The notes under the pieces were generated by a model that saw only the letters and a list, made by a program, of their open reading frames with translations, was not told where the DNA came from and made no database searches. This document shows positions 1 through 64,000 of a DNA stretch of 64,000 nt, in pieces. Where the stretch lies: the NCBI RefSeq assembly GCF_000027125.1, contig NC_017626.1; one strand, 5' to 3'. Position 1 is the first letter of the stretch. Each line of letters opens with the position of its first letter. Position numbers and translations under genes: made by a program. This stretch comes from Escherichia coli 042. Its GTDB lineage: Bacteria > Pseudomonadota > Gammaproteobacteria > Enterobacterales > Enterobacteriaceae.

Positions 1-930
1 CACCAGGCGGACAATCGGCGAGGCGTTAATCAGCACGTTTCTCGCTTTCATGTATTCGCCTAACGCGGCAGCATTTTCTTCCCCGACGCGAACAAACAGC
101 ATATTAGTGTCCTGACGCATCACATCCGCGCCTGCTTCACGCAACTGCTCCGCCATCCAGGCGGCGTTGTCGTGGTCTTCCTGTAAGCGCGCGACGTTAT
201 TTTTCAGGGCATACATCCCGGCGGCAGCCAGAATGCCGGACTGGCGCATCCCGCCACCGGTCATTTTCCGCCAGCGAATGGCACGTTTAATGTAATCACG
301 ATTACCGACCAGTAACGAGCCGACTGGCGTCCCAAGTCCTTTCGACAGGCAAATGGTGAACGAATCACAATATTGCGTGATCTCTTTCAGTTTGCGGCCA
401 TAAGCCACCACGGCATTAAAGATGCGCGCACCGTCAACATGCAGCGCCAGATTGCGCTCGCGGGTAAATTCCCATGCTTCTTTCAGGTATTCCCGCGGCA
501 GCACTTTGCCGTTGTGGGTGTTTTCCAGACTGAGTAATTTGGTGCGGGCGAAATGGATATCATCGGGTTTGATCTTCATCGCCACTTTATCCAGCGGTAG
601 CGTGCCGTCGGCAGCAGCGTCGATGGGTTGCGGCTGAATACTGCCCAGCACCGCTGCGCCACCGGCTTCAAACAGATAATTATGCGCGGCCTGACCGACG
701 ATATACTCTTCGCCGCGTTCGCAGTGACTGAGCAGAGCGACCAGGTTAGCCTGGGTGCCGGTCGGCAGAAAAATGGCGGCTTCTTTACCGGAAAGCTCTG
801 CGGCGTAGTCCTGCAGAGCATTAACGGTAGGGTCGTCTCCGTAAACGTCGTCCCCAACCGGGGCGGCCATCATTGCTTCGAGCATGGCGCGGCTCGGTCG
901 GGTAACGGTATCACTGCGTAAATCAATCAT
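1..930 (-). CDS. ltaE: Low-specificity L-threonine aldolase (PLP-dependent), 3' end cut by window start
   Basis: Reverse-strand ATG at 930-928 translates MIDLRSDTVTRPSRAMLEAMMAAPVGDDVYGDD...; frame stays open to position 1; lies directly downstream of poxB as in E. coli. Confidence 0.88.
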   Translation of the reverse strand, partial: MIDLRSDTVTRPSRAMLEAMMAAPVGDDVYGDDPTVNALQDYAAELSGKEAAIFLPTGTQANLVALLSHCERGEEYIVGQAAHNYLFEAGGAAVLGSIQPQPIDAAADGTLPLDKVAMKIKPDDIHFARTKLLSLENTHNGKVLPREYLKEAWEFTRERNLALHVDGARIFNAVVAYGRKLKEITQYCDSFTICLSKGLGTPVGSLLVGNRDYIKRAIRWRKMTGGGMRQSGILAAAGMYALKNNVARLQEDHDNAAWMAEQLREAGADVMRQDTNMLFVRVGEENAAALGEYMKARNVLINASPIVRLV

Positions 931-966
931 GGCATGTCCTTATTATGACGGGAAATGCCACCCTTT

Positions 967-2685
967 TTACCTTAGCCAGTTCGTTTTCGCCAGTTCGATC
1001 ACTTCATCACCGCGTCCGCTGATGATTGCGCGCAACATATACAAGCTAAATCCTTTGGCCTGTTCGAGTTTGATCTGCGGTGGAATGGCTAACTCTTCTT
1101 TGGCGACCACCACATCCACCAACACCGGACCGTCGATGGAGAAGGCGCGTTGCAGGGCTTCATCGATTTCAGAGGCTTTTTCTACACGAATACCCGTAAT
1201 GCCGCACGCTTCGGCAATGCGGGCAAAGTTGGTGTCGTGCAGCTCAGTACCGTCTGTCAGGTAGCCTCCGGCTTTCATCTCCATCGCCACAAAGCCCAGC
1301 ACGCTGTTATTAAAGACGATAATTTTCACCGGCAGTTTCATCTGCACTACTGAGAGGAAATCGCCCATCAACATGCTAAAACCGCCATCGCCGCACATGG
1401 CGACCACCTGACGTTCCGGCTCGGTTGCCTGCGCACCCAACGCCTGCGGCATGGCGTTAGCCATCGAACCGTGGTTAAACGAACCTAACAGGCGACGCTT
1501 GCCGTTCATTTTCAGATAACGCGCTGCCCATACTGTTGGCGTACCAACGTCACAGGTAAAGATGGCGTCATCGGCAGCAAAATGACTAATTTGCTGCGCC
1601 AGATATTGCGGGTGAATGGCTTTCTCGCTCGGTTTAGCTAAATCGTCCAGCCCTTTGCGGGCATCGCGGTAATCTTCCAGCGCTTTATCCAGAAACTTGC
1701 GATCGGTTTTTTCTTCCACCAGTGGCAGCAATGCACGCAGGGTTGATTTGATATCGCCGACCAGTGCCATATCCACCTTGCTGTGAGCGCCGATGCTGGC
1801 TGGGTTGATATCAATCTGAATAATTTTGGCATCGGTCGGGTAGAAGGCGCGGTAGGGAAATTGCGTGCCGAGTAGCACTAACGTGTCGGCGTTCATCATG
1901 GTATGGAAACCTGACGAGAAGCCGATTAACCCGGTCATTCCAACATCATACGGATTATCGTATTCGACATGCTCTTTACCGCGTAGGGCATGAACAATAG
2001 GTGCTTTAATTTTCCCGGCAAACTCAACTAACTCTTTATGCGCCCCCGCGCAGCCGCTGCCACACATCAGAGCGATATTGCTGGAGTAACGCAGCAGTTG
2101 CGCCAGTTTGCGTAACTCTTCTTCTTCCGGCGTCACGACTGGCTGTGGCGCATGATACCAGTGCGAGGTTGCCCCTTCTGGCGCAGGTTTTAACGCCACG
2201 TCGCCCGGTAATACGACAACGGAAACGCCACGGTTAAGCACCGCTTTGCGCATGGCAATCGCCAGCACTTGTGGGATTTGCTCCGGGCTGGAAACCAGCT
2301 CGCAATAGTGACTACATTCACGGAATAGCTCTTGTGGGTGGGTTTCCTGGAAATAGCCGCTGCCAATTTCGCTGGAAGGGATATGAGCGGCAATCGCCAG
2401 TACCGGAACGTGATTGCGGTGGCAATCGAACAGGCCGTTGATTAAGTGCAGGTTTCCGGGGCCGCACGATCCGGCACAGACCGCCAGTTCTCCTGAAAGT
2501 TGTGCTTCAGCGCCAGCGGCAAAGGCCGCCACTTCTTCATGGCGGGTGGACATCCACTCGATGGTGCCCATGCGATTAAGACTGTCGCTAAGACCGTTCA
2601 GAGAGTCGCCCGTGACTCCCCAGATGCGTTTCACGCCTGCCGATTCGAGTGTTTTGGCGATATAAGCTGCAACCGTTTGTTTCAT
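967..2685 (-). CDS. poxB: Pyruvate oxidase (ubiquinone-dependent, TPP/FAD)
   Basis: 572-aa [39 protein letters not shown]...; TPP-enzyme fold; matches E. coli PoxB length and N-terminus. Confidence 0.95.
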
Positions 2686-2817
2686 GGTTCTCCATCTCCT
2701 GAATGTGATAACGGTAACAAGTTTAGTTCATCTGACGGAGGGGGAAGGGATGGGAGAAAAAGGAGGCACTAACGGTTAAATAGCCCGATGACAGGAATAT
2801 CATCGGGCATAAGGCGA

Positions 2818-3786
2818 TTATGCGAGAACCAAATCTCCCTGCGGATGGCAGGAGCAGGCCAGCACGTAACCTTCAGCGATTTCGGCGTTGGTCAGCGTCA
2901 TTGTGCTGCTCACCGTATATTCACCGGAAACCACTTTCGTCTTACAGCAGCCGCAAACACCTGCACGGCAGGCGGCGACAACCGGAACTTTATTGCTTTC
3001 CAGCGCCTCCAGTAGCGTGGTGCCAACCGAGGCGTAAAATTCTCGTGCCGGTTGCAGTTTGGTGAATTTCAGACCGCTGGTCGCCGCTTCCGCTACTGGG
3101 GTGAAGAATTTCTCTTTAAAGAAACGCGTCACGCCGAGCGCTTTCACTTCCTGCTCTACCCAATCCATATACGGAGCCGGGCCACAGGTCATCACGGTAC
3201 GTGAAGCTAAGTCAGGGACACCTGCCAGCAGTTCGCGAGTGAGACGACCAGCGATAAAGCCTTCGGTAACGTTATTTTCTGCCACCAGCGTCACCGGATA
3301 GTTGCGCCACTCATCGGCGAAAATAACATCCTGCGGCGAACGCACGTTGTAGATCACCTGCACATCGGCCTGCGGACGGTTCTTCGCCAGCCAGCGACGC
3401 ATCGACATAATCGGCGTGACGCCGCAGCCTGCCGCCAGCAACAGGAATTTATCTTCTGCTTTATCGTCGCAGGTAAATTCCCCCATCGCGTCCGAAAGCC
3501 AGAGATAATCACCGCGTTTTACATCGCGCGTCAGCCACTGGGAGCCGACACCGTCATCAATCTGCCGCACAGTCAGGGTGATGTATTCACTCACGCCTGG
3601 CGTGGAGGAAATGGTGTAAGCACGCAGCGTTTCCGCTGAGTTTCGCACGCTGACCAGTGCATATTGCCCGGCGCGATATGGGTAGTAATCGTGGCAAATC
3701 AGGGAAATCGTCCACACATCCGGCGTTTCTTGCGTAATGTGATGAACCTGCATCCGCCACGGGCATTGATTCGTTGGCATCGTCAT
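2818..3786 (-). CDS. hcr: NADH oxidoreductase for hybrid-cluster protein (FNR-like flavodoxin reductase with 2Fe-2S ferredoxin domain)
   Basis: ORF 2818-3792 with start refined to MTMPTNQCPWRMQ...; C-terminal Cys cluster CRAGVCGCC; sits 11 bp downstream of hcp. Confidence 0.9.
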   Translation of the reverse strand: MTMPTNQCPWRMQVHHITQETPDVWTISLICHDYYPYRAGQYALVSVRNSAETLRAYTISSTPGVSEYITLTVRQIDDGVGSQWLTRDVKRGDYLWLSDAMGEFTCDDKAEDKFLLLAAGCGVTPIMSMRRWLAKNRPQADVQVIYNVRSPQDVIFADEWRNYPVTLVAENNVTEGFIAGRLTRELLAGVPDLASRTVMTCGPAPYMDWVEQEVKALGVTRFFKEKFFTPVAEAATSGLKFTKLQPAREFYASVGTTLLEALESNKVPVVAACRAGVCGCCKTKVVSGEYTVSSTMTLTNAEIAEGYVLACSCHPQGDLVLA

Positions 3787-3797
3787 CGACAAACTCC

Positions 3798-5450
3798 TTA
3801 CGCGCTCAACAGTTGCTTCATGTCTTCTTCAACAGTGGTGATAGAACGCAGGCCGAATTTCTCGTTCAGCACCGCCAGCAGATCTGGTGTCAGGAAACCT
3901 GGTGCAGTCGGGCCGGTGACGATATTTTTCACACCCAGAGAAAGCAGTGTCAGCAGAATGACAATCGCTTTCTGTTCAAACCAGGAGAGCACCAGTGACA
4001 GCGGCAGATCGTTGACACCGCAGCCCAGTTTTTCTGCCAGCGTTACCGCCAGAATAATTGCTGAGTAAGCATCGTTACACTGACCAGCATCCACCAGACG
4101 CGGCAGACCTTCGATATCGCCAAACTCGAGTTTGTTAAAGCGATATTTACCACAGGCGAGAGTCAGGATCAGACAGTCATCCGGCACGCTGGTGGCGAAA
4201 TCGGTGAAGTAGTGACGCTCGCCGCGTGCGCCGTCACAGCCGCCAAGCAGGAAGATATGACGCAGTTTTTCACGGCTCACCAGATCAATCAGCGTATCGG
4301 CTGCGCCAAGCAGTGTCTGGCGACCAAAGCCCACGGTGATCAGGTGCGGAATTTCGCTGTACGGGAAGCCCGCCATCTGTTGCGCCTGGGCAATGACCGC
4401 AGAGAAATCTTCGCCATCCAGATGACGCACACCCGGCCAGCCAACGATGCTGCGGGTCCAGATACGATCGTCATAAGCGCCTACGGTTGGGTCGATGATG
4501 CAGTTCGAGGTCATCACGATGGGGCCAGGGAAACGAGCGAACTCCACTTGCTGATTCTGCCAGCCGCTGCCGTAGTTACCGACCAGATGCTTGAATTTAC
4601 GCAGCTCCGGGTAGCCATGCGCAGGCAGCATTTCACCGTGGGTGTAGACATTAACGCCCGTGCCTTCGGTCTGTTCCAGCAGGTTGTAGAGATCTTTGAG
4701 ATCGTGACCGGAAATCAGAATGCATTTACCTGCCGTCGCTTTGACGTTGACCTGGGTTGGGGTCGGGTGACCGTATTTACCGGTTTCGCCTGCGTCCAGA
4801 ATGCTCATCACTTTGAAGTTCATCTGGCCGATTTCCATTGAACACTCAAGAAGCGCGTTCATATCGGCAGGCCAGGTTCCCAGCCACGCCATGATTTTAT
4901 GGTACTGGGCATAAATATCGTTGTCGTATTGACCGAGAACATGCGCGTGTTCCATATAGGCCGCCGCACCTTTCAGGCCATACAGGCACAGCAGGCGCAG
5001 GCCGAGAATGTTTTCGCCAATCGCCGCTTTATCTTTGTTAGGGGTAAATTCTGCTGCCTGACGTTGCAGCTCGCCGAGATCATCGCTCACCAGTTGCAGG
5101 TCAGCCATCGGGTTATCGACGCGGGCGTTGGCATCTACAGCCAGGCATTGTGCTTTCAGCGCCTCGCGCAGGGCAATCGCTTCACGAGCGTAGCCGACTA
5201 TACGCGGAGAATCGAAGTTAACGTTGGTCAGGGTTGAGAAAAATGCGCGTGGCGCAAAGCTGTCTACATCGTGGTTGATGATGCCGTATTCACGCGCTTT
5301 TACCGCCCAGGCCGAAAGCCCTTGCAGCGCCGCGATGAGTAAATCCTGAAGGTCAGAGGTTTCCGCCGTTTTACCACACATCCCCTGCGCGTATGAGCAG
5401 CCGTTTCCTGCCGGAGTACGGATAGTTTGTTCACATTGCACACAAAACAT
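3798..5450 (-). CDS. hcp: Hybrid-cluster protein (hydroxylamine reductase / NO-stress protein)
   Basis: ORF with start refined to [27 protein letters not shown] (N-terminal Cys motif); 550 aa. Confidence 0.93.
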
Positions 5451-5546
5451 GATCACACCTTTTAAAGTTATATTTAATATACATGTTTAAGGTTAAGACG
5501 CTTAACGCAGGGATAAAAGGGATTTTTCATGCAACTTTAAGGGAGA

Positions 5547-5560
5547 TTGATTTAGCGCAA
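5547..5560 (-). promoter_or_regulatory. Candidate FNR half-site-rich box (TTGAT-N4-CGCAA) upstream of hcp
   Basis: ttgatttagcgcaa about 100 bp upstream of the hcp start; one perfect FNR half-site; hcp is known to be FNR-dependent. Assignment is tentative. Confidence 0.35.
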
Positions 5561-5593
5561 TTTTGGCGGCAGGGATCTACCGCCAGAGAGGTA

Positions 5594-6493
5594 TTACGCG
5601 GAAAAAAAGGCGATGAGGATCGGCACTAACAGGCTAAGAATAAAACCGTGAACAATCGCCGCCGGGACCATATCCAGCCCGCCAGTACGTTGAAGAACGG
5701 GCAGGGTGAAATCCATCGACGTGGCACCGCATAAGCCCAGTGCAGTAGAGCGGCTGCGGCGAATCAGCCCAGGGATCAACATAATAGCAATCAGCTCACG
5801 GGCCAGATCATTAAAAAACGCCGCGCTCCCGATTACCGGACCAAAAGATTCGGTCAATAAAATACCGGAAAGAGAATACCAGCCGAAACCGGAGGCCATT
5901 GCCAGCGCGGTATTGATGGGAAGATCAAGAATAAAGGCGTTAATTAAACCACCAATTAATGAACTGGCAATCACCACCACGGCGACAATCATTCCCCGGC
6001 GATTAAGGACAATCTGCTTTAAGGTCATGCCATTATTGCGCAACTGAATACCGACGAGGAAAAGTAGCAGAATTAAGGTGTATTCACTGGCTTCGGTCGC
6101 ATGTTGTAAGAAAGCCAGTCCACTCAGGCCAATGGCAAAACCAATCACTACTACGCCGCACAGTTTTAGCGACTCCAGCGCCATCGCAATACGCGACGGG
6201 AGTTTTTCTTGCTGGTGGTGATTGCGCCACGGCAGACCGCGCTCCAGCCACAACAACGCAATAATATTGCAGAGTAAAATAATGGTAATGCTGACGGCGG
6301 AATAATGCAGAATCGCCAACAGGTTACTGGCGAGGTTATCGAGAAACGCCAGACTGATACCCATAAAAAAGAGAATGAGGTAAACCATCCAACTTAATAG
6401 CTGATTAATAACTTTTAATGCAGCTTTTTGGCGAAGCGGAATGAGGTAACCCACAATCAGGGGAACCAGAATGATTAACAGCCCAGAAAACAT
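5594..6493 (-). CDS. lysO: Lysine exporter, inner-membrane protein (YbjE/LysO family)
   Basis: ORF 5594-6541 (GTG-extended); start refined to MFSGLLIILVPLIVGYLIPL..., giving 299 aa; highly hydrophobic. Confidence 0.8.
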   Translation of the reverse strand: MFSGLLIILVPLIVGYLIPLRQKAALKVINQLLSWMVYLILFFMGISLAFLDNLASNLLAILHYSAVSITIILLCNIIALLWLERGLPWRNHHQQEKLPSRIAMALESLKLCGVVVIGFAIGLSGLAFLQHATEASEYTLILLLFLVGIQLRNNGMTLKQIVLNRRGMIVAVVVIASSLIGGLINAFILDLPINTALAMASGFGWYSLSGILLTESFGPVIGSAAFFNDLARELIAIMLIPGLIRRSRSTALGLCGATSMDFTLPVLQRTGGLDMVPAAIVHGFILSLLVPILIAFFSA

Positions 6494-6938
6494 GAAAACC
6501 CAGTCCTTGCAAAGATGAAGTCGAAATGCGCGATGACACACTACTGAAAGCGGAAGGACGAGTAAAGTTGCAATTAAAAGGAAATGTTATGGATAAGGAT
6601 CGTTAGGGTATTCATTTTCATTTAAAGATATTCTTGCGCTTTAATTACAAACCGCACCGGTGTTGGTGGCGTCAAAATCGCCGAGGCGTTCCCTGAAGGC
6701 CGGGGCAGCCCACATGGATGTGGGCTGAGGGCGCGTTTTACAGGGATGTTACCTCGCGCCCGACCCGGTAGCCGCAAGGGATAAGTCGAGGGCACCGCGC
6801 AGCGGCGATTTTGTTCGCCAGAGCCCGGGGGTGCAGGGGGCGGCGGCGATTGGCCGCCCCCTGCGCGCTCCCTGCGCCAGTGACTATATGTGGCTTAACA
6901 CATCAAGGAGCGCAACAGGAAGATGAATCAATATATTT

Positions 6939-6966
6939 AAAAAAGGCCTGACATTGCGCCAGGCCT
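6939..6966 (-). terminator. Rho-independent terminator downstream of aqpZ
   Basis: 7-bp stem aggcctg/caggcct (6944-6950 and 6960-6966) followed on the minus strand by a T6 run (plus-strand A-run 6939-6944); 11 bp after the aqpZ stop. Confidence 0.7.
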
Positions 6967-6976
6967 TCTGCGTTAA

Positions 6977-7672
6977 TTAATTACGTTTTTCCAGCAGGGT
7001 CCGGTAAATCAGACCACCGATAATGCCGCCGACAATTGGCACCACCCAGAAGAACCACAGTTGTTCTAATGCCCAGCCGCCCTGGAAGATAGCAACCGCG
7101 GTGCTGCGCGCCGGGTTAACAGAAGTGTTAGTCACCGGAATACTGATTAAGTGAATCAGGGTTAAGGCCAGACCAATAGCGATCGGCGCAAAACCAGCAG
7201 GAGCGAATTTGTCGGTTGCGCCGTGGATCACCAGCAGGAAACCTGCACTCAATACCAGTTCAACTACCAGCGCGGAAAGCATGGAATAACCGCCTGGCGA
7301 ATGCTCGCCATAACCGTTAGAAGCAAAACCGCTGGCTGCCGCGTCAAAACCCGTTTTACCACTGGCAATTAAATACAGCAGCGCCGCTGCAACAATACCG
7401 CCGACAACCTGGGCAATTACGTAGCCAACGACTTCTTTTGCCGGAAAACGTCCGCCAGCCCATAAACCAATAGTGACCGCCGGGTTAAAATGACCACCAG
7501 AAATGTGACCAACAGCAAAGGCCATCGTCAGAACGGTCAGACCGAACGCCAACGCCACGCCGGCAAAACCAATGCCTAATTCCGGGAAGCCTGCGGCCAG
7601 TACGGCACTACCACAGCCACCAAAAACAAGCCAGAAAGTACCAAAACATTCAGCTGCTAATTTTCTGAACAT
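6977..7672 (-). CDS. aqpZ: Aquaporin Z (MIP family water channel)
   Basis: [24 protein letters not shown]...; both NPA motifs present ([14 protein letters not shown]); 231 aa. Confidence 0.94.
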
Positions 7673-8097
7673 ATCCACCTCAATTAAAAATTGACCCTGT
7701 GAAAAATATGGTCGTTTTATAGGGTCGTCGTAAAAAAGTGACGACGGAAATAATGCGCGGCTATTTTAAAAACGAAGGCAAATCATTCGCCAGATAAATA
7801 AATCCAGTAAATTTGATTTAGGGCAACAGCGGGTTGCCCCATATAGTCATTTGTCTGATTGACAGTGTAGTGCAAGCGAAAGATTTAATCCTTTAGGCGT
7901 AATAAAAAATAATTTATCATGCTAATTATTTGATTTTGTTGTTTTTGCAGGCTTATCAGCAAGAGGGAGTATAACGCGATTATTCGCTCATTTTTCAGAC
8001 ATTTGCCATGCTTAAATGTGATGTCATCACGTATTAGCATGGCCTTTCCCGTTATACTGCCAGCGTAAAGGATAAGTCACATATTTCTGGAGGGGAT

Positions 8098-9756
8098 ATG
8101 ATTCTTGAGCGCGTTGAAATTGTGGGTTTTCGCGGTATCAACCGTTTGTCGTTGATGCTGGAACAATACAACGTCCTGATTGGGGAGAACGCGTGGGGTA
8201 AATCCAGCTTGCTGGACGCCTTAACTCTGCTGCTATCGCCAGAATCAGATCTCTACCATTTTGAGCGCGACGATTTCTGGTTCCCGCCGGGAGATATCAA
8301 CGGTCGGGAACATCATCTGCATATTATTTTGACCTTCCGCGAATCGCTGCCAGGCCGACATCGGGTTCGCCGCTATCGGCCGCTGGAAGCGTGCTGGACG
8401 CCATGCACCGATGGCTATCACCGTATTTTTTATCGTCTGGAAGGGGAGAGTGCGGAAGACGGCAGCGTGATGACACTGCGCAGTTTTCTCGATAAAGACG
8501 GACATCCGATTGATGTCGAGGATATTAACGATCAGGCACGCCATCTGGTGCGTTTAATGCCGGTGCTGCGCTTGCGTGATGCCCGTTTTATGCGCCGTAT
8601 TCGTAACGGCACGGTGCCAAATGTCCCTAATGTGGAAGTCACCGCGCGCCAGCTCGATTTCCTCGCCCGTGAGTTGTCCTCACATCCGCAAAATCTCTCT
8701 GATGGACAGATTCGTCAGGGACTTTCCGCAATGGTACAGCTGCTTGAGCATTATTTCTCTGAGCAGGGGGCCGGACAGGCGCGATATCGTTTAATGCGGC
8801 GGCGAGCCAGCAATGAGCAACGAAGCTGGCGCTATCTGGATATCATCAACCGGATGATTGACCGACCTGGTGGGCGCTCGTATCGGGTTATTTTGCTCGG
8901 CCTGTTTGCTACTTTGTTGCAGGCAAAAGGCACATTGCGGCTGGATAAAGACGCCCGTCCATTATTGCTGATTGAAGATCCAGAAACCCGTTTACACCCC
9001 ATTATGCTTTCAGTTGCCTGGCATCTGTTGAACCTTCTGCCATTGCAGCGCATCGCTACTACCAACTCGGGAGAGTTGCTTTCGTTAACGCCGGTAGAGC
9101 ATGTTTGCCGACTGGTACGTGAGTCCTCTCGCGTTGCCGCCTGGCGTCTGGGACCGAGTGGCTTGAGTACCGAAGATAGCCGACGCATATCCTTTCACAT
9201 TCGTTTTAACCGTCCGTCATCGCTGTTTGCCCGTTGTTGGCTGCTGGTGGAAGGGGAAACGGAAACCTGGGTTATCAATGAACTGGCGCGTCAGTGCGGA
9301 CATCATTTTGATGCCGAAGGGATCAAGGTCATTGAGTTTGCCCAGTCCGGGCTAAAGCCACTGGTTAAATTTGCCCGGCGAATGGGGATTGAATGGCATG
9401 TACTGGTCGATGGCGATGAAGCAGGGAAGAAATATGCCGCTACGGTACGCAGCCTGTTGAATAACGATCGGGAAGCCGAACGAGAACATTTAACGGCGTT
9501 ACCGGCGCTGGATATGGAACATTTTATGTATCGGCAGGGATTTTCCGATGTGTTCCACCGCGTGGCGCAAATCCCGGAAAATGTACCGATGAATCTGCGC
9601 AAAATTATCTCGAAAGCGATCCATCGCTCTTCCAAACCCGATCTTGCCATTGAAGTGGCAATGGAGGCAGGACGTCGTGGTGTGGATTCCGTACCGACGC
9701 TGCTGAAAAAAATGTTCTCACGCGTGCTGTGGCTGGCGCGCGGTCGCGCGGATTAA
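8098..9756 (+). CDS. ybjD: OLD-family ATP-dependent nuclease-like protein (N-terminal ABC/AAA ATPase, C-terminal Toprim)
   Basis: 552-aa ORF with GGAGG RBS; Walker A GENAWGKSS; Walker B-like LLLIEDPE; Toprim-like LLVEGETE ... VLVDGDEAG. Confidence 0.85.
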   Translation: MILERVEIVGFRGINRLSLMLEQYNVLIGENAWGKSSLLDALTLLLSPESDLYHFERDDFWFPPGDINGREHHLHIILTFRESLPGRHRVRRYRPLEACWTPCTDGYHRIFYRLEGESAEDGSVMTLRSFLDKDGHPIDVEDINDQARHLVRLMPVLRLRDARFMRRIRNGTVPNVPNVEVTARQLDFLARELSSHPQNLSDGQIRQGLSAMVQLLEHYFSEQGAGQARYRLMRRRASNEQRSWRYLDIINRMIDRPGGRSYRVILLGLFATLLQAKGTLRLDKDARPLLLIEDPETRLHPIMLSVAWHLLNLLPLQRIATTNSGELLSLTPVEHVCRLVRESSRVAAWRLGPSGLSTEDSRRISFHIRFNRPSSLFARCWLLVEGETETWVINELARQCGHHFDAEGIKVIEFAQSGLKPLVKFARRMGIEWHVLVDGDEAGKKYAATVRSLLNNDREAEREHLTALPALDMEHFMYRQGFSDVFHRVAQIPENVPMNLRKIISKAIHRSSKPDLAIEVAMEAGRRGVDSVPTLLKKMFSRVLWLARGRAD

Positions 9757-10745
9757 CCGCGAAACATCGTGGCCATTTGTGGCTGAATAGCGTCGAGCAT
9801 CTCATAGCGCCGACGGTATTCAGCCCGTTTTTTACTGGCGATTTCGGCAATCTCTTTTCGTGCTATCTGTGCTGGAAGGCGGTAATGGCGTTCAGCATCA
9901 CATACGCCGCCAACCGACTCCCAGAACGCGTTGTAATCAGCATGGATCTTGCCTTCTTTATCGCGATAACGCAGGCTGCGGTAAATATGTGTTTCATTGC
10001 TGACGGCAATGATCTGCTCTACCTGCAAACGTTGGGCAAACAGACAGGCTGCTTCCATCACAAGGCGTTTGGGAAATAGCCCGTGGCAGGCTTTCGTCGC
10101 ATTCTGGATTTCCTGATGTGGAATTTCCCATTTTGCGCCTTGCAGTCCGCCAATAAACATTGTTCTTTTCCCCTGATATTCACACAGGGTAAACGTGATC
10201 TCTGCCAGAGGAATACCTTCGCTGTTGCGGAACAGGATTGTGCTGTCACCTTCTTTATCCATTGAGATCATCATGGTCAGCTCAAGTGTGAACTGCTCGC
10301 CGTTTTTGCCTTCCAGCTTCGCCAGTTGCAGCCCGGGGGTATTCAAATATAAGCTGAATTCTTCCGCCGACATACACCCGCGGAGTAACGCATAATGGTA
10401 ACGTAACGCCTCCAGCAATTGCTTACGGCTAAGATTCGCCGCAAGGTAAGGGCGATGCAGACGCACAGGCAGTCGCGGCTGGCGCGTTAACAACACATTG
10501 AGATTAGGCCAGTGGGAAAGTTCGTTCATCCACTCAACGCTTAAACGCGGCATAATCAACGAGCGCAGCAAAAATTTCTGGCGAAAACTACGGCGATGCC
10601 AGAATTTACCCGGCCGACACTGTCCACGTGCCAGACTAAGAAAAAGTGACAGGCTGCTGAGAGATTCAGATGGCGTAAAGGTCCGTTCAGTTAGCTGCGA
10701 CATATTCATGAAATCAATGGTTATACATGACGTCGATTTCACCAT
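9753..10745 (-). CDS. ybjX: VirK/YbjX-family protein (DUF535)
   Basis: 330-aa ORF convergent with ybjD; the two stop codons overlap in TTAA (9753-9756); position between ybjD and macA as in E. coli. Confidence 0.8.
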   Translation of the reverse strand: MVKSTSCITIDFMNMSQLTERTFTPSESLSSLSLFLSLARGQCRPGKFWHRRSFRQKFLLRSLIMPRLSVEWMNELSHWPNLNVLLTRQPRLPVRLHRPYLAANLSRKQLLEALRYHYALLRGCMSAEEFSLYLNTPGLQLAKLEGKNGEQFTLELTMMISMDKEGDSTILFRNSEGIPLAEITFTLCEYQGKRTMFIGGLQGAKWEIPHQEIQNATKACHGLFPKRLVMEAACLFAQRLQVEQIIAVSNETHIYRSLRYRDKEGKIHADYNAFWESVGGVCDAERHYRLPAQIARKEIAEIASKKRAEYRRRYEMLDAIQPQMATMFRG

Positions 10746-10859
10746 TGCGTATCTTAACCAAACATCAATAGTGTGATTACTAACGTAAATTTTAGGGTTT
10801 TGTTGATATTTCGTTGAAGTTAATGACCCGGATTGGCATATGGAGTATTCAGAATATTT

Positions 10860-11975
10860 ATGAAAAAGCGGAAAACCGTGAAGAAGCGTTACGTTATTGC
10901 GCTGGTGATAGTCATCGCCGGGCTGATTACGTTATGGAGAATTCTTAACGCACCCGTGCCGACTTATCAGACGCTGATTGTGCGCCCCGGTGAATTACAG
11001 CAAAGCGTGCTGGCGACCGGAAAGCTGGACGCGCTGCGTAAGGTTGATGTGGGCGCGCAGGTCAGCGGTCAGTTGAAAACGCTGTCGGTGGCGATTGGCG
11101 ATAAAGTAAAAAAAGACCAGCTTTTAGGGGTTATTGATCCTGAACAGGCTGAAAACCAGATTAAGGAGGTGGAAGCAACGCTGATGGAGCTACGCGCGCA
11201 GCGGCAGCAGGCGGAAGCGGAGCTGAAACTGGCGCGGGTGACGTATTCCCGTCAGCAACGTCTTGCACAAACGCAAGCGGTTTCACAGCAGGATCTTGAT
11301 ACCGCCGCGACGGAGATGGCTGTGAAACAGGCGCAAATTGGCACCATTGACGCGCAAATCAAGCGCAATCAGGCCTCACTCGATACGGCTAAAACCAATC
11401 TCGATTACACCCGCATCGTTGCCCCGATGGCCGGGGAAGTCACGCAAATAACCACTCTGCAAGGCCAGACGGTGATTGCCGCACAACAAGCACCGAACAT
11501 TCTGACGCTGGCAGATATGAGCACCATGCTGGTAAAAGCGCAGGTTTCTGAAGCGGATGTAATCCACCTGAAGCCGGGGCAAAAAGCCTGGTTTACGGTG
11601 CTTGGCGATCCGCTGACGCGCTATGAGGGGCAAATCAAGGATGTGCTACCGACGCCGGAAAAGGTTAACGACGCTATTTTCTATTACGCCCGTTTTGAAG
11701 TCCCCAACCCCAATGGTTTGCTGCGGCTGGATATGACCGCGCAAGTGCATATTCAGCTCACCGATGTGAAAAATGTGCTGACGATCCCTCTGTCGGCGTT
11801 AGGCGATCCGGTTGGCGATAATCGTTATAAAGTCAAATTGTTGCGTAATGGTGAAACACGCGAGCGTGAAGTGACGATTGGCGCACGTAACGATACCGAT
11901 GTTGAGATTGTCAAAGGGTTGGAAGCGGGCGATGAAGTGGTGATTGGTGAGGCCAAACCAGGAGCTGCGCAATGA
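10860..11975 (+). CDS. macA: Macrolide efflux membrane-fusion (periplasmic adaptor) protein
   Basis: Start refined to [22 protein letters not shown]... (371 aa); coiled-coil region; overlaps macB start (ATGA). Confidence 0.9.
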
Positions 11976-13918
11976 CGCCCTTGCTCGAATTAAAGGATAT
12001 TCGTCGCAGCTATCCTGCCGGTGATGAGCAGGTTGAGGTGCTGAAGGGCATCACCCTCGATATTTATGCTGGTGAGATGGTGGCGATTGTCGGCGCTTCG
12101 GGTTCCGGTAAATCGACCCTGATGAATATTCTCGGCTGCCTGGATAAGGCCACCAGCGGCACCTATCGCGTAGCCGGTCAGGATGTTGCCACGCTGGACG
12201 CCGATGCGCTGGCGCAACTGCGTCGCGAACACTTCGGCTTTATTTTCCAGCGTTACCATTTGCTTTCGCATTTAACCGCCGAGCAGAACGTTGAAGTACC
12301 CGCCGTCTATGCCGGTCTTGAGCGGAAACAGCGGCTGCTTCGCGCCCAGGAGTTGCTGCAACGACTGGGGCTGGAAGACCGTACAGAGTATTATCCGGCA
12401 CAGCTTTCGGGTGGTCAGCAACAGCGCGTCAGCATCGCGCGGGCATTGATGAACGGCGGTCAGGTAATTCTTGCCGATGAACCGACCGGCGCACTGGACA
12501 GCCATTCTGGCGAAGAGGTGATGGCGATCCTGCATCAGCTGCGCGATCGCGGGCATACGGTGATTATCGTTACCCACGATCCGCAGGTTGCTGCTCAGGC
12601 CGAGCGGGTGATCGAAATTCGCGACGGCGAAATTGTGCGCAATCCTCCCGCCGTTGAAAAAGTGAATGCTACTGGCGGGACGGAACCTGTTGTCAACACT
12701 GCGTCTGGCTGGCGGCAGTTTGTCAGCGGTTTTAACGAGGCGCTGACGATGGCATGGCGGGCGCTGGCAGCGAATAAAATGCGTACTTTACTGACCATGC
12801 TGGGGATTATTATCGGTATTGCGTCGGTGGTTTCCATTGTCGTGGTGGGCGACGCCGCCAAACAAATGGTGCTGGCGGATATTCGTTCTATTGGTACGAA
12901 TACTATTGACGTCTACCCCGGGAAAGATTTTGGCGATGACGATCCGCAATATCAGCAGGCGCTGAAGTACGACGACTTAATCGCCATCCAAAAACAACCG
13001 TGGGTCGCCTCAGCCACACCTGCCGTCTCGCAAAACCTGCGCCTGCGTTATAACAATGTTGATGTGGCTGCCAGTGCCAATGGCGTGAGCGGCGATTATT
13101 TTAATGTCTATGGCATGACCTTCAGTGAAGGGAACACCTTTAATCAGGAGCAGCTGAACGGTCGTGCGCAGGTCGTGGTTCTCGACAGTAATACTCGCCG
13201 CCAGCTTTTCCCCCATAAAGCAGATGTGGTTGGCGAGGTGATTCTGGTCGGCAATATGCCCGCCAGAGTCATTGGTGTGGCGGAAGAAAAACAGTCGATG
13301 TTTGGTAGCAGTAAAGTGCTGCGTGTCTGGCTACCTTACAGCACGATGTCCGGGCGAGTTATGGGCCAGTCGTGGCTGAACTCCATTACTGTCAGGGTGA
13401 AAGAAGGATTTGACAGCGCCGAGGCGGAACAGCAACTCACGCGTTTACTTTCACTGCGCCACGGTAAGAAGGATTTCTTTACCTGGAACATGGACGGCGT
13501 CTTGAAAACCGTTGAAAAGACCACACGTACTTTACAACTGTTTCTGACGCTGGTGGCGGTGATTTCGCTAGTGGTGGGCGGTATTGGTGTAATGAATATT
13601 ATGCTGGTGTCAGTGACCGAGCGGACGCGGGAAATTGGCATTCGCATGGCTGTAGGTGCGCGAGCAAGTGATGTGTTGCAACAGTTCCTGATCGAAGCCG
13701 TGCTGGTTTGCCTGGTCGGTGGCGCGTTGGGAATAACACTGTCACTGTTAATTGCTTTCACCTTGCAGCTTTTCTTATCCGGCTGGGAGATTGGTTTTTC
13801 ACCGTTGGCGTTGCTGCTGGCGTTTCTCTGCTCGACGGTCACCGGGATTTTATTTGGCTGGTTACCCGCACGAAATGCGGCACGACTGGATCCAGTAGAT
13901 GCTCTGGCTCGAGAGTAA
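11972..13918 (+). CDS. macB: Macrolide ABC exporter, fused ATPase-permease
   Basis: 648 aa; Walker [10 protein letters not shown]; ABC signature LSGGQQQRV; C-terminal FtsX-like permease domain. Confidence 0.93.
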
Positions 13919-13928
13919 TTTTTGAGAT

Positions 13929-13959
13929 AAAAATGCCAGCCGATCGGGCTGGCATTTTG
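13929..13959. terminator. Bidirectional hairpin terminator between convergent macB and cspD
   Basis: aaaatgccagcc-gatcg-ggctggcatttt: perfect 7-bp GC stem flanked by A-run and T-run. Confidence 0.75.
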
Positions 13960-13990
13960 CCTTTAGGATGTACACAATGAGACAGAAGAG

Positions 13991-14215
13991 CTATGCGACT
14001 GCCGCTTCTACTTCGACGGGCACAATAACACTGGCGTGATTGCCTTTTGGCCCCTGGTGGACATCAAACTGAACGGATTGTCCAGCTTTTAGCGTTCTGT
14101 AACCATCCATCTGAATGGTGGAATAATGAGCGAAAATATCTTCGCCGCCGCCTTCAGGGCAGATGAAACCAAACCCTTTGGCATTGTTGAACCACTTAAC
14201 AGTACCCTTTTCCAT
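13991..14215 (-). CDS. cspD: Cold-shock-domain protein CspD (stationary-phase replication inhibitor)
   Basis: Start refined to MEKGTVKWFNNAKGFGFICPEGGGEDIFAHYSTIQMDGYRTLKAGQ...; 74 aa. Confidence 0.92.
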   Translation of the reverse strand: MEKGTVKWFNNAKGFGFICPEGGGEDIFAHYSTIQMDGYRTLKAGQSVQFDVHQGPKGNHASVIVPVEVEAAVA

Positions 14216-14537
14216 GCTTCGACATCCTTCGCAAATCTTATACAAGTAAGATGGAATAAACCGGGGTCAGAGAGGGGGCTGTTCAAAACCTCGCCAACTC
14301 TAGAAATACAATTTAGAGAATTAGGGCGAGCCGTCAAGCATTTGACAGGGGCCAGGGGGCAGGTATGAATCAAAAATTTGAAGCAGTTAACGCTATTGAC
14401 AGGAATGTGACAGATGTCGCTGATGCCAACGATAGATGATAGTTATCTATCATGTGGAGTAGATTGGTCAGGCAAATAAGCTCTTGTCAGCGGCAGGGTG
14501 TTCTGCCGATAACCGTAACCGAAGATGATAACTGACA

Positions 14538-14858
14538 ATGGGTAAAACGAACGACTGGCTGGACTTTGATCAACTGGCGGAAGAAAAAGTTCGCGACGCG
14601 CTAAAACCGCCATCTATGTATAAAGTGATATTAGTCAATGATGATTACACTCCGATGGAGTTTGTTATTGACGTGTTACAAAAATTCTTTTCTTATGATG
14701 TAGAACGTGCAACGCAATTGATGCTCGCTGTTCACTACCAGGGGAAGGCCATTTGCGGAGTCTTTACCGCCGAGGTTGCAGAAACCAAAGTGGCGATGGT
14801 GAACAAGTACGCGAGGGAGAATGAGCATCCATTGCTGTGTACGCTAGAAAAAGCCTGA
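14538..14858 (+). CDS. clpS: ClpA adaptor protein ClpS (N-end rule)
   Basis: 106 aa [47 protein letters not shown]... Confidence 0.94.
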
Positions 14859-14888
14859 ATGCAGGCATAAAAATTGGGGGAGGTGCCT

Positions 14889-17165
14889 ATGCTCAATCAA
14901 GAACTGGAACTCAGTTTAAATATGGCTTTCGCCAGAGCGCGCGAGCACCGTCATGAGTTTATGACCGTCGAGCACTTGTTACTGGCGCTGCTCAGTAACC
15001 CATCTGCCCGGGAGGCGCTGGAAGCGTGTTCTGTGGATTTGGTTGCGCTCCGTCAGGAACTGGAAGCCTTTATTGAACAAACCACACCCGTTCTGCCTGC
15101 CAGTGAAGAGGAGCGCGACACACAGCCGACGCTGAGTTTTCAGCGTGTACTGCAACGTGCGGTCTTCCATGTCCAGTCCTCCGGTCGCAATGAGGTTACC
15201 GGTGCAAACGTTCTGGTCGCTATCTTTAGCGAACAGGAGTCGCAGGCGGCATATCTGTTGCGTAAACATGAAGTCAGCCGTCTCGATGTGGTGAACTTTA
15301 TCTCTCATGGCACGCGTAAAGACGAGCCGACACAGTCTTCTGATCCTGGCAGCCAGCCAAACAGCGAAGAACAAGCTGGTGGGGAGGAACGTATGGAGAA
15401 TTTCACGACGAACCTGAATCAGCTTGCGCGCGTGGGCGGAATCGACCCACTGATTGGTCGTGAGAAGGAGCTGGAGCGTGCTATTCAGGTTCTCTGCCGT
15501 CGCCGTAAAAACAACCCGCTGCTGGTGGGGGAATCTGGTGTCGGTAAAACCGCGATTGCGGAAGGTCTTGCCTGGCGAATTGTTCAGGGCGATGTGCCGG
15601 AAGTGATGGCTGACTGTACGATTTACTCTCTCGATATCGGTTCTCTGTTAGCGGGCACAAAATATCGCGGCGACTTTGAAAAACGTTTTAAAGCGTTGCT
15701 CAAGCAGCTGGAGCAGGATACTAACAGCATCCTGTTTATTGATGAGATCCACACCATTATCGGTGCGGGTGCAGCCTCTGGTGGCCAGGTCGATGCGGCT
15801 AACCTGATCAAACCGCTGCTCTCCAGCGGTAAAATTCGCGTAATTGGTTCGACAACCTATCAGGAGTTCAGCAACATTTTCGAGAAAGACCGTGCTCTGG
15901 CGCGTCGCTTCCAGAAAATTGATATTACTGAACCGTCGATCGAAGAAACTGTTCAAATCATCAATGGCCTGAAACCGAAGTATGAAGCGCACCACGACGT
16001 GCGTTATACCGCAAAAGCGGTGCGTGCAGCGGTAGAGCTGGCGGTGAAATACATTAACGATCGTCATCTGCCGGATAAAGCCATTGACGTTATCGACGAA
16101 GCGGGCGCTCGCGCACGCCTGATGCCGGTAAGCAAACGCAAGAAAACCGTTAATGTGGCGGATATTGAGTCCGTGGTGGCCCGTATTGCGCGCATTCCAG
16201 AGAAGAGTGTTTCGCAGAGTGACCGCGATACCCTGAAAAACCTCGGCGATCGCCTGAAAATGCTGGTCTTCGGTCAGGATAAAGCCATTGAGGCGCTGAC
16301 TGAAGCCATTAAGATGGCGCGTGCAGGTTTAGGTCACGAACATAAACCGGTCGGTTCGTTCCTGTTTGCAGGCCCTACCGGGGTCGGGAAAACAGAGGTG
16401 ACGGTACAGCTTTCGAAAGCTTTGGGCATTGAGCTTCTGCGCTTTGATATGTCCGAGTATATGGAACGCCATACCGTCAGCCGTCTGATTGGTGCGCCTC
16501 CGGGATACGTTGGTTTTGATCAGGGCGGTTTGCTGACTGATGCGGTCATCAAGCATCCACATGCGGTGCTGCTGCTGGACGAAATCGAGAAAGCGCACCC
16601 GGACGTGTTCAATATTCTGTTGCAGGTGATGGACAACGGTACGCTGACCGATAACAACGGACGCAAAGCGGACTTCCGTAACGTGGTGCTGGTGATGACC
16701 ACCAACGCTGGGGTACGAGAAACTGAGCGTAAATCGATTGGTCTTATCCACCAGGATAACAGCACCGATGCGATGGAAGAGATCAAGAAGATCTTTACGC
16801 CGGAGTTTCGTAACCGTCTCGACAACATTATCTGGTTCGATCATCTCTCCACCGACGTGATCCATCAGGTGGTGGATAAATTCATCGTCGAGTTGCAGGT
16901 TCAGCTGGATCAGAAAGGTGTTTCTCTGGAAGTGAGCCAGGAAGCGCGTAACTGGCTGGCCGAGAAAGGTTACGACCGGGCAATGGGCGCACGTCCGATG
17001 GCGCGTGTCATCCAGGACAACCTGAAAAAACCGCTCGCCAACGAACTGCTGTTTGGTTCGCTGGTGGACGGCGGTCAGGTCACCGTCGCGCTGGATAAAG
17101 AGAAAAATGAGCTGACTTACGGATTCCAGAGTGCACAAAAGCACAAGGCGGAAGCAGCGCATTAA
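14889..17165 (+). CDS. clpA: ATP-dependent Clp protease ATPase/chaperone subunit ClpA
   Basis: Start refined to [24 protein letters not shown] (758 aa); two AAA+ modules (GESGVGKT and GPTGVGKT Walker A motifs). Confidence 0.96.
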
Positions 17166-17190
17166 TCTAATTGTTAGGTAGGTTGGTGAA

Positions 17191-17226
17191 GTCCGTAATC
17201 TCGAAAGAGGTTACGGACTTTTTGTT
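17191..17226 (+). terminator. Rho-independent terminator of clpA
   Basis: 8-bp stem gtccgtaa/ttacggac with 12-nt loop, followed by tttttgtttg. Confidence 0.75.
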
Positions 17227-17377
17227 TGTAGGCTGGGGCGGTGAAAACCCTATTTTTGGAGGTGAAGGTAAGTTGTTGATAATTAATGGTGCTGGAAGGT
17301 AAGAATAAAAAAGGGTGGCAGCAGGAAAATGAGATGATTTTGCTTTATTAACAACGAGCTAAACGTGTAGTATTTGA

Positions 17378-17525
17378 GTTCACTGCCGTACAGGCAGCTT
17401 AGAAAGGCAGAAGACAACAGCGCAAAATGGACATATCGTTCACTGCCGTACAGGCAGCTTAGAAATTCGTACTTAACGAACTGTTGCTCCTCTGCTGGTT
17501 CACTGTCGTACAGGCAGATAAAATG
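17378..17525 (+). CRISPR. Orphan type I-F CRISPR mini-array (3 repeats, 2 spacers), no adjacent cas genes
   Basis: 28-bp repeat GTTCACTGCCGTACAGGCAGCTTAGAAA at 17378-17405 and 17438-17465; degenerate terminal repeat GTTCACTGTCGTACAGGCAGATAAAATG at 17498-17525; 32-bp spacers GGCAGAAGACAACAGCGCAAAATGGACATATC and TTCGTACTTAACGAACTGTTGCTCCTCTGCTG; AT-rich putative leader upstream (about 17230-17377). Confidence 0.88.
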
Positions 17526-17584
17526 CGAAAAAAGCTCGTACTTTCGTACGCGCTTTTCTTTAAATATGACGGTGAGGGGGGATT
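17523..17584. repeat. Partial duplicate of the serW 3' end plus its terminator (att-like scar)
   Basis: 17523-17584 (atgcgaaaaaagctcgtactttcgtacgcgcttttctttaaatatgacggtgaggggggatt) is about 85% identical to 17700-17764, which carries the authentic serW terminator and 3' end. Confidence 0.7.
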
Positions 17585-17703
17585 GACTCGCTTCGCTCGC
17601 CCTGCGGGCAGCCCGCTCACTGCGTTCACGGTCTGTCCAACTGGCTATCGCCAGTTGTCGCCCCCCGGTAGGGGCTTCTCATCCCCCCTGGAGTGCAATA
17701 TGC

Positions 17704-17733
17704 GAAAAAAAAGCTCGCACTTTCGTACGAGCT
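17704..17733 (-). terminator. Rho-independent terminator of serW
   Basis: Minus strand reads agctcgtac-gaaa-gtgcgagct (GNRA tetraloop) followed by T8, immediately 3' of the tRNA. Confidence 0.85.
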
Positions 17734-17745
17734 CTTCTTTGAATA

Positions 17746-17833
17746 TGGCGGTGAGGGGGGGATTCGAACCCCCGATACGTTGCCGTATACACACTTTCCA
17801 GGCGTGCTCCTTCAGCCACTCGGACACCTCACC
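17746..17833 (-). tRNA. serW: tRNA-Ser (anticodon GGA), 88 nt with encoded CCA
   Basis: Reverse complement is GGTGAGGTGTCCGAGTGGCTGAAGGAGCACGCCTGGAAAGTGTGTATACGGCAACGTATCGGGGGTTCGAATCCCCCCCTCACCGCCA; long variable arm; class II tRNA. Confidence 0.96.
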
Positions 17834-18017
17834 AAATTGTTTTGCTGCCAAACCTCATGGGTGGCAACGGGGCGCTACTATAGGGAGTTGGAGTAAAACG
17901 GTCAAGAAGAATTTTAATGATAATTATTGTTTGCTCATACTGTAAACAAGTTGTGCAGTATATCTACATCGAGACAAGTTATGGACTTATACTTCCAAAG
18001 TACTTCATACATATCAC

Positions 18018-18044
18018 AAAATAAAAAGGCCGGTTAAACCGACC
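18018..18044 (-). terminator. Probable rho-independent terminator of infA
   Basis: Minus strand reads ggtcgg-tttaa-ccggcc (one G-U pair) followed by tttttatttt, 40-70 bp after the infA stop. Confidence 0.6.
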
Positions 18045-18086
18045 TTTTACTCGTTCTTTCTCTTCGCCCATCAGGCGGTAAAACAA

Positions 18087-18308
<222 letters not shown>

Positions 18309-18589
18309 ATCCTCTGGGGTATCACTACCGTAATTTGAACCGGCAAGATAATGCCGAAGTTCTGTAAATAAGTAAAGATTTGCGCGCTAAATCGCAACAA
18401 ACAGGTTCGGCACATTACTCCGAAAACACACGGCTAAGCCGCACCAAAAGCGCAACGTATAAGGGAGCGGTGAGATAAACGATGGGCGTTACCTGACGCG
18501 AAAAATTCCTTATCGGCAGCGGGGTAATGAGCGTAACCAACTCTGCGACCGCAATTATAACACTCTGGGGAGAAATGTGCCGAAAACAT

Positions 18590-19294
18590 TCATTCTTGTG
18601 GTGAAAACAAGCACCGTGGTACCCAGAAATTATTCGGCAATCGTCCGAGGCGCATTTGGTTGAGATAATTCAGATAATCCCGGCGGGGAATTTCGAAGGC
18701 ACCAAGCGACGCTGTGTGATCGTTAAGTACCTGGCAGTCGATAAGTTTACCGCCATGACCAAGAAATTCCTCACAGAATACCAGAAGCGCCGTTTTAGAC
18801 GCATTTTCCATCCGGCTGAACATGGACTCGCCACAAAATAGCGTTCCCTGGGCCACGCCGTACATACCGCCGACAAGCTCATCTTCACGCCAGACTTCAA
18901 TAGAGTGAGCATGACCGAGTTCGTGAAGGCGATGGTAGGCTTCGACCACGCCACGCGTGATCCAGGTTCCTTCTTCGCGATCGCTGGCACAGCCTTCAAT
19001 GACCTGACCAAAAGCGTAATTCATCGTGACTCGATAGGGCGAGCGTTTATGAAATCGCTTCATACTACGGCTGATATGCAGTGATTCTGGCCATAGCACC
19101 GCGCGGGGATCGGGCGACCACCAGAGGATGGGGTCGCCTGGAGAAAACCACGGAAAAATACCACGCTGGTAAGCCATTAACAGGCGCGCAGGGCTAAGAT
19201 CGCCCCCCAGTGCCAGCAGGCCGTTAGGCTCACGTAATGCGCCTTCCGGGGAAGGGAAGGCTATTGAATGGCGAGAAAGCTGAACCAGGCGCAT
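18590..19294 (-). CDS. aat: Leucyl/phenylalanyl-tRNA--protein transferase
   Basis: 234 aa [50 protein letters not shown]... Confidence 0.92.
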
Positions 19295-19335
19295 GACCGC
19301 AAAACTCCACGCAAGTCGGATCGTTCAATAATAGC

Positions 19336-21057
19336 TTACAAACCCTGCTTGAACTGGTAATAACGCCCCTGTCTGGCAAGCAGTTCTGCGTGAGTACCTT
19401 GCTCAATAATTTGCCCGTTGTCCATCACTATTATTTGTTGGAAACGAGAGAGTCCGCGAAGTCGATGGGTGACCATTAACACCGTTTTCTCATGCATCAT
19501 TTCTGCAAGCAATTCAAGGATCTGACTTTCGGTTGTGGCATCTAAGCCTTCTGTAGGTTCATCCAGCAATACCAGCGGCGCATCATGTAACAGCGCACGG
19601 GCGATAGCCAGACGGCGCAGTTCACCACCGGAGAGCTGGCGTCCGCCTTCACCCAACCAACTGTTGAGACCTGCATCCTCGAGCAGCTTCTCCAGACCAA
19701 CGCGACGCAAGATCTCCGCCAGAGCCTCATCACTACTGCCAGGTGAGGCGAGTAACAGATTATCACGCAGCGTGGCGCTAAACAGATGCACTCGCTGAGG
19801 AACAACGCTGATGGTCTGTCGTAGAGCCGCTTCATTCAGGCTGGCTATGGGGCTATCGTTAAGCAAAATCTTGCCTTGTTGCGGGTCCCATGCGCGGGTC
19901 AGCAGTTGTAACAGTGTTGATTTGCCGCATCCGGTTCGCCCGAGAATCGCTATATGTTCCCCGGCGTTTACCTGAAGAGAAATCCCTTTAAGTGCCTGTT
20001 GGGATTGCTCCGGATAAGTGAATTGAACATCCCGTAACGTCAGCGAAACGCGATCGGCAACACGAGTTTGGGTATCAGGGAAGGTGACTTCCGGTTTTTG
20101 ATCCGTTAAGTCAGTGATCCGAACGGCAGAGGCAATGACTTGCCCCAGATGCTGAAATGCACCCGTTACTGGTGCCAGTGCTTCAAACGCGGCTAACGCG
20201 CAGAAGACAAACAGGGCAATTAACGCGCCGGGTTGAGCATTGCCGCCAACGCCGCCAGACGCCATCCACAGCATCAGGATCACCGCTAACGCGCCAATGA
20301 GCAGCATTATCGCTTGCGACAATGCGGTGAGTTCAGATTGACGACGTTGCGCTTCCAGCCACTGAATTTCGGTATTCTCTAACTGCGTGCGATAACGATC
20401 GCTGGCACCAAAAATGGTCAGCTCAGCTTGCCCTTGCAGCCAGGCCGTCAGTTGTTGGCGATACTGCCCGCGAAGATGAGTCAGATTTTGCCCGGTGCTT
20501 TTTCCCGCACGATAAAACAGTGGTGGCATAAGGAAAAGCGTCAGTAACATAATGCCGCCCAGCGTAAAGGCGAGGGTGAAATCAAGGAAACTTAACCCGA
20601 TTGTCACCACCATAATCACCACAAAAGCGCCCACCAGCGGCGAGATAACGCGCAGGTAAAGATGATCGAGCGTATCAACATCCGCCACCACGCGGTTGAG
20701 CAATTCGCCCTGACGATAGCGCGCCAGTCCTGCAGGGGAGAGGGGCAGCAATTTGCTGAAGGTATAAATGCGCAGATGCTGCAACACGCGGAAAGTCGCG
20801 TCGTGACTTACCAGACGTTCAAAATAGCGCCCGGCAGTACGGGTGATTGCTGCACCACGCACGCCCGCAGCGGGTAGCATATAGTTGAAGCTGTACAGTC
20901 CGGCAACCCCCGCTACCGCTGAGGCCGAGAGGAACCAGCCGGAAAGTGTCAACAGACCGATACTGGCGAGCAGCGTGACAATTGCCAGCACAATACCAAG
21001 ACTTAACATCCATTTATGACGTTTATACAGTGCCAGATAGGGTAGCAAAGCGCGCAT
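19336..21057 (-). CDS. cydC: Cysteine/glutathione ABC exporter subunit CydC (needed for cytochrome bd assembly)
   Basis: 573 aa; N-terminal TMD plus C-terminal ABC ATPase (Walker A GRTGCGKST, signature LSGGELRRLAIARA). Confidence 0.93.
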   Translation of the reverse strand: MRALLPYLALYKRHKWMLSLGIVLAIVTLLASIGLLTLSGWFLSASAVAGVAGLYSFNYMLPAAGVRGAAITRTAGRYFERLVSHDATFRVLQHLRIYTFSKLLPLSPAGLARYRQGELLNRVVADVDTLDHLYLRVISPLVGAFVVIMVVTIGLSFLDFTLAFTLGGIMLLTLFLMPPLFYRAGKSTGQNLTHLRGQYRQQLTAWLQGQAELTIFGASDRYRTQLENTEIQWLEAQRRQSELTALSQAIMLLIGALAVILMLWMASGGVGGNAQPGALIALFVFCALAAFEALAPVTGAFQHLGQVIASAVRITDLTDQKPEVTFPDTQTRVADRVSLTLRDVQFTYPEQSQQALKGISLQVNAGEHIAILGRTGCGKSTLLQLLTRAWDPQQGKILLNDSPIASLNEAALRQTISVVPQRVHLFSATLRDNLLLASPGSSDEALAEILRRVGLEKLLEDAGLNSWLGEGGRQLSGGELRRLAIARALLHDAPLVLLDEPTEGLDATTESQILELLAEMMHEKTVLMVTHRLRGLSRFQQIIVMDNGQIIEQGTHAELLARQGRYYQFKQGL

Positions 21058-22824
21058 TTAAATCTCCTCCTGACGATGGGCCAGTAATGTGGCGAATGGG
21101 CCACCAGCCACACTTAATTCCGCGTAACGTCCTTGCTCAATAATCTGACCATCCTGCATTACCCAAATGACATCCCAGTCAGCAAGATCTTCTAACTGGT
21201 GGGTGACCATTAACGTTGTCTGGCGCAGAGAGGCGGCATTAAGCGCCTCCATTACGCGCTGTTCACTGTGAGCATCAAGGCTGGCAGCGGGTTCATCCAA
21301 CAGTAATAGCGAACAGGGATTTAGTAATGCTCGGGCCACCGCCACGCGCTGTGCCTGCCCCACGGAAAGGCGGGCAGCCTGGTCGCCAACAGGCGTATCA
21401 ACGCCTTGTGGCAGGAGCGGTAGAAACTCACTGACCCAGGCGTTATCCAGCGCTGTTTGTAACTCGTGTTCGCTGGCATCAGGTCGTGCCAGTAGTACGT
21501 TATCCCGTAGTGTTGCTGCCGGTAATTGTGGGTTTTGCCCAACCCAGGAGAGATGTTTACGCCATGATTCCGGTGATAAATCGCGTAATTCTATCCCGTT
21601 GATTCGTAGCGATCCCTGATATGAGAGAAAACCAGAAAGCGCGTTCAGCAGTGAGCTTTTACCTGAACCGCTGCGACCAACCAACACTGCACGTTGGCCT
21701 GCTGGCAAAGTAAAGTTCAGCGGTCCAGCCAGCGTTTTACCTTCTGGTGATGTAATAAACAGATCCTCGGCTTCAATGGTCACCGGATCGGTTGATGCTA
21801 ATTCCGCCTCACCACGTTGCGGATGGGCGAGCGGGGTTTCCATAAACGTTTTCAGACTGTCAGCTGCGCCAACAGCCTGGGCTTTAGCATGATAAAACGT
21901 ACCGAGATCGCGTAATGGCTGGAAAAACTCCGGCGCAAGGATCAGGGCCAGAAAACCCGCAGCCAGCGTCACGCCAGTATCATAGTGACCAAAATCCAGC
22001 TCGCCGAGATAGGAAAAACCAAAGTAGACCGCCACCAGAGCAATTGACAGCGAGGTAAAAAATTCGAGAATGCCGGAGGATAAAAACGCCAGCCGTAGCA
22101 CTTCCATTGTCCGTTGGCGGAAATCTTCCGAAGCAGAACGAATACTTTCAATTTCAGCTTCACCACGACCAAAAATACGCAATGTTTCCATGCCGCGCAG
22201 GCGATCGAGAAAATGCCCACTTAAGCGAGCAAGAGCGAGAAAGTTACGTCGGTTAGCATCGGCAGCCCCCATTCCAACCAGCGCCATAAACAACGGAATT
22301 AACGGAGCAGTGCCCAGCAGAATGAGCGCCGCAGCCCAGTTAGAGGGGAAGATAGCCACCACAATCAGCAACGGCACCGACACTGCCAGCGCCATTTGCG
22401 GCAGGTAGCGTGCATAGTAATCATGCATATCGTCAATTTGCTCGAGTACCAGCGTCGCCCAGCTCCCCGCCGGTTTACCCTGAATCCACGCTGGCCCTGC
22501 TTGTTGCAGACGGTCGAGAACCTGACGGCGGATGGCAAAGCGGATATGCTGCCCGGCGTGATAACCCACCCGTTCGCGTAACCAGACCACCCATGCGCGC
22601 AGTACAAAGGTCAGAACCAGTAACGTAAAGGGAAGCAGCAGGGCTTCACGGGGAATATTCTCCATAATCATATGTTGCAGAATTCGCGCCATGAACCAGG
22701 CCTGGGCAATGATCAATATGCCGCTCACAAAGCCCAGCAGACGAGAAATATTCAGCCAACGTTGGGAGATGACGCTTTGCTGTTTTAACCAGCGGGTTAA
22801 CTCTTTTTGACGGGATTTATTCAT
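21058..22824 (-). CDS. cydD: Cysteine/glutathione ABC exporter subunit CydD
   Basis: 588 aa; TMD plus ABC ATPase (GRSGSGKSS; LSVGQAQRVAVARA); stop abuts the cydC start. Confidence 0.93.
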   Translation of the reverse strand: MNKSRQKELTRWLKQQSVISQRWLNISRLLGFVSGILIIAQAWFMARILQHMIMENIPREALLLPFTLLVLTFVLRAWVVWLRERVGYHAGQHIRFAIRRQVLDRLQQAGPAWIQGKPAGSWATLVLEQIDDMHDYYARYLPQMALAVSVPLLIVVAIFPSNWAAALILLGTAPLIPLFMALVGMGAADANRRNFLALARLSGHFLDRLRGMETLRIFGRGEAEIESIRSASEDFRQRTMEVLRLAFLSSGILEFFTSLSIALVAVYFGFSYLGELDFGHYDTGVTLAAGFLALILAPEFFQPLRDLGTFYHAKAQAVGAADSLKTFMETPLAHPQRGEAELASTDPVTIEAEDLFITSPEGKTLAGPLNFTLPAGQRAVLVGRSGSGKSSLLNALSGFLSYQGSLRINGIELRDLSPESWRKHLSWVGQNPQLPAATLRDNVLLARPDASEHELQTALDNAWVSEFLPLLPQGVDTPVGDQAARLSVGQAQRVAVARALLNPCSLLLLDEPAASLDAHSEQRVMEALNAASLRQTTLMVTHQLEDLADWDVIWVMQDGQIIEQGRYAELSVAGGPFATLLAHRQEEI

Positions 22825-22870
22825 TGCACGCTTAGCAGGTGAGTTATCAGAATTATTTGCAGAGCAATGT

Positions 22871-22909
22871 TACAACGAGGAAAAAATAAAGGCGACCCAT
22901 AGTCGCATG
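22871..22909 (-). terminator. Probable rho-independent terminator of trxB
   Basis: Stem aaggcgac/gtcgcctt (22879-22886 and 22902-22909); minus strand then reads tatttttt. Confidence 0.55.
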
Positions 22910-22946
22910 GTGTCGCCTTCTTTACTTTTGTTACTGATTTGTAAAA

Positions 22947-24029
<1,083 letters not shown>

Positions 24030-24457
24030 TCAAATTCTCCCGTCATTATCACCTCTGCTACTTAAATTTCCCGCTTTATAAGCCAATTAAATGATGAATA
24101 AACGCCTCTGGTAATGAATATCTGGCATGTTGTACTAAAAATCGATGTTTTGCTTTGACAATCCCCTGGTGTTTTGCGAAAACATTCGAGGAAGAAAAAA
24201 AAACAGTATTCTTATATGCGCATAACCATGCATGTAAATACCATGTTTACCGTGCTAGTGAAATCTACGTATGGCGTGGACAGACGCCATTCGTGATGTC
24301 GATAGCTGCCACAAGGCAACGGTCTTCTCACCGTAGACCCAGGCATTGCGCGCCGTGAATCTTCATGATTTCGGTCTATCGTGACGGGTAGCGACTCTGA
24401 ACAGTGATGTTTCAGGGTCAGACAGGAGTAGGGAAGGAATACAGAGAGACAATAATA

Positions 24458-24952
24458 ATGGTAGATAGCAAGAAGCGCCCTGGCAAAGATCTCGACCGTA
24501 TCGATCGTAACATTCTTAATGAGTTGCAAAAGGATGGGCGTATTTCTAACGTCGAGCTTTCTAAACGTGTGGGACTTTCCCCAACGCCGTGCCTTGAGCG
24601 TGTGCGTCGGCTGGAAAGACAAGGGTTTATTCAGGGCTATACGGCGCTGCTGAACCCCCATTATCTGGATGCATCACTTCTGGTATTCGTTGAGATTACT
24701 CTGAATCGTGGCGCACCGGATGTGTTTGAACAATTCAATACCGCTGTACAAAAACTTGAAGAAATTCAGGAGTGTCATTTAGTATCCGGTGATTTCGACT
24801 ACCTGTTGAAAACACGCGTGCCGGATATGTCAGCTTACCGTAAGTTGCTGGGGGAAACCCTGCTGCGTCTGCCTGGCGTCAATGACACACGGACATACGT
24901 TGTTATGGAAGAAGTCAAGCAGAGTAATCGTCTGGTTATTAAGACGCGCTAA
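24458..24952 (+). CDS. lrp: Leucine-responsive regulatory protein (AsnC/Lrp family global regulator)
   Basis: Start refined to MVDSKKRPGKDLDRIDRNILNELQKDGRISNVELSKRVGLSPTPCLERVRRLERQGFIQGY... (164 aa). Confidence 0.96.
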   Translation: MVDSKKRPGKDLDRIDRNILNELQKDGRISNVELSKRVGLSPTPCLERVRRLERQGFIQGYTALLNPHYLDASLLVFVEITLNRGAPDVFEQFNTAVQKLEEIQECHLVSGDFDYLLKTRVPDMSAYRKLLGETLLRLPGVNDTRTYVVMEEVKQSNRLVIKTR

Positions 24953-24990
24953 CACGGAACAGGTGCAAAATCGGCGTATTTTGATTACAC

Positions 24991-25010
24991 TCCTGTTAAT
25001 CCATACAGCA
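24991..25010 (+). promoter_or_regulatory. LexA (SOS) box upstream of ftsK
   Basis: tcCTGTtaatccatACAGca fits CTGT-N8-ACAG about 80 bp upstream of the ftsK start; ftsK is known to have an SOS-inducible (dinH) promoter. Confidence 0.6.
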
Positions 25011-25086
25011 ACAGTACTGGGGTAACCTGGTACTGTTGTCCGTTTTAGCATCGGGCAGGAAAAGCCTGTAACCTGGAGAGCCTTTC

Positions 25087-28000
25087 TTGAGCCAGGAATA
25101 CACTGAAGACAAAGAAGTCACATTGACAAAGTTAAGTAGCGGCCGCCGCCTTCTGGAGGCGTTGCTGATCCTTATTGTCCTGTTTGCCGTCTGGTTGATG
25201 GCTGCCTTACTAAGCTTTAACCCTTCGGACCCCAGCTGGTCGCAAACGGCCTGGCATGAACCTATCCATAATTTAGGTGGGATGCCCGGTGCGTGGCTGG
25301 CAGATACGCTGTTCTTTATTTTTGGCGTGATGGCTTACACCATTCCCGTCATTATTGTCGGCGGTTGTTGGTTTGCCTGGCGTCATCAGTCCAGCGACGA
25401 ATACATTGATTATTTTGCCGTTTCGCTACGCATCATTGGCGTTTTGGCGCTCATCCTTACCTCCTGTGGTCTGGCGGCAATCAACGCTGACGATATCTGG
25501 TATTTTGCCTCCGGTGGCGTCATTGGCAGCTTACTAAGCACTACGCTACAACCACTGCTACACAGTAGCGGGGGAACTATTGCGCTGCTCTGCGTTTGGG
25601 CAGCGGGCCTGACGCTGTTCACCGGTTGGTCATGGGTGACCATTGCTGAAAAACTCGGCGGCTGGATTTTAAATATTCTTACCTTCGCCAGTAATCGTAC
25701 CCGTCGCGATGATACCTGGGTCGATGAAGATGAGTATGAAGATGACGAAGAGTATGAAGATGAAAATCACGGCAAACAGCATGAATCACGCCGTGCTCGT
25801 ATTCTTCGCGGCGCGCTAGCGCGTCGTAAACGGTTGGCGGAAAAATTCATTAATCCGATGGGGCGGCAAACAGACGCTGCGTTGTTCTCCGGTAAGCGGA
25901 TGGATGATGACGAAGAGATTACCTACACTGCACGCGGTGTGGCTGCCGACCCTGACGACGTCCTCTTTTCGGGCAATCGTGCAACGCAGCCAGAATATGA
26001 CGAGTACGATCCATTATTAAACGGTGCGCCAATTACCGAACCTGTTGCTGTAGCAGCTGCTGCTACCACGGCGACGCAAAGCTGGGCTGCACCGGTTGAA
26101 CCTGTGACTCAGACGCCATCTGTTGCCTCTGTTGATGTTGCACCTGCACAACCTACAGTAGCCTGGCAGCCTGTACCGGGGCCACAAACGGGAGAGCCGG
26201 TGATTGCTCCTGCACCGGAAGGTTACCCACAGCAGCCACAATATGCGCAGCCTGCAGTGCAATATAATGAGCCGCTGCAACAACCTGTACAGCCACAGCA
26301 GCCGTATTATGCGCCTGCGGCGGAACAACCTGTTCAGCAACCGTATTACGCAACTGCGCCGGAACAGTCTGCGCAACAGTCGTATTACGCCCCTGCGCCA
26401 GAACAATCGGTGGCAGGTAACGCCTGGCAAGCCGAAGAGCAGCAATCCACTTTTGCTCCACAGTCTACATACCAGACTGAGCAAACTTATCAGCAGCCAG
26501 TCGCTCAGGAGCCGTTGTACCAACAGCCGCAACCTGTTGAACAGCAGCCTGTTGTGGAGCCTGAACCCGTTGTAGAAGAGACAAAACCCGCGCGTCCGCC
26601 GCTTTACTACTTTGAAGAAGTGGAAGAGAAGCGAGCCCGTGAACGTGAACAACTTGCGGCCTGGTATCAACCGATTCCAGAACCGGTTAAAGAACCAGAA
26701 CCGATCAAATCTTCGCTGAAAGCACCTTCTGTTGCAGCAGTACCTCCAGTAGAAGCCGCTGCCGCTGTTTCTCCGCTGGCATCTGGCGTGAAAAAAGCGA
26801 CACTGGCGACGGGGGCTGCCGCAACCGTTGCCGCGCCAGTCTTCAGTCTGGCAAATAGCGGTGGACCGCGTCCGCAGGTCAAAGAGGGGATTGGCCCGCA
26901 GTTGCCACGACCGAAACGTATCCGCGTGCCAACTCGTCGTGAATTGGCGTCTTACGGTATTAAGCTGCCCTCACAGCGTGCGGCGGAAGAAAAAGCCCGT
27001 GAAGCCCAGCGCAATCAGTACGATTCTGGCGATCAGTACAACGATGATGAAATCGATGCGATGCAGCAGGATGAACTGGCACGTCAGTTCGCCCAGACAC
27101 AGCAGCAACGCTATGGCGAACAGTATCAACATGATGTGCCCGTAAACGCAGAAGATGCAGATGCTGCGGCAGAGGCTGAACTGGCTCGTCAGTTTGCGCA
27201 AACTCAACAACAACGTTATTCCGGCGAACAACCGGCTGGGGCGAATCCGTTCTCGCTGGATGATTTTGAATTTTCGCCAATGAAAGCGTTGCTGGATGAT
27301 GGTCCACACGAACCGTTGTTTACGCCAATTGTTGAACCTGTACAGCAGCCGCAACAACCGGTTGCACCGCAGCAGCAGTATCAGCAGCCACAACAGCCGG
27401 TTGCGCCACAGCAGCAATATCAGCAGCCGCAACAGCCGGTTGCGCCGCAGCAGCAGTATCAGCAGCCACAACAGCAGGTTGCGCCGCAGCCACAATATCA
27501 GCAGCCGCAACAACCGGTTGCGCCACAGCAGCAATATCAGCAGCCGCAACAGCCGGTTGCGCCGCAGCAGCAGTATCAACAGCTGCAACAACCGGTTGCA
27601 CCGCAGCCGCAGTATCAGCAGCCACAACAGCCAGTTGCGCCACAGCCGCAGGATACCCTGCTTCATCCGCTGTTGATGCGCAATGGTGACAGCCGTCCGT
27701 TGCATAAACCGACGACGCCGCTGCCTTCTCTGGATTTGCTGACGCCGCCGCCGAGCGAAGTGGAGCCGGTAGATACCTTTGCGCTTGAACAAATGGCGCG
27801 CCTGGTGGAAGCGCGTCTGGCTGATTTCCGTATTAAAGCCGATGTCGTCAATTATTCTCCGGGGCCGGTTATCACTCGCTTTGAATTGAACCTGGCACCG
27901 GGCGTAAAAGCGGCGCGTATTTCTAACTTGTCACGTGACCTTGCCCGTTCACTTTCGACGGTGGCGGTGCGTGTCGTTGAAGTTATTCCTGGCAAACCCT

Positions 28001-29193
28001 ATGTAGGTCTGGAGTTACCGAATAAAAAACGACAAACCGTATATCTGCGCGAAGTTTTGGATAACGCCAAATTCCGCGATAATCCGTCGCCATTAACCGT
28101 GGTACTGGGTAAAGATATCGCCGGTGAGCCGGTGGTTGCCGATCTGGCGAAAATGCCGCACTTGTTGGTTGCGGGGACTACCGGTTCCGGTAAGTCTGTC
28201 GGTGTGAACGCGATGATCCTGAGCATGCTTTATAAAGCACAGCCAGAAGATGTGCGTTTCATCATGATCGACCCGAAAATGCTGGAGCTTTCGGTTTATG
28301 AAGGCATTCCGCATCTGTTAACGGAAGTCGTTACCGACATGAAAGATGCTGCCAACGCTTTGCGCTGGTGCGTAAATGAAATGGAACGTCGTTATAAGCT
28401 GATGTCCGCCCTAGGTGTGCGTAATCTGGCGGGTTATAACGAAAAAATTGCTGAAGCCGATCGCATGATGCGTCCGATTCCAGACCCGTACTGGAAGCCG
28501 GGTGACAGTATGGACGCCCAGCATCCGGTGCTGAAAAAAGAACCATACATTGTGGTTTTGGTGGACGAATTTGCCGACCTGATGATGACCGTAGGTAAAA
28601 AAGTGGAAGAGCTGATAGCACGTCTGGCGCAAAAAGCCCGTGCCGCGGGTATCCACCTCGTACTGGCAACTCAGCGTCCATCGGTTGATGTTATTACTGG
28701 TCTGATTAAAGCGAATATTCCGACCCGTATCGCCTTTACCGTATCCAGTAAGATTGACTCACGTACCATTCTTGATCAGGCTGGTGCGGAATCACTGCTG
28801 GGTATGGGGGATATGCTCTACTCTGGGCCGAACTCCACGTTGCCGGTACGTGTCCATGGTGCTTTTGTTCGCGATCAGGAAGTTCATGCCGTGGTGCAGG
28901 ACTGGAAAGCGCGTGGTCGCCCACAGTATGTTGATGGCATCACCTCCGACAGCGAAAGCGAAGGTGGCGCGGGCGGTTTCGATGGCGCTGAAGAGCTGGA
29001 TCCGTTGTTCGATCAGGCGGTGCAGTTTGTCACTGAAAAACGCAAAGCATCAATTTCTGGCGTACAGCGTCAGTTCCGCATTGGTTATAACCGTGCAGCG
29101 CGTATTATCGAACAGATGGAAGCGCAGGGGATTGTCAGCGAACAGGGGCACAACGGTAATCGTGAAGTGCTGGCCCCACCGCCGTTTGACTAA
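25087..29193 (+). CDS. ftsK: DNA translocase FtsK (N-terminal membrane domain, Pro/Gln-rich linker, C-terminal RecA-like motor with gamma domain)
   Basis: 1368-aa [54 protein letters not shown]...; Walker A GTTGSGKS in the motor; long PQQ-repeat linker. Confidence 0.96.
27343..27650 (+). repeat. Tandem 39-bp in-frame repeats in the ftsK linker (about 8 units encoding [13 protein letters not shown])
   Basis: Near-identical units cagcagccgcaacagccggttgcgccgcagcagcagtat repeated head-to-tail; it also generates spurious reverse-strand ORFs. Confidence 0.9.
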
Positions 29194-29203
29194 TTAATGC
29201 ATC

Positions 29204-29239
29204 GTAGGCCGGATAAGGCTCGGTAGCGTCGCATCCGGC
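29204..29239. repeat. REP (palindromic unit) element between ftsK and lolA
   Basis: GTAGGCCGGATAAGGCTCGGTAGCGTCGCATCCGGC matches the canonical REP consensus (GCCGGATAAGGCG...CGCATCCGGC). Confidence 0.8.
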
Positions 29240-29351
29240 ACTCTAACAACTGAAAATTCAGTATTTTCTTCTTTCCTCAAGCTGATTATTAGCCTGGAAT
29301 AGAGAGTAGAGGGAACTCCCGATCGGGAGTGACGTAATTTGAGGAATAATG

Positions 29352-29963
29352 ATGAAAAAAATTGCCATCACCTGTGCATTACTCTCAAGCTTAGTAGCAA
29401 GCAGCGTTTGGGCTGATGCCGCAAGCGATCTTAAAAGCCGCCTGGATAAAGTCAGCAGCTTCCACGCCAGCTTCACACAAAAAGTGACTGACGGTAGCGG
29501 CGCGGCGGTGCAGGAAGGCCAGGGCGATCTGTGGGTGAAACGTCCAAACTTATTCAACTGGCATATGACTCAACCTGATGAAAGCATTCTGGTTTCTGAC
29601 GGTAAAACACTGTGGTTCTATAACCCGTTCGTTGAGCAAGCTACGGCAACCTGGCTGAAAGATGCCACCGGTAATACGCCGTTTATGCTGATTGCCCGCA
29701 ACCAGTCCAGCGACTGGCAGCAGTACAATATCAAACAGAATGGCGATGACTTTGTCCTGACGCCGAAAGCCAGCAATGGCAATCTGAAGCAGTTCACCAT
29801 TAACGTGGGACGTGATGGCACAATCCATCAGTTTAGCGCGGTGGAGCAGGACGATCAGCGCAGCAGTTATCAGCTGAAATCCCAGCAAAATGGGACTGTG
29901 GATGCAGCGAAATTTACCTTCACCCCGCCGCAAGGCGTAACGGTAGATGATCAACGTAAGTAG
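29352..29963 (+). CDS. lolA: Periplasmic lipoprotein chaperone LolA
   Basis: [45 protein letters not shown]...; signal peptide; RBS gagg 7 nt upstream. Confidence 0.93.
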
Positions 29964-29973
29964 AGGCACCTGA

Positions 29974-31317
29974 GTGAGCAATCTGTCGCTCGATTTTTCG
30001 GATAATACTTTTCAACCTCTGGCCGCGCGTATGCGGCCAGAAAATTTAGCACAGTATATCGGCCAGCAACATTTGTTGGCTGCGGGGAAGCCGTTGCCGC
30101 GTGCTATCGAAGCCGGGCATTTGCATTCTATGATCCTCTGGGGGCCACCGGGTACCGGCAAAACAACCCTCGCTGAAGTGATTGCCCGCTATGCGAACGC
30201 TGATGTGGAACGTATTTCTGCCGTTACTTCTGGCGTGAAAGAGATTCGCGAGGCGATCGAGCGCGCTCGGCAAAACCGCAATGCTGGTCGCCGCACTATT
30301 CTTTTTGTTGACGAAGTTCACCGATTCAACAAAAGCCAGCAGGATGCATTTCTGCCACATATTGAAGACGGCACCATCACTTTTATTGGCGCAACCACTG
30401 AAAACCCGTCGTTTGAACTTAACTCGGCACTGCTTTCCCGTGCCCGTGTCTATCTGCTGAAATCCCTGAGTACAGAGGATATTGAGCAGGTGCTTACTCA
30501 GGCGATGGAAGACAAAACCCGTGGCTATGGTGGTCAGGATATAGTTCTGCCAGATGAAACGCGACGCGCCATTGCTGAACTGGTGAATGGCGACGCGCGC
30601 CGGGCGTTAAATACGCTGGAAATGATGGCGGATATGGCCGAAGTCGATGATAGCGGTAAGCGGGTCCTGAAGCCTGAATTACTGACCGAAATCGCCGGTG
30701 AACGTAGCGCCCGCTTTGATAACAAAGGCGATCGCTTTTACGATCTCATTTCCGCACTGCATAAGTCGGTACGTGGTAGCGCACCCGATGCGGCGCTGTA
30801 CTGGTATGCGCGAATTATTACTGCCGGTGGCGATCCGTTATATGTCGCGCGTCGCTGTCTGGCGATAGCGTCGGAAGATGTGGGTAATGCTGATCCACGA
30901 GCGATGCAGGTGGCAATTGCGGCCTGGGATTGCTTTACCCGAGTTGGCCCGGCGGAAGGAGAACGCGCCATTGCTCAGGCGATTGTTTACCTGGCCTGCG
31001 CGCCAAAAAGCAACGCTGTCTACACTGCGTTTAAAGCCGCGCTGGCGGATGCTCGCGAACGTCCGGATTATGACGTGCCGGTTCATTTGCGTAATGCGCC
31101 GACGAAATTAATGAAGGAAATGGGCTACGGGCAGGAATATCGTTACGCTCATGATGAAGCAAACGCTTATGCTGCCGGTGAGGTTTACTTCCCGCCGGAA
31201 ATAGCACAAACACGCTATTATTTCCCGACAAACAGGGGCCTTGAAGGCAAGATTGGCGAAAAGCTCGCCTGGCTGGCTGAACAGGATCAAAATAGCCCCA
31301 TAAAACGCTACCGTTAA
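29974..31317 (+). CDS. rarA: Replication-associated recombination protein A (MgsA/RarA AAA+ ATPase)
   Basis: GTG start; [41 protein letters not shown]...; Walker [10 protein letters not shown]; 447 aa. Confidence 0.92.
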
Positions 31318-31386
31318 TGTTATCGTTGCGGTAATGTTGTTACTGTATCCCTGTGGTCGCAGGCTGTGGCCACATCTCCCATTTAA

Positions 31387-32700
<1,314 letters not shown>

Positions 32701-32720
32701 TACCCAATTTTTCTGAATCT

Positions 32721-32747
32721 AAAAAGCGCCTGCGGGCGCTTTTTTTG
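32721..32747 (+). terminator. Rho-independent terminator of serS
   Basis: aaaaagcgcc-tgcg-ggcgct followed by ttttttt; perfect 6-bp GC stem. Confidence 0.85.
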
Positions 32748-32938
32748 TCTCCCTTTGATACCGAACAATAATTACTCCTCACTTACACGTAATACTACTT
32801 TCGAGTGAAAATCTACCTATCTCTTTGATTTTCAAATTATTCGATGTATACAAGCCTATATAGCGACCTGCTATAGAAATAATTACACAATACGGTTTGT
32901 TACTGGAATCAATCGTGAGCAAGCTTGAGTGAGCCATT

Positions 32939-35383
32939 ATGAAAACGAAAATCCCTGATGCGGTATTGGCTGCTGAGGTGAGTCGCCGTGGTTTGGTAAA
33001 AACGACAGCGATCGGCGGCCTGGCAATGGCAAGCAGCGCGTTAACATTACCTTTTAGTCGGATTGCGCACGCTGTCGATAGCGCCATTCCAACAAAATCA
33101 GACGAAAAGGTTATCTGGAGCGCCTGTACAGTTAACTGTGGTAGTCGCTGCCCGCTACGTATGCACGTTGTGGACGGTGAAATTAAATATGTTGAAACGG
33201 ATAATACCGGCGATGACAACTATGACGGCCTGCACCAGGTGCGCGCCTGTCTGCGTGGGCGTTCCATGCGTCGCCGTGTCTACAATCCGGACCGCCTGAA
33301 ATATCCGATGAAACGAGTCGGGGCGCGCGGTGAAGGCAAATTCGAGCGCATTAGCTGGGAAGAAGCCTACGACATCATCGCGACCAATATGCAGCGCCTG
33401 ATCAAAGAGTACGGCAACGAATCCATCTATCTGAACTATGGCACCGGTACGCTGGGTGGCACCATGACCCGCTCCTGGCCGCCGGGAAATACCCTGGTCG
33501 CTCGCCTGATGAACTGCTGCGGCGGTTATCTGAACCATTACGGTGACTACTCTTCCGCGCAAATTGCGGAAGGTTTGAACTATACCTACGGCGGCTGGGC
33601 AGATGGTAACAGCCCGTCGGATATCGAAAACAGTAAACTGGTAGTGCTGTTTGGTAATAACCCTGGCGAAACGCGAATGAGTGGCGGTGGGGTGACTTAC
33701 TATCTTGAACAGGCGCGCCAGAAATCTAATGCTCGCATGATCATCATCGATCCGCGCTATACCGACACCGGTGCCGGGCGCGAAGATGAGTGGATCCCTA
33801 TTCGTCCGGGAACAGATGCCGCACTGGTTAACGGTCTGGCGTATGTCATGATCACCGAAAACCTGGTGGATCAGGCATTCCTCGATAAATATTGCGTTGG
33901 CTACGACGAGAAAACACTGCCAGCCAGTGCGCCGAAAAATGGTCACTATAAAGCTTATATTCTGGGTGAAGGGCCAGATGGCGTGGCTAAAACGCCGGAA
34001 TGGGCCTCGCAAATCACCGGTGTTCCGGCAGACAAAATCATCAAATTGGCTCGTGAAATCGGTAGTACCAAACCGGCGTTCATCAGCCAGGGATGGGGCC
34101 CGCAGCGTCACGCTAACGGTGAAATCGCAACCCGTGCTATCTCGATGCTGGCGGTTCTGACCGGTAACGTTGGTATTAACGGAGGCAACAGCGGCGCGCG
34201 TGAAGGTTCATACAGCTTACCGTTTGTCCGTATGCCGACCCTCGAAAACCCGATCCAGACCAGCATTTCGATGTTTATGTGGACCGATGCCATTGAACGT
34301 GGCCCGGAAATGACAGCGCTGCGTGATGGTGTGCGCGGGAAAGATAAGCTGGATGTGCCGATCAAAATGATCTGGAACTATGCCGGTAACTGCCTGATTA
34401 ACCAGCATTCTGAAATCAACCGTACCCATGAAATCCTTCAGGATGATAAGAAGTGCGAGCTGATTGTGGTTATCGACTGCCACATGACCTCATCAGCGAA
34501 ATATGCTGACATCCTGCTGCCTGACTGCACCGCTTCCGAACAGATGGACTTTGCACTGGATGCATCCTGCGGGAATATGTCTTACGTGATTTTCAACGAT
34601 CAGGTGATTAAACCGCGCTTTGAATGTAAGACCATCTATGAAATGACCAGCGAACTGGCAAAACGTCTTGGCGTTGAGCAACAGTTTACTGAAGGCCGTA
34701 CCCAGGAAGAGTGGATGCGGCATCTGTATGCCCAGTCGCGGGAAGCGATTCCTGAACTGCCAACGTTTGAAGAGTTCCGCAAGCAGGGGATCTTTAAAAA
34801 GCGCGACCCACAAGGGCATCACGTTGCTTATAAAGCCTTCCGTGAAGATCCGCAGGCAAATCCACTGACCACGCCATCGGGTAAAATTGAGATTTATTCG
34901 CAGGCGCTGGCTGACATTGCCGCTACCTGGGAATTGCCAGAAGGCGATGTGATCGATCCACTGCCGATCTATACGCCGGGCTTTGAAAGTTATCAGGATC
35001 CGCTGAACAAACAGTATCCGCTGCAGCTTACGGGTTTCCACTATAAATCTCGCGTTCACTCAACTTACGGCAACGTTGATGTGCTGAAAGCGGCTTGCCG
35101 TCAGGAAATGTGGATCAACCCGCTTGATGCCCAAAAACGCGGTATCAACAACGGCGATAAAGTCAGGATCTTTAACGATCGTGGTGAGGTTCATATTGAG
35201 GCGAAAGTGACGCCACGAATGATGCCGGGTGTGGTCGCACTGGGTGAAGGTGCCTGGTATGACCCGGATGCAAAACGTGTCGATAAGGGCGGTTGTATCA
35301 ACGTACTGACCACTCAACGTCCGTCTCCTCTCGCTAAGGGGAATCCGTCACATACAAACCTTGTTCAGGTTGAAAAGGTGTAA
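32939..35383 (+). CDS. dmsA: Anaerobic DMSO reductase catalytic subunit A (molybdopterin, Tat-exported)
   Basis: 814 aa; twin-arginine signal SRRGLVKTTAIGG...AHA; N-terminal Cys cluster CTVNCGSRCPLRMHV. Confidence 0.96.
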   Translation: MKTKIPDAVLAAEVSRRGLVKTTAIGGLAMASSALTLPFSRIAHAVDSAIPTKSDEKVIWSACTVNCGSRCPLRMHVVDGEIKYVETDNTGDDNYDGLHQVRACLRGRSMRRRVYNPDRLKYPMKRVGARGEGKFERISWEEAYDIIATNMQRLIKEYGNESIYLNYGTGTLGGTMTRSWPPGNTLVARLMNCCGGYLNHYGDYSSAQIAEGLNYTYGGWADGNSPSDIENSKLVVLFGNNPGETRMSGGGVTYYLEQARQKSNARMIIIDPRYTDTGAGREDEWIPIRPGTDAALVNGLAYVMITENLVDQAFLDKYCVGYDEKTLPASAPKNGHYKAYILGEGPDGVAKTPEWASQITGVPADKIIKLAREIGSTKPAFISQGWGPQRHANGEIATRAISMLAVLTGNVGINGGNSGAREGSYSLPFVRMPTLENPIQTSISMFMWTDAIERGPEMTALRDGVRGKDKLDVPIKMIWNYAGNCLINQHSEINRTHEILQDDKKCELIVVIDCHMTSSAKYADILLPDCTASEQMDFALDASCGNMSYVIFNDQVIKPRFECKTIYEMTSELAKRLGVEQQFTEGRTQEEWMRHLYAQSREAIPELPTFEEFRKQGIFKKRDPQGHHVAYKAFREDPQANPLTTPSGKIEIYSQALADIAATWELPEGDVIDPLPIYTPGFESYQDPLNKQYPLQLTGFHYKSRVHSTYGNVDVLKAACRQEMWINPLDAQKRGINNGDKVRIFNDRGEVHIEAKVTPRMMPGVVALGEGAWYDPDAKRVDKGGCINVLTTQRPSPLAKGNPSHTNLVQVEKV

Positions 35384-35393
35384 GGAGTAACCG

Positions 35394-36011
35394 ATGACAA
35401 CCCAGTATGGATTTTTTATTGATTCCAGCCGTTGCACCGGTTGCAAAACCTGCGAGCTGGCCTGTAAAGACTACAAAGATTTGACGCCAGAAGTCAGCTT
35501 CCGCCGCATTTATGAATATGCTGGCGGCGACTGGCAGGAAGATAACGGTGTCTGGCACCAGAACGTGTTTGCCTACTATCTGTCGATTTCATGTAACCAC
35601 TGTGAAGATCCGGCTTGTACTAAAGTCTGCCCGAGCGGTGCGATGCATAAACGCGAAGATGGTTTTGTTGTGGTCGATGAAGATGTATGCATTGGCTGCC
35701 GTTACTGTCATATGGCTTGCCCGTATGGCGCACCGCAATATAACGAAACGAAAGGCCATATGACCAAATGCGATGGTTGTTATGACCGTGTTGCGGAGGG
35801 TAAAAATCCGATCTGTGTTGAATCCTGCCCGCTGCGGGCGCTGGATTTCGGCCCTATCGACGAGCTGCGTAAAAAACATGGCGATCTGGCGGCCGTTGCG
35901 CCGTTGCCGCGAGCTCACTTTACCAAACCGAATATTGTGATCAAACCCAATGCCAACAGCCGCCCGACCGGGGATACCACTGGCTACCTGGCAAACCCGA
36001 AGGAGGTGTGA
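35394..36011 (+). CDS. dmsB: DMSO reductase iron-sulfur subunit B (4x[4Fe-4S])
   Basis: 205 aa MTTQYGFFIDSSRCTGCKTCELACKDYKDL...; several CxxCxxCxxxCP ferredoxin motifs. Confidence 0.96.
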   Translation: MTTQYGFFIDSSRCTGCKTCELACKDYKDLTPEVSFRRIYEYAGGDWQEDNGVWHQNVFAYYLSISCNHCEDPACTKVCPSGAMHKREDGFVVVDEDVCIGCRYCHMACPYGAPQYNETKGHMTKCDGCYDRVAEGKNPICVESCPLRALDFGPIDELRKKHGDLAAVAPLPRAHFTKPNIVIKPNANSRPTGDTTGYLANPKEV

Positions 36012-36012
36012 G

Positions 36013-36876
36013 ATGGGAAGTGGATGGCATGAATGGCCGCTGATGATCTTCACGGTCTTCGGGCAATGTGTAGCGGGTGGTTTTATCGTTCTGGCTTTGG
36101 CGCTGCTCAAAGGCGACCTGCGGGCAGAAGCCCAGCAGCGTGTTATCGCCTGCATGTTTGGCTTATGGGTGCTGATGGGCATTGGCTTTATCGCCTCTAT
36201 GCTCCATCTTGGTTCACCGATGCGCGCTTTTAACTCGCTCAACCGGGTAGGGGCTTCAGCACTCAGTAACGAAATCGCCAGCGGTTCGATCTTTTTTGCC
36301 TTAGGCGGCATCGGCTGGTTGCTGGCAATGCTGAAAAAGCTGTCACCGGCATTGCGTACGCTTTGGCTGGTGGTGACGATGGTTCTTGGCGTCGTCTTTG
36401 TCTGGATGATGGTGCGTGTGTATAACAGCATTGATACCGTTCCGACCTGGTACAGCATCTGGACGCCGATGGGCTTCTTCCTGACGATGTTTATGGGCGG
36501 CCCGTTACTGGGTTACCTGTTGCTGAGTCTGGCTGGCGTCGATGGCTGGGCGATGCGTCTGCTGCCAGCCATTTCTGTACTGGCACTGGTAGTGAGTGGC
36601 GTGATGTCAGTGATGCAGGGCGCAGAGCTGGCGACTATTCATAGTTCTGTGCAGCAGGCCGCAGCGCTGGTGCCGGACTATGGTGCGCTGATGTCCTGGC
36701 GGATCGTGCTTTTGGCTGTTGCCCTGTGCTTGTGGATTGCACCACAGCTAAAAGGTTATCAGCCTGCGGTTCCGCTACTTTCCGTATCATTCATTCTGCT
36801 TCTGGCAGGAGAATTAATCGGCCGCGGCGTATTCTATGGTTTGCATATGACCGTGGGGATGGCCGTCGCAAGCTAA
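36013..36876 (+). CDS. dmsC: DMSO reductase membrane anchor subunit C
   Basis: ORF 35950-36876 with start refined to MGSGWHEWPLMIFTVFGQCVAGGFIVLALALL... (287 aa), 1 bp after the dmsB stop; polytopic hydrophobic. Confidence 0.9.
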   Translation: MGSGWHEWPLMIFTVFGQCVAGGFIVLALALLKGDLRAEAQQRVIACMFGLWVLMGIGFIASMLHLGSPMRAFNSLNRVGASALSNEIASGSIFFALGGIGWLLAMLKKLSPALRTLWLVVTMVLGVVFVWMMVRVYNSIDTVPTWYSIWTPMGFFLTMFMGGPLLGYLLLSLAGVDGWAMRLLPAISVLALVVSGVMSVMQGAELATIHSSVQQAAALVPDYGALMSWRIVLLAVALCLWIAPQLKGYQPAVPLLSVSFILLLAGELIGRGVFYGLHMTVGMAVAS

Positions 36877-36884
36877 TCAGTAAC

Positions 36885-36915
36885 AACCGGGGTTTCGACC
36901 CCGGTTCTCTTTTAT
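36885..36915. terminator. Bidirectional terminator between convergent dmsC and ycaC
   Basis: aaccgggg-tttcg-accccggtt followed by ctcttttatttc. Confidence 0.75.
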
Positions 36916-37538
36916 TTCTGCTTCGTTAATGTGTCATAACTGGTCATCAAATTACGATAATCAGGAATGTGGTTAGAGAACAACGTCGCCAGTCCTTCAA
37001 TATCATTACGCCAGTCGCGATGCAGCTCGCAAGCCACGCCGAACCATGTCATCAATTGCGCACCAGCTTGCGACATGCGATCCCATGCCGAATGCCGGGT
37101 AATTTCATTAAAGGTCCCTGACGCGTCAGTCACGACAAATACATCAAACCCTTCTTCAATGGCTGAAAGCGCCGGGAATGCCACGCAAACTTCGGTTACC
37201 ACACCGGCAATAATTAACTGTTTTTTACCTGTCGCTTTGACAGCTTTTACAAAATCTTCGTTATCCCAGGCGTTAATATTTCCCGGGCGAGCAATGTAAG
37301 GTGCATCGGGAAACTGTGCTTTCAGTTCTGGAACTAATGGGCCGTTAGGACCGGTTTCAAAACTGGTGGTAAGAATAGTAGGTAAGTTGAAATACTTAGC
37401 CAGGTCGCCCAGCGCCAGCACGTTATTTTTAAACTTATCGGGTTCGATATCCCGTACAAGGGAAAGTAAACCAGCCTGGTGATCAACAAGCAAAACGGCA
37501 GCATCATTTTTATCAAGACGAACATACGGTTTGGTCAT
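36912..37538 (-). CDS. ycaC: Isochorismatase-family (cysteine hydrolase) protein
   Basis: 208 aa MTKPYVRLDKNDAAVLLVDHQAGLLSLVRDIEPDKFKNNVLALGDLAKYFNLPTILTTSFE... Confidence 0.87.
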   Translation of the reverse strand: MTKPYVRLDKNDAAVLLVDHQAGLLSLVRDIEPDKFKNNVLALGDLAKYFNLPTILTTSFETGPNGPLVPELKAQFPDAPYIARPGNINAWDNEDFVKAVKATGKKQLIIAGVVTEVCVAFPALSAIEEGFDVFVVTDASGTFNEITRHSAWDRMSQAGAQLMTWFGVACELHRDWRNDIEGLATLFSNHIPDYRNLMTSYDTLTKQK

Positions 37539-37852
37539 CCTCTTCTCCTTTCGAGAGTCAGTGGTACGTCTGAAATCGGTCAGACGCGATGCATTGCTCT
37601 GAAAGCATAGACGGGAAATATGAGTTTGCTGTGACCATGAAATTTTTCGACTGAACGAAGCGTATGGAATTTGTGTTAGATCAATAAAAACAATCAGATG
37701 AGATTAATCGTCTCTCCAGCATTAGCGTTATGAATGAGTAATATAAATCGATAATACCTCCGCTGCGATATGCGCGTATTTTCACCCATTGACAATGTTT
37801 TTGGCGGTGGCATGATGCGCATGAAATTTGAACTTCCTCACGGTTTTAATTC

Positions 37853-39001
37853 ATGTCCACGTATACCCGGCCTGTCATGCTTTTGCTGTCTGGCCTGCTT
37901 TTGTTGACTCTGGCGATCGCAGTGTTAAATACACTCGTGCCGCTTTGGCTCGCCCAGGAACACATGTCCACATGGCAGGTAGGCGTTGTCAGCTCATCCT
38001 ATTTTACCGGCAACCTGGTCGGTACATTGCTGACAGGGTATGTCATTAAGCGCATTGGCTTTAACCGCAGCTATTATCTGGCCTCCTTCATTTTTGCCGC
38101 TGGCTGTGCCGGCCTTGGCCTGATGATTGGATTCTGGAGCTGGTTGGCTTGGCGTTTTGTCGCCGGCGTCGGCTGTGCCATGATTTGGGTGGTTGTTGAG
38201 AGCGCGCTGATGTGCAGTGGGACGTCACGTAACCGTGGGCGTTTGCTTGCTGCGTATATGATGGTTTATTACGTGGGAACGTTTTTAGGCCAGTTACTGG
38301 TCAGCAAAGTTTCAACCGAGCTGATGTCCGTATTGCCGTGGGTTACAGGTTTGACGTTGGCAGGGATCTTACCGCTGTTGTTTACGCGTGTGCTGAATCA
38401 GCAGGCTGAAAACCATGATTCGACGTCAATTACGTCAATGCTAAAACTCCGTCAGGCGCGGCTTGGCGTGAATGGCTGCATTATCTCAGGAATCGTTCTG
38501 GGATCTCTATATGGCCTGATGCCGCTGTTCCTCAATCACAAAGGGGTGAGCAATGCCAGCATTGGTTTCTGGATGGCGGTACTGGTCAGTGCGGGTATCC
38601 TTGGACAATGGCCGATTGGACGTCTGGCGGATAAGTTTGGTCGACTGCTGGTGTTGCGTGTTCAGGTCTTTGTCGTCATTCTCGGCAGTATCGCGATGCT
38701 TAGCCAGGCGGCGATGGCCCCAGCGTTATTCATCCTCGGTGCCGCTGGCTTTACGCTATATCCGGTGGCGATGGCCTGGGCTTGCGAGAAAGTTGAACAT
38801 CATCAACTGGTGGCGATGAACCAGGCCTTACTGTTGAGCTATACCGTGGGAAGTCTGCTTGGCCCGTCATTTACTGCCATGCTAATGCAGAATTTCTCCG
38901 ATAATTTATTGTTTATCATGATCGCCAGCGTATCGTTTATCTATTTGCTGATGCTGCTTCGCAACGCCGGTCATACGCCGAAACCCGTTGCTCACGTGTA
39001 A
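37853..39001 (+). CDS. ycaD: MFS-family transporter
   Basis: 382 aa; 12 predicted hydrophobic segments; [48 protein letters not shown]... Confidence 0.86.
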
Positions 39002-39015
39002 ATGAATTCAAGCAA

Positions 39016-39049
39016 AGTGTGAACTTACTGTTTCACACTCTGCTTTTTT
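39016..39049 (+). terminator. Rho-independent terminator of ycaD
   Basis: Stem agtgtgaa/ttcacact (39016-39023 and 39032-39039) followed by ctgcttttttg. Confidence 0.7.
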
Positions 39050-39210
39050 GTTTCTTCTATCTGACTTGCTTTATTCCAAATTTTATTCGTTTAAAAATAA
39101 AATGTGCAGCAGGTTATAATTTTGCATTTCGCTATTTCCGCACTTCTTATTTGCCGCGCATAATCCCTCGTTTTACAGATGCCCCTTTAATTTTGGCGAA
39201 GGATTTGTCT

Positions 39211-40641
39211 ATGGCTGGGAATGTTCAGGAAAAACAGCTGCGATGGTACAACATTGCGCTGATGTCTTTTATCACTGTCTGGGGTTTTGGCAACGTTGTT
39301 AATAACTACGCCAACCAGGGGCTGGTGGTTGTTTTTTCATGGGTGTTTATCTTTGCGCTCTATTTCACACCTTATGCGCTAATTGTTGGTCAGTTAGGCT
39401 CGACCTTCAAAGATGGGAAGGGCGGGGTCAGTACCTGGATTAAACACACGATGGGACCCGGACTGGCTTACCTCGCCGCGTGGACCTACTGGGTAGTGCA
39501 TATTCCCTATCTGGCACAAAAACCCCAGGCAATACTGATTGCGCTCGGTTGGGCGATGAAAGGCGACGGTTCGTTAATCAAAGAATATTCAGTCGTAGCG
39601 TTACAGGGGTTAACGCTGGTGCTGTTTATCTTCTTTATGTGGGTTGCTTCACGCGGTATGAAATCGCTGAAAATCGTCGGTTCTGTGGCAGGGATTGCGA
39701 TGTTTGTTATGTCGCTCCTGTATGTGGCGATGGCGGTAACCGCGCCTGCAATTACTGAAGTGCATATTGCGACCACAAACATTACCTGGGAAACGTTCAT
39801 TCCTCATATCGACTTTACCTACATTACCACTATTTCAATGCTGGTTTTCGCGGTTGGCGGAGCAGAGAAGATTTCTCCTTACGTTAATCAAACGCGCAAC
39901 CCAGGAAAAGAATTTCCAAAAGGGATGTTATGCCTGGCGGTGATGGTTGCGGTTTGTGCCATTCTGGGCTCACTGGCGATGGGGATGATGTTTGACTCGC
40001 GTAATATCCCGGATGACTTAATGACTAACGGTCAGTATTACGCCTTTCAGAAGCTGGGCGAGTATTACAACATGGGTAATACTTTAATGGTGATTTATGC
40101 CATTGCGAATACCCTGGGACAAGTAGCTGCGCTGGTATTCTCGATTGATGCGCCGCTTAAAGTGTTATTAGGCGATGCTGACAGCAAATATATTCCAGCC
40201 AGTTTATGTCGTACCAACGCTTCTGGTACGCCCGTTAATGGCTATTTTCTGACCCTGGTGCTGGTGGCGATCCTGATAATGCTACCGACTCTCGGCATTG
40301 GTGATATGAACAATCTCTATAAATGGCTGTTGAATCTTAACTCGGTAGTGATGCCGCTGCGTTATTTATGGGTATTTGTTGCATTTATTGCAGTCGTTCG
40401 CCTGGCGCAGAAATATAAACCAGAATATGTCTTTATTCGTAATAAGCCTCTGGCAATGACCGTCGGGATTTGGTGTTTTGCCTTTACCGCCTTTGCCTGT
40501 TTGACGGGGATCTTCCCGAAAATGGAAGCCTTCACTGCAGAGTGGACCTTCCAGTTGGCGCTGAATGTTGCAACGCCGTTTGTGTTGGTAGGATTAGGAC
40601 TGATATTCCCGCTGCTGGCGCGTAAAGCGAATGGTAAATAA
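39211..40641 (+). CDS. ycaM: APC-superfamily amino-acid/polyamine transporter
   Basis: ORF 39019-40641; start refined to MAGNVQEKQLRWYNIALMSFITVWGFGNVV... (476 aa) preceded by aagga RBS; the 64-codon N-terminal extension in the ORF track is probably not translated. Confidence 0.82.
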   Translation: MAGNVQEKQLRWYNIALMSFITVWGFGNVVNNYANQGLVVVFSWVFIFALYFTPYALIVGQLGSTFKDGKGGVSTWIKHTMGPGLAYLAAWTYWVVHIPYLAQKPQAILIALGWAMKGDGSLIKEYSVVALQGLTLVLFIFFMWVASRGMKSLKIVGSVAGIAMFVMSLLYVAMAVTAPAITEVHIATTNITWETFIPHIDFTYITTISMLVFAVGGAEKISPYVNQTRNPGKEFPKGMLCLAVMVAVCAILGSLAMGMMFDSRNIPDDLMTNGQYYAFQKLGEYYNMGNTLMVIYAIANTLGQVAALVFSIDAPLKVLLGDADSKYIPASLCRTNASGTPVNGYFLTLVLVAILIMLPTLGIGDMNNLYKWLLNLNSVVMPLRYLWVFVAFIAVVRLAQKYKPEYVFIRNKPLAMTVGIWCFAFTAFACLTGIFPKMEAFTAEWTFQLALNVATPFVLVGLGLIFPLLARKANGK

Positions 40642-40803
40642 TTATTGTGGTCGGTGACGCTGACTCTGGCAGATCTGACCCGTTTTTACATAATCGAGAA
40701 ATGCGCGTAAGCCGCAGGACATATACTGGCGGTTTGGGTAATACATTTGGAAGCTGTGCTGTAAGGGCGTTAGAAATAGAGCTCTGAATTATTTATGCAG
40801 AGC

Positions 40804-40840
40804 GGAATAAAAAAGCGGCAACTCAAAAAAGTTGCCGCTT
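40804..40840 (-). terminator. Rho-independent terminator of pflA
   Basis: Stem agcggcaac/gttgccgct (40814-40822 and 40831-40839) with A-runs on the plus strand (T-runs on the minus strand), 11 bp after the pflA stop. Confidence 0.8.
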
Positions 40841-40850
40841 TACGGGGAAA

Positions 40851-41591
40851 TTAGAACATTACCTTATGACCGTACTGCTCAAGAATGCCTTTCACGCGTT
40901 CCATGGTCTCTTTCTTCGGTGGTTTAACACCATCAAGTTTGTATTCTTCACCCATCGCCACCCATTTGTGTTTGCCCAGTTCGTGGTAGGGGAGAAGCTC
41001 GATTTTCTCAACGTTGCCCATATCACGGGTAAATTCACCGAGGCGATGCGCTGAATCGTCATCGTCAGACCAGCCTGGGACAACAACGTAGCGGATCCAC
41101 ACCTTCACATTTTTGTTCGCCAGATATTTGGCGAACTCCAGTGTGCGGTGGTTGGAAACTCCAACCAGATTTTGGTGGATCTCGTCGTTCATCTGTTTGA
41201 GATCGAGCATTACCAGGTCGGTTACTTCCAGCAGTTCATCAATCACCGGATCGTAACGACGAACAAAACCGTTGGTATCCAGACAGGTATGAATGCCTTC
41301 TTTTTTGCAGGCGCGGAACCAGTCACGAACAAACTCAGCTTGCAGGATTGCTTCACCGCCGGATGCGGTAACGCCGCCGCCGGAAGCGTTCATAAAGTGG
41401 CGATAGGTCACCACCTCTTTCATTAAATCTTCAACGGTAACTTCTTTACCGCCATGCGTGTCCCAGGTGTCGCGGTTATGACAATACAGGCAGCGCATCA
41501 GGCAGCCCTGGAAAAAGGTGATAAAGCGAATACCCGGGCCGTCTACGGTTCCACAGGATTCAAAGGAGTGAATGCGACCAATAACTGACAT
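40851..41591 (-). CDS. pflA: Pyruvate formate-lyase activating enzyme (radical SAM)
   Basis: Start refined to [43 protein letters not shown] (CxxxCxxC radical-SAM motif); 246 aa. Confidence 0.94.
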
Positions 41592-41713
41592 TGCGGTGTT
41601 TCTCCAGATGTGGCCCATCTGAGGCCGTGTTGGTGCGCAGCTCGAAGGCTACGTCGAGTCTGTTTTGGCAGTCACCTTAAAGTATAGATAGCTGACAAAA
41701 AAGGCTCTCGTGC

Positions 41714-41743
41714 TAAAAAAGGCCCCACTTTCGTGGAGCCTTT
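41714..41743 (-). terminator. Rho-independent terminator of pflB
   Basis: Minus strand reads aggctccac-gaaa-gtggggcct followed by tttttt. Confidence 0.8.
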
Positions 41744-41782
41744 ATTGTACGCTTTTTACTGTACGATTTCAGTCAAATCTAA

Positions 41783-44065
41783 TTACATAGATTGAGTGAA
41801 GGTACGAGTAATAACATCCTGCTGCTGTTCTTTAGTCAGCGAGTTGAAACGTACTGCGTAGCCAGATACACGGATGGTCAGCTGCGGATATTTTTCCGGG
41901 TTTTCCATCGCGTCGAGCAGCATTTCACGGTTCATCACGTTAACGTTCAGGTGCTGACCACCTTCGATGGACGCTTCGTGGTGGAAGTAACCATCCATCA
42001 GACCAGCCAGGTTGGTCTTACGAACTTCGTCGTCTTTACCCAGTGCGTTCGGAACGATAGAGAAGGTGTAGGAGATACCATCTTTAGCGTAAGCAAACGG
42101 CAGTTTAGCAACGGAAGTCAGAGAGGCTACTGCACCTTTCTGGTCACGACCGTGCATCGGGTTAGCACCCGGTCCGAACGGCGCGCCAGCACGACGACCG
42201 TCTGGGGTGTTACCAGTTTTCTTACCATACACAACGTTAGAAGTGATGGTCAGAACAGACTGAGTCGGGATAGCGTCACGGTAGGTGTGCAGTTTCTGAA
42301 TTTTCTTCATGAAACGTTCTACCAGGTCAACAGCCAGGTCATCTACACGCGGATCGTTGTTACCAAACTGCGGGTATTCGCCTTCGATTTCGAAGTCGAT
42401 AGCCAGACCGTCTTCGTCACGAATCGGTTTAACTTTCGCATATTTGATTGCAGACAGGGAGTCAGCAGCAACGGACAGACCAGCGATACCACACGCCATG
42501 GTGCGGATAACGTCACGGTCGTGCAGCGCCATCAGAGAGGCTTCGTAGCTGTACTTGTCGTGCATGTAGTGGATGATGTTCAGTGCAGTGATGTACTGTT
42601 TAGCCAGCCAGTCCATGAAGTGATCCATGCGCTCCATCACTTCATCGTAGTTCAGGAGATCGCCTTTGATCGGCTCAGACTTCGGACCAACCTGCATTTT
42701 CAGTTTTTCGTCAACGCCACCGTTGATTGCGTACAGCATGGTTTTCGCCAGGTTTGCACGCGCACCGAAGAACTGCATTTGTTTACCAACGATCATCGGG
42801 CTTACGCAGCAAGCGATAGCGTAGTCATCGTTGTTGAAGTCCGGACGCATCAGGTCATCGTTCTCATACTGCAGAGAAGAGGTGTCGATGGACACTTTAG
42901 CGGCGAATTTCTTGAAGTTCAGCGGCAGTTTTTCAGACCACAGAATGGTCATGTTCGGTTCCGGAGACGGACCCATGGTGTACAGGGTGTTCAGGAAACG
43001 GAAGCTGTTTTTGGTAACCAGGGTACGACCGTCGAGGCCCATACCACCGATAGATTCGGTTGCCCAGATCGGGTCGCCAGAGAACAGTTCATCGTATTCC
43101 GGAGTACGCAGGAAGCGAACCATACGCAGTTTCATGACCAGGTGGTCAACCATTTCCTGCGCTTCTTGTTCGGTGATCTTGCCAGCTTTCAGGTCACGTT
43201 CGATGTACACATCCAGGAAGGTGGAGGTACGACCGAAGGACATTGCAGCACCGTTCTGAGACTTAACAGCAGCCAGGTAGCCAAAGTAAGTCCACTGGAT
43301 AGCTTCCTGAGCGTTGGTAGCCGGACCAGAGATGTCGTAGCCGTATTTCGCAGCCATTTCTTTCATCTGACCCAGAGCGCGGTGCTGTTCAGCGATTTCT
43401 TCGCGCAGACGGATAGTCTGTTCCAGGTTTACGCCGTTTTCCAGATCAGCCTGCAGAGAGGTGAACTGTGCAAGTTTGTCTTTCATCAGGTAGTCGATAC
43501 CGTACAGCGCAACGCGACGGTAGTCACCGATGATACGACCACGGCCATAAGCATCTGGCAGACCGGTCAGAACACCGGATTTACGGCAACGCAGGATGTC
43601 CGGAGTGTAAACGTCGAACACGCCCTGGTTGTGAGTTTTACGGTATTCAGTGAAGATTTTTTTGATCATCGGGTCCAGTTCGCGGTTGTACGCTTTGCAG
43701 GAACCTTCGATCATTTTGATACCACCGAACGGGATAAGAGCACGTTTCAGCGGAGCTTCAGTCTGCAGACCAACAACTTTTTCCAACGCTTTGTTGATGT
43801 AGCCAGCGTCGTGAGAGGTGATGGTGGAAGCAACAGCGGTGTCAAAGTCAACTGGCGCGTGAGTGCGGTTTTCCAGTTTAACGCCTTCCATTACTTTGTC
43901 CCACAGGGTGGTGGTCGCTTCAGTAGCGCCAGCCAGGAAGGACTCGTCACCCTCGTACGGAGTGTAGTTTTTCTGAATGAAGTCACGGACGTTTACTTCA
44001 TTCTGCCAGTCACCTTTGGTAAAACCTTCCCAGGCTGTGGCTAACTTTTCATTAAGCTCGGACAT
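41783..44065 (-). CDS. pflB: Pyruvate formate-lyase (glycyl-radical enzyme)
   Basis: 760 aa [44 protein letters not shown]...; C-terminal glycyl-radical motif RVSGYAVRF. Confidence 0.97.
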
Positions 44066-44119
44066 GTAACACCTACCTTCTTAAGTGGATTTTTTATTTA
44101 CTGCGTACTTCGACAACCA

Positions 44120-44977
44120 TTAATGGTGATCGTTTTCACGCAGATAAATGACCCAGTATGTCAACCCAACCAACAAACCACCGCCGATAATATTACCGAT
44201 CGTAACCGGAATCAGGTTATCAGTGATGAAGTTCATCACGGTCAGGTGAGAAAAATTTTCCGGTGCAGAACCGACAGCGGTCCAGAATTCCGGAGATGCG
44301 AAGTCGCGGATTACAATACCCATCGGGATCATAAACATGTTTGCGATACTGTGCTCAAAACCGCTGGCAACAAACATCGCGACCGGCAGCACCATAATGA
44401 ACGCTTTGTCCATCAGGCTGCGGCCAGAATAACTCATCCATACTGCCAGACATACCATCAGGTTTGCCAGGATACCAAGACAGACGGCCTCAATAAAAGT
44501 ATGATGCACTTTGTGGTCGGCGGTTTGTAGGACGTTTAGTCCCCATTGACCATTTGCGGTCATATACTCGCCGGAAAGCCACATTAAAAGTACAAACAGC
44601 AGTGCGCCGACCAGGTTGCCAAAATAGACATTTAGCCAGTTTTTCGCCAACTGACCCCAGGTGATGCGCCCACTCGCCTTAGCAACAACAATCAACACTG
44701 TGGAAGTAAAGAGATCGGCTCCGCAGACAACACAAAGAATCAGCCCCAGAGAGAAGCAAATGCCGCCAACCAGTTTTGCCATGCCGAAGGGCATTGTGCC
44801 TGTGCCAGTGGTTGCTGTGATATAGAAGACGAATGCGATTGAGATGAAAACACCGGCGGTAATCGCCAGATAGAAAGTCTTAAGCGGATGTTTCGTTGCT
44901 TTATAGACACCTGCCTCTTCGGCCACTTTGGCCATTGCTGCAGGAAGTAAAAGATCAAAAGGGTTGTCAGCTTTCAC
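44120..44977 (-). CDS. focA: Formate channel FocA (FNT family)
   Basis: ORF 44120-45316 runs open upstream; the start that matches the FocA N-terminus is GTG at 44977-44975, giving VKADNPFDLLLPAAMAKVAEEAGVYKATKHPLKTFYLAITAGVFISIAF... (285 aa). Confidence 0.9.
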   Translation of the reverse strand: MKADNPFDLLLPAAMAKVAEEAGVYKATKHPLKTFYLAITAGVFISIAFVFYITATTGTGTMPFGMAKLVGGICFSLGLILCVVCGADLFTSTVLIVVAKASGRITWGQLAKNWLNVYFGNLVGALLFVLLMWLSGEYMTANGQWGLNVLQTADHKVHHTFIEAVCLGILANLMVCLAVWMSYSGRSLMDKAFIMVLPVAMFVASGFEHSIANMFMIPMGIVIRDFASPEFWTAVGSAPENFSHLTVMNFITDNLIPVTIGNIIGGGLLVGLTYWVIYLRENDHH

Positions 44978-45037
44978 ACTAACTCTCTCTTTATTAAGTC
45001 GGCGACGAGATACTAACAAAGCATTATAGATGAGAAA

Positions 45038-45051
45038 TTGATATAGATCAT
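45038..45051 (-). promoter_or_regulatory. FNR-type box (TTGAT-N4-ATCAT) in the focA-pflB upstream region
   Basis: ttgatatagatcat about 60 bp upstream of the focA start within a roughly 400-bp AT-rich region; the focA-pflB operon is a classic FNR/ArcA-activated, multi-promoter anaerobic operon. Confidence 0.55.
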
Positions 45052-45382
45052 ATCTCGCCTGGCTTATAGGCCCGTAACTCGCATGGTTTTTATGCCAATA
45101 CGGAGTAAATATTTGATTATCCAAATAAAAATAAATTTTAAAAATTAACAAATGAGTTGAATTTTTTCCGCATCCTCCGCTAAAACAGTTAATTAAAAGG
45201 GAGCACCAGGCGAATAAAGTAACAATATCGATCGTATTTATTAAATACAAATTACCGATATTTAACTTTATAATTACAATTATTTTATTAATGCAAATAT
45301 ATGTAAAGCGGGGCATTAAAAAAACGCCCCGTAATATAACTCAGACGAATCATTAAGCCTACATTGCGTAGGCTATTTGATT

Positions 45383-47143
45383 TTATTTTGCCCAGAATGC
45401 TGCTTTGGCGCGCTGCAGCTTTTCGTAGGCCTTCAACAACGACTGATGTGCAGCAAACGCGTGCAGATCGCAATCTACTGGTTGCAAGCCATAAAACGCC
45501 GCTTCGCTGCTCATTGCCGCACTGGCGGCTTCCACGGCATCTGCGCCGTACATGCGAACAAACGCATTCAAATATTGCAGCGGCTGGCGATCTTCTTCCT
45601 GCGCCAGTAATAACAACGTTTGCAGGCAGCGATAATAGTTGGCGCGTTCCGGACTAAATACTGATGAGTTAAACTCCATCGTCCATTCGGTCCAGACCAG
45701 AGCCTGTTCCAGATCGCCACCAGCCAGCGCCAGCATGGCTTTTAATTCTCCGATACGCAGGGTGTACCAACCGTTATCCGACCCGGTCGCCAGACCCAAC
45801 AGCTCACGCACGCGAGTAAAGTCATCAAAACCTTCTTCATCCAGTTGCTCGATAAGGTTCAGGTAATCTTCTTTTTCCCACTCGCTGCCTGGTAACGAAA
45901 GAATCGTTTCACGTAAATGGCTGCCCATACTGTTATTCGCTAACCACAAATCTTCAGCCGGATAAATATCGGACATGCCAGGCACGATAATTCGGCAAGC
46001 ATAAACGCCCAGATGCTCGTAATCGGCAATATAAACTTCTTTATCTTCTTTGTTGAAGATAGCCATCAGCGTAGCAAACTCTTCTTCCGTAGTGCCGGAG
46101 AAATTCCAGTCCACAAACGGATAATCGGCATCCAGCTTGAACAGGTCCCAGGAGATTAAACCGCTGGAATCGATAAAGTGCGTTTCGAGGTTGGTATGTT
46201 CAGCAACTTCTTCATCATCGAAGGTTGGCGGAGTAAACACATCCAAATCTTTCAGGCCACGACCTTGCAGCAGCTCGGTCACGGTACGTTCCAGTGCTAC
46301 GCCAAAATCAGGATGTGCACCGAAAGAGGCAAAGCAGGTGCCGTTAGCAGGATTAAACAGAACCACGCAAATCACCGGATACTGGCCGCCAAGGGAACCA
46401 TCATATGCGAAGATCGGGAAACCTTCTGCTTCCAGCGTTTCGATGGCTTCAACCACCGCAGGGTAACGCGCCAGCACGTCTGCCGGGATTTCCGGCAAGC
46501 TGATGCTTTCAGCAATAATGCGGTTTTTCACGTAGCGTTCGAAAACTTCGGACAACCCCTGAACGCGTGCTTCGTTACGGGTATTGCCAGCGGACATACC
46601 GTTAGAAACGTACAGGTTACCAATGATATTCATCGGAATATAAACGGTCTGATTATCTGACTGGCGCGTAAACGGCAGACCGCAAATACCACGATCTTCG
46701 TTACCGGATTGTAGGTCAATCAGCATACTGCCGGTCAATTCATTCTCCGGATCGTAAAATGCGCGCAGACGGTCATCGAGCAGCCCTTCTGGCACATCGT
46801 CATTTTCGCTCAGTGGGAACCATTTTTCGTTGGGATAATGCACGAACGGACCGTTGGCGATGGTTTCGCCCAGCCAGAAATCAGCAAAAAAGTAGTTGGT
46901 TGAGAGACGCTCGAAATATTCACCGAGTGCAGAAGCCAGCGCCGCTTTTTTGGTTGCGCCTTTACCGTTGGTAAAACACAGTGCGCACTCTTTGTCGCGA
47001 ATATGTACAGACCAGACGTTAGGCACCGGATTCAGCCAGGAGGCCTCTTCAATCTGAAAGCCGAGGTCTGAAAGTTTTTGCTGGAAGCGAGCGATGGAAT
47101 CTTCCAGTGCGGCATCTTTGCCGGGGATAAATGTTTGCGTCAT
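45383..47143 (-). CDS. ycaO: YcaO-domain protein (ATP-dependent; works with RimO in ribosomal protein S12 methylthiolation)
   Basis: ORF 45383-47176; start refined to MTQTFIPGKDAALEDSIARFQQKLSDLGFQIEEASWLNPVPNVWSVHIRDK... (586 aa). Confidence 0.9.
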   Translation of the reverse strand: MTQTFIPGKDAALEDSIARFQQKLSDLGFQIEEASWLNPVPNVWSVHIRDKECALCFTNGKGATKKAALASALGEYFERLSTNYFFADFWLGETIANGPFVHYPNEKWFPLSENDDVPEGLLDDRLRAFYDPENELTGSMLIDLQSGNEDRGICGLPFTRQSDNQTVYIPMNIIGNLYVSNGMSAGNTRNEARVQGLSEVFERYVKNRIIAESISLPEIPADVLARYPAVVEAIETLEAEGFPIFAYDGSLGGQYPVICVVLFNPANGTCFASFGAHPDFGVALERTVTELLQGRGLKDLDVFTPPTFDDEEVAEHTNLETHFIDSSGLISWDLFKLDADYPFVDWNFSGTTEEEFATLMAIFNKEDKEVYIADYEHLGVYACRIIVPGMSDIYPAEDLWLANNSMGSHLRETILSLPGSEWEKEDYLNLIEQLDEEGFDDFTRVRELLGLATGSDNGWYTLRIGELKAMLALAGGDLEQALVWTEWTMEFNSSVFSPERANYYRCLQTLLLLAQEEDRQPLQYLNAFVRMYGADAVEAASAAMSSEAAFYGLQPVDCDLHAFAAHQSLLKAYEKLQRAKAAFWAK

Positions 47144-47272
47144 GAAAATCACTTTAGTCGTACGGAAAGCGCGCAATAATACGGGTTTTATCTCAAAGGC
47201 GCTATCACCGCCGCCATGCCGATGAACTGTTGACTATGCTTTTAGTGGATAAACCACGATAAGAGCATAAAA

Positions 47273-47965
47273 ATGAAGGCGTTCGATCTCCACCGTATGG
47301 CATTTGATAAAGTGCCTTTTGATTTCCTTGGCGAAGTGGCACTACGTAGTCTTTATACCTTTGTACTGGTTTTTTTGTTCCTCAAAATGACCGGAAGACG
47401 CGGTGTGCGGCAGATGTCGCTTTTTGAAGTGTTAATCATTCTGACGCTGGGATCAGCGGCGGGAGATGTGGCGTTTTATGATGATGTGCCGATGGTCCCG
47501 GTACTTATCGTCTTTATTACTCTGGCGTTGTTATACCGCCTGGTAATGTGGTTGATGGCACACAGTGAAAAACTGGAAGATCTTCTGGAAGGTAAGCCGG
47601 TTGTCATTATTGAAGATGGCGAGCTGGCCTGGTCAAAACTCAATAACTCCAACATGACGGAATTTGAGTTCTTTATGGAGCTACGATTGCGCGGTGTAGA
47701 GCAGTTGGGGCAGGTACGTCTGGCGATTCTCGAAACCAACGGGCAAATCAGTGTCTATTTCTTTGAAGATGACAAGGTGAAACCGGGCTTACTTATTTTA
47801 CCCAGTGACTGTACTCAGCGTTACAAAGTGGTACCCGAGTCGGCGGACTATGCCTGCATTCGTTGCAGTGAAATCATTCATATGAACGCGGGGGAAAAAC
47901 AATTATGTCCGCGCTGTGCAAATCCAGAATGGACGAAGGCAAGTCGGGCAAAACGGGTGACGTGA
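47273..47965 (+). CDS. ycaP: DUF421-family inner-membrane protein
   Basis: 230 aa MKAFDLHRMAFDKVPFDFLGEVALRSLYTFVLVFLFLKMTGRRGVRQMSLFEVLIILTLG... Confidence 0.82.
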   Translation: MKAFDLHRMAFDKVPFDFLGEVALRSLYTFVLVFLFLKMTGRRGVRQMSLFEVLIILTLGSAAGDVAFYDDVPMVPVLIVFITLALLYRLVMWLMAHSEKLEDLLEGKPVVIIEDGELAWSKLNNSNMTEFEFFMELRLRGVEQLGQVRLAILETNGQISVYFFEDDKVKPGLLILPSDCTQRYKVVPESADYACIRCSEIIHMNAGEKQLCPRCANPEWTKASRAKRVT

Positions 47966-48011
47966 CAGTAAAAACATCGGCTTTTTGCTAATAATCCGAG
48001 AGATTCTTTTG

Positions 48012-48027
48012 TGTGATGCAAGCCACA
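48012..48027 (+). promoter_or_regulatory. Candidate CRP site (TGTGA-N6-CCACA) upstream of serC
   Basis: tgtgatgcaagccaca about 150 bp upstream of the serC start; serC-aroA is known to be CRP- and Lrp-regulated. Tentative. Confidence 0.4.
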
Positions 48028-48163
48028 TTTTTGCCCTCAACGGTTTTACTCATTGCGATGTGTGTCACTGAATGATAAAACCGATAGCCACAGGAATAAT
48101 GTATTACCTGTGGTCGCAATCGATTGACCGCGGGTTAATAGCAACGCAACGTGGTGAGGGGAA

Positions 48164-49252
48164 ATGGCTCAAATCTTCAATTTTAGTTCTGGTCCGGCAA
48201 TGCTACCGGCAGAGGTGCTTAAACAGGCTCAACAGGAACTGCGCGACTGGAACGGTCTTGGTACGTCGGTGATGGAAGTGAGTCACCGTGGCAAAGAGTT
48301 CATTCAGGTTGCAGAGGAAGCCGAGAAGGATTTTCGCGATCTTCTTAACATCCCCTCCAACTACAAAGTATTGTTCTGCCATGGCGGCGGTCGCGGTCAG
48401 TTTGCTGCTGTTCCGCTAAATATTCTCGGTGATAAAACCACCGCAGATTATGTTGATGCCGGTTACTGGGCGGCAAGTGCCATTAAAGAAGCGAAAAAAT
48501 ATTGCACGCCTAATGTCTTCGACGCCAAAGTGACTGTTGATGGTCTGCGCGCGGTTAAGCCAATGCGCGAATGGCAACTCTCTGATAATGCAGCTTATAT
48601 GCATTACTGCCCGAATGAAACCATCGACGGTATCGCTATCGACGAAACGCCAGACTTCGGCAAAGATGTGGTGGTCGCCGCCGACTTCTCTTCAACCATT
48701 CTTTCCCGTCCGATTGACGTCAGCCGTTATGGTGTAATTTACGCTGGCGCGCAGAAAAATATCGGCCCGGCTGGCCTGACAATCGTCATCGTTCGTGAAG
48801 ATTTGCTGGGCAAAGCGAATATCGCGTGTCCGTCGATTCTGGATTATTTCATTCTCAACGATAACGACTCCATGTTTAACACGCCGCCGACATTTGCCTG
48901 GTATCTGTCTGGTCTGGTCTTTAAATGGCTGAAAGCGAACGGCGGTGTAGCTGCAATGGATAAAATCAATCAGCAAAAAGCAGAACTGCTGTATGGGGTG
49001 ATTGATAACAGCGATTTCTACCGCAATGACGTGGCGAAAGCTAACCGTTCGCGGATGAACGTGCCGTTCCAGTTGGCGGACAGTGCGCTTGACAAATTGT
49101 TCCTTGAAGAGTCTTTTGCTGCTGGCCTTCATGCGCTGAAAGGTCACCGTGTGGTCGGCGGAATGCGCGCGTCTATTTATAACGCCATGCCGCTGGAAGG
49201 CGTTAAAGCGCTGACAGACTTCATGGTTGAGTTCGAACGCCGTCACGGCTAA
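48164..49252 (+). CDS. serC: Phosphoserine aminotransferase
   Basis: 362 aa [61 protein letters not shown]... Confidence 0.96.
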
Positions 49253-49270
49253 TGCCGAAATTTTGCTTAA

Positions 49271-49298
49271 TCCCCACAGCCAGCCTGTGGGGTTTTTA
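49271..49298 (+). terminator. Hairpin/attenuator between serC and aroA
   Basis: ccccacagcc-agc-ctgtgggg followed by tttttattt in the 70-bp serC-aroA gap; this is probably a partial terminator, since aroA is co-transcribed with serC. Confidence 0.65.
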
Positions 49299-49322
49299 TT
49301 TCTGTTGTAGAGAGTTGAGTTC

Positions 49323-50606
49323 ATGGAATCCCTGACGTTACAACCCATCGCTCGTGTCGATGGCACTATTAATCTGCCCGGTTCCAAGAGCGTTTCTAAC
49401 CGCGCTTTATTGCTGGCGGCATTAGCACACGGCAAAACAGTATTAACCAATCTGCTGGATAGCGATGACGTGCGCCATATGCTGAATGCATTAGCAGCGT
49501 TAGGGGTAAGCTATACGCTTTCAGCTGATCGTACGTGTTGCGAAATTATCGGTAACGGCGGTCCATTACACGCAGAAGGTGCCCTGGAGTTGTTCCTCGG
49601 AAACGCCGGAACGGCAATGCGCCCGCTGGCGGCAGCTCTTTGTCTGGGTAGCAATGATATTGTGCTGACTGGTGAGCCGCGTATGAAAGAGCGCCCGATT
49701 GGTCATCTGGTGGATGCGCTGCGCCTGGGCGGGGCGAAGATCACTTACCTGGAACAAGAAAATTATCCGCCATTGCATTTACAGGGCAGCTTTACTGGCG
49801 GCAACGTTGACGTTGATGGCTCCGTTTCCAGCCAGTTCCTCACCGCACTATTAATGACTGCGCCTCTTGCGCCGGAAGATACGGTTATTCGTATTAAAGG
49901 CGATCTGGTTTCTAAACCTTATATCGACATCACACTCAATCTGATGAAGACGTTTGGTGTTGAAATTGAAAATCAGCACTATCAACAATTTGTCGTAAAA
50001 GGCGGGCAGTCTTATCAGTCTCCGGGTACTTATTTGGTCGAAGGCGATGCATCTTCGGCTTCTTACTTCCTGGCAGCAGCAGCAATCAGAGGCGGCACTG
50101 TAAAAGTGACCGGCATTGGACGCAACAGTATGCAGGGTGATATTCGCTTTGCTGATGTGCTGGAAAAAATGGGCGCGACTATTTGCTGGGGCGACGATTA
50201 TATTTCCTGCACGCGTGGTGAACTGAACGCTATTGATATGGATATGAACCATATTCCCGATGCGGCGATGACCATTGCCACGGCGGCGTTATTTGCAAAA
50301 GGCACCACCACGCTGCGCAATATCTATAACTGGCGTGTTAAAGAGACCGATCGCCTGTTTGCGATGGCAACAGAACTGCGTAAAGTTGGTGCGGAAGTAG
50401 AAGAGGGGCACGATTACATTCGTATCACTCCACCGGAAAAACTGAACTTTGCCGAGATCGCGACATACAATGATCACCGGATGGCGATGTGTTTCTCGCT
50501 GGTGGCGTTGTCAGATACACCAGTGACGATTCTTGATCCCAAATGTACGGCCAAAACATTTCCGGATTATTTCGAGCAGCTGGCGCGGATTAGCCAGGCA
50601 GCCTGA
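49323..50606 (+). CDS. aroA: 3-phosphoshikimate 1-carboxyvinyltransferase (EPSP synthase)
   Basis: 427 aa [57 protein letters not shown]... Confidence 0.96.
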
Positions 50607-50774
50607 ATGAACAACGGGCAATAAATAGCCAAATCTTTCTTTATCAAAACGTCGGCACATTGTCGGCGTTTTTTTTCGGACCTTGTGAGTCATTTTGATT
50701 AATGGTAGCGTCGCTTGTCAATGTAAGTTGTTGATACATAATATTTATATATGATTAATCAACGGATGATTCAC

Positions 50775-51539
50775 ATGAAGAATACTAAATTACTGCTGGC
50801 GATTGCGGCTTCTGCAGCATTACTGACAGGGTGTCAAAATACCCACGGTATTGATACCAATATGGCTATCAGCTCAGGTTTAAATGCCTATAAAGCAGCA
50901 ACGTTAAGCGATGCTGATGCAAAAGCGATTGCCAATCAGGGCTGTGCCGAAATGGACAGCGGCAATCAAGTCGCAAGTAAATCCAGCAAGTACGGTAAAC
51001 GTCTGGCAAAAATCGCCAAAGCATTGGGTAACAATATTAATGGCACGCCGGTCAACTATAAGGTTTATATGACCAGCGACGTCAACGCATGGGCGATGGC
51101 GAACGGCTGTGTTCGTGTCTACAGTGGCCTGATGGACATGATGAACGACAACGAAATTGAAGGCGTTCTGGGTCATGAACTGGGCCACGTCGCGTTGGGT
51201 CACTCGCTGGCTGAAATGAAAGCTTCTTATGCGATCGTTGCCGCACGTGATGCGATTTCCGCTACCAGCGGTGTGGCTTCCCAGCTTTCTCGCTCACAAT
51301 TAGGTGATATCGCAGAAGGCGCGATCAATGCTAAATACTCCCGCGATAAAGAGTCCGAAGCAGATGATTTCTCCTTTGAACTGTTGAAGAAACGTGGCAT
51401 CAGCACCCAGGGGCTGGTTGGCAGCTTTGAAAAATTGGCCAGCCTGGATGGCGGTCGTACCCAGTCCATGTTTGACTCTCACCCACCATCAACAGAGCGT
51501 GCGCAACACATCCGTGATCGTATCGCCTCTGGTAAGTAA
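50775..51539 (+). CDS. ycaL: M48-family metalloprotease lipoprotein
   Basis: ORF 50751-51539; start refined to MKNTKLLLAIAASAALLTGCQ (lipobox); HELGH zinc motif (LGHELGHVALGH); 254 aa. Confidence 0.87.
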   Translation: MKNTKLLLAIAASAALLTGCQNTHGIDTNMAISSGLNAYKAATLSDADAKAIANQGCAEMDSGNQVASKSSKYGKRLAKIAKALGNNINGTPVNYKVYMTSDVNAWAMANGCVRVYSGLMDMMNDNEIEGVLGHELGHVALGHSLAEMKASYAIVAARDAISATSGVASQLSRSQLGDIAEGAINAKYSRDKESEADDFSFELLKKRGISTQGLVGSFEKLASLDGGRTQSMFDSHPPSTERAQHIRDRIASGK

Positions 51540-51711
51540 ATCATTGTCATCTTTCGGGCTGGTCTTCTGCCAGCCCGCTATAATTGCGCAATAAATCCCC
51601 ATCTGAACACAGACAAAACTGGTTTTTGCACACAACGTTAACGATTTGTGGCGTCGGCGCGTATAATGCGCGCGGTTATGTTAACGGTACGCCTGTTTTA
51701 AGGAGATAAAG

Positions 51712-52395
51712 ATGACGGCAATTGCCCCGGTTATTACCATTGATGGCCCAAGCGGTGCAGGGAAAGGCACCTTGTGTAAGGCTATGGCGGAAGCGTTGCA
51801 ATGGCATCTGCTGGACTCGGGTGCAATTTATCGCGTACTGGCACTGGCGGCATTACATCACCATGTTGATGTTGCATCGGAAGATGCGCTCGTGCCGCTG
51901 GCATCCCATCTGGATGTACGTTTTGTGTCGACCAATGGCAATCTGGAAGTGATCCTCGAAGGGGAAGATGTCAGCGGCGAAATTCGTACTCAGGAAGTGG
52001 CGAATGCTGCTTCACAAGTCGCGGCATTCCCACGCGTTCGTGAAGCATTATTGCGTCGCCAACGCGCGTTTCGCGAATTACCAGGCTTGATTGCCGATGG
52101 CCGCGATATGGGAACGGTGGTATTCCCTGATGCGCCAGTGAAAATTTTCCTTGACGCCTCCTCGGAAGAACGTGCGCATCGCCGCATGCTACAGTTGCAG
52201 GAGAAGGGCTTTAGTGTTAACTTTGAGCGCCTTTTGGCCGAGATCAAAGAACGCGACGACCGCGATCGTAACCGAGCGGTAGCGCCACTGGTTCCGGCAG
52301 CCGATGCTTTAGTGTTGGATTCCACCACCTTAAGCATTGAGCAAGTGATTGAAAAAGCGCTACAATACGCGCGCCAGAAATTGGCTCTCGCATAA
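51712..52395 (+). CDS. cmk: Cytidylate kinase
   Basis: 227 aa [48 protein letters not shown]... (P-loop GPSGAGKGT). Confidence 0.94.
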
Positions 52396-52505
52396 GCGAC
52401 CGAATTTGCAGTACCCCCGTTGCAATGGAATGACAGCGGGTATGTTAAACAACCCCATCCGGCATGGAGCCAGGTGGACGTTAAATATAAACCTGAAGAT
52501 TAAAC
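52396..52505 (+). promoter_or_regulatory. rpsA 5' leader / translational operator region
   Basis: 110-bp untranslated gap upstream of rpsA; S1 synthesis is known to be autoregulated through its structured leader. Boundaries are only approximate. Confidence 0.4.
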
Positions 52506-54179
52506 ATGACTGAATCTTTTGCTCAACTCTTTGAAGAGTCCTTAAAAGAAATCGAAACCCGCCCGGGTTCTATCGTTCGTGGCGTTGTTGTTGCTATCGA
52601 CAAAGACGTAGTACTGGTTGACGCTGGTCTGAAATCTGAGTCCGCCATCCCGGCTGAGCAGTTCAAAAACGCCCAGGGCGAGCTGGAAATCCAGGTAGGT
52701 GACGAAGTTGACGTTGCTCTGGACGCAGTAGAAGACGGCTTCGGTGAAACTCTGCTGTCCCGTGAGAAAGCTAAACGTCACGAAGCCTGGATCACGCTGG
52801 AAAAAGCTTACGAAGATGCTGAAACTGTTACCGGTGTTATCAACGGCAAAGTTAAGGGCGGCTTCACTGTTGAGCTGAACGGTATTCGTGCGTTCCTGCC
52901 AGGTTCTCTGGTAGACGTTCGTCCGGTGCGTGACACTCTGCACCTGGAAGGCAAAGAGCTTGAATTCAAAGTAATCAAGCTGGATCAGAAGCGCAACAAC
53001 GTTGTTGTTTCTCGTCGTGCCGTTATCGAATCCGAAAACAGCGCAGAGCGCGATCAGCTGCTGGAAAACCTGCAGGAAGGCATGGAAGTTAAAGGTATCG
53101 TTAAGAACCTCACTGACTACGGTGCATTCGTTGATCTGGGCGGCGTTGACGGCCTGCTGCACATCACTGATATGGCCTGGAAACGCGTTAAGCATCCGAG
53201 CGAAATCGTCAACGTGGGCGACGAAATCACTGTTAAAGTGCTGAAGTTCGACCGCGAACGTACCCGTGTATCCTTGGGCCTGAAACAGCTGGGCGAAGAT
53301 CCGTGGGTAGCTATCGCTAAACGTTATCCGGAAGGTACCAAACTGACTGGTCGCGTGACCAACCTGACCGACTACGGCTGCTTCGTTGAAATCGAAGAAG
53401 GCGTTGAAGGCCTGGTACACGTTTCCGAAATGGATTGGACCAACAAAAACATCCACCCGTCCAAAGTTGTTAACGTTGGCGATGTAGTGGAAGTTATGGT
53501 TCTGGATATCGACGAAGAACGTCGTCGTATCTCCCTGGGTCTGAAACAGTGCAAAGCTAACCCGTGGCAGCAGTTTGCGGAAACCCACAACAAGGGTGAC
53601 CGTGTTGAAGGTAAAATCAAGTCTATCACTGACTTCGGTATCTTCATCGGCCTGGACGGCGGCATCGACGGCCTGGTTCACCTGTCTGACATCTCCTGGA
53701 ACGTTGCAGGCGAAGAAGCAGTTCGTGAATACAAAAAAGGCGACGAAATCGCTGCAGTTGTTCTGCAGGTTGACGCAGAACGTGAACGTATCTCCCTGGG
53801 CGTTAAACAGCTCGCAGAAGATCCGTTCAACAACTGGGTTGCTCTGAACAAGAAAGGCGCTATCGTAACCGGTAAAGTAACTGCAGTTGACGCTAAAGGC
53901 GCAACCGTAGAACTGGCTGACGGCGTTGAAGGTTACCTGCGTGCTTCTGAAGCATCCCGTGACCGCGTTGAAGACGCTACCCTGGTTCTGAGCGTTGGCG
54001 ACGAAGTTGAAGCTAAATTCACCGGCGTTGATCGTAAAAACCGCGCAATCAGCCTGTCTGTTCGTGCGAAAGACGAAGCTGACGAGAAAGATGCAATCGC
54101 AACTGTTAACAAACAGGAAGATGCAAACTTCTCCAACAACGCAATGGCTGAAGCTTTCAAAGCAGCTAAAGGCGAGTAA
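52506..54179 (+). CDS. rpsA: 30S ribosomal protein S1
   Basis: 557 aa [53 protein letters not shown]...; six S1 domains. Confidence 0.97.
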
Positions 54180-54186
54180 TTCTCTG

Positions 54187-54215
54187 ACTCTTCGGGATTT
54201 TTATTCCGAAGTTTG
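54187..54215 (+). terminator. Probable terminator/attenuator after rpsA
   Basis: Stem cttcgg/ccgaag (54190-54195 and 54205-54210) with a T-rich loop, followed by tttgttg. Confidence 0.45.
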
Positions 54216-54338
54216 TTGAGTTTACTTGACAGATTGCAGGTTTCGTCCTGTAATCAAGCACTAAGGGCGGCTACGGCCGCCCTTAATCAATGCAGCAACA
54301 GCAGCCGCTTAATTTGCCTTTAAGGAACCGGAGGAATC

Positions 54339-54623
54339 ATGACCAAGTCAGAATTGATAGAAAGACTTGCCACCCAGCAATCGCACATTCCCGCCAAGAC
54401 GGTTGAAGATGCAGTAAAAGAGATGCTGGAGCATATGGCCTCGACTCTTGCGCAGGGCGAGCGTATTGAAATCCGCGGTTTCGGCAGTTTCTCTTTGCAC
54501 TACCGCGCACCACGTACCGGACGTAATCCGAAGACTGGCGATAAAGTAGAACTGGAAGGAAAATACGTTCCTCACTTTAAACCAGGTAAAGAACTGCGCG
54601 ATCGCGCCAATATTTACGGTTAA
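54339..54623 (+). CDS. ihfB: Integration host factor beta subunit
   Basis: 94 aa [94 protein letters not shown]. Confidence 0.97.
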
Positions 54624-54649
54624 GTTTTTACTCAAACTTGAACGCGAGA

Positions 54650-54676
54650 AAAGCACCTGTCGGGTGCTTTTTTCAT
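54650..54676 (+). terminator. Rho-independent terminator of ihfB
   Basis: aagcacc-tgtcg-ggtgctt followed by ttttttc. Confidence 0.8.
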
Positions 54677-54829
54677 TTCTCTAATCTGGAACTGGAAGCA
54701 GCCTCGCAGAGTTTTGAACAGTTTTCACCCTCTCGTTAAATTCTTCTGAACGTGCCTCGGGGAACGCAAAACTCCCACCAGACAACCGCTCAACAAAGTT
54801 GCACACTTTCCATAAACAGGGAGGGGTGC

Positions 54830-57094
54830 ATGAAAATAACGACAGTCGGCGTATGCATAATTTGCGGAATTTTTCCGTTGCTGGTTTTGCCACAATTGCC
54901 TGGGACATTAACCCTTGCGTCTCTGACCGTCTTCGCCTGCGTACTGGTATTTATCCCTTTTAAAACTGTCCGTTATATCGCGCTGACGTTGCTGTTTTTC
55001 GTTTGGGGCATATTAGCAGCAAAGCAAATTTTGTGGGCAGGAGAAACCTTAACTGGCGCGACGCAGGATGCAATTGTTGAGATCACTGCTACTGACGGTA
55101 TGACCACTCATTACGGTCAAATTACTCATCTACAAGGTCGACGTATATTCCCTGCGCCAGGCCTCGTGCTGTATGGCGAATATCTTCCGCAAGCGGTTTG
55201 TGCTGGACAACTGTGGTCAATGAAACTCAAAGTTCGTGCAGTTCATGGCCAATTTAATGATGGCGGCTTTGATAGCCAGCGTTATGCCATTGCCCAGCAT
55301 CAGCCGCTGACCGGCCGCTTTCTGCAGGCAAGTGTCATTGAACCGAATTGTAGCCTGCGTGCACAGTATCTGGCGTCATTACAAACAACGCTGCAACCCT
55401 ATCCGTGGAATGCGGTTATTCTTGGTTTAGGTATGGGGGAACGGTTATCCGTTCCCAAAGAAATCAAAAATATCATGCGCGATACTGGAACGGCGCATTT
55501 AATGGCGATATCGGGATTGCATATCGCTTTTGCGGCGTTGCTGGCTGCCGGACTCATTCGCAGTGGACAAATTTTTCTGCCTGGGCGCTGGATCCACTGG
55601 CAAATGCCATTAATTGGCGGAATCTGCTGTGCTGCTTTTTATGCCTGGCTGACGGGAATGCAACCTCCTGCATTTCGTACCGTGGTGGCGCTTGCTACGT
55701 GGGGAATGCTTAAGTTAAGTGGGCGACAGTGGAGTGGCTGGGATGTATGGATATGTTGTCTGGCGGCAATTTTGCTGATGGATCCTGTTGCCATTCTCTC
55801 GCAAAGTTTATGGCTCTCTGCCGCTGCGGTCGCGGCACTGATTTTTTGGTATCAGTGGTTTCCCTGTCCGGAGTGGCAACTGCCGCCGGTATTGCGCGCG
55901 GTTGTTTCCCTCATCCATCTGCAGCTGGGAATCACCCTCCTGCTTATGCCCGTGCAAATCGTCATATTTCATGGCATTAGTCTGACCTCGTTTATTGCGA
56001 ATCTTTTTGCAATTCCCCAGGTGACATTTATCACGGTTCCGTTGATCCTCGCCGCGATGGTTGCGCATTTAAGCGGGCCGTTAATTCTGGAGCAAGGGTT
56101 ATGGTTTCTTGCCGACCGGTCTTTGGCTTTACTTTTCTGGGGGTTAAAGAGTTTGCCGGAAGGGTGGATCAACATTGCTGAACGTTGGCAATGGCTAACA
56201 TTTTCCCCATGGTTCTTACTGGTGGTATGGCGATTAAACGCCTGGCGAACGTTGCCAGCAATGTGTGTGGCTGTAGGCTTGTTGATGTGCTGGCCGCTGT
56301 GGCAAAAACCTCGACCTGACGAGTGGCAAGTGTACATGCTTGATGTCGGGCAAGGGCTGGCAATGGTCATTGCGCGAAACGGCAAAGCGATTCTCTATGA
56401 CACGGGACTGGCCTGGCCCGAAGGGGATAGTGGGCAACAACTGATTATCCCCTGGCTCCACTGGCATAATCTTGAACCGGAAGGCGTTATTCTGAGTCAT
56501 GAACATCTGGATCACCGGGGAGGACTGGACTCAATATTGCATACATGGCCGATGTTATGGATCAGAAGTTCGTTAAACTGGGAACATCATCAGCCCTGTG
56601 TGCGTGGCGAAGCGTGGCAATGGCAAGGATTGCGTTTCAGCGCGCACTGGCCTTTACAAGGTAGCAACGATAAAGGAAATAACCATTCCTGTGTGGTTAA
56701 GATTGATGACGGGACGAATAGCATTCTTCTAACCGGTGATATTGAAGCCCCTGCTGAACAAAAGATGCTAAGCCGTTACTGGCAGCAAATGCAGGCAACA
56801 TTACTTCAGGTACCTCATCATGGCAGTAATACCTCATCATCGTTACCATTAATTCAGCGAGTGAATGGAAAAGTGGCACTCGCATCGGCATCGCGCTATA
56901 ACGCATGGCGATTGCCCTCAAGCAAAGTTAAACATCGCTATCAACAACAGGGTTATACGTGGCTTGATACTCCTCATCAGGGGCAAATAACGGTCAATTT
57001 TTCAGCGCAAGGCTGGCAGATTAGCAGCCTCAGGGAGCAAATTTTACCTCGTTGGTATCATCAGTGGTTTGGCGTGCCAGTGGATAACGGGTAG
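54830..57094 (+). CDS. ycaI: ComEC/Rec2-family competence-type membrane protein with C-terminal metallo-beta-lactamase domain
   Basis: ORF 54752-57094; start refined to MKITTVGVCIICGIFPLLVLPQLP... (754 aa); polytopic N-terminal part; HxHxDH motif (SHEHLDHRGG). Confidence 0.85.
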   Translation: MKITTVGVCIICGIFPLLVLPQLPGTLTLASLTVFACVLVFIPFKTVRYIALTLLFFVWGILAAKQILWAGETLTGATQDAIVEITATDGMTTHYGQITHLQGRRIFPAPGLVLYGEYLPQAVCAGQLWSMKLKVRAVHGQFNDGGFDSQRYAIAQHQPLTGRFLQASVIEPNCSLRAQYLASLQTTLQPYPWNAVILGLGMGERLSVPKEIKNIMRDTGTAHLMAISGLHIAFAALLAAGLIRSGQIFLPGRWIHWQMPLIGGICCAAFYAWLTGMQPPAFRTVVALATWGMLKLSGRQWSGWDVWICCLAAILLMDPVAILSQSLWLSAAAVAALIFWYQWFPCPEWQLPPVLRAVVSLIHLQLGITLLLMPVQIVIFHGISLTSFIANLFAIPQVTFITVPLILAAMVAHLSGPLILEQGLWFLADRSLALLFWGLKSLPEGWINIAERWQWLTFSPWFLLVVWRLNAWRTLPAMCVAVGLLMCWPLWQKPRPDEWQVYMLDVGQGLAMVIARNGKAILYDTGLAWPEGDSGQQLIIPWLHWHNLEPEGVILSHEHLDHRGGLDSILHTWPMLWIRSSLNWEHHQPCVRGEAWQWQGLRFSAHWPLQGSNDKGNNHSCVVKIDDGTNSILLTGDIEAPAEQKMLSRYWQQMQATLLQVPHHGSNTSSSLPLIQRVNGKVALASASRYNAWRLPSSKVKHRYQQQGYTWLDTPHQGQITVNFSAQGWQISSLREQILPRWYHQWFGVPVDNG

Positions 57095-57130
57095 AATATG
57101 CGGCTATTTCAACAAATGCTGGTTTTTTGA

Positions 57131-58879
57131 ATGCATAACGACAAAGATCTCTCTACGTGGCAGACATTCCGCCGACTGTGGCCAACCATTGCGCCTTTTA
57201 AAGCGGGTCTGATCGTGGCGGGCGTAGCGTTAATCCTCAACGCAGCCAGCGATACCTTCATGTTATCGCTCCTTAAGCCACTTCTTGATGATGGCTTTGG
57301 TAAAACAGATCGCTCCGTGCTGGTGTGGATGCCGCTGGTGGTGATCGGGCTGATGATTTTACGTGGTATCACCAGCTATGTCTCCAGCTACTGTATCTCC
57401 TGGGTATCAGGAAAGGTGGTAATGACTATGCGTCGCCGCCTGTTTGGTCACATGATGGGAATGCCTGTTTCATTTTTTGACAAACAGTCAACGGGTACGC
57501 TGTTGTCACGTATCACCTACGATTCCGAACAGGTTGCTTCTTCTTCTTCCGGCGCACTGATTACTGTTGTGCGTGAAGGTGCGTCGATCATCGGCCTGTT
57601 CATCATGATGTTCTATTACAGCTGGCAACTGTCGATCATTTTGATTGTGCTGGCACCGATTGTTTCGATTGCGATTCGCGTTGTATCGAAGCGTTTTCGT
57701 AACATCAGTAAAAACATGCAGAACACCATGGGGCAGGTGACCACCAGCGCAGAACAAATGCTGAAGGGCCACAAAGAAGTATTGATTTTCGGTGGTCAGG
57801 AAGTGGAAACGAAACGCTTCGATAAAGTCAGTAACCGAATGCGTCTTCAGGGGATGAAAATGGTTTCAGCCTCTTCCATCTCTGATCCGATCATTCAGCT
57901 GATCGCCTCTTTGGCGCTGGCGTTTGTTCTGTATGCGGCGAGCTTCCCAAGTGTTATGGATAACCTGACTGCCGGTACGATTACCGTTGTTTTCTCTTCA
58001 ATGATTGCACTGATGCGTCCACTGAAATCGCTGACCAACGTTAACGCCCAGTTCCAGCGCGGTATGGCGGCTTGTCAGACGCTGTTTACCATTCTGGACA
58101 GTGAGCAGGAGAAAGACGAAGGTAAGCGCGTGATCGAGCGTGCGACTGGCGACGTGGAATTCCGCAATGTCACCTTTACTTATCCGGGACGTGACGTACC
58201 CGCATTGCGTAACATCAACCTGAAAATTCCGGCAGGGAAGACGGTTGCTCTGGTTGGACGCTCTGGTTCGGGTAAATCAACCATCGCCAGCCTGATCACG
58301 CGTTTTTACGATATTGATGAAGGCGAAATCCTGATGGATGGTCACGATCTGCGCGAGTATACCCTGGCGTCGTTACGTAACCAGGTTGCTCTGGTGTCGC
58401 AGAATGTCCATTTGTTTAACGATACTGTTGCTAACAACATTGCTTACGCACGGACTGAACAGTACAGCCGTGAGCAAATTGAAGAAGCGGCGCGTATGGC
58501 CTACGCCATGGACTTCATCAATAAGATGGATAACGGTCTCGATACAGTGATTGGTGAAAACGGCGTGCTGCTCTCTGGCGGTCAGCGTCAGCGTATTGCC
58601 ATCGCTCGAGCCTTGTTGCGTGATAGCCCGATTCTGATTCTGGACGAAGCTACCTCGGCGCTGGATACCGAATCTGAACGTGCGATTCAGGCGGCATTGG
58701 ATGAGTTGCAGAAAAACCGTACCTCTCTGGTGATTGCCCACCGCTTGTCTACCATTGAAAAGGCAGACGAAATCGTGGTCGTCGAGGATGGTGTCATTGT
58801 GGAACGCGGTACGCATAACGATTTGCTTGAGCACCGTGGCGTTTACGCGCAACTTCACAAAATGCAGTTTGGCCAATGA
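57131..58879 (+). CDS. msbA: Lipid A (LPS) flippase, ABC exporter
   Basis: 582 aa [57 protein letters not shown]...; Walker [10 protein letters not shown]; signature [14 protein letters not shown]. Confidence 0.96.
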
Positions 58880-59862
58880 TCGAAAAAATCTGGTCTGGTG
58901 AATCCCCTTTGTGGCGGCTATTGCTGCCACTCTCCTGGTTGTATGGCCTGGTGAGTGGCGCGATCCGTCTTTGCTATAAACTAAAACTGAAGCGCGCCTG
59001 GCGTGCCCCCGTACCGGTTGTCGTGGTTGGTAATCTCACCGCAGGCGGCAATGGAAAAACCCCGGTCGTTGTCTGGCTGGTGGAACAGCTGCAACAGCGC
59101 GGTATTCGCGTGGGGGTAGTATCGCGGGGATATGGTGGTAAGGCTGAATCTTATCCGCTGTTATTGTCGGCAGATACCACCACAGCACAGGCGGGTGATG
59201 AACCTGTGTTGATTTATCAACGCACTGGCGCGCCCGTTGCGGTTTCTCCCGTGCGTTCTGATGCGGTAAAAGCCATTCTGGCGCAACACCCTGATGTGCA
59301 GATCATCGTAACCGACGACGGTTTACAGCATTACCGTCTGGCGCGTGATGTGGAAATTGTCGTTGTTGATGGTGTGCGTCGCTTTGGCAATGGCTGGTGG
59401 TTGCCGGCGGGGCCAATGCGTGAGCGAGCGGGGCGCTTAAAGTCGGTTGATGCGGTAATCGTCAACGGCGGTGTCCCACGCAGCGGTGAAATCCCCATGC
59501 ATCTGCTGCCGGGTCAGGCGGTGAATTTACGTACCGGTATGCGTTGTGACGTTGCTCAGCTTGAACATGTAGTGGCGATGGCGGGGATTGGACATCCGCC
59601 GCGCTTTTTTGCCACGCTGAAGATGTGCGGCGTACAACCGGAAAAATGTGTACCGCTGGCCGATCATCAGTCTTTGAACCATGCGGATGTTAGCGCGTTG
59701 GTAAGCGCCGGGCAAACGCTGGTAATGACTGAAAAAGATGCGGTGAAATGCTTGGCCTTTGCCGAAGGAAATTGGTGGTATTTGCCTGTTGACGCACAGC
59801 TTTTAGGTGATGAACCAGCGAAACTGCTTGCGCAACTAACCTCGCTGGCTTCTGGCAACTAG
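58876..59862 (+). CDS. lpxK: Tetraacyldisaccharide 4'-kinase
   Basis: 328 aa [63 protein letters not shown]...; start overlaps the msbA stop (ATGA). Confidence 0.94.
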
Positions 59863-59898
59863 TTACGCCGCGGCAGCGTTCGATTGATGGAGTCATGA

Positions 59899-61131
59899 AT
59901 GTCGCTGCCGCACATCTCCCTTGCTGATGCGCGTAATCTTCACCTCGCCGCGCAAGGCCTGTTAAACAAACCCCGCCGTCGAGCGTCGTTGGAGGATATT
60001 CCGGCAACGATCTCCCGCATGTCCTTGCTGCAAATCGATACCATTAATATTGTTGCCCGTAGTCCATATCTGGTGCTTTTCAGTCGTCTGGGAAATTATC
60101 CTGCCCAGTGGCTGGATGAGTCTCTGGCGCGTGGCGAATTAATGGAATACTGGGCGCATGAAGCCTGCTTTATGCCGCGTAGCGACTTTCGTCTTATTCG
60201 CCACCGCATGCTGGCACCTGAAAAAATGGGCTGGAAATACAAAGACGCCTGGATGCAGGAACATGAGGCGGAAATTGCACAGTTAATTCAGCATATTCAT
60301 GATAAGGGGCCGGTACGTTCAGCCGATTTTGAGCATCCTCGTAAAGGTGCAAGCGGCTGGTGGGAATGGAAGCCGCATAAACGGCATCTGGAAGGTTTAT
60401 TTACTGCCGGAAAGGTGATGGTGATTGAACGGCGCAACTTCCAGCGCGTTTATGATTTAACCCGCCGAGTCATGCCTGACTGGGATGATGAGCGCGATCT
60501 CGTTTCGCAAACAGAAGCAGAAATCATCATGCTGGATAACAGTGCGCGTAGCCTGGGCATATTCCGCGAACAGTGGCTGGCAGATTACTATCGGCTGAAA
60601 CGTCCGGCACTGGCGGCTTGGCGCGAAGCGAGGGCTGAACAGCAGCAAATCATTGCTGTGCATGTTGAAAAATTGGGCAATCTTTGGCTGCATGCTGATT
60701 TGCTGCCGCTACTCGAGCGTGCGCTGGCCGGAAAGCTCACTGCAACGCACAGCGCGGTACTTTCGCCTTTTGATCCTGTTGTCTGGGATCGCAAACGCGC
60801 AGAGCAGCTTTTTGATTTTAGCTACCGGCTGGAGTGCTATACCCCAGCGCCGAAACGCCAGTATGGCTATTTTGTTCTGCCGTTATTACATCGTGGGCAA
60901 TTAGTTGGGCGAATGGATGCCAAAATGCATCGCCAGACAGGCATCCTTGAAGTTATCTCTCTGTGGTTACAGGAAGGCATTAAACCAACGACAATGCTGC
61001 AAAAAGGGTTACGTCAGGCGATTACTGATTTCGCGATCTGGCAGCAGGCAACGCGGGTGACATTAGGACGCTGCCCGCAAGGTCTCTTTACTGATTGCCG
61101 CACCGGCTGGGAAATAGACCCCGTCGCATAA
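59899..61131 (+). CDS. ycaQ: Winged-helix DNA glycosylase (AlkZ/YcaQ family, interstrand crosslink repair)
   Basis: 410 aa MSLPHISLADARNLHLAAQGLLNKPRRRASLEDIPATISRMSLLQIDTINIVARSPYLVLFSRLG... Confidence 0.85.
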   Translation: MSLPHISLADARNLHLAAQGLLNKPRRRASLEDIPATISRMSLLQIDTINIVARSPYLVLFSRLGNYPAQWLDESLARGELMEYWAHEACFMPRSDFRLIRHRMLAPEKMGWKYKDAWMQEHEAEIAQLIQHIHDKGPVRSADFEHPRKGASGWWEWKPHKRHLEGLFTAGKVMVIERRNFQRVYDLTRRVMPDWDDERDLVSQTEAEIIMLDNSARSLGIFREQWLADYYRLKRPALAAWREARAEQQQIIAVHVEKLGNLWLHADLLPLLERALAGKLTATHSAVLSPFDPVVWDRKRAEQLFDFSYRLECYTPAPKRQYGYFVLPLLHRGQLVGRMDAKMHRQTGILEVISLWLQEGIKPTTMLQKGLRQAITDFAIWQQATRVTLGRCPQGLFTDCRTGWEIDPVA

Positions 61132-61182
61132 ATGATTATGATAAGATTTATGCATTCATAACCCGATCCATCTGGAGGAACT

Positions 61183-62108
<926 letters not shown>

Positions 62109-62118
62109 TTTCACTTCA

Positions 62119-62160
62119 CGACACTCCAGCCAATTTTGGGAGGAGTGTCGTACCGTTACG
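62119..62160 (+). terminator. Probable terminator after kdsB
   Basis: 9-bp stem cgacactcc/ggagtgtcg (62119-62127 and 62142-62150) with 14-nt loop; downstream sequence is only moderately T-rich. Confidence 0.45.
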
Positions 62161-62261
62161 ATTTTCCTCAATTTTTCTTTTCAACAATTGATCTCATTCA
62201 GGTGACATCTTTTATATTGGCGCTCATTATGAAAGCAGTAGCTTTTATGAGGGTAATCTGA

Positions 62262-63155
62262 ATGGAACAGCTGCGTGCCGAATTAAGCCATTTACTGGGC
62301 GAAAAACTCAGTCGTATTGAGTGCGTCAATGAAAAAGCGGATACGGCGTTGTGGGCTTTGTATGACAGCCAGGGAAACCCAATGCCGTTAATGGCAAGAA
62401 GCTTTAGTACGCCCGGAAAAGCCCGACAACTGGCATGGAAAACCACCATGCTGGCAAGAAGTGGGACTGTCCGTATGCCGATTATTTATGGTGTGATGAC
62501 GCATGAAGAACACCCCGGCCCCGATGTCCTGCTACTGGAGCGGATGCGTGGTGTTTCGGTGGAGGCACCAGCCCGAACACCAGAACGCTGGGAACAACTC
62601 AAAGACCAAATCGTTGAAGCCTTACTGGCCTGGCACCGTCAGGACAGTCGTGGTTGCGTCGGCGCGGTCGACAATACTCAGGAAAATTTCTGGCCCTCAT
62701 GGTACCGGCAACATGTTGAAGTGCTATGGACCACGCTCAATCAGTTCAATAACACCGGTCTAACGATGCAGGATAAGCGGATCCTGTTTCGCACTCGCGA
62801 ATGTCTCCCGGCATTATTTGAAGGCTTTAACGACAATTGTGTACTGATTCACGGTAACTTCTGTTTACGCAGCATGCTGAAAGATTCGCGCAGCGATCAG
62901 TTACTGGCGATGGTCGGACCGGGACTAATGCTTTGGGCACCGCGAGAATACGAACTGTTCCGACTAATGGATAATTCTCTGGCGGAAGATTTGCTCTGGA
63001 GCTACCTGCAACGCGCGCCAGTGGCGGAGTCATTCATCTGGCGGCGTTGGTTGTATGTGTTATGGGATGAAGTTGCGCAACTGGTTAATACCGGACGATT
63101 TAGTCGGCGCAACTTCGAACTGGCATCAAAATCACTCTTGCCGTGGCTCGCCTGA
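62262..63155 (+). CDS. ycbJ: Putative kinase-like protein (YcbJ family, aminoglycoside phosphotransferase-like fold)
   Basis: 297 aa MEQLRAELSHLLGEKLSRIECVNEKADTALWALYDSQGNPMPLMARSFSTPGKARQLAWK... Confidence 0.82.
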   Translation: MEQLRAELSHLLGEKLSRIECVNEKADTALWALYDSQGNPMPLMARSFSTPGKARQLAWKTTMLARSGTVRMPIIYGVMTHEEHPGPDVLLLERMRGVSVEAPARTPERWEQLKDQIVEALLAWHRQDSRGCVGAVDNTQENFWPSWYRQHVEVLWTTLNQFNNTGLTMQDKRILFRTRECLPALFEGFNDNCVLIHGNFCLRSMLKDSRSDQLLAMVGPGLMLWAPREYELFRLMDNSLAEDLLWSYLQRAPVAESFIWRRWLYVLWDEVAQLVNTGRFSRRNFELASKSLLPWLA

Positions 63156-63911
63156 CGAACCTTTCAGCCACTGCCAGATGCGGCCAAGCGTTTCATAGCC
63201 AACACGATCGCTATGCATCAGCCAGACCGGAGAAGGGATTGCCCGTTCCCACGGATTAAGCGGCGAGTCGATGGCCAACTGATTCGCCGGGGCTGGCAGC
63301 GGATTTAACCCTTCCTGCTGAAAAAAGATCATCGCCCGCGGCAAATGAGACGCGGATGTCACCAGCAGGAAAGGGGCGTCACCAATCGCCTGTTTCACTG
63401 CCGCAGCTTCTTCTTCGGTATCTTTTGGCAAATCCAGAGTGATAATTTGCTCGCGCGGCACGCCCAGCGATTGCGCAACTCGGGCACCTACTTCGGCTGT
63501 ACTCACCGTATTGGTTTTTGCTACGCCTCCCGTGAAGATCAGTTTTGATCCCGGATTTTCGCGCCATAAGCGAATACCTTCATTCAGGCGGGGCAGACTG
63601 TTATTGATTAAATTCGAGCTTGGTGCCCACTGCGGGTTCCAGGTATAACCACCTCCGAGCACCACGATATAGTCCACTTTTTGCGAATTATTCCATGTCG
63701 GATAGGTGCTTTCGATGGGACGCAGCAGGCGGTCGGCTACCGGTTGCAAACTCAATAACAAGAGCGCCAGCCACCCAATGCTAATAAAAATCTTCCCGGT
63801 TTTTTGAAAACGGCTAAACCACAGCAGCGCCAGGCCAGCGCCAATAATCAACAACATTAGCGGAAGTGGCAGCAACATATTGCCAATCACTTTTTTCAGT
63901 GTAAAAAGCAT
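63132..63911 (-). CDS. elyC: Envelope biogenesis factor ElyC (DUF218 inner-membrane protein)
   Basis: 259 aa MLFTLKKVIGNMLLPLPLMLLIIGAGLALLWFSRFQKTGKIFISIGWLALLLLSLQPVADRLL...; 3' end overlaps ycbJ convergently by 24 bp. Confidence 0.85.
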   Translation of the reverse strand: MLFTLKKVIGNMLLPLPLMLLIIGAGLALLWFSRFQKTGKIFISIGWLALLLLSLQPVADRLLRPIESTYPTWNNSQKVDYIVVLGGGYTWNPQWAPSSNLINNSLPRLNEGIRLWRENPGSKLIFTGGVAKTNTVSTAEVGARVAQSLGVPREQIITLDLPKDTEEEAAAVKQAIGDAPFLLVTSASHLPRAMIFFQQEGLNPLPAPANQLAIDSPLNPWERAIPSPVWLMHSDRVGYETLGRIWQWLKGSSGEPRQE

Positions 63912-64000
63912 CCTTTCTGGTTCCTTTTTTAACCATATAGCAAGGGATCGCCAGCGATATTACACCAGACGGGTTCATTCTCGCCGTGGCTGTGACAAAA

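Follow-up and report, generated by a model that had tools for sequence, protein, structure and literature searches.

A single stem-loop in the spacer between rpsA and ihfB of Escherichia coli 042 probably serves both of its neighbours, as a leaky terminator that is independent of Rho and protects the 3' end of rpsA mRNA, and as the 5'-terminal stem-loop of the mRNA made from ihfBp, the promoter proximal to ihfB. IHF is a global nucleoid protein whose subunits are produced from separate operons within translation-machinery genes, with IhfB in excess over IhfA. RefSeq annotates nothing in the rpsA-ihfB spacer, and public tables show the 3' end at the hairpin only as a 'novel TTS' or an 'orphan'. 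We found no paper dissecting the site; the operon literature of 1984-1996 (Pedersen 1984, Weglenska 1996, Aviv 1994) may describe the terminator.

The window analyzed here is a stretch of 64,000 nucleotides of contig NC_017626.1, and the features discussed below are collected in Table 1. Published E. coli K-12 coordinates were converted with the MG1655 record, a window position being the NC_000913.3 position minus 909489.

Table 1. Features of the rpsA-ihfB region, in window coordinates
Feature	Position	Strand	Remarks
rpsA CDS (ribosomal protein S1)	52506..54179	+	557-aa ORF; RefSeq rpsA, b0911
rpsA 3' UTR as set by mapped 3' end	54180..54291	+	four hairpins in series
-35 hexamer of ihfB-proximal promoter (RegulonDB ihfBp, sigma38/sigma70)	54226..54231	+	TTGACA; from sequence
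-10 hexamer of ihfBp	54249..54254	+	TGTAAT; C at 54248; 17-bp spacer; 7-nt discriminator CAAGCAC
ihfBp transcription start	54262..54263	+	T54262 in SMRT-Cappable-seq; T54262 or A54263 in Cappable-seq
rpsA-ihfB hairpin	54262..54285	+	10-bp stem, UACG tetraloop; G+C core 54265-54271 / 54276-54282
Weak U-tract UUAAUCAAU	54283..54291	+	first three bases also pair in extended stem
Dominant wild-type RNA 3' end	54288 (MG1655 963777)	+	Term-seq, SMRT-Cappable-seq, SEnd-seq
RNase II-mutant 3' end, taken as primary	54291 (963780)	+	9 nt past G+C core
ihfB CDS	54339..54623	+	SD GGAGG at 54330-54334
Canonical ihfB terminator	54646..54675	+	scan match; tail -4.33; ihfBp transcript end 964164

The hairpin and its fold

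The original prediction described a perfect 10-bp stem closed by a 4-nt loop, about 80 bp after the rpsA stop and about 55 bp before ihfB, and the sequence bears this out: TAAGGGCGGC-TACG-GCCGCCCTTA is read at 54262-54285, 82 nt 3' of the rpsA stop and 53 nt 5' of the ihfB ATG. Folded as RNA, the hairpin reaches -20.1 kcal/mol (z = -5.1), which none of 200 dinucleotide shuffles equaled. Its loop, C(UACG)G, is a UNCG-type tetraloop, and the seven G-C pairs of its core provide the stable stem expected of an intrinsic terminator. The hairpin is kept in the minimum free energy and centroid folds of both the 54180-54291 and the 54262-54350 RNAs. The window holds seven perfect 10-bp hairpins with loops of 3-8 nt, where first-order Markov simulations predict 0.49 +/- 0.9, an excess of about 14-fold. 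Of 5426 complete E. coli genomes, 5425 carry the 321 bases around the hairpin at 99% identity or more, with a median of one copy per genome. The analysis supports the view that this is a genuine RNA-level element and not a chance palindrome.

Several familiar identities were considered for the hairpin and rejected. It is not a REP/BIME or other dispersed repeat, being single copy by the genome survey (a median of one place per genome in 5425 genomes), and its G+C core pattern occurs once in the window. No Rfam family matched at its gathering score; the best overlapping match, to PhrS, scored 16.8 bits where 37 is the gathering score, no better than chance. Origin by insertion with target-site duplication was likewise discarded: flanking repeats are present in E. 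coli (AATCAAGCA/AATCAATGCA) and in Pectobacterium (AACGGTAG on both sides), and in none of 69 spacers did such repeats reach p <= 0.05 (median p 0.80). RNase III needs roughly two helical turns, and the 10-bp stem is far too short to be a site for it. Involvement of ProQ was dismissed as well, ihfB levels being unchanged in an EHEC proQ mutant.

Further perfect 10-bp hairpins of the window lie at 6835-6862, 13931-13957, 32721-32744 and 40813-40840. The one at 32721-32744 (AAAAAGCGCC-TGCG-GGCGCTTTTT) resembles a canonical bidirectional terminator.

The 3' end of rpsA

A simple scan calls no terminator at the hairpin, in agreement with the original prediction that no T-run follows it. The E. coli U-tract has four U in nine positions, and the tail that follows the G+C core, TTAATCAAT, scores -2.02 on a d'Aubenton-Carafa/TransTermHP-type scale, short of the usual cut of -2.5. 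Transcripts nevertheless end here in three independent data sets that share the same position, the rpsA RNA finishing ...GCCGCCCUUAAUC, 3 nt beyond the stem. Term-seq (Adams et al. 2021, PMC7815308) places the end at MG1655 963777(+), 51 nt 5' of the ihfB ATG, with 9925 and 5221 reads in two growth conditions. This is the only 3' end in the Term-seq list within 200 nt upstream of ihfB; it is classed there as 'orphan' and has an intrinsic-terminator score of 14.4 on the scale of Chen et al., for which the threshold is 3.0 (PMC7815308). A Rho-dependent end was rejected, as the Rho score of 1.34 is not significant, with and without bicyclomycin, and marks the end as Rho-independent.

SMRT-Cappable-seq (Yan et al. 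2018, PMC6131387), in which 963777 is typed 'novelTTS', shows how many transcripts stop. Among reads that start at 961720, 109 end at 963777, 67 pass it and 9 end within 50 bp, while among those that start at 961861, 38 end and 15 pass; both starts are rpsA promoters (PMC6131387). By these counts about 60-70% of rpsA transcripts stop at the hairpin and about 30-40% continue into ihfB. SEnd-seq of RNase mutants (PMC10667835) provides the third data set: 963777 accounts for 57% of local ends in the wild type versus 2.6% in the mutant, and the RNase II table pairs 963777 as 'stop' with 963780 as 'start', a trim of 3 nt. The same table includes the classic terminator ends of ompC, ompT and eda (PMC10667835), and 963777 is absent from the PNPase long-range trimming list of that study. 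The start/stop pairing points to U54291 as the primary end. At 9 nt past the G+C core it falls within the 7-9 nt after the stem that are canonical for intrinsic termination.

The three 3'-end data sets, Rho-independence and the score of 14.4 together indicate that the hairpin acts as a terminator that is leaky and has a weak U-tract. To call it non-canonical, as had been done at the outset, was fair in view of the tail score, but to read this as no terminator was not. We infer that the rpsA 3' end arises by termination rather than by processing.

A rival account holds that the hairpin is purely a processing or stability barrier: no termination takes place, and 3'->5' exonucleases digest cut or longer rpsA-ihfB RNA until they stall at the stem, which yields 54291 and 54288. 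[quoted passage not shown] The corresponding 'start', however, lies just 3 nt downstream, in a class of RNase II nibbling that canonical terminators share, and the position is missing among the PNPase long-range trimming sites. The canonical spacing between core and primary end and a high intrinsic score with no Rho signal also speak against a barrier alone.

The tails of orthologous hairpins bear on both readings. Yersiniaceae, Hafniaceae, Pectobacteriaceae and Morganellaceae have conserved hairpins without a U-tract, as the barrier account would have it, and in most Enterobacterales outside the Escherichia group the tails have a median score of -1.5, with none of ten at or below -2.5. Termination therefore cannot be the conserved function everywhere. 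In the other genera of the Escherichia group, on the opposite side, better U-tracts stand behind the same stem (TTGTTTAAG or TTGTTCAAT, scoring -2.5 to -3.0); the tails of this group, that of E. coli included, are weak but real. Vibrio, Kangiella and Halopseudomonas, which have long spacers, carry canonical terminators with tails of -4.6 to -5.3. On balance we regard a pure barrier as a less probable explanation of the E. coli end, and leaky termination as the better one.

Another hairpin of the rpsA 3' UTR, H1 (CTTCGGGAT...ATTCCGAAG, 54190-54211), lies 10 nt after the rpsA stop and is followed by TTTGTT at 54212-54217. The scan calls it terminator-like, with a tail of -3.39 that is better than that of the end-forming hairpin. 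It was nonetheless rejected as the real rpsA terminator, for the Term-seq list gives no 3' end there. Relatives carry different stems at the H1 position, CTTCGGTCTGA/TCAGCCGAAG in Pseudocitrobacter and CCTTTGTGC/GCACAAAGG in Citrobacter, and this comparison of sequences suggests that structure is conserved at H1 too. The 3' UTR as a whole (54180-54291) folds into four consecutive hairpins at -50.2 kcal/mol (z = -8.0), with the ihfB promoter embedded in them.

The ihfB promoter and its start site

A simple scan rejects ihfBp because its -10 hexamer has G at position 2. Among sigma38 promoters, it is reported that only this one and one other have a recognizable -35 (RegulonDB), which fits the TTGACA site. 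Cappable-seq (Ettwiller et al. 2016, PMC4782308) maps its start to U00096.2 962975 with a score of 364.9 and an enrichment of 7.6, on par with the main rpsA start (318.6); conversion from these older coordinates leaves one base of uncertainty. In SMRT-Cappable-seq the start is 963751, the first base of the stem, and full-length reads run from it to the ihfB terminator at 964164 (PMC6131387). With its start at base 1 or 2 of the stem, the monocistronic ihfB mRNA begins with a fully paired hairpin. This mRNA carries the hairpin at +1 to +24 and has zero or one unpaired 5' nucleotide, the geometry of 5' stabilizers, in which about 0-2 nt separate the stem from the 5' end of the primary, triphosphorylated transcript. 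The coincidence of the start with the first base of the stem had been missed in the original prediction.

A second strong Cappable-seq start lies at 54309-54310 (U00096.2 963022; score 111.7, enrichment 7.6), 29-30 nt before the ihfB ATG. The sequence upstream of it (AACAGCAGCCGC) has no recognizable -10 or -35. This start may be the sigma38 promoter listed by EcoCyc as ihfBp2. It is downstream of the hairpin, and ihfB mRNA made from it lacks the 5' hairpin.

An inverted repeat, GATTGCAGG-N6-CCTGTAATC, at 54232-54255 occupies the spacer of ihfBp and extends over the -10. It is kept across the Escherichia group and forms a perfect 10-bp stem in Citrobacter. The repeat could be an operator overlapping the promoter or a hairpin, H2, of the rpsA 3' UTR, variation being too low to discriminate between the two.

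Conservation across gammaproteobacteria

Loci of ihfB from 80 species were retrieved by way of the protein, so that their choice was blind to the hairpin, and nearly all of them keep the synteny of rpsA and ihfB. Across 75 gammaproteobacterial spacers the best local hairpin is almost always strong, with folding energies usually between -14 and -25 kcal/mol; in nearly every spacer, no more than one of 30 shuffles of that spacer matches its stability. The stem sequence changes wholly between genera while pairing is maintained: GGGCGGC in Escherichia gives way to CCGGGCGAG in Pantoea, AGAATGAGCAAC in Pectobacterium, TGGATAACACA in Photorhabdus and GGAAGGGCA in Pseudoalteromonas. Loops of the orthologous hairpins are often UNCG or GNRA.

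Covariation was assessed in a register-fixed alignment of the inner seven pairs and the tetraloop from 25 orthologues. All seven core pairs show compensatory changes, with 69 double changes against 18.4 +/- 3.3 in shuffles, and the covariation score is 1.13 compared with 0.15-0.24 for slid partners. The alignment was chosen by structure, which makes its 100% pairing circular; it is the substitution pattern and the per-spacer shuffles that are informative. In a strand-neutral test, the sense strand folds better than the antisense strand in 54 of 71 distinct spacers, the antisense in 16 (Wilcoxon p = 4e-6), and G.U pairs number 55 in sense and 20 in antisense. Covariation and the bias toward the sense strand identify the conserved object as a sense RNA structure and not a DNA operator. 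Conservation and associated transcript ends had been named as the check on the element, and the outcome is strongly positive on both, in the 75 spacers and in the 3' ends at 54288/54291 and the start at 54262/54263.

These results also bear on whether the palindrome is a DNA operator through which a dimeric regulator acts on the ihfB promoter, for example in autoregulation. A perfect palindrome does adjoin a promoter here, and a one-mismatch match to the IHF consensus at 54252-54264 covers the -10 and the start. Autoregulation of ihfB by IHF is said to have been reported by Aviv et al. in 1994. The operator reading is opposed by stems that are exchanged between genera with their pairing kept, by UNCG or GNRA tetraloops, and by G.U pairs and folding energies that favor the sense strand. 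The hairpin, at +1 to +24, lies outside the promoter, and one-mismatch IHF matches in general occur at the chance rate (66 versus 54 +/- 7 expected). We consider an operator very unlikely, and the earlier proposal of a protein-binding palindrome within the ihfB promoter fails on the same grounds, the hairpin being downstream of the -10 and its stems swapped with a sense-strand bias. What has been conserved is best described as an RNA hairpin.

An IHF site over the transcription start was rejected as a separate candidate, given the chance rate of such matches. AATCAA motifs occur on both sides of the hairpin, at 54252-54264 and 54284-54296; both the IHF match and the repeats are at chance level.

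Evolution of the spacer

In most Enterobacterales the rpsA-ihfB spacer is only 60-90 nt long and the hairpin begins 0-16 nt after the rpsA stop. Only a group comprising Escherichia, Citrobacter, Pseudocitrobacter, Kluyvera, Pseudescherichia and Superficieibacter has 50-110 nt more between stop and hairpin, a segment that carries TTGACA-17-TGTAAT. Across 10 genera of the Escherichia group, neither the -35, the -10 nor the distance from promoter to stem varies, and indels are absent. Six further loci (L082-L087), retrieved through the IhfB T21A sequence and probably from Salmonella, have the same invariant promoter at the same distance from the stem. The position of the hairpin directly 3' of the rpsA stop in most Enterobacterales indicates that the hairpin is older than the promoter that fires into it.

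Different arrangements are seen elsewhere. In Enterobacterales outside the Escherichia group (L016, L018-L026, L030-L032 and L041), a conserved (T)GTAACGGTAGTT(T/A)AG comes immediately after a tail-less hairpin, at 20-60 nt upstream of ihfB. The hairpin of Photobacterium, Salinivibrio and Grimontia (L034-L039) is followed by GGTTATACTATTGAGAAACATACTAAA with a perfect TATACT -10. Both downstream motifs are candidate ihfB promoters 3' of the hairpin, the E. coli promoter being 5' of it; the candidate -10 elements are TGTAAC/TAGTTT in Enterobacterales and TATACT in Vibrionaceae. The locus of Enterobacter sp. Ag1 (L003, about 402-470) is without TTGACA/TGTAAT and has instead a promoter-like TTGTAT-17-TATAAA that ends 4 nt before the same hairpin. 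Judged from these hexamers, a start at the foot of the stem in this strain is a possible independent origin of the same arrangement.

A proposed dual role

The mapped ends suggest the following course of events. Polymerase arriving from the rpsA promoters would be released in about 60-70% of cases around U54291, 9 nt past the G+C core. RNase II would then remove 3 nt to C54288, after which the abundant rpsA mRNA would have its 3' end shielded by the stable stem. The other 30-40% would pass the hairpin and give rpsA-ihfB co-transcripts. From inside the rpsA 3' UTR, ihfBp would initiate at base 1 or 2 of this stem, and its 5'-paired mRNA would undergo slower 5'-end-dependent decay, chiefly in stationary phase, when ihfBp supplies most ihfB mRNA.

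The last step draws on what is known of mRNA decay. Both RppH and RNase E need single-stranded 5' termini, which accounts for 5' stabilization of the ompA/papA type, and no fewer than two unpaired 5' nucleotides are needed by RppH (PMC10667835). A 5'-terminal stem should therefore slow the decay of ihfB mRNA. RppH-dependent mRNAs make up only about 10% of E. coli mRNAs. Among the rows listed in seven supplementary files of the same study, including a short list of 666 RppH-processed positions, no entry begins with 96375 (PMC10667835). In the Salmonella OrfSwap study, the stationary-phase mRNA lifetime was 4.93 min for ihfB versus 2.19 min for ihfA, and a hybrid ihfB-UTR::ihfA mRNA lasted 3.38 min in stationary phase (PMC8942017). 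The OrfSwap exchanges both UTRs and the promoter, and stabilization of ihfB mRNA by the hairpin is accordingly our inference: from its 5' geometry, the hairpin would be expected to lengthen the life of the ihfBp transcript. The early suggestion of an RNA-processing or stabilizing element holds in part, the hairpin being a genuine RNA element and a stabilizing role plausible.

The promoter that fires into the hairpin raises a further alternative, a promoter-proximal attenuator whose main role is to stop ihfBp transcripts at about +30 as an RNA of about 30 nt and so to set ihfB output, with the effect on rpsA secondary. Since about 60% of upstream transcripts stop at the hairpin, one may reason, any polymerase crossing it should be affected. 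The Cappable-seq scores of ihfBp and rpsA are similar (364.9 and 318.6), but full-length SMRT reads number 32 versus 337; this disparity is confounded, as the size selection of SMRT-Cappable-seq disfavors a 414-nt RNA, and the two methods are separate experiments. The RNA of about 30 nt is a predicted product, and the hairpin predates the promoter, standing directly after the rpsA stop in most Enterobacterales. Compared with the dual role, attenuation as the chief function is in our judgment a distant prospect.

An extension of the dual role that includes attenuation is conceivable, if rather speculative. Polymerases from ihfBp would meet the approximately 60% terminator at +27 to +30, where a sizeable fraction would release a triphosphorylated RNA of about 30 nt and the survivors would keep the decay-resistant, cap-like 5' stem. 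Attenuation responsive to modulators of weak terminators (NusA/NusG, ppGpp/DksA, retained sigma38/sigma70) would then set ihfB output. If this were true, one stem-loop would couple rpsA termination, ihfB attenuation and ihfB mRNA stabilization.

Comparison with known systems

The hairpin resembles the intrinsic and leaky intra-operon terminators of E. coli in its G+C-rich stem, its stable tetraloop and a 3' end 9 nt past the core stem. Like intrinsic terminators it is insensitive to bicyclomycin and is nibbled by 3 nt by RNase II, and like leaky intra-operon terminators it is read through in part, which determines how strongly the upstream gene is expressed relative to the downstream one. Unlike typical intrinsic terminators, it has an interrupted U-tract (-2.02, compared with -4.33 for the neighboring ihfB terminator), and the next transcription unit has its start site inside the rpsA terminator.

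As the 5' end of ihfBp mRNA, the hairpin has the 5'-terminal stem-loop geometry of the stabilizing stem-loops of ompA and papA mRNAs (Emory, Bouvet, Arnold, Bricker and Belasco, cited in PMC3997798). The ihfB stem-loop differs from these in also terminating the upstream gene, and in that a second, hairpin-less ihfB mRNA is made from the downstream start. The hairpin is also similar to the SRPS stems that block exonucleases (PMC10667835): an intercistronic stem defines a 3' end between a high upstream and a lower downstream cistron, and the hairpin is entered as an RNase II stop in that study. The trim of only 3 nt indicates that the stem marks a primary end, unlike the long-range decay end point of SRPS. 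REP elements differ from the hairpin in being dispersed REP/BIME sequences, the hairpin being single copy. Both kinds of element, terminator and 5' stabilizer, are textbook; a transcription start that coincides with base 1 of the terminator hairpin of the gene before it is mildly unusual.

Implications

At the hairpin lies the physical switch between rpsA, which is expressed very strongly, and ihfB, and the hairpin sets how much rpsA transcription enters ihfB during growth. In stationary phase it probably protects the 5' end of the promoter-proximal ihfB mRNA. Such protection would be a concrete, testable cause of the higher stability of ihfB-UTR mRNA in Salmonella. Simple scans for a hairpin plus T-run chose H1 (54190-54211) and missed the hairpin that is actually used. 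More generally, a transcription start can lie within the terminator of the preceding gene.
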